From the IMG/VR virus record IMGVR_UViG_637000270_000013: a stretch of DNA of 35,113 nt. One strand, written 5' to 3'. Positions within the stretch are counted from its first letter, which is position 1, and every line of letters begins with the position of its first letter. The translations under genes were made by a program, and so were the position numbers. This document shows, in pieces, positions 1 to 35,113 of the stretch. A model generated the notes under the pieces. The model saw only the letters and a program-made list of their open reading frames with translations, did no database searches and had not been told where the DNA came from. The stretch is from a virus.

Positions 1-846
1 TTAGCCAAGTTGGGCAGCTGCTTTTGAACGCGCTTCCATCCATCGATTACTGAAGCCCCGTTTGCTGTAATGCCCCTTATGCTGCCCCATGATGACGGCG
101 GAGGTAGCATTTGCTGGTGTGGAAAAAACCTTGGCGCGATCTATCGCAGCTTGAATCCTTGGCGTCCAGGCTTTGATTTGCTTAATTCCAGTCTTTCCCT
201 GCTGAATAAAAATTCCTTGCTCAGTGATTTGTTGCCACTTCATCCCAAGTACATCAGATAATCGAGCGGCGCAAAGGTAGGCTATCTCCATAGCAATTTT
301 GACTATATCGTCAGCAGCTCGATAAATAGCAAGATATTCCTCATCGGTAATATGCCGATCGCGCTTGACAGCTTTAAACTTCATAACGCCGGCACAGGGA
401 TTAGCTTTAACATAGCCTCTTTCATACCCCCAGCGATAGACACGGGACATACTCGCCATTTCGTGGTTCGCTTGCGTTTTTCTCTGTAGCCCACGTTTAT
501 CCATAAACTCCCGGACATGCTCCGGTTTAATGCCATCGGCCTTCATCTCTCCGAATACAGAAAATAGTTTTTTCTGGTGCTGCATGTAGTCTTGTTGGGT
601 GCGAGGTTTTAACTCAATGAAATACGTGCTACTAATAAACTTTTCCCATAGTTGGCTAAAGGTAATGGGTTTACGTGCCTGATTAACAACTTCCTCGTAT
701 TTTTTCCAGACAGCGGCAATGCCATCTTTGATTAGCGTCAGCGTGATTGATTCGCTTGATGTTGGTTTCCAGACATAACTGTAGCCGTTAGTGTAAACTC
801 TATTAGGTAGTTTGTTATGCTCAGGGTTAAGTCGTTTCCGGCCCAT
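1..846 (-). CDS. int: Phage integrase (tyrosine recombinase); C-terminus runs off the window
   Basis: Catalytic R motif 'IAYLCAARLSDVLGMKW' and K in 'IQQGKTG'; N-terminal arm-binding region; directly downstream of an excisionase-like ORF. Confidence 0.93.
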   Translation of the reverse strand: MGRKRLNPEHNKLPNRVYTNGYSYVWKPTSSESITLTLIKDGIAAVWKKYEEVVNQARKPITFSQLWEKFISSTYFIELKPRTQQDYMQHQKKLFSVFGEMKADGIKPEHVREFMDKRGLQRKTQANHEMASMSRVYRWGYERGYVKANPCAGVMKFKAVKRDRHITDEEYLAIYRAADDIVKIAMEIAYLCAARLSDVLGMKWQQITEQGIFIQQGKTGIKQIKAWTPRIQAAIDRAKVFSTPANATSAVIMGQHKGHYSKRGFSNRWMEARSKAAAQLG

Positions 847-1053
847 TTAAAGCGCTCCAAAATTGGGTTTGTCTTCTGCGCTTATGCTCGTATTTTCAGT
901 ATTCAAAAAATACGAGCGCATGATAACAGGGCTTCCTTCTCTATCTTCCCAAAAGGGTATATTACGTTTAGCCAACCATTTTTTCTGGTACGCACTGTAC
1001 TTATATTTAGTCAATTTAATGACTTCTTCTTTTTTAAGAAATAATTCACTCAT
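847..1053 (-). CDS. Excisionase-like protein (DUF4224-type)
   Basis: 68 aa 'LFLKKEEVIKLTKYK...QKKWLAKRNIPF...GSPVI' pattern; abuts the integrase start; AGGAG SD. Confidence 0.75.
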   Translation of the reverse strand: MSELFLKKEEVIKLTKYKYSAYQKKWLAKRNIPFWEDREGSPVIMRSYFLNTENTSISAEDKPNFGAL

Positions 1054-1074
1054 TCTCTTTTCTCCTGACTGTAT

Positions 1075-2303
1075 TTATCGGCGATGCTTTTTCCGTTTCA
1101 TCGCCTCTAACAGAATGTCCTGCACCTGACGCTTTGAGTCGCGTCGCTCCATGACCAGTTCATCGACGGTATCAGTGGCGACAATGTGGTGAATAAATAA
1201 CGGGCGCGGGTGCCTGGCCTGTGCCTGCCGGGTAGGGCCGATGCGCTCGATAATCTGCTGGTAATGCTCAAGGCCCCCCAGTGGGAGAAAAACACCAGGA
1301 CATTACCGCCGTCCTGAAGGTTCAGCCCGTGCCCGGCGCTGGCAGGGTGCTCGAACAGTAGCGGTATCCATCCGGCGTTCCAGTCGCTGATGGTCTGCGG
1401 ATTGGCGTCCAGATGAAGGACATCGGAAAAGGCGTTAAGCAGACGCTCAAGGTCGTGCTTCCAGTGATAGGCGTACCAGCACAGGTGTACCGTCGGACTC
1501 GCTGATGATGCTCTCCAGCGCCTTGAGCTTTTCATCGTGCACGTTCAACCACTCGCCGCCGTCATCGGTATACACAGCAACACTGGCAAGCTGCAGGCAC
1601 TTCATGGTGCGGGCAGCGGCGTTAGGTGCTTCGATACCGATATCTTCCAGTTCAAGGAACATCTCCTGCTCCATCTCCTCGTACTGCTTGCGGGCTTTTG
1701 GCGGCAGGGTGACGTTAATGGTGTTGTGGATAGGCAGGTCGATGTCGAACCAGTCGGCGGGGTTGAGCGATAGCGTGAACTCGGCCAGCGTGTATCTGCT
1801 CTTGCGCGTACTCCAGCGGTATCAGCTTTGAGAACGGCTGGTCGGGGAACTGTAGTTTCCTGAACCAGCGGCTTTCAAACGAACCGAACGTGCGTCCAAG
1901 CTTCTTGCCCTGGTCCACAAACCACGCCTGCCTCCACAGGTCGATTAAGCCGTTAGGGGCGGGGGTGCCGGTCAGCTTGACTCAGCGGTCAACGTATTTA
2001 TGGGCCACCTTCGCCAGCGCCGCCTGTCGCTGCTTTGGTGTGCCTGTGATGGGCTGCACCACGAGGCCACGCAGATGCGTCCATTTCAGCGCCTCATCCG
2101 GCCAGGTGGACGTCGCAACGCGCAGTGGGGCCAGCACCAAAGCCGGTCGCGTTTCAATGCCCGATTTGAATAAGGTGTCCAGCGCCGTTAATGTGGCAAC
2201 GGTTTTTCCCATACCCATGCCTGCCCAGATATTGCAGTGCGGGTGTGTGAGAATATGTGTTACCATCCGCGCCTGATAAGGGCGCGGGGTAAATACTTTT
2301 CTA
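1075..2303 (-). pseudogene. SNF2/DEAD-like phage helicase (APSE-like), multiple frameshifts and deletions
   Basis: Fragments: 'FTPRPYQ', Walker A 'MGMGKT', 'LVLAPLRVA', 'LTGTPAPNGLIDLW', 'HPASAGHGLNLQDGGN' spread across different frames. Confidence 0.9.
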
Positions 2304-2501
2304 GCCGATACTCAGTGCCTCCCAATATAAGTCGGGGTGAGTGCCTTTGTATCTTCCGCGCTGGCCTTTCGCCGTGAAAATTAATGTGTTTTCGTAATGC
2401 AGCATAATAGTAGCTCCGTGGTAAGGTCCGTCGTAAAGACAGAATTTCCTACGCCTGAGTATTTTGCGCATATGAATATCTGACTTGTTTATGGCTTGTG
2501 G

Positions 2502-2702
2502 CTATGCCTGCGCGAGGATTTCTACTAACTCGTCGCTCTGCTCATTGGTGAGTTCAAATTTAACGTGCGCAATGCCCATCTCGCTAGCTTCAATAACAAT
2601 AAGACCTTCATGATTACGAGAGACAGTAAGCCCGTTATGAATTGACTCCCATTTCTCGAGGCCATTATGCACAACGCGTGTTTGGTTATAATTCCTGCTC
2701 AT
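2502..2702 (-). CDS. Hypothetical phage protein
   Basis: Open 66-aa ORF overlapping the upstream ORF, in the early-left orientation. Confidence 0.5.
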   Translation of the reverse strand: MSRNYNQTRVVHNGLEKWESIHNGLTVSRNHEGLIVIEASEMGIAHVKFELTNEQSDELVEILAQA

Positions 2703-2994
2703 GGCTATCCCCCGAATATCCTAATGCGGCGTAGTTGTCTACGATAATATCGATAAGAATTTCAGTTGATATGGGTTTATTTTTCAAACCCTTTTTGTAG
2801 ATGTTAATAATTGACCGTTTGAATGCATCACCCTCTTTTAAAAGCCATTCTTGCCCTTCAGCCAGTGCCTTCCATTTTGCCAGTTCGCTCTTGAGCGACA
2901 TAATTTCGTCGGCGGCGGTTGTGCATAGTTTTGATGAGGCGTCATCAAACAGAACCATATCTCTTACACTGTCGCTACAAATAATGTTATTCAT
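2686..2994 (-). CDS. Hypothetical phage protein
   Basis: 102-aa ORF with GGGAG SD; AT-rich. Confidence 0.6.
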   Translation of the reverse strand: MNNIICSDSVRDMVLFDDASSKLCTTAADEIMSLKSELAKWKALAEGQEWLLKEGDAFKRSIINIYKKGLKNKPISTEILIDIIVDNYAALGYSGDSHEQEL

Positions 2995-3055
2995 AATTTT
3001 CTCCCTTTTAAATTAATGCGCTAATGGCTTGGTTGAGCCGTTATTGCCAGAATGG

Positions 3056-3717
3056 TCAGCGATATTTCCATCGCTTTCCCATCCGGCAATAGAAAAGCGT
3101 CCTATTTTCGGGTGATACCATTGAGTGCCGCGCTGCCTCGTGCATCATGTTGCACAGTGCAGAAACGAAATTATTTTCATGAACAACGGACATTTGCGTG
3201 ACCTGACCGCCCGGTGCGACATGGGGAACCTTTTTATGCGGGACGCTCCACGCCATGACCAGCTGCTTGCTTTTGGCATTGCTGAGGCCGTAAGTCGCTT
3301 GCAGAAGCTGTAGCCCTGATAACCGGCGGGAATAATGCCTTGTTTGATATGGTCGATTTCTTCGGCAACCTGCTCGACTTGCGTTTCCACCGATTTCAGG
3401 CGGTGTTCTTGGGCAACCTGTGCCAATGCGTAGGCAAGGTTAAGCTCAGCCTGTGATTTAGGTGCGGCCTGTTGCTCCAACTTATCAATCAGCGAGCGGC
3501 GAACCGCTTTGGATTCACGTGCCGCAACGCGGAGAGCTTGCTTGAGCGTCATATGGATAATTTCAATATCAGCGCCGTTTTTTTGACCTACAAAAATGCG
3601 GATCGGCGGTTCGCCGTACTCCTTGCGCGTTTCGTTGACCATGTTCAGCAACCGCTGAGAGTCGATTTCGTTGTCACTATTGATGGCTAAATCTTGTACG
3701 TTTATTAAGTTTTGCAT
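3056..3717 (-). pseudogene. Phage DNA-binding/antirepressor-like protein (Rha/Roi-like), frameshifted near 3300
   Basis: 'MTLKQALRVAARESKAVRRSLIDKLE' motif, coiled-coil centre, C-terminus continues in ORF 3056-3256; GAGGAG SD before ATG 3717. Confidence 0.65.
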
Positions 3718-3785
3718 GTTGAAGCTCCTCACAAGTTAATGTGATTAATGGAACCCCGGTGCGATCCCGGGGCGGAATGACTGGG

Positions 3786-4545
3786 TTAGTGGCGTGTCAG
3801 GAAGTGTTTAACTTCGTCTTCGTGCCAGTGGTCAAGGCGATCTTCCACGCCCCGTTGCTGCTGGCGGTGGCAGTTCTCGAAAAGCCGCTGTATATCGGCC
3901 AGCACGGTATGGACGTCTTCACGTTTGCGCAGAATGCGCTTGAGGGTTTGCTTTTCCGCTTCGTGGATGGTTTCACGCAGGGGTTCGGTGACGTAGTAAA
4001 TACAGCGGCACTCTTCGGCCAGCAAGGGGATGTGCTGTGCTTCAAAGGGCATCGGCGATGGGGTGCCGGTCACATCGCGCAGAGAATAGTAAACGGCATT
4101 GGTCCATGCCTGTTCAAAACGGAAGCCGTGGGTAATGCACCATACTAAGCGAGCAAGGTTACGGGTGGTATCGATGCGGGTAAAACGCGCAGGTGCTTCA
4201 GGCTGGTAAACGGGTTGGCCGACTTCGCGATCGAGGATGTCCAGCACCCATTTGCGGAACTCTTTGGCGATTGGCGTACGGGCAAACATGGCGACGAGAT
4301 GTGCACCGCAGGGAGAAAATGCTGGTTTTAATTTTACGTAAACTATTGTTTATTCCATTGGTGGTTGATTCGACCACCAATGACATGCCTGTTGCGAATT
4401 TATCTTCGTTGCTGTTATAAAGCCCGGAAACTGCTTTAGGATCTGCATACTCGAGTGCTTTAGCAAGTTCGGTAGAGGTGAACCAGATCTGCCCGTTGTG
4501 GGGAATGGTTTCAAGAATGGTGTTACGGAACATTAAGGTTGTCAT
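3786..4545 (-). pseudogene. BRO-N domain antirepressor, copy A, frameshift near 4305
   Basis: 'GQIWFTSTELAKALEY...IFSLR' followed in another frame by 'MFARTPIAKEFRKWVLDILDRE'. Confidence 0.85.
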
Positions 4546-4604
4546 AGTAATGATTTCCTTCTTAGTTAAGGAACATCACCACCTAGAGGTCTCAAACTCA
4601 TATT

Positions 4605-4682
4605 GGTGGCGAGCTGAACAGGGTTGAGACTACCGGCTAAGAAGGACCCGGCGAGCCTTGCGGCTCCCCCATCCAGCCCACC
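4605..4682 (-). ncRNA. c4-type antisense RNA (P1 c4 / P4 CI-like), copy A
   Basis: Cloverleaf closed by GGTGG/CCACC with a GAGCC-GCAA-GGCTC GNRA hairpin; carries b' CCTTCTTAG and a' GTCTCAA, complementary to flanking a1/b1 and a2/b2 sites. Confidence 0.85.
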
Positions 4683-4703
4683 ATTATTCTGATATGGCGG
4701 ACT

Positions 4704-4805
4704 GACGCATAAAAAAACACGTTCTCGGCGTGTTATGCGCCTTCTTAGATAACCGGGGTCTCAAACCCGACACCTGAATTTGCAGGTGCGGATTGACTAT
4801 AGCGC
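4704..4805 (-). promoter_or_regulatory. c4 a1-b1 target leader and terminator-like hairpin, copy A
   Basis: Minus strand: CACCTG..CAGGTG hairpin, a1 TTTGAGAC (4758-4765), b1 CTAAGAAGG (4740-4748), then an ACACG..CGTGT hairpin with a T7 run. Confidence 0.75.
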
Positions 4806-4939
4806 ATGGGTTATTCTTCCGTCAGTCAATGGTAAAGGTAAAATATCAAAAAGAAAGTTCAAAGAATATAGCTTTATGCTTATTTATTAATGCGTTTTTA
4901 TTAATGCGTTGATGTGGGCGCTTCTGTTCGGGTATTCCT

Positions 4940-5137
4940 TTAGTCACCGCTCGTGCCAAGCCCGTATTGACCTCTCTTCGAGCAACGCTCGAGGGCGCTA
5001 AGGCTGAGATTCATCTGCATGATTGAATCAGCCAGCGGGATTGTTTGACGCCACAATGTTGCGGCCCGCCGGTACAGTCTCCGGCGTTCCAGCGCTTCCG
5101 CTTTTGAAGCTATTATCTGCCAGTCAGCCTTAGGCAC
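4940..5137 (-). CDS. PerC-family transcriptional activator
   Basis: 'KAEALERRRLYRRAATLW' PerC signature; likely GTG start at 5137 after GAAGGGG. Confidence 0.75.
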   Translation of the reverse strand: MPKADWQIIASKAEALERRRLYRRAATLWRQTIPLADSIMQMNLSLSALERCSKRGQYGLGTSGD

Positions 5138-5735
5138 AGACGACCCCTTCAGTGCTTTGAACCAGAGCCAGTGGGGCTTCATTCATCATGACGGCCAGCA
5201 GGCGGGGGAAATGTGCATCGTAGAAATGTGGCTGCGCCTGGCGCGGATTATTTGGATCGGTCAGATTCTTTCCGAACTGTAAGCCTTTCTCCGTTAGCGA
5301 CCAGAACAGCTTCTCTTTGTCGGGATGCTTACTGCTGGGGCGTGACTTGCGCTCAACGATCGCCAACATTGCCAACCGACGATATCCAGATTGCACGCTG
5401 GAGGGCTTACCGTGCAGAGCCAGCAGTTCAGTAAGCGAATGTGTGACCTCACTTGAGCCGGTCGCGGAGCCCTCCGGTGCGTCTACGGCGTAGGCGAAAA
5501 CCAGTTCTTTGGCAACATACGTTCCCTGTTCAGATCCCACACGGATAACCGAGGGAGGATTTCCACCCTCGCTTACAAATTGAGCAATTAAGTCTCCGGT
5601 TTTTTCGTTGGCAAGCCAGAATTTGGGCTTATCTTTTTCCAGTCCTCCGGCTGCTTTGTGCAGATCATTCAGGCAGTAACGCCCAAAAACATCTTGGCGA
5701 ACAACGGTATTTTCAATGACAACTAATTTAGATAT
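5130..5735 (-). CDS. KilA-N domain DNA-binding protein; apparent start codon is ATA
   Basis: Frame is open upstream of 5540: 'VRQDVFGRYCLNDLHKAAGG...KPKFWL...QGTYVAKELVFAYA'; GGAG SD 8 nt before ATA at 5735. Confidence 0.8.
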   Translation of the reverse strand: MSKLVVIENTVVRQDVFGRYCLNDLHKAAGGLEKDKPKFWLANEKTGDLIAQFVSEGGNPPSVIRVGSEQGTYVAKELVFAYAVDAPEGSATGSSEVTHSLTELLALHGKPSSVQSGYRRLAMLAIVERKSRPSSKHPDKEKLFWSLTEKGLQFGKNLTDPNNPRQAQPHFYDAHFPRLLAVMMNEAPLALVQSTEGVVCA

Positions 5736-5852
5736 AACGATTTCTCCATAATTAAACGGATTTGTTTAAAAGGTATTAGGGGGCTAACTTGCAAAATTTT
5801 GCAGATTGGCGGTCAGATCGCTTACACTTGGCTTTACACAGGAGGATCCCCT

Positions 5853-6260
5853 ATGGGCCAAGTCGCATTTGATACATTGCAGGCGTTAGAAGAGCTTGAA
5901 ACCGCTGGCATCTCTAGAGAGCAAGCGCGGGCGATTTCGCTCGTTGTACGCAAGTCGCATGAAGTGGCGGATGTGGCTACAAAGGCCGATATCGCTGAGG
6001 TAAATCGGAATGTCGCCGATGTCCGTAAGGACCTATCCGCAGAGATCGCCGATGTCCGTAAGGATATAGCTCATCGCTTCGAGAAAACAGAGGCGCAGAT
6101 ATCTGACGTTCGTAAGGATATGCAGTTAGTCCGCAAAGATTTACAGCTTGAGATGGCGGGTATTCGCTCAGAGCAAAAACTCATGCGCTGGATGCTGGGG
6201 TTTGGGGTTATCGGTATTTTGTCGTTGGTGGTCAAAGCATTTGTAATGCCTGTTCTGTAA
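5853..6260 (+). CDS. DUF1640/CCDC90-like coiled-coil protein with C-terminal membrane anchor, copy A
   Basis: 'AFDTL...LETAGISREQARAI...VATKADI', 11-residue repeats, hydrophobic C-terminus; AGGAGG SD. Confidence 0.85.
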   Translation: MGQVAFDTLQALEELETAGISREQARAISLVVRKSHEVADVATKADIAEVNRNVADVRKDLSAEIADVRKDIAHRFEKTEAQISDVRKDMQLVRKDLQLEMAGIRSEQKLMRWMLGFGVIGILSLVVKAFVMPVL

Positions 6261-6330
6261 TGCGCCAATCGGGTGTATATTTGGGTGCGGCAAAAATACC
6301 TTATCTCTTTGTTTTCAAATCAATTATGGG

Positions 6331-6339
6331 TGTTAACCT
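6331..6339 (+). promoter_or_regulatory. Putative extended -10 promoter of the tRNA-like gene
   Basis: TG-t-TAACCT ending 15 nt before the tRNA 5' end. Confidence 0.45.
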
Positions 6340-6354
6340 ACACCTGCGCCAATT

Positions 6355-6433
6355 GGGTCGGTAGCTCAGATTGGAAGAGCGTACGTGTTATCAAACCGTA
6401 AGGACGCGGGTTCGATGCCTGCTCGACCCTCCA
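6355..6433 (+). tRNA. tRNA-like gene with a 19-nt anticodon arm, identity undetermined, copy A
   Basis: Acceptor GGGTCGG/TCGACCC, D arm GCTC/GAGC, T arm GCGGG-TTCGATG-CCTGC, T73 and encoded CCA; anticodon arm TACGTGTTATCAAACCGTA. Confidence 0.8.
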
Positions 6434-6436
6434 CTT

Positions 6437-6673
6437 TCAGCAACATACCTCCTGCGTCAGACGGCGAACCTGCTTGCGTAGTCGCTTGTTGTCTTCGGCC
6501 ATATATTCGATCACTGCCCTGAGCGTCCGGGTCTCCCAGTCTTCGTTAGGTTGCCTGCCCAGACTGACCAGATAGCGGGCATCGTCGATACTCTCGCCGC
6601 CGTTGGTGATGGCCACCACTTCTCCTATATTGGGGTGCCTGAAGGTCAGCACCCGTGCATTATCCAGTTTCAT
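6437..6673 (-). CDS. Hypothetical phage protein (intact copy A)
   Basis: 78-aa ORF with GGAG SD; IS-interrupted homologue at 23771-25032. Confidence 0.7.
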   Translation of the reverse strand: MKLDNARVLTFRHPNIGEVVAITNGGESIDDARYLVSLGRQPNEDWETRTLRAVIEYMAEDNKRLRKQVRRLTQEVCC

Positions 6674-6807
6674 GATCCAATTCTCCGTAGATTGCTTGTG
6701 GTGCCTAATTTGATAACCCTCTCAGGCGGCGAGGGTTCCTGCATTCCCCAATGCAAAGGAATCGGTTAAAATGTGCTCATCCCAAACAGCTACGAGAGGA
6801 AAGAAAA

Positions 6808-7292
6808 ATGCGAACGTTAAACGAGAGGCATACTATGCTACTTCGCACGTTGAACAATCCCGACCGTCTTATGGCACCCATTGATGAAGAAACGTTCGAC
6901 CACCTCCGGGAGACCTTTGGTGACGATGTTCTGGCGCGTGATTTAACCTATTTGACATCCATCGGTCTGGTTCAGGCGGATGCAGCGATAATTGGTGCTG
7001 ACGGGATGGTGCATTTTAATCGTGGATGTATGGGCCTTACTGCTGTCGGCGTGTGGGCACCGTTGGCTCTGAGATTAATGCGTTTGAAATCAAGATACAT
7101 AAACAGACCCTTGATCAATTAGAGAATCTCATCAACGCTGCTAACCTTGGAGACCGCGAGAAGCACTCTCTTCTCCAGATGGTAAAAGAAAAAGGTGCAG
7201 AAGCTGTTGTCGGTAAGTGTGTTGATATCGTCTTCGCGAATGCTGCCATTGCGACGTAGGTCTTGCATCACTTGGCTGACTATGTGAAGTGA
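6808..7292 (+). pseudogene. Moron-like hypothetical protein, frameshift near 7050 and stop at 7257
   Basis: ORFs 6751-7122 and 7026-7259 join into one coherent reading; GAGGA SD; antisense to the early operon. Confidence 0.55.
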
Positions 7293-7307
7293 ATACTTCG
7301 GCGTTGG

Positions 7308-7576
7308 CTAAAATATGATTTCAGGCGTTCTATCATCCAGCACGATGACTTCGCCCCCCAGCGCTCTGAGCCGGTCGTGTTCGCGCCTCTGGGAGGGGCG
7401 TGCTTTCTGCCCCGGCGCTTTGCATTCCACAAACAGCACCCGGCCACCAGGTAAGACGACCAGACGGTCAGGTACGCCCGCCTGCTCGGCGATACAAACT
7501 TGTAGGCGATGCCGCCGGTGGCTTTTACCGCGCGGATAAGCTGTTGCTCGATGGCTTTTTCTCTTAGGTAGTACAT
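7308..7576 (-). pseudogene. VRR-NUC domain nuclease, copy A, frameshifted
   Basis: 'MYYLREKAIEQQL...GGIAYKFVSP' then 'AGVPDRLVVLPGGRVLFVECKAPG..RPSQ'. Confidence 0.9.
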
Positions 7577-9074
7577 GCTTATGCCTTCCCGTCATTAATG
7601 GCTCTCGCTAAAGCGCCGGTGCTGGTGTTGGGCGAGGGTTTTGCCATACGGTCAGCGGTCAAAAAGTCATAAACAACGTTGCCGTTGCCGAAGTCCCACG
7701 CGTTACAGTTAGCGTTGGCGAACGGTACGATGGTCATGGATGGTTTTTCAATGTTCATCGAGTTATTCCTTCCGGTAATAAAGCGCTTCAAACCCGCCAG
7801 CGTTAAGCGGCAGGCCATCGGCCCAATGTGGGGTAGTTGCCAGTAGGGTGCTTAGCGCGTCATGCGTGTAGTCATCGGTATCCGGCGCTTCGCAGACCAC
7901 CTCATCGTGTACCGTTAAAACAATCTCGTAGCCGTGCTCTTCAATCACGGGCATGGCTGCTGCCAGCACGTCACGCGTGGCTGCTTGGGTGAGATTTTCC
8001 GCAATTTTTCCGGAATATGTTTTGAGCCGGTCCCATTTGTGCTTGTACGGGTCCATGCCCATGTAGGTCACTTCCCCTCTCCCGGGTAACAGACGACCCG
8101 GCCCGAGGGCAGGGCGATGCGCAGCCACGCACCGTCGCGCCGGATTTTGACGCGCCGACAAGGCAGCGTGCACCCGGGTGTTCAATGGTGTGCCGTACCC
8201 CGTCCTCCAGTGTCCGCCAGAACGAGATGGTCTTTGGATGCGCGTCCCGCCACAGGCGTTTTATCGAATTACAGGCAACAAACACGCGCTCTGTCAGCCC
8301 GTAGGTTTTCTTCCGCTTTACGGACTCGGCGTACCAGTTTCCGGCCTCGCGGATAATTGTCGCCGGTATGGAGGGCAGGGCCACATCGGCCAGCGCATCG
8401 AGGTCAAGGCCGTAGGCGAGGGCAAAGGTCACGAAGGCTGCCACGCCGCCGCCATACCCCAATCCGAGCTCCATCACCTTACCGACTTGCCTTTGCGCTT
8501 TGGTCATTTCGCTTGGGTCGATGTGGAACGCCTTGGCGTAGGCCAGCTTGTACAGGTCATCGCCGATACCAGCGTCATAATCGCGGAATGCCTGCAGCTT
8601 CCATTCCTCGCCCGCCAGCCACGCCAGCATCCGGCCTTCGATATTGCTCAGGTCGGATACTACTAGCTTCTTACCTTCGGGCGTGCGGATGCAGGCGCGT
8701 AGTGCAGAACTGGTGAGCGGCATAACGTCGAACGCCAAATCTGCCACGCCCTTTTTCAGCGCCTTTATCCCCAGGTCAATCTCTGCCTGTGACATGGATG
8801 GCCGAGGGAGGTTGTCGGGCTGAAAAAGCCGCCCCGCCCAGCTCCCGGTACGTGAGGCACCACAAAACTGCTTGGTGCCGCGTAAACGGCCATCGCGGCT
8901 GACGGATTCGACCAATTTCTCGTACTTACTGGTGCTGGTTGTACAGGATTGGAGACGGACGATCAGCCGTTCGCGCAACGCTATCGGCAGATCGGGGTCG
9001 TTGATACGCCGCTTAAGTGTACTTTTCTGCATATCCGGCAGGGTAATGCCGAAGGCGTTAACGATATGGTTGAT
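7326..9074. repeat. ~1.75-kb direct repeat, copy 1 (copy 2 at 25765-27513)
   Basis: Constant offset of 18439; the translated ORFs are identical in both copies. Confidence 0.95.
7579..7758 (-). CDS. Small hypothetical phage protein
   Basis: MNIEKPS... lies between pol and VRR-NUC, AAGGA SD; duplicated at 26018-26197. Confidence 0.45.
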   Translation of the reverse strand: MNIEKPSMTIVPFANANCNAWDFGNGNVVYDFLTADRMAKPSPNTSTGALARAINDGKA

Positions 9075-9813
9075 CATGGCGTCGCGCCGGGGTGGACCCC
9101 ACCTCGCCGTCGGTGAGCTCTTCCGTGCGCTTGTCGAGGTGTTTTTTCTCCTCTGTGATGGCGGCCATCGCAATTTCGGCCAGCGCCATATCCATGCACA
9201 TGCCATGGCGATTGATGTGCTGGTCAAGACGCCATAGCGCTATTTCAAACGGGGTGAGGTTCCAGCGTGGCATCCGTTGCCAGATTACCCGCATCGCCTC
9301 TATATCTGCCGCGGCGTACTCGACAAAACGTTGCCATTCTTCCGGGTGCGTATCGCGGTTCGGGCGACGGATTTTGTGAGTCCGTGGTTGTGGTTTACAG
9401 AAGATCTTAACAAGCTGCCTGCCGGATTTGTCCTTGGCCTGGTTGGTTGGGACGTTCAGTACCTCACACAGCGCACCCAGCGAACCGGGCAGGCTGTGCG
9501 CATAGGCTTGGGCCATTGTGTCGTGTATACGCTCGAGCGGAATATCGATACCTAAAGTATGTTGCAGCACCACGGAGTCGAACATGCCGCCGTTGTGCCA
9601 GACAGTTATGACCTGCGGGTCATCAAGCACAGCGCTTAACGCCTCGAGCATCGGGTCGCAGGTAGTGAGGTCCCACACATTGACCGGGCCATCGCCGATC
9701 GCCCAGGCAAACAGCAGTACTTCGGCGTTTTCAGCATAGCGGTGCGTACCGCAGTTAAGCGGCGTTTCGCAGTACGTCTCAAGGTCCGCGAAAAGCGGAG
9801 GTGGGGAAGTCAT
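7763..9813 (-). pseudogene. Family A phage DNA polymerase (APSE-like), three fragments
   Basis: Exonuclease 'FADLET', 'VWHNGGMFD', 'YAAADI'; motif A '[11 protein letters not shown]'; motif B '[14 protein letters not shown]'; motif C 'LTVHDE'. Confidence 0.95.
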
Positions 9814-9882
9814 AGGGTAAATCCGTTATCGATGGCTGACCGGAGCACCTGGCGCGAGGCCGGGCGGGTAAATGCGGTGGGT

Positions 9883-10130
9883 TTAAGCGAATTCTTCCGC
9901 GTTAGCACCTACGGTCAGGTCCTCGAAATCCTCTTCGGACGCCGGTGCGCCACCGCCAAAAGCGTCGTCATCACGCAGGAACTGGACCCCACCGAGGGAT
10001 GCGGAGATGCCTTTGTTGCCTTGCTGTCGTACGCGAAGAGGGTGTCGTGGCGTTGACATAGCAACCCGAGTAGGGTTTGCCATCGGCGGCGGCCAGTGGG
10101 GTGCGATCCGTGTCGATAACCAAGGGGTGG
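9883..10130 (-). pseudogene. DUF2815-type ssDNA-binding protein, C-terminal remnant
   Basis: 'GNKGISASLGGVQFLRDDDAFGGG..SEEDFEDL' with acidic tail; fused to the upstream gene by deletion. Confidence 0.75.
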
Positions 10131-10139
10131 GCTTTGTTG

Positions 10140-11037
10140 CTGGCTTTAGCTCATCGGGTGTAAGCGCCGCGACCCGTTTCGGCGCGTTGGCCAGTTGCGG
10201 GGCCAACGGTTGCGTCAGGTCGACAAAATCCCCCGCGGTCAGATTGAGGTAGTATTCCGTCTCGGCTTTACAGCGACCGTCGGCGGCTTTACACCAGCGG
10301 CATTGCTTTTCGCCAGGTGTGAACACGTCGGCGGGCAGGGTATCGACCCCTTCGCAATCGGTGATGTTCGCCGTGACAATTGCCGCGGCCGCGGCTTCCC
10401 TTGCCTGTTCGAAAAACGCTTCCAGCTCAGTGACGCTGAGCGCCCATTCCGAGGTACGATTCAGGCGTGGTTGATGGATGAACAACCGTACGCGGTCGAA
10501 GTTCTGCGCCAGACTGAAATAGGCCAACGCGCCGAGGGCGTAGAGCTGTAGCTGTTTATTGTTCTCGGCGTCCACCTTCAGGAAACCGTATTTCAGGTCG
10601 TGGATTTGCAGCTCGCTACCGGCGAGGATGATGGCGTCAGCGGTGCCGAATTGTTCAGGCATTCCGATAACCTTTGAGAAGTCCACGTGCCGCTCTACCA
10701 GCAGGTCATTACCCTAGGCCCGCGCCTATACCGTATCGATATAGCGTTGTACATGCTCGGCCATCTCCTCGGTCACCTGCGGGCCGATAGGCTTTCCCCC
10801 TTTTGCCAGCGGGTAGGTGCCAATGTAGGCGGCGTCTTGACCGCCGCTGAGCGGTTTACCTGCTAGTGTTGGGTTGAGCCGGTTGTTCAGGACATTTTCC
10901 GCGACCCGGCGCGTGGCGCTGCCCTCCTCAGCGTACGATGAGGTGCTTTCGGGAAGGCCCGCTTCCATCGCCAGACTGCCGCGACAGTTGAGCCATTTCT
11001 CCACGCTGGAGGGGGCTAATTGCGCATGCTCTGCCAT
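10140..11037 (-). pseudogene. DUF2800 PD-(D/E)XK nuclease-like protein, disrupted and truncated
   Basis: 'HAQLAPSS..WLNC..S...SSYAEEG', 'FGTADAII', 'IHDLKYG', 'NKQLQLYALGA', 'QPRL', 'QCRWCKA...C'. Confidence 0.88.
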
Positions 11038-11040
11038 GAG

Positions 11041-11871
11041 CTAACACCCCCCCAGCTCGTCGGCCAGCTGTTGGAGCGCAGCGACCACCGCCGGAACTTT
11101 TTCGTCCGGGCTTTTGCTGATACTTTCCACGCCACACCGGGCGAGTGCCTGGGCTATCGCCTCTCTCTCAACCTTTTCGAGGCGATGAACCAGGATCAAC
11201 CGGCCTTTCTCTCGTAGTGCTGCGATATCAGCGGTACCGCCTTTATCAGGGGTATCGGGTGGACCGGACGCGGGGATGTCGTCAGGACTTCGGTTGCCGT
11301 GTGGCGCGCCGTCCTGGCCTTCTGCGGTAAGTTCACAGGCATCGGAGGCTTTCACTTTGCCTTTTACTGATGTCTTCGATTTGGTTACAGGGGCTTGGCG
11401 CTGTGGCGATTATCGGGATGCGAGCCTAGAAGCTGATAGCCGTATTCGCGACGGTCTTCGATGCCCGGCAGGATGTCCCAGTATTTCAGTATTTGCTGTG
11501 CGATCTCGAGAAGCTTGCTTCGAGGGATGTTGATTGCCGGTCTGACGCCCGCCAGCGCCACCACGGTATGCTTATCCAGCGTTTCGATATCGCGCAGGGG
11601 TGTGTTATCGACCGGAGTCGGCTCGGGTTGTGCGGCTGCCGGTTCGGGCGTCGCTATTACCACTACTGATGTTTCTGGCTCTGCAGCCGCTTCGGGTTGT
11701 TCAGGCTCAGTGATTGACGATATTGGCTTGCGCGCGAGCGGGCGGTTCATGCTGACAAACCACTCGGTTATCCGTGCATTGTGTTGCAATGAGCTTGTTC
11801 CGCTCAGCCAGCAGCGTATTGCGCTCCTCGTCGAGCTGGTTACTCCGCTCCAGATGGGCTTCCAGTGACAT
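11041..11871 (-). pseudogene. Low-complexity phage replication-module protein, fragmented
   Basis: Three consecutive minus-strand fragments starting 'MSLEAHLERSNQL', Pro/Glu/Ala-rich; sits upstream of DUF2800. Confidence 0.55.
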
Positions 11872-12020
11872 TACAGGGTCCTCGCTATCGAGAGAAAAAG
11901 TGTTCCGGCGCACAGCAGCGCTAGCAGGTACAACGCACCGGTCACGATGGTGCCGGTATGGTGGCGCAAGTCTGCGCCCGTCAGCCGGTAGCGGTGCTGC
12001 ATACGTTTAAGGTGGTTCAT
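11871..12020 (-). CDS. 49-aa small membrane protein (not in the ORF track)
   Basis: MNHLKRMQHRYRLTGADLRHHTGTIVTGALYLLALLCAGTLFLSIARTL; TAATG overlap with the next gene. Confidence 0.5.
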   Translation of the reverse strand: MNHLKRMQHRYRLTGADLRHHTGTIVTGALYLLALLCAGTLFLSIARTL

Positions 12021-12235
12021 GGTGGATTTCCGTTTTTAATCAGTTAGATAAGGTGAATGAACTTAATAAAGCGCCCGCGAACAGCGCCAACGCTTGATAA
12101 ATTCACGTTTGCTTCGGGTACGTGCAGCAAAACGCAGGTACCTCATCACGTTCCAGTCTCGCATTCCGGTTTCAACGGGTTAGCCAAGACATTCAGCGTG
12201 TCACTGAATTGCGGGGTGTGACTGCCCTGTCCAAG

Positions 12236-12248
12236 TTGTTAAAGAGCG
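12236..12248 (-). promoter_or_regulatory. boxA antitermination element (nutL-like)
   Basis: Minus strand reads CGCTCTTTAACAA, just downstream of the putative leftward operators. Confidence 0.7.
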
Positions 12249-12272
12249 GGTGGAGCTGTGTTGGGAGTGACA

Positions 12273-12310
12273 ATCACAAAAAGATATTTTTTTAATCTTT
12301 TTTTTGTGAT
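12273..12310. promoter_or_regulatory. Putative left operators (OL)
   Basis: ATCAC and GTGAT half-sites match the operator motif at 13150-13212. Confidence 0.5.
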
Positions 12311-12384
12311 TATTGGGTGCGACGGAAACTGCCCTGTTCCTGGCGCAGCTTTAGAGGTTCAAAGAGGTAGGAGTGAAAAGTGCG

Positions 12385-13040
12385 TTAATCTAAGCAGTGC
12401 CACCGGGCGTCAATAACTTTACCGACGCATCTGCACTCGTTTTTGCCTAAATTTATAAGTGGATACTGTGGGTTTAACGGTTTTAGAAAGCGCATCCCTG
12501 CATCTTCTAAGTATTTTTTAAAGGTGGCGAAACCACTTTCTTCAAAATACATCACGCATAGTTCACTTGAACTTACGGTTTTATCGGGGTCAACCAGAAT
12601 CAGAATTCCTTCCGGGAAGCTAGGGCGCGATCCTATGGGGGATGTCATGGAATCACCGTGGACTTCTAACCAGAATGCCCTCTCGCTGGCGCTCTTTACT
12701 GTTGGGACCTAGCGTATAGCGTTTTCCACTGTAAAAGTGCCATCGGTTTCAGTAAAGTCCCCGGCCTGAACCCAACTAAGAAGAGGGTATTCGGGGAGCT
12801 GAGCTTCGGTCGTGACGATGGACTTTGCTCCCCAAAAAGTAATTCACCAGGAGATACTTTCAATATCTTAGATAGTATAAGGGCATCATCAGCGCCGATA
12901 CCTCTGGCTCCTTTTTCGTAGTTTGCTATGCGAGATTGTGAGGCCCATCCGCAAAGTTTTGCTAGCTGAGCTTGACTCAACCCCGCCTGTTCTCTGATAC
13001 GTTTTAAACGATCACCAATTATTTCAAATTGTGTTTTCAT
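12385..13040 (-). pseudogene. cI: CI-like repressor (HTH plus S24 peptidase), frameshifted
   Basis: HTH 'LSQAQLAKLCGWASQSRIANYEKG'; 'WVQAG', 'VHGDSM' and 'ATFKK' in a second frame. Confidence 0.9.
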
Positions 13041-13149
13041 GTGCGCAGCCTTTTTATTGCGTTGTGCAATATCTATAGGGCGAAACGTAATTGCTCTTCA
13101 AAATTTTAACTCTTCGTCACTCAGCGGAATTTCAGTGCGGCATAATTTT

Positions 13150-13212
13150 ATCACGCCACGTGATTTTAATAAAATCACCAAACGGAATTGACGGGGCATC
13201 ACGTTTTGTGAA
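13150..13212. promoter_or_regulatory. Three right operators with a pR-like promoter
   Basis: ATCACGCCACGTGAT (13150), ATCACCAAACGGAAT (13174), ATCACGTTTTGTGAA (13198); TTGACG at 13188. Confidence 0.7.
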
Positions 13213-13220
13213 TCATTGCC

Positions 13221-13559
13221 ATGTTTGATGTTGGAAAATACAAGGACATGTTTGATGAACCATATTGCTGTGTACCGAAAAAATTAGGCATTACGCAAGC
13301 CTCGCTGGCAGAAAAACTAGGGTGGAACCAATCTCGAATTGCTAACTACGAGAGCGGAAAACGGTTGCCTAACTTGAACGTTTGTCACGAGATTGTTCGC
13401 CTTTTTAACGAGGAAGGGCTTTCGTGTAGTGTTGATAGTCTTTTTCCGCCCAAACCAGAGATGGTGTTTCCCCAAACCGATCTGCCTAACAGCGTTGACG
13501 AAGAAGAGGATGATGACGACGAAGGGGATATTGATTTAACGAAATACTACAACGTCTGA
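13221..13559 (+). CDS. Cro-like HTH regulator with acidic tail (5' end possibly degraded)
   Basis: 'LGITQASLAEKLGWNQSRIANYESGKRLP'; divergent from cI and shares the QSRIANYE recognition helix. Confidence 0.75.
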   Translation: MFDVGKYKDMFDEPYCCVPKKLGITQASLAEKLGWNQSRIANYESGKRLPNLNVCHEIVRLFNEEGLSCSVDSLFPPKPEMVFPQTDLPNSVDEEEDDDDEGDIDLTKYYNV

Positions 13560-13570
13560 GGTGGTCCCTG

Positions 13571-15379
13571 ATGGGCAATACACTATGGGGTGCCACCCCC
13601 GAAGAGTGGGCGCTGTGGCGCTCACTGTGCCCTGAGCACCTGCTGCCAACGGTGTGCAACTCGGAGGCGGTAGTATCGAAAAAAAGCCAGCTTTACCGCA
13701 TAGATAAAACGACCGGGCAGTTGCTTCACCCGGCTAAAGTCCCCTCACTTTACAATCGCAAAAAGCAAATCGCGGGCATTCGCCAGTGGGCATCGATGCT
13801 TATCACGCCCGCCATGCTGGATAACTGGGAGGAGCCGGACTACGGTATCTGCGTACGCACTGGTCGGGGGCTTATTGCGTTGGACTGCGATAACGAGGAC
13901 GAGGGGCACCACGCGATTATTGAGCAAGTGCTTCGTGATACGCTCGGCTGCCTGCCGCCATGCCGTTTCCGCAAAAACGCCAACAAGTGCTTGTACCTGC
14001 TGAACGCGCCTTTTGAACGTCGGAAAGGCGTATTACGCCTGCCTGATGAGGATGGGCGACCCGCACAAATCGAGTTACTGGCAACCGGGCAGCAGTTTAT
14101 GGCCGCTGGGATCCACCCCAGCGGGGCCAGAATCGTCTGGCGCTTTGCCCTGTCGAAGTATCCGAAGAGCAACTGGAGGCGATACAGGCGCGTCTGCGGG
14201 CCCTCCTGCCCGTAGTTAACGCACAGACTAGCGCGTCGGAAAAATCATCGGATGCTGTGGCAGATCTGGAGCGCGAAGTGATACTGGCTCGGGTGGATGA
14301 GTAAACGTTCGACGATCTCCGCTCTGCCCTGTGGTATGCGCCGGTGCTCGAAATGGCAGGCCCTTATAGCTCGTGGGTTGATATGGGAAACCGGCTGGCG
14401 TGGTTCAAAGGTACCGAGTACGAAGAGCGGGCGCGCGACCTGTGGCTGGAGTGGTCGGCAACGGCGCCTGATGGTGATATCGAGGCAGCTGCCGCGAAGT
14501 GGGATAACGATGCACTGAAAGCCGATCGCACGGGTTATCAGGCCATCTTCAAGCGCACGGGCGATGCTGGCTGGATAAACTCCGGCTCTGAGCGCATGAA
14601 GCATCCCGTGGCGGTGGTGGAGGATTTTGAGGACCTGGGCGCGGTTGAGGCGGCGAATAAAACGCCGTGGCCAGCCTTTGTGCGCAAAGACAAGACCGGC
14701 GTCATTAAAAACACCATCGATAACGTCAGCAGGGCTGTTGCGCGGCCTGATTTCTGCGGCGTGCAAGTCTGCTTCGACCAGTTCCGCGATGAAATTATGC
14801 TGGTCGAGGAGGGCGATAACCAATGGGTGCCCAAATACCGTGAATTCGCTACACAGTTCTCGCGCCGTCTGGTGATGTTCGGCACTACCAATCAGGAAGA
14901 GTTTCTGGCCGACGAAACCGGCAATCGGCGTTGGTTACCGCTGCGCGTTGGTAAGATGCGTTTAGACGACATCAAACGCGATGTGATGCAGCTATGGGCC
15001 GAGGGTACAGAGCTCTACAGGACATTGGGCGGTGTGCAGTTCCGGGCGGGATGCTGAGCGACTGGCGAGCGGCGTACACGAACAGCACATGATTAAGGAT
15101 GCCTGGTTTGAAATCGTCGAAAGATGATTGGATGAGCCCGATGCACTAACCGGTGAGCGTCCACGTGCTCGCGAGTTTTTACGGGTAAGTGATGTCTTGC
15201 AGGACGCCATCGGATTGTCGCCATGTAACATCGGCAAGCGGGAAGAAATGCGAATTTGTGGTGTGCTAATAAAGTGTGAATACAAAAATATACATCTGCG
15301 TATTAATAGCAAAAAAGCCAAGGTATGGGCAAGGGTGGAACCACCTAGTTTTGGGAGGTGGTTCCACTTGAGCCCTTGA
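13571..15379 (+). pseudogene. Prim-Pol primase / PriCT-2 / VirE-like helicase, frameshifts and an internal deletion
   Basis: 'YGICVRTG..LIALDCD', 'QIELLATGQQF..AGIHPSG', 'WVDMGNRL', 'VMFGTTNQEEFLADETGNRRWLP'. Confidence 0.88.
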
Positions 15380-15389
15380 GCCACAAGGG

Positions 15390-15629
15390 ACGATGATGGG
15401 ATTGCCGTCAGTTGCGCGGTAGGTCGTCTGAAACGATATGATGCATACCTTTATCGGCATAATTATTATGCGGTATGTCAATGGTTTTTCGCTGAGGGTC
15501 ATGTGTGATAAGCTCGGGATTTCTCACAACCTTGTGGCCACATGGTTGCAATCAGCCGAAGGATTTATCGCGGGTTGTCTTGCGATGGCAGATATCAATC
15601 TGGAAATGGCCTATTGTGTTGATGGGTGA
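15390..15629 (+). pseudogene. Lambda Q-family antiterminator, C-terminal remnant
   Basis: 'DDDGIAVSCAVGRL' then 'RYVNGFSLR...KLGIS...LQSAEGFIAGCLAM'. Confidence 0.8.
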
Positions 15630-16057
15630 TCAGGATTACAAATATGCTGACTGAAAATATACGGTACAATTTTGAAATGCTTATGGAGAGGGATTACCCG
15701 CAGCTATCGCTCACATATAAAACTAGGGGCCACGCCCGCTGCGATTACAATCTGAGGAATGATCTAGATTCTGAGTATGAAAACTCAGGAGTTCAGCTGA
15801 TGTGGATAATGTTTCGTGCGGGCGCGCTAGCAGGATTGTCACGATTAAAAATTAACTTACCGCCTTTGCGAAACATACCAGATGGTTATTTTGATGCGGG
15901 TTTCAATGAAGGCGTTCAGGATCGCCTCGCCAGTGTGTGGGGCAATAGTGTTTCTGCGGTTCGCAACACGCGAACGTACCGAAAACTGTCAAAAAGGCGT
16001 CTTTCACCGGTAAAAGGCTGCCAAACGGATTTCGCCATTTTGTTAATAAATCGGTAA
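15626..16057 (+). CDS. Hypothetical phage protein, C-terminus probably scrambled
   Basis: 143-aa ORF with an 'EYENSGVQLMWIMFRAG' phage-like motif. Confidence 0.5.
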   Translation: MIRITNMLTENIRYNFEMLMERDYPQLSLTYKTRGHARCDYNLRNDLDSEYENSGVQLMWIMFRAGALAGLSRLKINLPPLRNIPDGYFDAGFNEGVQDRLASVWGNSVSAVRNTRTYRKLSKRRLSPVKGCQTDFAILLINR

Positions 16058-16262
16058 CATAAAAACCGGCCATTTTCGCCGGGCTAAAGGCCCCCTTTTT
16101 GACAGGCTTTATGCGTTTACGCGATGAGTGGTAATGCGTCGGTGCGGGTAATGTTTATTATGTTAAATACGACTCGAAATCTGAAAATTTACTCACTGCG
16201 GAAAACCATGCCGCAACGCCCTCTGGTGGTTGGGGCTTTTGTGTTTTAAAAGGTGGTGCATA

Positions 16263-16831
16263 GTGGAAAACCTACCGAAGGATTATTTCCTCGATATCGA
16301 TGATGAGTTTCTTAACTTTTTAGAAAAGCAGGGAGAAGACTGCATTAGGGAGCTTCATCAGTCGAATACTGTAAACAAAGAAAATAGCTATAAACTATTA
16401 AGTATTCTCATTGTAGGTGTTGGGTCATCTTTTCTGCTTCTGGCCCAAAAGCAGCCACCCATTTTCTTGAGTGCGGGGATGGCTACGTTTACCCTGTGCT
16501 GGGCATTGTGTGCGATATATCTTGTTTTCTGTGGATTGTCGATACAGATACGGAGGTTAGTATCGTCTTCACCGCATCTTTTGTATACTGAAGCCTATAA
16601 GACTATCAGTCAGGAAGATTTTGATTATCTCAAGGCTAAGGGATTTTCTGGAGGCTGTAACCGTACATCGGTAATGCGGCGATACAGGCTGAATAATTTG
16701 TGTAAGACCTCGGCTGAATTGCGGGTTGTAAATGCAACAATCAGCTCTCATCAAAAAGAGCAAGAATAGCCACTGTCCTTGTTCCTGTTTTTTCCATGCT
16801 GGTGTCAGCTGTTACTTATCATCTTTTTTGA
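16263..16831 (+). pseudogene. Multi-TM moron membrane protein, frameshift near 16750
   Basis: Two TM helices; the shifted frame gives a third, 'RARIATVLVPVFSMLVSAVTYHLF*'; AT-rich. Confidence 0.7.
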
Positions 16832-16959
16832 CAGGTGCTGGATCTTCAGCAAGCATGCGTTCCGTGGAAAAATCTTTAGGCACATAGGGTTGAGAGGGTT
16901 TAGATTGCGACGCTGGCTGAGGCTTAATTCTCATTCGTCGTTTGTTTAGAATTACTCAT
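16812..16959 (-). pseudogene. Small Pro/Gln/Ser-rich peptide, +1 frameshift
   Basis: GGAG SD, MSNSKQTTNEN / KPQPASQSKPSQPYVPKDFSTERMLAEDPAPVKKDDK*. Confidence 0.5.
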
Positions 16960-17050
16960 GAATTTCTCCATATCTGAATAGTAAATTTTGGCGAATTAAC
17001 GATATCAGATGTAGAAATGCGCCGCCAGACGCTATCTGGCACTTAATCCC

Positions 17051-17077
17051 AAGGCTACGCTCCGGCGTGGCCTTTTT
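17051..17077 (+). terminator. Intrinsic terminator
   Basis: AAGGCTACGC-TCCG-GCGTGGCCTT followed by a T run; near copy at 30917-30943. Confidence 0.75.
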
Positions 17078-17096
17078 GCCGTTATGAGGAGATACT

Positions 17097-17859
17097 ATGC
17101 TATCCGCTATCCGCTATCCGCTATCCGCTATCCGCTATCCGCTATTCGCCCTTTGCCCGGTCATTCGGTGCTTAATCCACTGGCAGGGAGCATCTCCAGT
17201 GCCCGTAACCGGTCATAGGCTTTGACATCAAGCCCTCGTGCTGGTCGTTTGTTAAGCGCGCGGTGCTCTTGGTTTTTCGGCACATAGCCAGTGTGTTTCA
17301 GTTTATCCCTCGTGGGCTGGCTTCGCTGGTCAGATGTCGAAACGCTCCCCGTCCGTTGGATATCAGCACTACCGGCCTGATGACGAAGACGCCCCAAACA
17401 GCGGGTATACTTCGCTATCTCGACCATCTGGTCAAAGCGACGGATATCGGTTGGGCTGAAGTGAATCACGATAACCCGGAACGACTATGTGACCAGGTAG
17501 CCCGACGCAGTTTTAACCGCACAGTGTTGACGGCAGAGCTTTAAGGTCAGTCGTTTAACGCCTGTACCCGGATGCTGGCGCATCTGGAAGGGGAATACGG
17601 CCAGCAACTCCGGGGTGTACTGGACTTCGCCGCCGAGCGGGTGGGGCAGACGGAGGAAGACCCGGTGAAAGTCTCCACCGTCTAAAAGTACCCTACCTTC
17701 GTCGAGGACATCATCATCGCCTTGCACGAGCGTCTGGGTCGTTACGACGTGCTGGTTGAGCCCGGTGCTGATATCCGGCAGTACGGTGACCTGACGTCGA
17801 GAGATATCAAGGCGTTATCCTGTGTTGGCATTGGTGCTGACACCTTAATCGTTACATAG
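17097..17859 (+). pseudogene. Decayed cargo gene of about 240 codons upstream of the holin
   Basis: GAGGAG SD; one long frame 17210-17859 broken only by TAA at 17542 and 17682. Confidence 0.6.
17099..17147 (+). repeat. Heptamer tandem repeat (GCTATCC)6 plus GCTATTC
   Basis: Directly visible; begins inside the ATG at 17097. Confidence 0.95.
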
Positions 17860-17899
17860 CGTCATTTCGATGCTGTAACCTTCCTTTTGATAAAAAATA

Positions 17900-18241
17900 A
17901 TGAAAATGCCTGAGAAAGAGCCGGGATTCTGGGTCGCGCTGCTGGCCTGGATACGCTGCAACCAAACCGATTTTGGCTACGCCACTGTCGCCGCCCTGTT
18001 TTCGTTTCTGCGCAATGCGTGGGTCAGAAATCCGTGGAGTCGGCGACTGCTAGACACGCTGTCCTGTAGCACACTGGCATTCTTCGCCAAGCCTCTATTG
18101 ACCCTTATTGAAGTTATGCTTGGCTTGACACTGCCCGAGTCAGCACCACAGGCCCTGGCGATTTATATCGGCTACGTCGGGACTGACTACATCCGCGAGC
18201 GCATAAAGGCGTTTACCCGGCGCAAGAATCAGGAGTCATGA
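17900..18241 (+). CDS. Lambda S-family holin with Met-Lys-Met dual start
   Basis: 'MKMPEKEPGFW', TM segments, 'YIGYVGTDYIR', basic C-terminus. Confidence 0.9.
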   Translation: MKMPEKEPGFWVALLAWIRCNQTDFGYATVAALFSFLRNAWVRNPWSRRLLDTLSCSTLAFFAKPLLTLIEVMLGLTLPESAPQALAIYIGYVGTDYIRERIKAFTRRKNQES

Positions 18242-18678
18242 TGAATATCAGTCAGAATGGATTAGAACGGATAAAGGCGTTTGAGGGGCTTCAGCTCACC
18301 GCATATCAATGCAGCGCAGACAGATGGACTATCGGCTACGGGCATACGAACGGCGTCAAGGCAGAGGATGTTATCCCCCTCGAACAGGCAGACGCTTTTC
18401 TGCGTGACGATATCGACGCCGTGGTTGAACGACTGAATGCCTTGATAACCGTGCCGGTGGCACAGAATCAGTTCGACGCATTGTGTTCACTGGTTTTCAA
18501 TATCGGCATCGGGGCATTTGCTAAATCGACGTTGCTTAAAAAGCTGAATGAAAGTGATTACCCCGGGGCAGCGGTAGAGTTCTCCAAATGGTGCCATGCG
18601 ACCGTTGACGGTAAAAAAGTGTCGTTGCCAGGCTTGATTAAGCGCAGGCAGGAAGAGAAAGCTTTATTTGAACCATGA
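18238..18678 (+). CDS. GH24 endolysin (lysozyme)
   Basis: 'IKAFEGLQLTAYQCSADRWTIGYGHT', 'QNQFDALCSLVFNIG', 'GLIKRRQEEKALF'. Confidence 0.95.
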   Translation: MMNISQNGLERIKAFEGLQLTAYQCSADRWTIGYGHTNGVKAEDVIPLEQADAFLRDDIDAVVERLNALITVPVAQNQFDALCSLVFNIGIGAFAKSTLLKKLNESDYPGAAVEFSKWCHATVDGKKVSLPGLIKRRQEEKALFEP

Positions 18679-18887
18679 AAATGATGTCTTAATTAATAAT
18701 GTCATTAGGAGTATCTGTATGAAAAACGCATTTATCGTGTTTTGTATGAAAGTTTCAGGCAAGACGAAAAACAAATTGGCTAAAGACTTTGGATTTCACT
18801 ATTTCCTGATGCGTTCAAAGTTTAAGGCTTATTTGGCGTGCGGTGTTTTCGTAATACGTTAATCGAAGAGCAACACAGGTTGGTAGC

Positions 18888-19277
18888 ATGATGCGCTGGA
18901 GGCTCCTTACCCTCGCCGCGATGCTCGCGACGATTACCGCTCTCGCCATCGTGGTGAGACTCCAGTATGTCGAAATCACTCGCCTGAAGCAGGCTAACCA
19001 ATCGATGGTCGCCGAGCGTGACGCCGCCCGCGCACAGTTTACCCACTATGAACAGGCGGTAGCGCTGTTCAACCAGATAGCCGGAGCAACACAGGATGCA
19101 CATCAGCACGCGGTGCAAGACTTCCAGCCGCGTATCATCCAGATACGTGAGGCCCTTACGCCTGAGCGCTGTGCTCGTCTGCCTGTGCCTGCTGCCGCTG
19201 TTAACCGGCTGCGGGCGCACGCAGACCAGATACCTGCCCATCCCGCCCGCGCCGATACCGGCCACGCTGCTCGATGA
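18888..19277 (+). CDS. Rz-like i-spanin
   Basis: N-terminal TM plus coiled coil; follows the endolysin; overlapped by a lipoprotein ORF. Confidence 0.75.
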   Translation: MMRWRLLTLAAMLATITALAIVVRLQYVEITRLKQANQSMVAERDAARAQFTHYEQAVALFNQIAGATQDAHQHAVQDFQPRIIQIREALTPERCARLPVPAAAVNRLRAHADQIPAHPARADTGHAAR

Positions 19278-19413
19278 TTGCCCGCCGCCGGTTATCCCAG
19301 AGCACATGACGTGGGGCGATAGCGTGATACTCAATGAGAAGCTGCTGCTGGCGCTGGAGATGTGCAATCAGGATAAAGCTGCGCTGAGGCAGATTGAGGC
19401 GCTAAGAAAATAA
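19147..19413 (+). CDS. Rz1-like o-spanin lipoprotein
   Basis: Lipobox 'LLTGC', Pro-rich 'PIPATLLDDCPPP', 'CNQDKAALRQIE'; start codon uncertain. Confidence 0.85.
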   Translation: MRPLRLSAVLVCLCLLPLLTGCGRTQTRYLPIPPAPIPATLLDDCPPPVIPEHMTWGDSVILNEKLLLALEMCNQDKAALRQIEALRK

Positions 19414-19505
19414 TAGAAGGAGGCTAAGGTATAATCGCTTTGCGATTACCTTCAAGCATCCTACAGTCCGCAAGGGCTGGCACTTAAAACAGCAGGAAAT
19501 TCTTT

Positions 19506-19764
19506 ATGGGACGACAAACAAAAAATAAAATGGGTCGCCCCTCTGATTATTTACCGGAGGTAGCGGCAGATATTTGCGCGCTTTTGATGACTGGCGAAAG
19601 TTTAAGGTCAATCTGCCAGCGGCCTGGAATGCCAGTTTTTAGCACAGTCGCATTATGGTTATGCAGGCATGAAGAGTTTTCGGAGCAGTACGCGCGTGCC
19701 AGAGAAATTCAAGCGGAAGTGTTAGCCAAAGATTGTATCAATTTGGCAGATGCTGCGATTGAAG
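19506..19764 (+). pseudogene. Terminase small subunit (Sf6-like) truncated by IS256
   Basis: 'MGRPSDYLPEVAADIC...GESLRSIC..PGMP..STV..WL..HEEFSEQYARARE'. Confidence 0.88.
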
Positions 19765-20987
19765 GAGTTATTATCAAATCTGGTGTATGGCAATCAGGCT
19801 ACGTTCTGCTCTGATGCTTCGTGAATCTGTTCTCCATCCTGAAATTGGACGTTGTTTACCACCAGGGTCAGCAGGTCAAATCCTCTTAGCCGGTTCCAGC
19901 TTTTCTGAGCAGACTGGAGCAGCTTAAATACCATTGACAGGGTGGTTTCTCTCGAACCACACTTTTTTACGCGTCTGCTTCGTAGCCTCACAGTCGCAAA
20001 AGCCGATTCAATCGGCTTTGTCGTTCTTATTGATGCCCAGTGCTCTGACGGGAAGTCGTAGAATGCCAGCAGTTCTTCTCGATCTTTCTCCAGCTTCTTC
20101 ATCGCTGCAGGATACTTCGCTGAAAACCTTGCCAACAAAACATCAAAAGCGTCATTAGCGGCATCGCGGCTTTCTGCTAGCCAGATCTCCCGAAGCTCAG
20201 CCTTAACTTTCGGTTGCACATTAGCCGTTTTGTGCACCCAACAGCGTTGGTGCTGCGTGTCCGGGAATATCTTTGCCATTGCATTCCAAAAACCAAGGGC
20301 ACCGTCTCCCGTAGCTAGCTTGGGAGATACGGTTAGGCCACCTGCTTGCAGGCCATTGAGAAGTTCGGCCCAGTTTGCTTCTGATTCTTGATAACCCTCT
20401 TCGACCGCAACCAGCTCCTGACGTCCATGCTCAGTGACGCCGATACTGACCAGTAGGCAAAGGCGATCATCTTGCCTGACATGGCTGTATATGCCATCAG
20501 CCCAGAAATAAACGTAGCGCGTATCGCTTAAATCACGCAGGCACCATTGCCTGTGCACTTCAAGCCATTGCTGTTTCAGTCTGCTGATGGTACTCGCGGA
20601 GAGGCCATGGGCTTTTTCACCGAGTAGCGCCCCCAGGGCTTCATGAAAATCACCGGTGGATATGCCTCGCAGGTACAGCCATGGCAGCAACGCGCTGTTG
20701 AACGCTGTGGCAAATAACCGTTACGGACGACGGCATGACGCCCATCGTCAAGACGGCGTTCAGCATGGCTTCGAGCTCAGCCTCAACGACGGCGGCCATC
20801 AGTTGTCTGGCACCATGACGGATGAGTTCATGTAAGGGCTCACCGGTAATATCTGGTTCTGCGGAGACCTGTAGGGTAGACTTTTTCATGGCGTATCATC
20901 TCTCTGTCGTTGAAATCATCCACGAAATCAATCAGCAGCATACGCCACCCTCTCCGAAACCTCATACACCAGAAATGAGCATAACTC
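19765..20987 (-). mobile_element. IS256-family element
   Basis: Imperfect terminal IRs GAGTTATTATCAAATCTGGTGTATG and GAGTTATGCTCATTTCTGGTGTATG; no flanking direct repeat. Confidence 0.92.
19794..20889 (-). pseudogene. IS256 transposase with frameshift/deletion
   Basis: 'YLRGISTGDF', 'YFWADG', 'GDGALGFW', 'QRCWVHK', 'IRTTKPIESAF'. Confidence 0.9.
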
Positions 20988-21209
20988 GCGAGATTTTGCA
21001 CTCGCCGATTTTGGTGAGATCAAATTATCGACAATCACGTAGTCGACGTTTTCAACAAATCCGTACTGCTTGATGCGTTCTTTAATCCAGTTGGTGAAAT
21101 CCTTGCCGATCTTCAGGAACGCGTGAAGGTCACGGGCGTTCGCCGTCTGGACGGCTTCTCCATTGATGCTATTTGTTTCGATTGCAATCAGTTGATTTTC
21201 TTTAGACAT
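20988..21209 (-). pseudogene. AntA/AntB antirepressor truncated by IS256
   Basis: 'QTANARDLHAFLKIGKDFTNWIKERIKQYGFVENVDY'. Confidence 0.88.
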
Positions 21210-21276
21210 AGTAAGCTCCTCACAAGTCAATGTGATTAATGAAGTCCCGGGGCGATCCCAGGGCAGAATTACTGGG

Positions 21277-21989
21277 TTAGTGGCGTGTCAGGAAGTGTTT
21301 AACTTCGTCTTCGTGCCAGTGGTCAAGGCGATTTTCCACGCCCCGTTGCTGCTGGCGGTGGCAGCTCTCGAAAAGCCGCTGTATATCAGCTAGCACGGTA
21401 TGGACGTCTTCACGCAGGGTTTCGGTGACTTAGTAAATGCGGCGGCACTCTTCGGCCAGCAGGGGGATATGCTGCGCTTCAAAAGGCATCGGCGATGGGG
21501 TGCCAGTGACATCGCGCAGGGAATAGTAAACGGCATTGGTCCATGCCTGTTCAAAACGGAAGCCGCGGGTAATGCACCAGACTAAACGCGCAAGGTTACG
21601 GGTATCGTTGCGCGTAAAACGCTCAGGGGCTTCGGGTTGGTAGACCGGGTGACTGACTTCGCGGTCGAGAGTGTCCAGCACCCATTTGCGGAACTCTTTG
21701 GCAATCGGCGTGTTGGCGAACATTGCAATCAGGTGAGGTGAGCGCCGCGTAGGGAGAAAACGCGAACTGCTTTTTCACGTAAGCTATTGTTTATCCGATT
21801 GACGGTCAAATTGACCGCCGTTGTCATGCATGAAGTAAATTCGTCTTTGTTCCAATTGTAAATATTTTTGATAGAATCAAGTTGACGATAGTCCAATGCC
21901 TTGGCAAGCACAACAGATGTGAACCAGATTTGCCCGTCGTGGGCGACAGTTTCAAGAATAGTATTACGGAAAGTTAAGGTAGTGGTCAT
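21277..21989 (-). pseudogene. BRO-N antirepressor, copy B (stops and an internal deletion)
   Basis: Homologous to 3786-4545; 'GQIWFTSVVLAKALDY', 'FSLRGAHL', 'AKEFRKWVLD'. Confidence 0.85.
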
Positions 21990-22046
21990 AATGACCTCCT
22001 GCGGTTACTTTGTGTAATCACCACCTAGAGGTCTGAAACTCATATT

Positions 22047-22121
22047 GGTGGTGAACTGAACAGGTTTCAGACTACCGAGTAACCAACTAGCCAGCCTTTC
22101 GGCTGCCCCATTCAGTCCACC
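22047..22121 (-). ncRNA. c4-type antisense RNA, copy B
   Basis: Same fold as copy A with a CAGCC-GAAA-GGCTG hairpin; b' GGTTACT and a' GTCTGAAA match this copy's own flanking targets. Confidence 0.85.
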
Positions 22122-22149
22122 ATTATTAGGACGTACGGATGTTTTTGGA

Positions 22150-22250
22150 CAATAAAAAAACACGCTCGCGGCGTGTCACATTGTCGCGGTCACTTCGGCG
22201 GGGTCTGAAACCTGACACCTGAATTTGCAGGTGCAGATTGACTATAGCGC
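22150..22250 (-). promoter_or_regulatory. c4 a1-b1 target leader and terminator-like hairpin, copy B
   Basis: a1 TTTCAGAC (22203-22210), b1 AGTGACC (22188-22194), ACACG..CGTGT hairpin with a T7 run. Confidence 0.7.
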
Positions 22251-22326
22251 ATGGATTATCTCGTCGTTAATAGTCAAAGCGAAATGTCAAGAAGAAAGTT
22301 CAAAGAATATAGCTTTCCCTGGCCAG

Positions 22327-23138
22327 TCAGCCTTGTGCATAAATCACTTCACCAAACAGCTCATGCAGGTTCACGGTATGAACGGCCATCTACGCTTCGG
22401 CAGGCTAGGAGCGTACTGCGCCGTAGCGGGCATTAGGGACGGTGATAGCCTCTACCTCGTGCTCGACGCACCATTGGCGCAGTGGACGCCACGGATATTC
22501 GATGCCAGTCCGGTTCTTGACGGCAAGCACGGTGGAGTGTTCAAAGCATTCACCCAGACGTGCCGCTAACTTATTGCGCTCACGCACCGCTACCGAAGCC
22601 GTTGCCATCGCGGTTGCTTCACGGCGACTGCCGATCTCTGCTTTGGTGCAGATCGCTTCATCGCGCTCGAACGTCACCAGTTGTGCGGCCTTGCGCTCTT
22701 GCCCCATGTGATCGCGGCTTCTGCCGAGTAAAGGAAGTTCGTCAGGCCAAATTCGACGGGGGATTTTGTTCGCGTAAGCTGAAGTAGTTATCTTCCAGCG
22801 CCTCATACCACTCCCACGTCTGGTCGGTCTCCAACATCTTGGCGTGACGTGAGGTCCCGCGCTCAGTCCGGAAGGTGAGGCTGGTTGAGTGTTTATTAAC
22901 CAACTGACAATAAGACGGTTGGTTATTTTTTTGAGCGAAACTCTTTTAGCTCCTCCCCGTCAATCTTAAAGAGGTGTTTTCCTTCGATGAAACGCTCTTG
23001 GTTGCGTTTGTAATTTTGCTGAATATTATTGATGTCCGTCCCATACCCCTGAGCCAACAGTTCGGTCGTAATCATACGCTGGCCCTGATATTCGATAACG
23101 GGCAGTTGGGTATTCTGAATAGTGATGACTTTGGTTAT
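22327..23138 (-). pseudogene. ORF6N-domain DNA-binding/antirepressor protein; apparent ATA start, frameshifts
   Basis: 'LPVIEYQGQRMITTELLAQGYGT...RNQERFIEGKHLFKIDGEELKEF', 'TERGTSRHAKMLETDQTWEWYEALEDNYF', 'KAEIGSRREATAMATAS'. Confidence 0.85.
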
Positions 23139-23255
23139 AACGATTTCTCCATAGTTAAACGGATGTAGTTAAGAGGTATTAGGGGGCTAGCTTGCAAAAT
23201 TTTGCAGGTTGGTGTTCAGATCGCTTACACTTGGCGTAACACAGGAGGATTACCT

Positions 23256-23570
23256 ATGGGCCAAGTTGCATTTGATACTCAAGAGTTTGTCGAAACACTG
23301 GAAAAGTCTGGCTTGAATAAAGAGCAAGCTAAGGCGATTTCTATTGCTGTGCGTAAATCTCATGAGGTTGCTGATGTTGCAACCAAGCGCGATCTTGATG
23401 ATGTCCGTAAAGACCTATCCGCAGAGATCGCTGATGTCCGTAAGGATATGGCTGTGGGATTTGATAAAATTAACGATAAATTTGAAAAGCTTAGTATGCA
23501 GATGATGATTCGCCTTGGGCTAATGGTCGCAGCTGCAGTCAGTATTATCGCCGCCATCCTCAAGATATGA
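23256..23570 (+). CDS. DUF1640/CCDC90-like protein, copy B
   Basis: 'AFDTQEFVETLEKSGLNKEQAKAI...VATKRDL', C-terminal TM; AGGAGG SD. Confidence 0.85.
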   Translation: MGQVAFDTQEFVETLEKSGLNKEQAKAISIAVRKSHEVADVATKRDLDDVRKDLSAEIADVRKDMAVGFDKINDKFEKLSMQMMIRLGLMVAAAVSIIAAILKI

Positions 23571-23638
23571 CGCTTCCTTAGTACACTATTGCGTATGGTC
23601 ATCATCCCGAGATTAATGAAAAATCTATCGGAATAAGC

Positions 23639-23667
23639 TTGACGTACATTAAGGTAATGAGTACCTT
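23639..23667 (+). promoter_or_regulatory. Putative sigma70 promoter of tRNA-like copy B
   Basis: TTGACG-17 nt-TACCTT. Confidence 0.55.
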
Positions 23668-23688
23668 AGTCCATCGTTGTGATTTTTA

Positions 23689-23767
23689 GGGTCGGTAGCT
23701 CAGATTGGAAGAGCGTACGTGTTATTAAACCGTAAGGACGCGGGTTCGATGCCTGCTCGACCCTCCA
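23689..23767 (+). tRNA. tRNA-like gene with expanded anticodon arm, copy B
   Basis: Identical to 6355-6433 except for one loop base (TTATTAAA versus TTATCAAA). Confidence 0.8.
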
Positions 23768-23962
23768 CTTTCAGCAACACCCCTCCTGCGTCAGGCGCCT
23801 AACCTGTTTGCGTAGTCGCTTGTTGTCTTTGGCCATATACTCAATCACTGCCCTGAGCGTCTGGGCTTCCCCCAGTCTTCGTTAGGCTGCCTGCCCAGAC
23901 TGACCGCGGACATCGTCGATACTCTCGCCGCCGTTGGTGATGGCGACGACCTCTCCCTATAT

Positions 23963-24986
23963 CTCGATCATTGTACTCAGGGTATTATGATCCCCGACTG
24001 ATTAGCACGTGCAAATTCTCACCCCTGTCGGCATTGATGTTGCTTCCCAGAAATTTGACGTTGCAGTCTGGAAAGGTAAAGCAGCCTACAAATTCAAAGC
24101 CTTTTCTAACACGCCTAAGGGTTTCGATGCGCTGAAAAAATGGCTTGAGCCGTTCGGTGACTGCCATATATGTATGGAAGCAACAGGTGCTTACAGTGAG
24201 CCATTGTCTACTTTCCTGGCTGATGCAGGTTACGCTGTGAGCGTGGAAAATCCAGCACGCATAAAATCATTCTGCTGCAGTGAACTGAGTCGTAACAAGA
24301 CAGATAAAGGCGATGCACGCATGATCGCGCGTTATTGTAAGCTGCATGCTCCCGTGTTGTGGCAACCGTTGCCGCTGAATGAAAGAAAGCTGAAAGCGTT
24401 GGTCAACCGGCTAATAAATCTGCAGGAAATGAAGCAGATGGAAGAAAATCGCCTGGAAACAGCCTCCCGTTAGTACAGGTTTCCATCTGCACGGTCATCG
24501 CTGCGCTGGATACCCAAATAGCAGAGATAAAACAGGCGATGGACAATCATATAGGCAACTATCCAAGTCTTAAGCAAAACAGGGAACTGTTGGAATCGAT
24601 CCCTGGGATAGCTGGCGTGTTGAGTAGCATGATATTGGGCTATTTTGGTGATATGTCACGATTCGATAGCAGCAAAGCTGTCGAGGCTTGGGCTGGTCTG
24701 AATCCGATGTTGCAGGAGTCTGGGCTGTGGAAAGGTAAAAGTCGGATATCAAAGGTGGGCAGCGCCATGATACGTAAAGCCCTGTATATGCCGGCCCTGA
24801 CGGTAATGTGCTATAACCCAGCAATAATAGCGCTGAAAGAGCGTATGAATGCACGTAATAAATCAGGGAAAGTTGTCGTATGTGCGGCAATGAAGAAACT
24901 ATTGCAACAAGCTTACGGAGTGCTGAAATCAGGGCAGGTGTTCGATGCTGGAATATGTCTTGCAAGATAACTGGCAAGACGGTATC
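23963..24986 (+). mobile_element. IS110-family element (~1.02 kb)
   Basis: Ends defined (to within a few nt) by the empty site at ~6625; right end CAAGACGGTATC; no terminal IRs. Confidence 0.88.
24009..24970 (+). pseudogene. IS110 DEDD recombinase, frameshift near 24470
   Basis: 'VGIDVAS', 'CMEATGAY', 'NKTDKGDA', 'SIPGI', 'GLNP..QESG', 'RKALYMPA'. Confidence 0.92.
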
Positions 24987-25164
24987 TATTGGGGTGCCTG
25001 AAGGTCAGCACCCATGCGTTAGCCAGTTTCATGATTCAATTCTCCGTAGACTGCTTGTGGTGCCTGATTTGATAACCCTCTCAGGCGGCGAAGGTTCCTG
25101 CATTCCCCAATGCAAAGGAATCGGTTAAAATATGCTTACCCCAATGCAATATAAGGATAAGCCA

Positions 25165-25290
25165 ATGTCTAAAAAGCAAACGGTCACTACCTGCGAAAGG
25201 CTGGCCTATGACTATTTACCCGAAAAGAATGTAAGGCCCGAGCCACAACCTAAGGCTCCGCCACCGACACCGAAGAAAACCGGAGGCTGA
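25165..25290 (+). CDS. 41-aa Pro-rich peptide (not in the ORF track)
   Basis: TAAGGA SD; MSKKQTVTTCERLAYDYLPEKNVRPEPQPKAPPPTPKKTGG. Confidence 0.6.
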   Translation: MSKKQTVTTCERLAYDYLPEKNVRPEPQPKAPPPTPKKTGG

Positions 25291-25308
25291 TAACCATAAG
25301 GAATCGCT

Positions 25309-25755
25309 ATGAGCCGAGATGAAATTAAAGACCGTATCCTGTACGGGTATTATCTAGAACAGTTGTACGCCACCGCGACGGGGCGGATTGACCGACTCTT
25401 TTCGGTGTTAACGTTGATTTTCGGCTCAGCGATAGTGCTAAAAGCGAACCCATTTTTCTTTGGGGTGATGATCGTGATTATTTCAGTGGTGCAATCGACT
25501 TACCAATTTGGCAAGCAGTCCGCCGGAGCCGCGAAACAATCCTTTGAGTATCTCAGATTATTCACAAATGAAGCCCAGTTCAATGATGCTGATCTGAAAG
25601 CCAGACTCATCGAGCTGGAAAGCACTGATAACAACATCTGGTCTTGTCTGAAGCCTATAGCATTGCGGAAAACGCAAATAAAAATTGGTCTTCCTGTTGA
25701 AAATCAAGAAGAGCTATCCATGCTATCAACGTTGTTGCGGTTGCTCTGTGGTTAA
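25309..25755 (+). CDS. Two-TM hairpin membrane protein, SLATT-like architecture
   Basis: N-terminal helix, two adjacent TM helices, helical C-terminus; TAAGGA SD; intact. Confidence 0.7.
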   Translation: MSRDEIKDRILYGYYLEQLYATATGRIDRLFSVLTLIFGSAIVLKANPFFFGVMIVIISVVQSTYQFGKQSAGAAKQSFEYLRLFTNEAQFNDADLKARLIELESTDNNIWSCLKPIALRKTQIKIGLPVENQEELSMLSTLLRLLCG

Positions 25756-26015
25756 ACCCACGACCGTTCTATCATCCAGCACGATGACTTCGCCCCCCAG
25801 CGCTCTGAGCCGGTCGTGTTCGCGCCTCTGGGAGGGGCGTGCTTTCTGCCCCGGCGCTTTGCATTCCACAAACAGCACCCGGCCACCAGGTAAGACGACC
25901 AGACGGTCAGGTACGCCCGCCTGCTCGGCGATACAAACTTGTAGGCGATGCCGCCGGTGGCTTTTACCGCGCGGATAAGCTGTTGCTCGATGGCTTTTTC
26001 TCTTAGGTAGTACAT
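25752..26015 (-). pseudogene. VRR-NUC nuclease, copy B, same frameshift as copy A
   Basis: Identical to 7326-7576. Confidence 0.88.
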
Positions 26016-27513
26016 GCTTATGCCTTCCCGTCATTAATGGCTCTCGCTAAAGCGCCGGTGCTGGTGTTGGGCGAGGGTTTTGCCATACGGTCAGCGGTCA
26101 AAAAGTCATAAACAACGTTGCCGTTGCCGAAGTCCCACGCGTTACAGTTAGCGTTGGCGAACGGTACGATGGTCATGGATGGTTTTTCAATGTTCATCGA
26201 GTTATTCCTTCCGGTAATAAAGCGCTTCAAACCCGCCAGCGTTAAGCGGCAGGCCATCGGCCCAATGTGGGGTAGTTGCCAGTAGGGTGCTTAGCGCGTC
26301 ATGCGTGTAGTCATCGGTATCCGGCGCTTCGCAGACCACCTCATCGTGTACCGTTAAAACAATCTCGTAGCCGTGCTCTTCAATCACGGGCATGGCTGCT
26401 GCCAGCACGTCACGCGTGGCTGCTTGGGTGAGATTTTCCGCAATTTTTCCGGAATATGTTTTGAGCCGGTCCCATTTGTGCTTGTACGGGTCCATGCCCA
26501 TGTAGGTCACTTCCCCTCTCCCGGGTAACAGACGACCCGGCCCGAGGGCAGGGCGATGCGCAGCCACGCACCGTCGCGCCGGATTTTGACGCGCCGACAA
26601 GGCAGCGTGCACCCGGGTGTTCAATGGTGTGCCGTACCCCGTCCTCCAGTGTCCGCCAGAACGAGATGGTCTTTGGATGCGCGTCCCGCCACAGGCGTTT
26701 TATCGAATTACAGGCAACAAACACGCGCTCTGTCAGCCCGTAGGTTTTCTTCCGCTTTACGGACTCGGCGTACCAGTTTCCGGCCTCGCGGATAATTGTC
26801 GCCGGTATGGAGGGCAGGGCCACATCGGCCAGCGCATCGAGGTCAAGGCCGTAGGCGAGGGCAAAGGTCACGAAGGCTGCCACGCCGCCGCCATACCCCA
26901 ATCCGAGCTCCATCACCTTACCGACTTGCCTTTGCGCTTTGGTCATTTCGCTTGGGTCGATGTGGAACGCCTTGGCGTAGGCCAGCTTGTACAGGTCATC
27001 GCCGATACCAGCGTCATAATCGCGGAATGCCTGCAGCTTCCATTCCTCGCCCGCCAGCCACGCCAGCATCCGGCCTTCGATATTGCTCAGGTCGGATACT
27101 ACTAGCTTCTTACCTTCGGGCGTGCGGATGCAGGCGCGTAGTGCAGAACTGGTGAGCGGCATAACGTCGAACGCCAAATCTGCCACGCCCTTTTTCAGCG
27201 CCTTTATCCCCAGGTCAATCTCTGCCTGTGACATGGATGGCCGAGGGAGGTTGTCGGGCTGAAAAAGCCGCCCCGCCCAGCTCCCGGTACGTGAGGCACC
27301 ACAAAACTGCTTGGTGCCGCGTAAACGGCCATCGCGGCTGACGGATTCGACCAATTTCTCGTACTTACTGGTGCTGGTTGTACAGGATTGGAGACGGACG
27401 ATCAGCCGTTCGCGCAACGCTATCGGCAGATCGGGGTCGTTGATACGCCGCTTAAGTGTACTTTTCTGCATATCCGGCAGGGTAATGCCGAAGGCGTTAA
27501 CGATATGGTTGAT
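25765..27513. repeat. ~1.75-kb direct repeat, copy 2
   Basis: Matches 7326-9074. Confidence 0.95.
26202..27513 (-). pseudogene. Family A DNA polymerase, C-terminal part, copy B
   Basis: Motifs A, B and C present; exonuclease domain deleted. Confidence 0.92.
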
Positions 27514-27748
27514 GATTATCCTTGAGAGTTAAATCCTTATATAACAAATCATTAGCCTCTACATTGAAAAATTTTGCAATGTTTTGGACCACTGCCAACC
27601 GAGGACTTTTGACTTCACCATTCAGCATCCGATGCAATGTAGGCTGAGGCATCCCTATTCGCCGTGATAATTCAGCAACACTTTTTACTTGCTTATTAGA
27701 CATTAAGCTATTGATATTTCTTTTTAATTTTTCTGTCCCTAAGTTCAT
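27514..27748 (-). pseudogene. CI-like repressor HTH of prophage B, truncated by deletion
   Basis: 'SVAELSRRIGMPQPTLHRMLNGEVKSPR...IAKFFNV'; runs directly into polymerase sequence. Confidence 0.8.
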
Positions 27749-27878
27749 CTGTATGTCTCCAAATATAAATATATTCTTTTACGCATATTATAATCGGCTA
27801 AAAATAAAATTTTCGCATTTTTATTTCATATACGAATTGTTATTTTTTATGCGTTTTATAAATATTTTGAGAGTTGAC

Positions 27879-28093
27879 ATGATGGATAAAAAAACACTAC
27901 AAGAAGTAGTTAGGTCTCTACTGGAGCTTGGATTCACCCAAAAAGACCTAGAAAAAGACACGGGGTAAAACAACCTTCAATAAGTCGGATACTGACGGGC
28001 AAGAATGCTGACCCTAGAATATCGACAGTGCGTGCTTTGGAGCAGTTTTACCTAACACAAATAGCAACCTCTACCATCACCAAGGCCAAATGA
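27879..28093 (+). pseudogene. Cro-like HTH of prophage B, frameshift in a G run at ~27962
   Basis: 'GFTQKDLEKDTG' / 'VKQPSISRILTGKNADPRISTVRALEQFY'. Confidence 0.75.
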
Positions 28094-28096
28094 CCC

Positions 28097-29570
28097 ATGG
28101 CGATTCGCTACACACAGGGGCGAAACGCTAAGGATAATCAGCCACGCGACAGGAGCGCCACGGACTTCACTGCGTTTGAGAAGTCCGTGCGCAAAAGCTG
28201 CGTGCGTATCGGCGTTAAATCCATTGACACCAAAGGCATTAGAGAATAAAAAGCGGAACTTGCCCTACCTTTGGTGCACGTTCAAGCCGGGGATGCCGCG
28301 ACGGCGCTGTGATACCAGTGCGGGTGACCTGTATGTGCTGCCGCTAGACCTTGACGGCATCAGCGAAGAGGGCTGGCAGAGCGTCAAGTCGGCGATATCG
28401 GACTATCGGGGCTTTTCCTACACCACTGCCAGCCACAAGCACCCGGCGGTGAATGGCGAAAGCCGTATCCGCATTGTGCTCGAACCGAGCCGCCCGATTA
28501 CGGCGGCGGAAAAGCCTAGAGTGTTGCAGCAGCTGCAGGCGCACATCATGCACGTTGTCATGCTGAACTACGATGGTCCGGTTCGCTGGGATGACAGCGT
28601 TTACGGTTCGGCGCAAATCATCTATCTGCCTGATGAGAACGCCGAATTTGAGAGCTTCAACGGGCGACCGGTTGATGTTGACACGTTGCTGGCTGAGGCA
28701 GCGAAAGGGGAAGAGTGCGATCGCCTGCCGGCATCCGATACCAATTCCGTTGACGATTTAGAGCGCCTTGTGCAGCTGGACAATGTTAACGATGAGACGT
28801 TCGACGATATCCGCTCCGCCCTGTGGCACCTCGATGTTATCGCGGACGCTGAGGGTAGTTGCGGGCGCTATTTGGCATGGATTGCGATGGGGAACCGGCT
28901 GGCGTGGTTCAAAGGTACCGAGTACGAAGAGCGGGTGCGCGAACTGTGGATCGAATGGTCCGCCGCCGCCAAGTGGGATAACGACGCACTAAAAGCCGAT
29001 CGTACTGGTTATCAGGCCATCTTTAAGCGCACGGGCGATGCTGGCTGGATAAACCCCGGCTCTGAGCGCATGAAGCATCCCGTGGCGGTGGTGGAGGATT
29101 TTGAGGACCTGGGCGCGGTTGAGGCGGCGAATAAAACGCCGTGGCCAGCCTTTGTGCGCAAAGACAAGACCGGCGTCATTAAAAACACCATCGATAACGT
29201 CAGCAAGGCTGTTGCGCGGCCTGATTTCTGCGGCGTGCAAGTCTGCTTCGACCAGTTCCGCGATGAAATTATGCTGGCCGAGGAGGGCGATAACCAATGG
29301 GTGCCCATTACCGGCCCCGATTTTAGCAGACTGCGTATCACTCTGGAACGGCGGCAGTTTGACCCGGTGAGTAAAGAGCTCAGCGGGATGCAGTGTTGCT
29401 GGTTGCCGATGAGAACCCGTTCGATAGCGCCATCGAGTGGTTGAACGGAGTGGATTGGGACGGTGTGCCACGCGTGAAAACTTTCTTCGAGACGTATTTT
29501 GACGTCGAGCCGTCGGAATATACCTCTGCGGTATCGCTTTACGCCTGGACAGCCTTGGCGGGCAGGGTAT
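28097..29570 (+). pseudogene. Primase / PriCT-2 / VirE N-terminal part, copy B, frameshifted and truncated
   Basis: 'LPLDLDG', 'YTTASH...RIRIVL.PSRPI'; 28890-29307 is near-identical to copy A; 'WDGVPRV'. Confidence 0.8.
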
Positions 29571-29753
29571 GGCAGGGAGATAACCTGCTGATCGACGACA
29601 CGCTTTATGGCAGAAGTACAGCGGCGTACCGCCACGGCTACGATGTTGACTGTTCAGACGAGTCGCTCCGGGTTGAGTACAATCGCCCTGATTTGAAGGG
29701 GCTGAGCGTAACGGCTTGCATCGCGTAATGTCGTCTGGAGAGAGGATAAATAA

Positions 29754-30302
29754 ATGAGTGATAGTTCAATTATTGAGGCGCTGCTTGCAGCGGTAGAGCA
29801 AAAACTGAGCGAAGTTAAGGCCAGGCTGCAAAAGACCGAATCCACGCAGCCCTTCAAGATTGAAGCAGGCAAGGTTTTCATCGAAGAAGCACCGATAAAG
29901 AATGCTGTGATTAGAGCTGCGTCAGATGGATGCATCACGGCTAATCGCGAGGCGATTGTCGAGAATGCGGTGCGCATAGCGAATATGCTTGGCATGAATG
30001 CAGTCAACGCTCACGCGGGAAAATACGATGAAATGCAGTTGCGGAAAATGGCACTGCGCAGAAATGAGATACTCGATAGCATAGCCGACGCGTTAACGCC
30101 ACGTGAGGGTTACCGGTGCCGCGATTTCGATATGCGTAAACTGGGGCGTGTTCTTGGACAGATGCAAGCCCTGGCAGAGCTTCAGGCATTGATCGAAGTT
30201 AACGATCGCGGACTGGAAGCTAAAGAAAAAATCTTCGAAGAGCTAACCATCCACCGTTTAAAAAATTCCCCATTCCAGAAAGTTGGGGAGCGCCATGCGT
30301 AG
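29754..30302 (+). CDS. Hypothetical protein
   Basis: Intact 182-aa ORF with GAGGA SD. Confidence 0.65.
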   Translation: MSDSSIIEALLAAVEQKLSEVKARLQKTESTQPFKIEAGKVFIEEAPIKNAVIRAASDGCITANREAIVENAVRIANMLGMNAVNAHAGKYDEMQLRKMALRRNEILDSIADALTPREGYRCRDFDMRKLGRVLGQMQALAELQALIEVNDRGLEAKEKIFEELTIHRLKNSPFQKVGERHA

Positions 30303-30356
30303 ACTATGTCCGTTAATGCCGGGGCTTGTTGTTCCTGATCGTCTCAGAGGTTATTA

Positions 30357-30876
30357 TGTTTCTTCAGAGTTATAACTTTTTTGAGACTGGAATGAGTATA
30401 ACCTACGCAGATATCAGGGAGTATAAAGTAAAGATAGACCGGCAATATGATGTTCGACGGTCTAAGTTACAAAAACTCGGGTATAAACTTGTCAAAGAGT
30501 ATAAAAAATCGCTTTGTCTACCTGCCGAGAGATGGCGGGATAGTAAAGGTGTTGACAGACCCTATGTATCGGTAGGACATTTAAATGAAGACGGAGCATT
30601 CCAGAAAACTACGCTGGCTGCTATAAACCTTACCGACGACTATACGCTCACCTTTAAAGTTTCAACTGTTATTGATGACCAGCCATTAACCGGTGGAAAG
30701 CAATTTTTGTCCACTATATCAATGCTATATAGGGATGGAATGCTAAATGTTGATGTCGGTCATTGTCAGAGGTCGATAATTGTTGCCGTCCAGGAAGAGG
30801 AAGATGCTTTCATAGAGGTTTGTTTAACAATGAAACAAATCATCATATCTGCACTCAGTGATACACGTTTAGAGTG
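30357..30876 (+). CDS. Hypothetical moron-like protein (start uncertain)
   Basis: Intact AT-rich ORF followed by a terminator. Confidence 0.65.
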
Positions 30877-30916
30877 ATTTTTCACCCCGCCAGACGCTAA
30901 TCTGGCACTTATTTTG

Positions 30917-30943
30917 AAGGCTACGCCCCGGCGTGGCCTTTTT
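30917..30943 (+). terminator. Intrinsic terminator
   Basis: AAGGCTACGC-CCCG-GCGTGGCCTT followed by a T run. Confidence 0.75.
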
Positions 30944-30971
30944 GCTGTCTGGTGAATGAAAATATTCAGTG

Positions 30972-32218
<1,247 letters not shown>

Positions 32219-32275
32219 GCAACCGACATGAAGTATTTGACGCTGGCGCCCATTAAGAGAATAATCTTCGGCGTT

Positions 32276-32351
32276 GGGTCGTTAGCTCAGTTGGCAGAGC
32301 AGTTGACTCTTAATCAATTGGTCGTAGGTTCAAGCCCTACACGACCCACCA
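32276..32351 (+). tRNA. tRNA-Lys (anticodon CTT)
   Basis: 76-nt cloverleaf, GTTGA-CTCTTAA-TCAAT anticodon arm, A73 and CCA; TTGACG-17-AATAAT upstream. Confidence 0.95.
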
Positions 32352-32418
32352 ATATTTCAATAAGTTAGATTCCCTCTCGTCCGGTTGTAAAATCACCCTG
32401 TGTCGTATTTGTGTCGCA

Positions 32419-32770
32419 CTACGCGAAAATGCTGTCGATGTGTCGTGCGTGATTAGTAAAATGATTAGGAGAAAAGTGAGTATATCTCCTCACCATTACT
32501 GTCGATTCGCCGCATTTGATTTCTGGTAATGCAGATAATGGAACTGCCGAACGTATCAACCCGTACGCCCAGGTATGCCGTAGGTCGTAAAAACGAGAAT
32601 CCATAATTCCGGCGTGCTGAAGGCACAAGGCTAAGCCTTATTACTATCGACACGCATTTTCTTAGTTGTGGAGCTAGAGTTCCATCTGGTAATGCATGGC
32701 GTCTGATAAATAAACACTCTGCGGTTATGCTTCGCCATTTTACTGCGCAAGGTACACCAAGCCGTGTCAA
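32419..32770 (-). pseudogene. Tyrosine integrase C-terminal relic
   Basis: '[10 protein letters not shown]...VPLSAL...[24 protein letters not shown]'; converges on the tRNA; TGTGTCG repeats at ~32399-32416. Confidence 0.85.
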
Positions 32771-33480
32771 TGAGTGCCACCCTTAAGGGGCGGCTGCCTT
32801 TAGTGTTCTCTGGATGTATTCAGGTCATCCTCCTCTGCATGTTGCGCTGTGACCATTCGAGATGGAGGATTTTGACCTCCGTAAGCCGGTAGCGAGGGCA
32901 AACACGACAACGGCCTTAAAGTAATTTGACAACTCGTCAATCAAGCACTTTGCTTCTGCTGTGATGAGCGATGATATCCTTTCCTCGCGTGACGCCTGGG
33001 TTTTTCACATTGGCACAGAGTCCAGTTAACTCCATTCCGTCGCTGCCATCCTAAGCTATGTTCGCATAACTGCTTTACGCGAATACCATTATCATTGGGT
33101 ATTTGGTCGTTCCATGAACTCAAGCCCTGGCTTACCTTCTCTTGCTAATCTAGCTCTTAGTTTTACTCACCGCCCACGATGTGCCCTTTTTGACCTCTGG
33201 GAAAATGCATTTCAAATCCGATCATCGTTTATCTCAGAAAGCGGAGCGCCGCATAAGTGTGGCGGAGAAATCCAATCTGCAAGCGGGATTTCCAAGACGA
33301 AATACCACTCATATCTGCCCGGTGATCCTAATATTGAAAACGAGGTGGGAATCAGCACAGGGTTACTACAGGCTTCCCCCATACTAAATAATTGTCATTG
33401 CTAGGGGATTCTCATAAAGACTTACCATTGAATATATGCTGGACCAGACACTGTTTTCAAACGTTAAGACAACCTCAAAT

Positions 33481-33651
33481 TTATAAAATTGATAACAAAT
33501 TTGCTTTAGGGTTTAAAGGAACATTTTCCTTTAAATACCCTATCATTTCAGAGTGGGGAAAGGTATGTGCAGCTTTATTTTCATAAATCCTTTGCAATCT
33601 ATTTTCAACAGTACGATGTGATATGCTAAGTTTTGTCGCTATTTCCTTATT
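33481..33651 (-). pseudogene. LuxR-type HTH remnant (not in the ORF track)
   Basis: 'NKEIATKLSISHRTVENRLQRIYENK' with no upstream domain. Confidence 0.6.
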
Positions 33652-33746
33652 GCCGCCGGTGTTAGTGACGTTCCGCCAGAGGAATGCCAGAAGTCATTCG
33701 CTTTAGTTAAAGTTGTTTATGACGTTTGCTTATTGGCGTTGAACCG

Positions 33747-34460
33747 TCACCAGAAAAAATTTACGCCAGACTGTAACAATTTTTTGGGTATATAGCGATT
33801 ATGGCCGAATTGACGACCATACTCTATTAATGCGCTAAGGCTATTTATGCCCAATTTATTATAAAGAGTTTTCAATCGCTTCTCTACCGTCCGTAATGAA
33901 AGGTGCAAATTTTGTGCTATCCCCTTTTTATCCATGCGCTGCATAGCATAAAATAGGATATCCAATTCTTTTTCATTAAAGGTACTGTCAGGCTGATTAA
34001 GGGTAATCACTGACGGTGAAAGCTCGCGGAAAAAATCACACAGGTGAATAAGTTCAAATTTTTTCTGGTAGAGCATTGTTCCTATAACATTCCCTTCGTG
34101 ATCATAAAGAGGGAATTTTGGCGTATAAAAGGGTGCCAACAGACCCTGACGACCAAAATAGGAGGTAATAATGGTTTCCGTGCCTTCTTTGCTGGCTTCT
34201 GCTTTTCTGTCTTGGGCTCGAATCTCCTCGGCGAATTCAGAGCAGGGATGAGGTAATTCTTCATCTGTTCGACCTTCAAAATCGAAACCTACCGGCAGAT
34301 TGAGAAAGTCTACAGCTGCGTTATTCATATATACAATTCTTGATTCCGAATCCTTGATCGCCCAGGGAATAGAGGCGTGCTCCATTATGGCAATGATGGG
34401 GATTTTGCCGAGGGATTCGGTATTTAGCACGACGTCCGCTGATGCGTTGCTACACTCCAT
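33747..34460 (-). CDS. PAS_4-LuxR family transcriptional regulator
   Basis: PAS 'PWAIKDSESRIVYMNNAA...EGRTDEEL'; HTH 'KKGIAQNLHLSLRTVEKRL'. Confidence 0.9.
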   Translation of the reverse strand: MECSNASADVVLNTESLGKIPIIAIMEHASIPWAIKDSESRIVYMNNAAVDFLNLPVGFDFEGRTDEELPHPCSEFAEEIRAQDRKAEASKEGTETIITSYFGRQGLLAPFYTPKFPLYDHEGNVIGTMLYQKKFELIHLCDFFRELSPSVITLNQPDSTFNEKELDILFYAMQRMDKKGIAQNLHLSLRTVEKRLKTLYNKLGINSLSALIEYGRQFGHNRYIPKKLLQSGVNFFW

Positions 34461-35113
34461 GATTATCTCTCTTTGAAAGGTAATGTCTTTTGTATCCTCT
34501 TCACCTTGCGAGAATAAAAATTACATAGGTTTCAGTAGGGGTAAAGAGTATTCCACCCTCGATAAGACATCTGGCCAAAGAAAACTAACGCGTATCCTTT
34601 GCCCTGAAGAGATATCCGGCAGGGGGAGCATAATCTGTCAATTTCTCTCGCAGCAAGGCAGACGAGCGTGACAATCATGAAATTGCCGTTGCTCGACGGC
34701 CTGTTTTTTGCGATATGGGGTTTAGCCTATGCCAGGCGCGTGTAAAATAAAGCGTGGCAAGCAACGGCCAAAAACACTTTGATAATGCATTTAGATTGGA
34801 AATAGGACGCGGCGCCGGGATGAGGCATAACTACCGTGCCTGACGTTAGAATAACGTTTATTAGTTAAGTCCCCAGGGGAACCAGGAGGGCGTGAGTAGG
34901 TACATCACCAACTCGAGCGCCAGCACCACGATTAGCAATACACCTAATTTATGTCGGCAAATCTATTTTTGCATAATGTACCCGGATTCTTTTTTCTAAA
35001 CGAGGAGATTTATAAGGCTTAATGCCAGCCTGCTAACGAGAAGTTGCGCGTCACTAGTCAGGGAGCTCGCTCGCTTGTCAGCAGGCGCTGAGGGTCCAGC
35101 AGGCTCTGGCCAG

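Follow-up and report, generated by a model that had tools for sequence, protein, structure and literature searches.

The c4 principle has been known since the studies of phages P1 and P7 in 1990, the original work reportedly being that of Citron and Schuster. In P1, the c4 RNA is cut out of its precursor by RNase P. The c4 RNAs of P1 and P7 block translation of icd-ant via the a2/b2 sites, and differences in the codes underlie the heteroimmunity of these phages (PMC12197685). The annotated P1 record gives the promoters P1c4/P2c4, a1, b1, c4, a2, b2 and the icd start.

Two other systems are built in a comparable manner. In Gifsy-1, transcription from the isrK promoter has two outcomes: termination yields IsrK, and read-through yields a processed RNA of ~80 nt (STnc1160) and the antirepressor gene. 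For IsrK of Gifsy-1 binding to Hfq has been shown, and its supply in trans increases antirepressor translation about 140-fold (Hershko-Shalev et al. 2016, PMC4825925). Such activation in trans is what would be expected of an a1-b1 decoy of C4, and in c4 terms IsrK may, by analogy, be regarded as an a1-b1 leader acting as a C4 decoy. The order IsrK/orf45 (STnc1160)/anrP, i.e., a terminated leader RNA, a processed ~80-nt RNA and an antirepressor gene, is also the order of the corresponding candidate elements in the DNA described here. The C4 region of Gifsy-1 has also been read as a 45-codon ORF serving translational coupling (PMC4825925), a role that is not evident here. The CI RNA of P4, which has been cited as a structural homologue (PMC4825925), is likewise a processed immunity RNA situated between upstream and downstream complementary sites (seqA and seqC), but it differs in acting by premature transcription termination on replication genes.

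The closest relatives are the APSE phages, in which the BRO-N gene is a putative antirepressor gene. All APSE phages carry both RNAs, and their a'/b' regions are matched by sequence lying upstream of the BRO-N gene P43 (Rouil et al. 2020, PMC7313666); the C4 sRNA, the isrK sRNA, the a'/b' regions and the BRO-N gene are annotated in their records (GenBank LR794146-LR794152). The module of c4, isrK and BRO-N is therefore already published and annotated for APSE phages, and the pair of loci described below is a clear instance of this established system, not of a new one. In APSE, a'/b' have a further match at the 3' end of the DNA polymerase gene (PMC7313666). The corresponding match was sought in the window (the whole stretch of 35,113 nt that was analysed); at that end of the gene only the 7-mer AGTRACC recurs, which has eight occurrences in the window, and the recurrence was judged to be due to chance.

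The window consists of two collinear APSE-like arrays lying in tandem in the same orientation, each with one c4-type locus, designated copy A and copy B. The host genome is presumably that of Sodalis glossinidius (morsitans). In the phage collection APSE is the closest DNA: copy A is 85% identical to it over 344 nt and copy B about 74% identical. Its gene neighbourhood (integrase, P-loop NTPase, BRO-N, VRR-NUC and DNA polymerase) is like that of the window. The window differs from the APSE phages of Hamiltonella defensa, an aphid symbiont, in having other a/b codes, in consisting of degraded tandem chromosomal remnants, and in its different host genus.

The elements of the two loci are as follows.

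Copy A, 4796-4825, minus strand: promoter-like site CTGACG-18 nt-TATAGT (promoter scan).
Copy A, 4711-4802, minus strand: IsrK-like leader, beginning with a hairpin (Rfam isrK and c4-a1b1; terminator scan).
Copy A, 4758-4765, minus strand: a1, TTTGAGAC, inside the hairpin loop (motif search).
Copy A, 4740-4748, minus strand: b1, CTAAGAAGG (motif search).
Copy A, 4711-4734, minus strand: intrinsic terminator (terminator scan).
Copy A, 4602-4688, minus strand: C4 antisense RNA (Rfam C4; MFE fold).
Copy A, 4637-4645, minus strand: b' loop (motif search).
Copy A, 4624-4630, minus strand: a' junction, GTCTCAA (motif search).
Copy A, 4543-4596, minus strand: target region with a2, b2 and ATG (motif search; duplex energies).
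Copy A, 4589-4596, minus strand: a2 (motif search).
Copy A, 4557-4565, minus strand: b2, overlapping the SD (motif search).
Copy A, 4543-4545, minus strand: start codon ATG (sequence reading).
Copy A, 3789-4545, minus strand: BRO-N antirepressor-like gene, a pseudogene (tblastn; DNA alignment; Pfam Bro-N, E 4.6e-5).
Copy B, 22241-22270, minus strand: promoter-like site TTAACG-18 nt-TATAGT (promoter scan).
Copy B, 22154-22246, minus strand: IsrK-like leader (Rfam isrK; terminator scan).
Copy B, 22203-22210, minus strand: a1, TTTCAGAC (motif search).
Copy B, 22188-22194, minus strand: b1, AGTGACC (motif search).
Copy B, 22154-22177, minus strand: terminator (terminator scan).
Copy B, 22044-22127, minus strand: C4 antisense RNA with eroded P3 (Rfam C4; MFE fold).
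Copy B, 22078-22084, minus strand: b', GGTTACT (motif search).
Copy B, 22065-22072, minus strand: a', GTCTGAAA (motif search).
Copy B, 21987-22038, minus strand: target region with a2, b2, SD and ATG (motif search; duplex energies).
Copy B, 22031-22038, minus strand: a2 (motif search).
Copy B, 22003-22009, minus strand: b2, AGTAACC, 3 nt upstream of the SD (motif search).
Copy B, 21995-22000, minus strand: SD.
Copy B, 21987-21989, minus strand: start codon ATG (sequence reading).
Copy B, 21280-21989, minus strand: BRO-N gene, a pseudogene (tblastn; DNA alignment).

This layout corresponds to that of the P1/P7 immI region (RF01695, RF03163), with a promoter, a1, b1, a hairpin followed by a U-run, C4, a2, and b2 on the RBS. 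The original prediction had likened the loci to P1/P7 c4, and the order and spacings of the annotated P1 immI sites nearly match those of copy A: a1 and b1 are separated by 9 nt (7 nt in P1), a2 and b2 by 23 nt (22 nt), and b2 and the ATG by 11 nt (10 nt). As in P1/P7, specificity resides in short a/b codes, which differ between heteroimmune phages (PMC12197685). The differences from P1 lie elsewhere. The first downstream gene is BRO-N in the window, in contrast to icd followed by ant in P1; no C1 operator is evident in the window; and the host element in the window is an APSE-like, podovirus-type prophage with pseudogene outputs, whereas P1 is a plasmid prophage.

In an Rfam scan of the whole window, the C4 antisense RNA model (RF01695) matches copy A at 4602-4688(-) with 76.9 bits (E 1.5e-13) and copy B at 22044-22127(-) with 49.9 bits, and isrK (RF01394) matches the leaders at 4712-4789(-) in copy A (61.9 bits) and at 22155-22234(-) in copy B (53.7 bits), the gathering scores being 45 bits for C4 and 50 bits for isrK. 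The c4-a1b1 model (RF03163) matches copy A at 4750-4802(-) with 51.9 bits. With the same C4 model, P1 c4 scores 68.8 bits and APSE-7 71.3 bits, both below copy A. The isrK leaders of both copies end in a terminator hairpin and a T-run (terminator scan), and the a and b motifs that had been read from the sequence for the two copies were all recovered on the minus strand by motif search. The covariance models thus agree with the c4-type identity that had been proposed from an a1-b1 leader, a terminator and an a2-b2 region at the RBS. Family membership and layout are established, and both loci are genuine P1-type c4 antisense-RNA switches, each with its own matched pairing code.

In both copies a single promoter-like site, located where expected, matches at 9 of 12 positions and has a spacer of 18 nt. 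The -10 block of copy A and its flanks are the same in copy B and are kept in most of the 20 C4 loci of the genome (see below). The MFE fold of the copy A RNA is exactly the C4 consensus (-45.1 kcal/mol, z -4.9), in which the closing stem has 17 bp, the first hairpin has a GCAA loop, the second presents b' in a loop of 11 nt, and the a' junction stays unpaired over 8 nt. The complementarity of this RNA to the targets extends over 7-8 nt for a and 9-10 nt for b, with cognate duplex energies of -8.7 and -14.2 kcal/mol, respectively. The 9-mer CTAAGAAGG occurs six times on both strands of the 4.29-Mb genome, and three of these occurrences fall within 210 nt at copy A. The recurrence of the copy A b code at its own locus is far beyond chance.

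The layout suggests the following mechanism. One promoter would drive a leader with a1 in a hairpin loop and b1 single-stranded, followed by the intrinsic terminator; termination would yield IsrK-like short RNAs, and read-through would yield transcripts carrying C4. Processing by RNase P to a ~77-nt RNA would be consistent with the CCA that follows the C4 closing stem in both copies, this being the one feature that points to it. The a' junction and b' loop of C4 would then pair with a2 and b2 at the BRO-N RBS and block translation, and the a1-b1 leader RNA would titrate C4 and turn the gene on, as for IsrK of Gifsy-1. We infer transcription, processing and repression at both loci in this form.

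In both copies (4571-4610 and 22011-22052), GCCACC on the 3' side of the C4 closing stem pairs with GGTGGTG further downstream, and the resulting hairpin carries a2 in its loop. Therefore, C4 folding and a2 presentation are alternative structures in the unprocessed transcript.

Copy B shows signs of erosion. In its leader a1 pairs exactly, and the pairing of b1 includes one G-U. Complementarity to the targets is 8 nt for a and 7 nt for b, and the cognate duplex energies are -8.7 to -9.6 kcal/mol for a and -7.6 kcal/mol for b. The second hairpin (P3) of its C4 RNA reads GCUAG/UCGGU, the non-canonical pairs of which are flagged by the Rfam model, and in the MFE fold the closing stem and the GAAA hairpin are formed and P3 is absent. 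The low bit score of the copy B C4 RNA is due to this erosion of P3, which suggests decay. Considering the weak cognate pairing, the 7-nt b site and the eroded P3, copy B may have ceased working.

The two copies are 84% identical over 440 aligned columns, and the changes are concentrated in the a/b sites and in paired stem positions. The tetraloop hairpin is GAGCC-GCAA-GGCTC in copy A and CAGCC-GAAA-GGCTG in copy B, both strands being changed, just as had been claimed for this GNRA stem. To compare the codes, duplex energies between the a' junction plus b' loop and the region from a2 to the start codon were computed for 20 × 20 loci, i.e., for all C4 loci of the genome. The summed energies are -22.9 kcal/mol for copy A on its own target (A→A) and -16.3 kcal/mol for B→B, versus -12.3 kcal/mol for A→B and -9.7 kcal/mol for B→A. 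Over the matrix, the cognate mean is -18.4 kcal/mol and the non-cognate mean -10.6 ± 2.6 kcal/mol. For copies A and B, both the cognate target and the cognate leader rank first of 20. When opening energies are added in a rough model, the net values become -14.3 (A→A), +4.9 (A→B), -3.0 (B→A) and +0.2 kcal/mol (B→B).

With different two-site codes in the two modules, the predicted action of each C4 RNA is therefore confined to its own target. The window pair is predicted to be free of cross-reaction, and in the rough model copy B's interaction with its own target is marginal; we likewise infer orthogonality in vivo. The proposal of an orthogonal pair is thus upheld by the pairing energies as a prediction, and it is weakened on the side of copy B, where the cognate net energy is +0.2 kcal/mol when the structure of the target is taken into account. 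Duplex and opening energies were used in place of RNAcofold on full-length RNAs, because loop-loop (kissing) pairs are pseudoknots outside the fold space of that program. The longest complementary run, with G-U allowed, was tried as a measure of orthogonality over the 20 × 20 loci and dropped for lack of discrimination; because many off-diagonal runs reach 7-9 nt, it was replaced by duplex energies.

In the 4.29-Mb genome as a whole, 20 C4 matches exceed the gathering score, located on G000:C1, C2 and C3, and the window copies are two of these (c03 and c19). This is the highest count among the 41 related genomes searched, the other 40 having 0-17. The RNA's own downstream target is the best of the 20 partners for 18 of the 20 C4 RNAs, the expectation by chance being 1/20 per locus; the two exceptions are plasmid copies without a2-b2. 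The RNA's own leader ranks first for 17 of the 20. Therefore, the co-variation is real, and the codes, which had been described as co-varied and locus-specific, do fit their own targets best by energy in the matrix.

No two of the 20 loci have both codes in common, and single codes are shared: the a code of copy A is also found in c01 and c02, and the b code of copy B in c11. These a codes recur in other species, where they are combined with different b codes again, and each of those b codes has its matching b1 and b2. It appears, therefore, that specificity is a combinatorial two-site code across the family. A second pair in the genome, 97 kb away, corresponds to loci c12 and c05, the codes of which were confirmed. 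The nearest matches in other genomes are in Ca. Sodalis and Symbiopectobacterium. Four loci of the genome under study (c04, c07, c08 and c18) look closer to the P4 CI type than the window copies do. On these grounds the 20 modules may tentatively be viewed as a naturally evolved library of mutually orthogonal antisense locks with a combinatorial (a × b) two-site code, a reading to which we give somewhat less than an even chance.

Some of the loci depart from the common arrangement. Locus c17 (G000:C1:2663715-2664130) is chimeric: its leader is of the c06 type, with an identical b1 and an a1 one base off, and its C4 and a2-b2 have another code. This suggests recombination between leader and C4, and the leader would serve as a decoy for the C4 RNA of a different locus. 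Three C4 copies are on plasmids (G000:C2:13096-13182, G000:C2:50694-50779 and G000:C3:16104-16189). Two of the three (c13 and c14) have a1-b1 and no recognisable a2-b2 downstream, and any target of theirs would be elsewhere.

The genes behind the two switches are broken. By tblastn both are homologues of the APSE P43/BRO-N gene (E 3e-71 and 5e-58), and with the APSE-7 BRO-N protein (256 aa) as tblastn query the N-terminal third and the rest of the protein match in different frames in both copies. In copy A, amino acids 1 to ~75 are in frame -2 and amino acids 73-256 in frame -3, a 2-nt deletion near 4304-4306 shifting the frame. In the copy B gene, the 5-nt sequence CACCT is duplicated in tandem (21731-21740), a stop interrupts the frame near 21430, and 18 codons are deleted. 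The Pfam Bro-N score of the truncated ORFs is below its cutoff.

The two BRO-N paralogues share only ~77% DNA identity, and each has a frameshift of independent origin at the conserved FSLRGAHL motif, the two sites (window 4300-4310 and 21731-21740) being no more than ~10 nt apart in relative position. The adjacency of the two frameshifts may be a coincidence or may reflect a mutational hot spot.

The surrounding arrays are also degraded. Array A runs from an integrase gene (1-846) through P-loop NTPase, BRO-N, C4, KilA-N, VRR-NUC, DNA polymerase, DUF2800, a divergent cI/cro-like pair (12696-13040 and 13221-13559), primase, holin and endolysin genes, and at its end the small-terminase gene (terS) is interrupted by a Mutator-family transposase (19794-20690). 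Array B begins with an AntA fragment (20928-21230), continues with BRO-N, C4, a pRha-like ORF, VRR-NUC, DNA polymerase and primase, lacks the stretch that carries the repressor pair in array A, and has its end close to an IS and a tRNA-Lys gene. The P-loop NTPase, VRR-NUC, DNA polymerase and primase genes near the modules are split as well, which fits the massive pseudogenisation for which the host genome is known. The two co-resident prophages that had been proposed are thus real as two tandem APSE-like arrays, and both are only remnants.

A block of 1752 bp, which spans VRR-NUC and a portion of the DNA polymerase gene (7326-9077 and 25765-27516), is 99.9% identical between the remnants, versus 76-94% in the other parts that they share, and recent gene conversion is therefore suggested. 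Each remnant also has a tRNA-like gene at the same relative place (6355-6433 and 23689-23767; Rfam tRNA, ~40 bits), with the unusual anticodons ATC (Asp) and ATT (Asn) (ARAGORN).

The original picture of two working antirepressor controls is not sustained: both BRO-N genes are frameshifted, the copy B C4 RNA is without P3, and remnant B is without the repressor region. With pseudogenes as outputs and erosion under way in copy B, the functional picture was overstated. The best full explanation, which we regard as highly probable, is that the loci are two immI-type (c4/IsrK) modules in tandem APSE-like remnants and are now relics. Against this explanation may be set the suggestion that the RNA modules are still active and are kept for a role in trans, independent of the broken BRO-N genes, as in cross-immunity among the 20 c4 loci or against APSE-like phages. 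The promoter, leader, C4 and targets of copy A are indeed intact despite the broken gene behind them, the a code of copy A and the b code of copy B recur singly at other loci as described above, the c06-type leader of c17 is a possible decoy in trans, and Hfq is retained in the published genome of S. glossinidius, the species from which the window presumably derives. However, both codes of copy A or of copy B together are found at no other locus, the summed cross energies are at the background level, copy B is visibly eroding, and some 200 nt may persist intact by chance for a long time in a slowly decaying prophage. A role in trans is, in our view, improbable.

Less probable still, and in fact very hard to credit, is cross-talk between the two switches through codes that are not orthogonal. 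It might be expected from a codes that are only one central base apart and from a copy A b' loop that resembles an anti-SD sequence (CCUUCU), and this loop does pair with the SD region of copy B at -8.6 kcal/mol, better than the -7.6 kcal/mol of copy B's own b'-b2 pairing when accessibility is left uncounted. With target accessibility included, however, the net A→B energy is +4.9 kcal/mol; the copy A a' junction pairs with the copy B a2 at only -3.7 kcal/mol, in contrast to -8.7 kcal/mol for the cognate site; and the A→B sum of -12.3 kcal/mol falls inside the non-cognate background. In P1/P7, moreover, small code differences suffice for heteroimmunity (PMC12197685). The reading of the loci as two relic modules, each with a code of its own, is accordingly preferred. 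Code matching and gene breakage are both observed directly.

Taken alone, the window pair matters little, since the RNA immunity system is well described and merely gains two further alleles. The pair does illustrate that, in a symbiont genome undergoing decay, the RNA parts can persist longer than the genes under their control. The number of modules per genome may be under-described, and the set of 20 modules with distinct two-site codes is a possible natural test bed for coexisting orthogonal c4 specificities. If the reading of this set as an orthogonal library is true, it would imply that immunity specificity has been under diversifying selection among many prophages residing together, and the set could be a source of orthogonal riboregulator parts.

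What the first reader, a model, noticed from the sequence alone, without database searches (positions are those of the whole stretch)
6355..6433. Conserved phage tRNA-like RNA with an expanded anticodon arm, present in both prophages
Seen: the acceptor, D and T arms and the CCA end are intact, but the anticodon arm is 19 nt rather than 17. It folds as a TACG/CGTA stem around 11 nt, or as a bulged 5-bp stem with an 8-nt loop. The copy at 23689-23767 differs at one base, in the loop (TTATCAAA versus TTATTAAA). The upstream DNA is unrelated between copies, yet each has a promoter-like site. Both copies follow a DUF1640 gene. The acceptor stem resembles tRNA-Lys but has T73. Inferred: selection preserves a non-standard tRNA. 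Options are a decoy or nuclease-resistant tRNA mimic, or a suppressor, since the loops contain TCA and TTA (complements of UGA and UAA) and an 8-nt loop is typical of +1 frameshift suppressors. The function is speculative.
Basis: partly seen in the sequence, partly recalled or inferred. Interest (0 to 1): 0.8.

Follow-up and report, generated by a model that had tools for sequence, protein, structure and literature searches.

The report
Remodelled tRNA-Lys relic kept in prophages
Two decaying prophages carry a tRNA-shaped gene, descended from the lysine tRNA of APSE-type phages, whose anticodon arm has become a longer hairpin that probably cannot read codons, yet whose body evolves about four times more slowly than near-neutral sites next to it.

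Summary
ARAGORN and Rfam call tRNA-like genes at 6355-6433 and 23689-23767. Each has a 19-nt anticodon arm, and they differ by one loop base.

- **Copies:** a third copy lies elsewhere in the genome. Ten further homologues occur in five other genomes and one metagenome contig. All have the expanded arm (TACG, 11-14 nt, CGTA).
- **Origin:** the prophages are APSE-like. In active APSE phages the same slot, after P47 (DUF1640-like) and before P49, holds a canonical tRNA-Lys(UUU or CUU). Outside the arm, the body is closest to host tRNA-Lys.
- **Not a decoder:** the triplet at the anticodon position is not conserved (AUC, AUU, GUU, CAC, CCC, or 4-6 nt). The Lys identity elements (a UUU anticodon; A73, which is U73 in most copies) are missing. 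A suppressor or frameshift role is therefore unlikely.
- **Not a neutral wreck:** across five copies from four sources it diverges 5.3%. Third codon positions of the adjacent P49-like gene diverge 21%.

My best reading is a non-decoding tRNA-Lys derivative that selection kept in the phage lineage. Its role is untested; I favour a tRNA mimic. Several copies are now decaying inside degraded prophages. RNA-seq contigs cover the locus.

Interest is moderate. I class it as a new variant of a known kind.

The parts
6355..6433 (+). tRNA-like gene, copy 1 (79 nt; encoded CCA, T73)
   Evidence: ARAGORN; Rfam RF00005 at 39.8 bits; sequence
6382..6400 (+). Expanded 19-nt anticodon arm of copy 1: TACG/CGTA stem around 11 nt. 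It can fold as 4 bp, a bulged U, GUU/AAC and the tetraloop AUCA.
   Evidence: The same architecture is present in all 13 homologues.
23689..23767 (+). tRNA-like gene, copy 2. It differs from copy 1 only at the arm apex (ATTA instead of ATCA).
5799..6260 (+). P47-like (DUF1640-like) gene upstream of copy 1. The likely start is the ATG at 5853.
   Evidence: phrog_9415 E 3e-32; Pfam CCDC90-like below the cut-off; 59-79% aa identity to APSE P47
6261..6353 (.). 75-nt insertion (6270-6344) between 9-bp direct repeats TGCGCCAAT (6261-6269 and 6345-6353). It separates the P47 stop from copy 1.
   Evidence: Metagenome homologue L154 has a single repeat copy and no insert. The insert is unique in the genome.
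6437..6673 (-). P49-like gene, convergent with the tRNA-like gene; its stop codon lies 3 nt beyond the tRNA-like 3' end.
   Evidence: phrog_30265; 38-39% aa identity to APSE P49. Codon positions 1 and 2 diverge 4-5% and position 3 diverges 21%, so it is a constrained gene.
23202..23570 (+). P47-like gene upstream of copy 2 (its C-terminal part is unrelated to that of copy 1)
23774..23956 (-). P49-like remnant downstream of copy 2. The gene is split by an IS110-family element at 24009-24970, and its first 15 codons lie at about 24988-25032.
   Evidence: tblastn; Pfam DEDD_Tnp_IS110 and Transposase_20

Best explanation
The element descends from the tRNA-Lys gene that APSE-type phages carry between P47 (DUF1640-like) and P49. 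This version belongs to a phage lineage found in one group of related, IS-rich genomes (the genome sizes suggest Sodalis and its allies, which I did not verify).

Its acceptor, D and T arms and CCA end are still those of a tRNA-Lys-like molecule. The anticodon arm has been rebuilt into a longer hairpin: a 4-bp TACG/CGTA stem, probably extended by GUU/AAC, with a small apex of variable sequence. The Lys anticodon is gone, and most copies have U73 in place of the A73 identity element.

It therefore most likely does not decode and is probably not charged by LysRS. These two points are inferred from the sequence. The RNA is present in RNA libraries, continuous with the P47 3' end. The tRNA body and the arm's stem have been held by purifying selection since the arm changed. 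That is measured from sequence comparison, with the caveats listed in the Against line.

The mechanism I commit to is inference only. It is made and processed like a tRNA (RNase P at the 5' end, an encoded CCA). It then acts through its tRNA shape rather than through an anticodon. The likeliest role is a mimic or decoy that occupies a host factor which recognises the tRNA body or arm. The sealed arm would offer no 7-nt loop to cut.

In the degraded prophages that carry it today, several copies are visibly decaying.
For: **Synteny and ancestry**
- P47 and P49 homology to APSE phages.
- APSE records annotate trnK (tRNA-Lys-UUU) in this slot, and ARAGORN confirms it.
- In IMG/VR, P47-like genes are followed by canonical tRNA-Lys UUU or CUU in 9 loci.
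- Outside the arm, the nearest canonical tRNAs of the host are tRNA-Lys UUU at 76%, then CUU. Other classes reach 70% or less.
- Rouil et al. 2020 (PMC7313666) describe the APSE tRNA-Lys-(U/C)UU.

**Arm**
- All 13 homologues have TACG, 11-14 nt, CGTA.
- The pattern scans of viral and metagenome contigs allowed a normal arm but found none on this body.
- The apex differs between homologues: ATCA, ATTA, GTTA, CACC, CCCC, ACTAA, AACAAA, ATCAAAA.
- The minimum-energy fold is a bulged 7-bp hairpin with a tetraloop.

**Constraint**
- Sliding identity is 93-97% in the element, 35-45% upstream and 82-92% downstream.
- Mean pairwise divergence is 5.3% in the element against 21% at P49 third positions and 4-5% at positions 1 and 2.
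- Variable columns number 10 of 79 against 31 of 78 third positions (Fisher p = 1e-4; five copies from four sources).
- 96% of stem cells form standard pairs.

**Expression**
- RNA-library contigs from 3 studies cover the locus. One contig (6128-6384) bridges the P47 3' end into the element. Depth is uneven between neighbouring contigs.
Against: - No carrier found is an intact phage. Copy 1 sits beside a split family-A DNA polymerase, and copy 2 beside an IS-disrupted P49. Homologue L008 lies in an IS-riddled remnant.
- Several copies carry damaging changes: an A1.C72 mismatch and loss of G19 in copy 3, T-stem mismatches in L004 and L006, a lost CCA or acceptor in L010 and L153.
- There are no double compensatory changes, so the fold has no covariation support.
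- The copies are related and the phages are mosaic. The selection test overstates independence, and low divergence could partly reflect recent recombination through a shared 'linker'.
- Contigs cannot show strand, ends or a mature 79-nt RNA.
- No AriB-type (DUF4435) or PrrC/RloC-type (AAA_13) gene was found in the present host genome, so no candidate target for a decoy is in view.
- The GUU/AAC extension is broken in L008 and L010.
Confidence: 0.5

Rival explanations
1. Plain tRNA pseudogene. The phage tRNA-Lys suffered an anticodon-arm lesion once in the ancestor of this phage lineage and has had no function since. The copies look alike only because the prophages are recent relatives.
For: - Intact APSE phages have a normal tRNA-Lys in this slot.
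- The slot decays repeatedly in other symbiont prophages. Examples are a 73-nt form with a 5-nt loop (L158, L160) and 3' halves fused to the P47 stop (L167, L169, L170, L172-L174).
- Rouil 2020 reports 'internally degraded tRNA pseudogenes' in APSE strains 5D and ZA17.
- All carriers are degraded prophages.
- Several copies have broken pairs.
- There is no covariation.
Against: - The element diverges about 4 times less than third codon positions of the gene 3 nt away, and it is the best-conserved block of the region.
- A neutral sequence should diverge at least as fast as those third positions.
- Changes between the better-kept copies fall mainly in loops, and the few stem changes keep pairing.
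Confidence: 0.27
2. DNA-level 'linker'. The conserved block is kept because it is the homologous-recombination joint at which these mosaic phages swap the variable P47 3' region and the upstream modules. On this view no RNA function is needed.
For: - Homology between copies starts exactly at the 5' end of the element, and the upstream DNA is unrelated.
- At least three unrelated upstream types are joined to the same element.
- Flank identities do not track element identity. L008 is 85% identical in the element and 87% in P47. L007 is 90% in the element and 71% in P47. That pattern indicates mosaicism.
Against: - A joint explains a boundary. It does not explain why 79 nt with an intact cloverleaf, G18G19, a TTCGA loop and CCA are preserved.
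- The downstream side shows no matching breakpoint. It is ordinary diverging coding sequence.
Confidence: 0.12
3. Working decoding tRNA with an unusual arm. This would be a stop-codon suppressor, a +1 frameshift suppressor with an 8-nt loop, or a mis-sense tRNA, read through a 6-position stem with U.C and G.A mismatches and a 7-nt loop.
For: - ARAGORN can fit a 7-nt loop UU-NNN-AA with U33 and A37 in most copies.
- tRNA-Sec shows that a 6-bp anticodon stem can work on the ribosome (established knowledge).
- The body is under constraint.
Against: - The triplet at the anticodon position changes freely on one body: AUC, AUU, GUU, CAC, CCC.
- Loop length also varies, by up to 3 nt between homologues.
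- Position 37 is C in L008 and L011.
- No aaRS identity set fits. For Lys, U73 stands in place of A73 and no copy has the UUU anticodon. Asp and Asn need G73. Gly needs C2:G71 and C35C36.
- TCA and TTA are offset from position 34-36 and are absent from most homologues.
Confidence: 0.08

Closest known systems
APSE phage tRNA-Lys-(U/C)UU (trnK between P47 and P49; Rouil et al. 2020, PMC7313666)
   Same: - It occupies the same slot, after the P47/DUF1640-like gene and convergent with P49.
- The sequence just 3' of the CCA is similar in both.
- The T stem is the same (GCGGG/CCTGC).
- The body is tRNA-Lys-like.
   Different: - The APSE gene is 75-76 nt with a normal 5-bp stem, a 7-nt loop and a UUU or CUU anticodon.
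- This element is 78-82 nt in the complete copies, has a 19-22 nt arm and no Lys anticodon.
- Its acceptor sequence differs (GGGTCGG against GGGCTGT), and it has U73.
Internally degraded tRNA pseudogenes in the same slot (APSE 5D and ZA17 per Rouil 2020; IMG/VR loci L158, L160, L167-L174)
   Same: A tRNA-Lys-derived gene in this slot has lost a readable anticodon loop while the T arm and the 3' acceptor persist.
   Different: - Those are one-off deletions or truncations that differ from locus to locus.
- Here one remodelled architecture is shared by all 13 homologues in six GTDB genera.
- It is also conserved well below the near-neutral rate.
+1 frameshift suppressor tRNAs with 8-nt anticodon loops (sufD and SufB2 type)
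   Same: The anticodon arm is longer than 17 nt, and one possible fold gives an 8-nt loop.
   Different: - The suppressors carry one extra base in the loop of an otherwise normal arm. They keep the parent's identity elements and a defined quadruplet.
- Here the arm is 2-5 nt longer, the apex sequence is not conserved, and the parent's identity elements are lost.
Phage tRNAs that evade or neutralise tRNA-targeting defences (van den Berg 2023, PMC10264068; Azam 2024, PMC11555353; T5 tRNA-Lys against PARIS AriB, PMC12409363)
   Same: It is a phage-borne tRNA-Lys relative whose differences from the host tRNA are concentrated in the anticodon stem-loop.
   Different: - Those tRNAs keep the anticodon and replace the cleaved host tRNA in translation.
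- This element has no Lys anticodon, so it could act only as a non-decoding mimic.
- No such decoy is known to me, and none was tested here.

Membership tests
Canonical elongator tRNA (Rfam RF00005) | 7-bp acceptor stem, 4-bp D stem with G18G19, 5-bp T stem with a TTCRA loop | tested here: met
   In copies 1 and 2 every stem position forms a standard pair.
Canonical elongator tRNA (Rfam RF00005) | 17-nt anticodon arm: 5-bp stem and a 7-nt loop with U33 and a purine at 37 | tested here: not met
   The arm is 19-22 nt in all 13 homologues. Infernal pairs 4 bp and leaves an 11-nt insert. ARAGORN places the anticodon at position 36 or 38. The score is 39.8 bits against 71.5 for a real tRNA-Lys.
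tRNA-Lys (LysRS substrate) | Anticodon UUU or CUU (U35 is the major element) and discriminator A73. Identity rules are for E. coli LysRS, from established knowledge. | tested here: not met
   No Lys anticodon occurs in any homologue. The discriminator is T in most, A in L008 and C in L009.
APSE-type phage tRNA slot (orthology by position) | Lies directly after the P47/DUF1640-like gene and before the convergent P49 | tested here: met
   P47-like lies upstream in 12 of 13 homologues, and P49-like lies downstream in 9. APSE has the same order.
Nonsense suppressor tRNA | A conserved CUA, UCA or UUA at positions 34-36 of a 7-nt loop, with in-frame stops in the genes it serves | tested here: not met
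   TCA and TTA are offset by one from ARAGORN's anticodon and are absent from L006, L008, L009, L011 and L153. P47-like and P49-like are open under the standard code.
+1 frameshift suppressor tRNA | One extra nucleotide in an otherwise normal anticodon loop, giving a defined quadruplet on the parent's identity | tested here: not met
   The expansion is 2-5 nt, and the apex varies in both sequence and length.
Neutral tRNA pseudogene | Divergence equal to or above the near-neutral rate of neighbouring DNA | tested here: not met
   5.3% against 21% at P49 third positions; Fisher p = 1e-4 on variable columns. Caveat: the copies are related and the phages are mosaic.
tRNA-mimic decoy of a tRNA-targeting nuclease or toxin | It binds or inhibits a defined host or competitor enzyme | not testable with these tools
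   Only circumstantial evidence is available. No DUF4435 (AriB) or AAA_13 (PrrC/RloC) gene was found in the own genome.

The most novel reading that the evidence does not exclude
A phage-encoded, non-decoding tRNA mimic. It keeps a tRNA-Lys body, but its anticodon arm is sealed into an uncleavable hairpin. Selection would keep it because it soaks up a tRNA-targeting defence nuclease or toxin, or another factor that binds the tRNA body. That would be a decoy strategy distinct from the known 'replacement tRNA' strategy.
Probability: 0.2. Interest if true: 0.8.

Novelty: new variant of a known kind. Interest (0 to 1): 0.45.

Why it matters
Phage tRNAs are now understood partly as counter-measures to host enzymes that cut tRNA. 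Every known case keeps its anticodon and works in translation.

Here a phage tRNA-Lys descendant has lost any readable anticodon, yet it evolves at about the same rate as the constrained codon positions (first and second) of the neighbouring gene. If the constraint is real, it points to a use for the tRNA shape itself, such as a decoy, a processing signal or a protein-binding scaffold.

The element sits in a cultivable insect symbiont, so the idea can be tested. If the constraint is not real, the case still documents how the APSE tRNA-Lys slot decays in different symbiont lineages. It also warns that tRNA finders label these loci as tRNA-Asp, tRNA-Asn, tRNA-Gly or tRNA-Val.

Tried and rejected
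- **Antisense-regulator idea.** I searched each locus for sites complementary to its own arm apex. Only a 9-mer (TTTGATAAC, window 6709 and 25068) turned up. That is within chance expectation, and it does not change with the apex in other loci.
- **Genome-contig pattern scan**. It was swamped by ordinary tRNAs that share the GAGCGTACG...CGTAAG motif, all with a normal 9-nt spacing.
- **BLASTN of the element.** There was no related match in INPHARED phages, only 77% hits to Streptomyces phage tRNA-Phe, and no match in complete E. coli genomes.
- **Promoter and terminator consensus scans.** They found no + strand promoter directly upstream of either copy and no terminator just after either element.
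- **Covariation**. The family is too shallow, with no double-sided changes, so the result neither supports nor refutes the fold.
- **RNA-contig coverage.** Holes and contig breaks at 6355-6384 come from the three near-identical copies. The C>T at 6392 in two runs is the copy-2 variant chosen by the assembler, not editing.
- **Candidate decoy targets.** A search for AriB-like and PrrC/RloC-like genes in the own genome found none.
- **Unread paper.** Clark et al. 2007 on the 'heterodimeric prophage-like element' of Sodalis is not held in the library.
- **Unused tools.** Structure and complex prediction were not used, because no protein partner is in question.

Full report
**1. Observation**

ARAGORN calls tRNA genes at 6355-6433 and 23689-23767. 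It labels them 'Asp(atc)' and 'Asn(att)' and places the anticodon at position 36 rather than 34. Rfam's tRNA model matches both at 39.8 and 39.9 bits (gathering score 29). A normal tRNA-Lys(CUU) at 32276 in the same window scores 71.5 bits. Infernal pairs only four base pairs of the anticodon stem and leaves 11 nt between them where the model expects 9.

The sequence shows the following:
- a 7-bp acceptor stem;
- a 4-bp D stem with GG in the loop;
- a 5-bp T stem with a TTCGA loop;
- T73 and an encoded CCA;
- a 19-nt arm at 6382-6400.

The two copies differ only at 6392, C versus T. ViennaRNA folds the arm as 4 bp, a bulged U, three more pairs (GUU/AAC) and a tetraloop. ARAGORN's alternative is a 6-position stem with U.C and G.A mismatches and a 7-nt loop.

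The claim of a promoter-like site in each copy is not confirmed. The consensus scan finds no + strand site directly upstream of either copy. Copy 2 has only TTGACG-17-TACCTT. The DNA upstream of copy 1 is a 75-nt insertion between 9-bp direct repeats. A metagenome homologue lacks that insertion, and it is unique in the genome.

**2. More copies and relatives**

The own genome is 4,292,502 bp in 4 contigs. From memory, the sizes fit Sodalis glossinidius; I did not verify this. It holds a third copy at C1:158796-158873, 94% identical.

Searches of 400 genomes of the GTDB family and 120 relatives found homologues in five other genomes, each in its own GTDB genus. Pattern scans added two IMG/VR contigs, which duplicate one of those genomes, and one metagenome contig.

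All 13 distinct homologues share TACG, 11-14 nt, CGTA. The pattern used on the metagenome collection allowed a normal arm on this body and found none. INPHARED phages and complete E. coli genomes hold no related match.

**3. What it descends from**

The gene upstream is 59-79% identical in protein to P47 of the APSE phages of Hamiltonella, where it is annotated as DUF1640. The convergent gene downstream is 38-39% identical to APSE P49.

In APSE records the slot between P47 and P49 is annotated trnK, tRNA-Lys-UUU. ARAGORN finds a normal 75-nt tRNA-Lys there. Rouil et al. [quoted passage not shown]

Among 35 P47-like loci in IMG/VR, the slot holds one of:
- a normal tRNA-Lys UUU or CUU (9 loci);
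- a decayed form, such as a 73-nt gene with a 5-nt loop or only the 3' half fused to the P47 stop;
- the expanded-arm type (two loci, both from the one source genome that duplicates G025);
- no recognisable tRNA remnant.

Outside the arm, the nearest canonical tRNAs of the host are tRNA-Lys UUU (76%) and CUU. Other classes reach 70% or less. The element is therefore the positional orthologue of a phage tRNA-Lys and is tRNA-Lys-like in body.

**4. Does it decode?**

On one conserved body, the triplet at ARAGORN's anticodon position is AUC, AUU, GUU, CAC or CCC. Three homologues have 1-3 extra nucleotides there. The discriminator is U in most copies, A in one and C in one.

By the established identity rules:
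- Lys needs U35 and A73;
- Asp and Asn need G73;
- Gly needs C2:G71 and C35C36;
- Ala needs G3.U70;
- Ser and Leu need a long variable arm.

No synthetase fits. The invariant bases inside the '11-nt loop' (GTT after the bulge, AAC before CGTA) can pair with each other. That leaves a 4-7 nt apex as the only freely varying part. This is the pattern of a hairpin tip, not of an anticodon. Stop-codon or frameshift suppression is therefore unlikely.

**5. Relic or constrained?**

All carriers I could examine are degraded prophages.
- Next to copy 1, the family-A DNA polymerase is split into pieces, and DUF2800 and the ssDNA-binding gene are fused.
- Next to copy 2, an IS110-family element splits P49.
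- The best-looking homologue (L008) lies in an IS-riddled remnant beside the host ptsI, crr and cysK genes.

Several copies carry damaging changes, and there are no double compensatory changes.

Even so, the element is the best-conserved block of the region. Identity is 93-97% within it, 35-45% upstream and 82-92% downstream. Rates across five copies from four sources:

| Sites compared | Mean pairwise divergence | Variable columns |
|---|---|---|
| P49-like, codon positions 1 and 2 | 4-5% | 17 of 156 |
| P49-like, codon position 3 | 21% | 31 of 78 |
| tRNA-like element | 5.3% | 10 of 79 |

Comparing the element with third positions gives Fisher p = 1e-4 on variable columns. P49 is thus a real, constrained gene, and the element evolves at about the rate of its constrained positions.

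The copies are related and these phages are mosaic, so the p-value overstates independence. Still, a sequence that had been neutral since the arm changed should not be four times slower than adjacent near-neutral sites. I conclude that the remodelled RNA, or its DNA, was under selection in the phage lineage. It is now decaying in some dead prophages.

**6. Expression**

Contigs from RNA libraries of three studies cover the locus. One contig runs from the P47 3' end across the spacer into the element. Depth differs several-fold between neighbouring contigs, which is not what flat DNA carry-over would give. Contigs cannot show strand, ends or a mature small RNA.

**7. Mechanism**

These points come from the searches and measurements above:
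- descent from the tRNA-Lys slot;
- a fixed remodelled arm with a free apex;
- constraint on the body;
- presence in RNA libraries.

These points are inferred:
- it is processed like a tRNA;
- it is not charged and does not decode;
- it acts through its shape.

My preferred guess is a mimic that occupies a factor recognising tRNA, with an arm that offers no 7-nt loop to cut. The present host shows no AriB-like or PrrC/RloC-like gene, so the target, if any, is unknown. A test for an antisense target of the apex found nothing beyond chance.

The rivals are:
- a plain pseudogene, which fits the decay of the slot elsewhere and the dead carriers but not the rates;
- a DNA-level recombination joint, which fits the sharp homology boundary at the 5' end but not the preserved cloverleaf;
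- an odd decoding tRNA, which is contradicted by the free apex and the missing identity elements.

**8. Comparison and verdict**

The element fails the defining anticodon-arm feature of canonical tRNAs. It also fails the identity features of tRNA-Lys and of suppressor tRNAs. It meets the positional definition of the APSE tRNA slot.

I class it as a new variant of a known kind, namely a phage tRNA and its decay products. Interest is moderate. The interesting reading, a selected non-decoding tRNA mimic, can be tested with standard RNA assays in a cultivable symbiont.

Noticed in passing
window 4602-4802 and 22044-22234 (- strand): Each prophage carries a C4 antisense RNA (RF01695, 76.9 and 49.9 bits) next to an isrK-like RNA (RF01394). 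Prophage 1 also has a c4-a1b1 target element. This is a P1/P7-style antisense immunity module in APSE-like prophages.
   Followed up: no
window 32276-32351 (+) and 32419-32628 (-): A normal tRNA-Lys(CUU) is followed by a fragment of a tyrosine-recombinase (Phage_integrase) gene, which looks like an old integration site. The genome holds four tRNA-Lys(CUU) genes, one of them internally deleted to 71 nt.
   Followed up: partly
window 24009-24970 (+): An IS110-family element lies inside the P49-like gene of prophage 2. Its transposase is itself split into two ORFs (DEDD_Tnp_IS110 and Transposase_20).
   Followed up: partly
window 6261-6353: A 75-nt insertion between 9-bp direct repeats (TGCGCCAAT) separates the P47 stop from tRNA-like copy 1. 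A metagenome homologue lacks it, and it is unique in the genome, so it is not a repeated MITE.
   Followed up: yes
window 7280-10686 (- strand): The replication module of prophage 1 is broken. VRR-NUC is frameshifted. The family-A DNA polymerase is split, with its exonuclease and polymerase domains in different ORFs. A DUF2800 fragment is fused to an ssDNA-binding fragment.
   Followed up: partly
IMG/VR loci L158, L160, L167, L169, L170, L172-L175: In other APSE-like prophages the tRNA-Lys slot decays in different ways. One form is a 73-nt gene with a 5-nt 'TAAAA' loop. Another keeps only the T arm and the 3' acceptor, fused to the P47 stop. The 3' half persists even when the 5' half is gone.
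   Followed up: partly
window 5799-6260 versus 23202-23570, and loci L003-L011: The C-terminal part of the P47-like protein and the spacer behind it are replaced by unrelated sequence in different copies. At least three types exist, and homology resumes exactly at the first base of the tRNA-like gene.
   Followed up: partly
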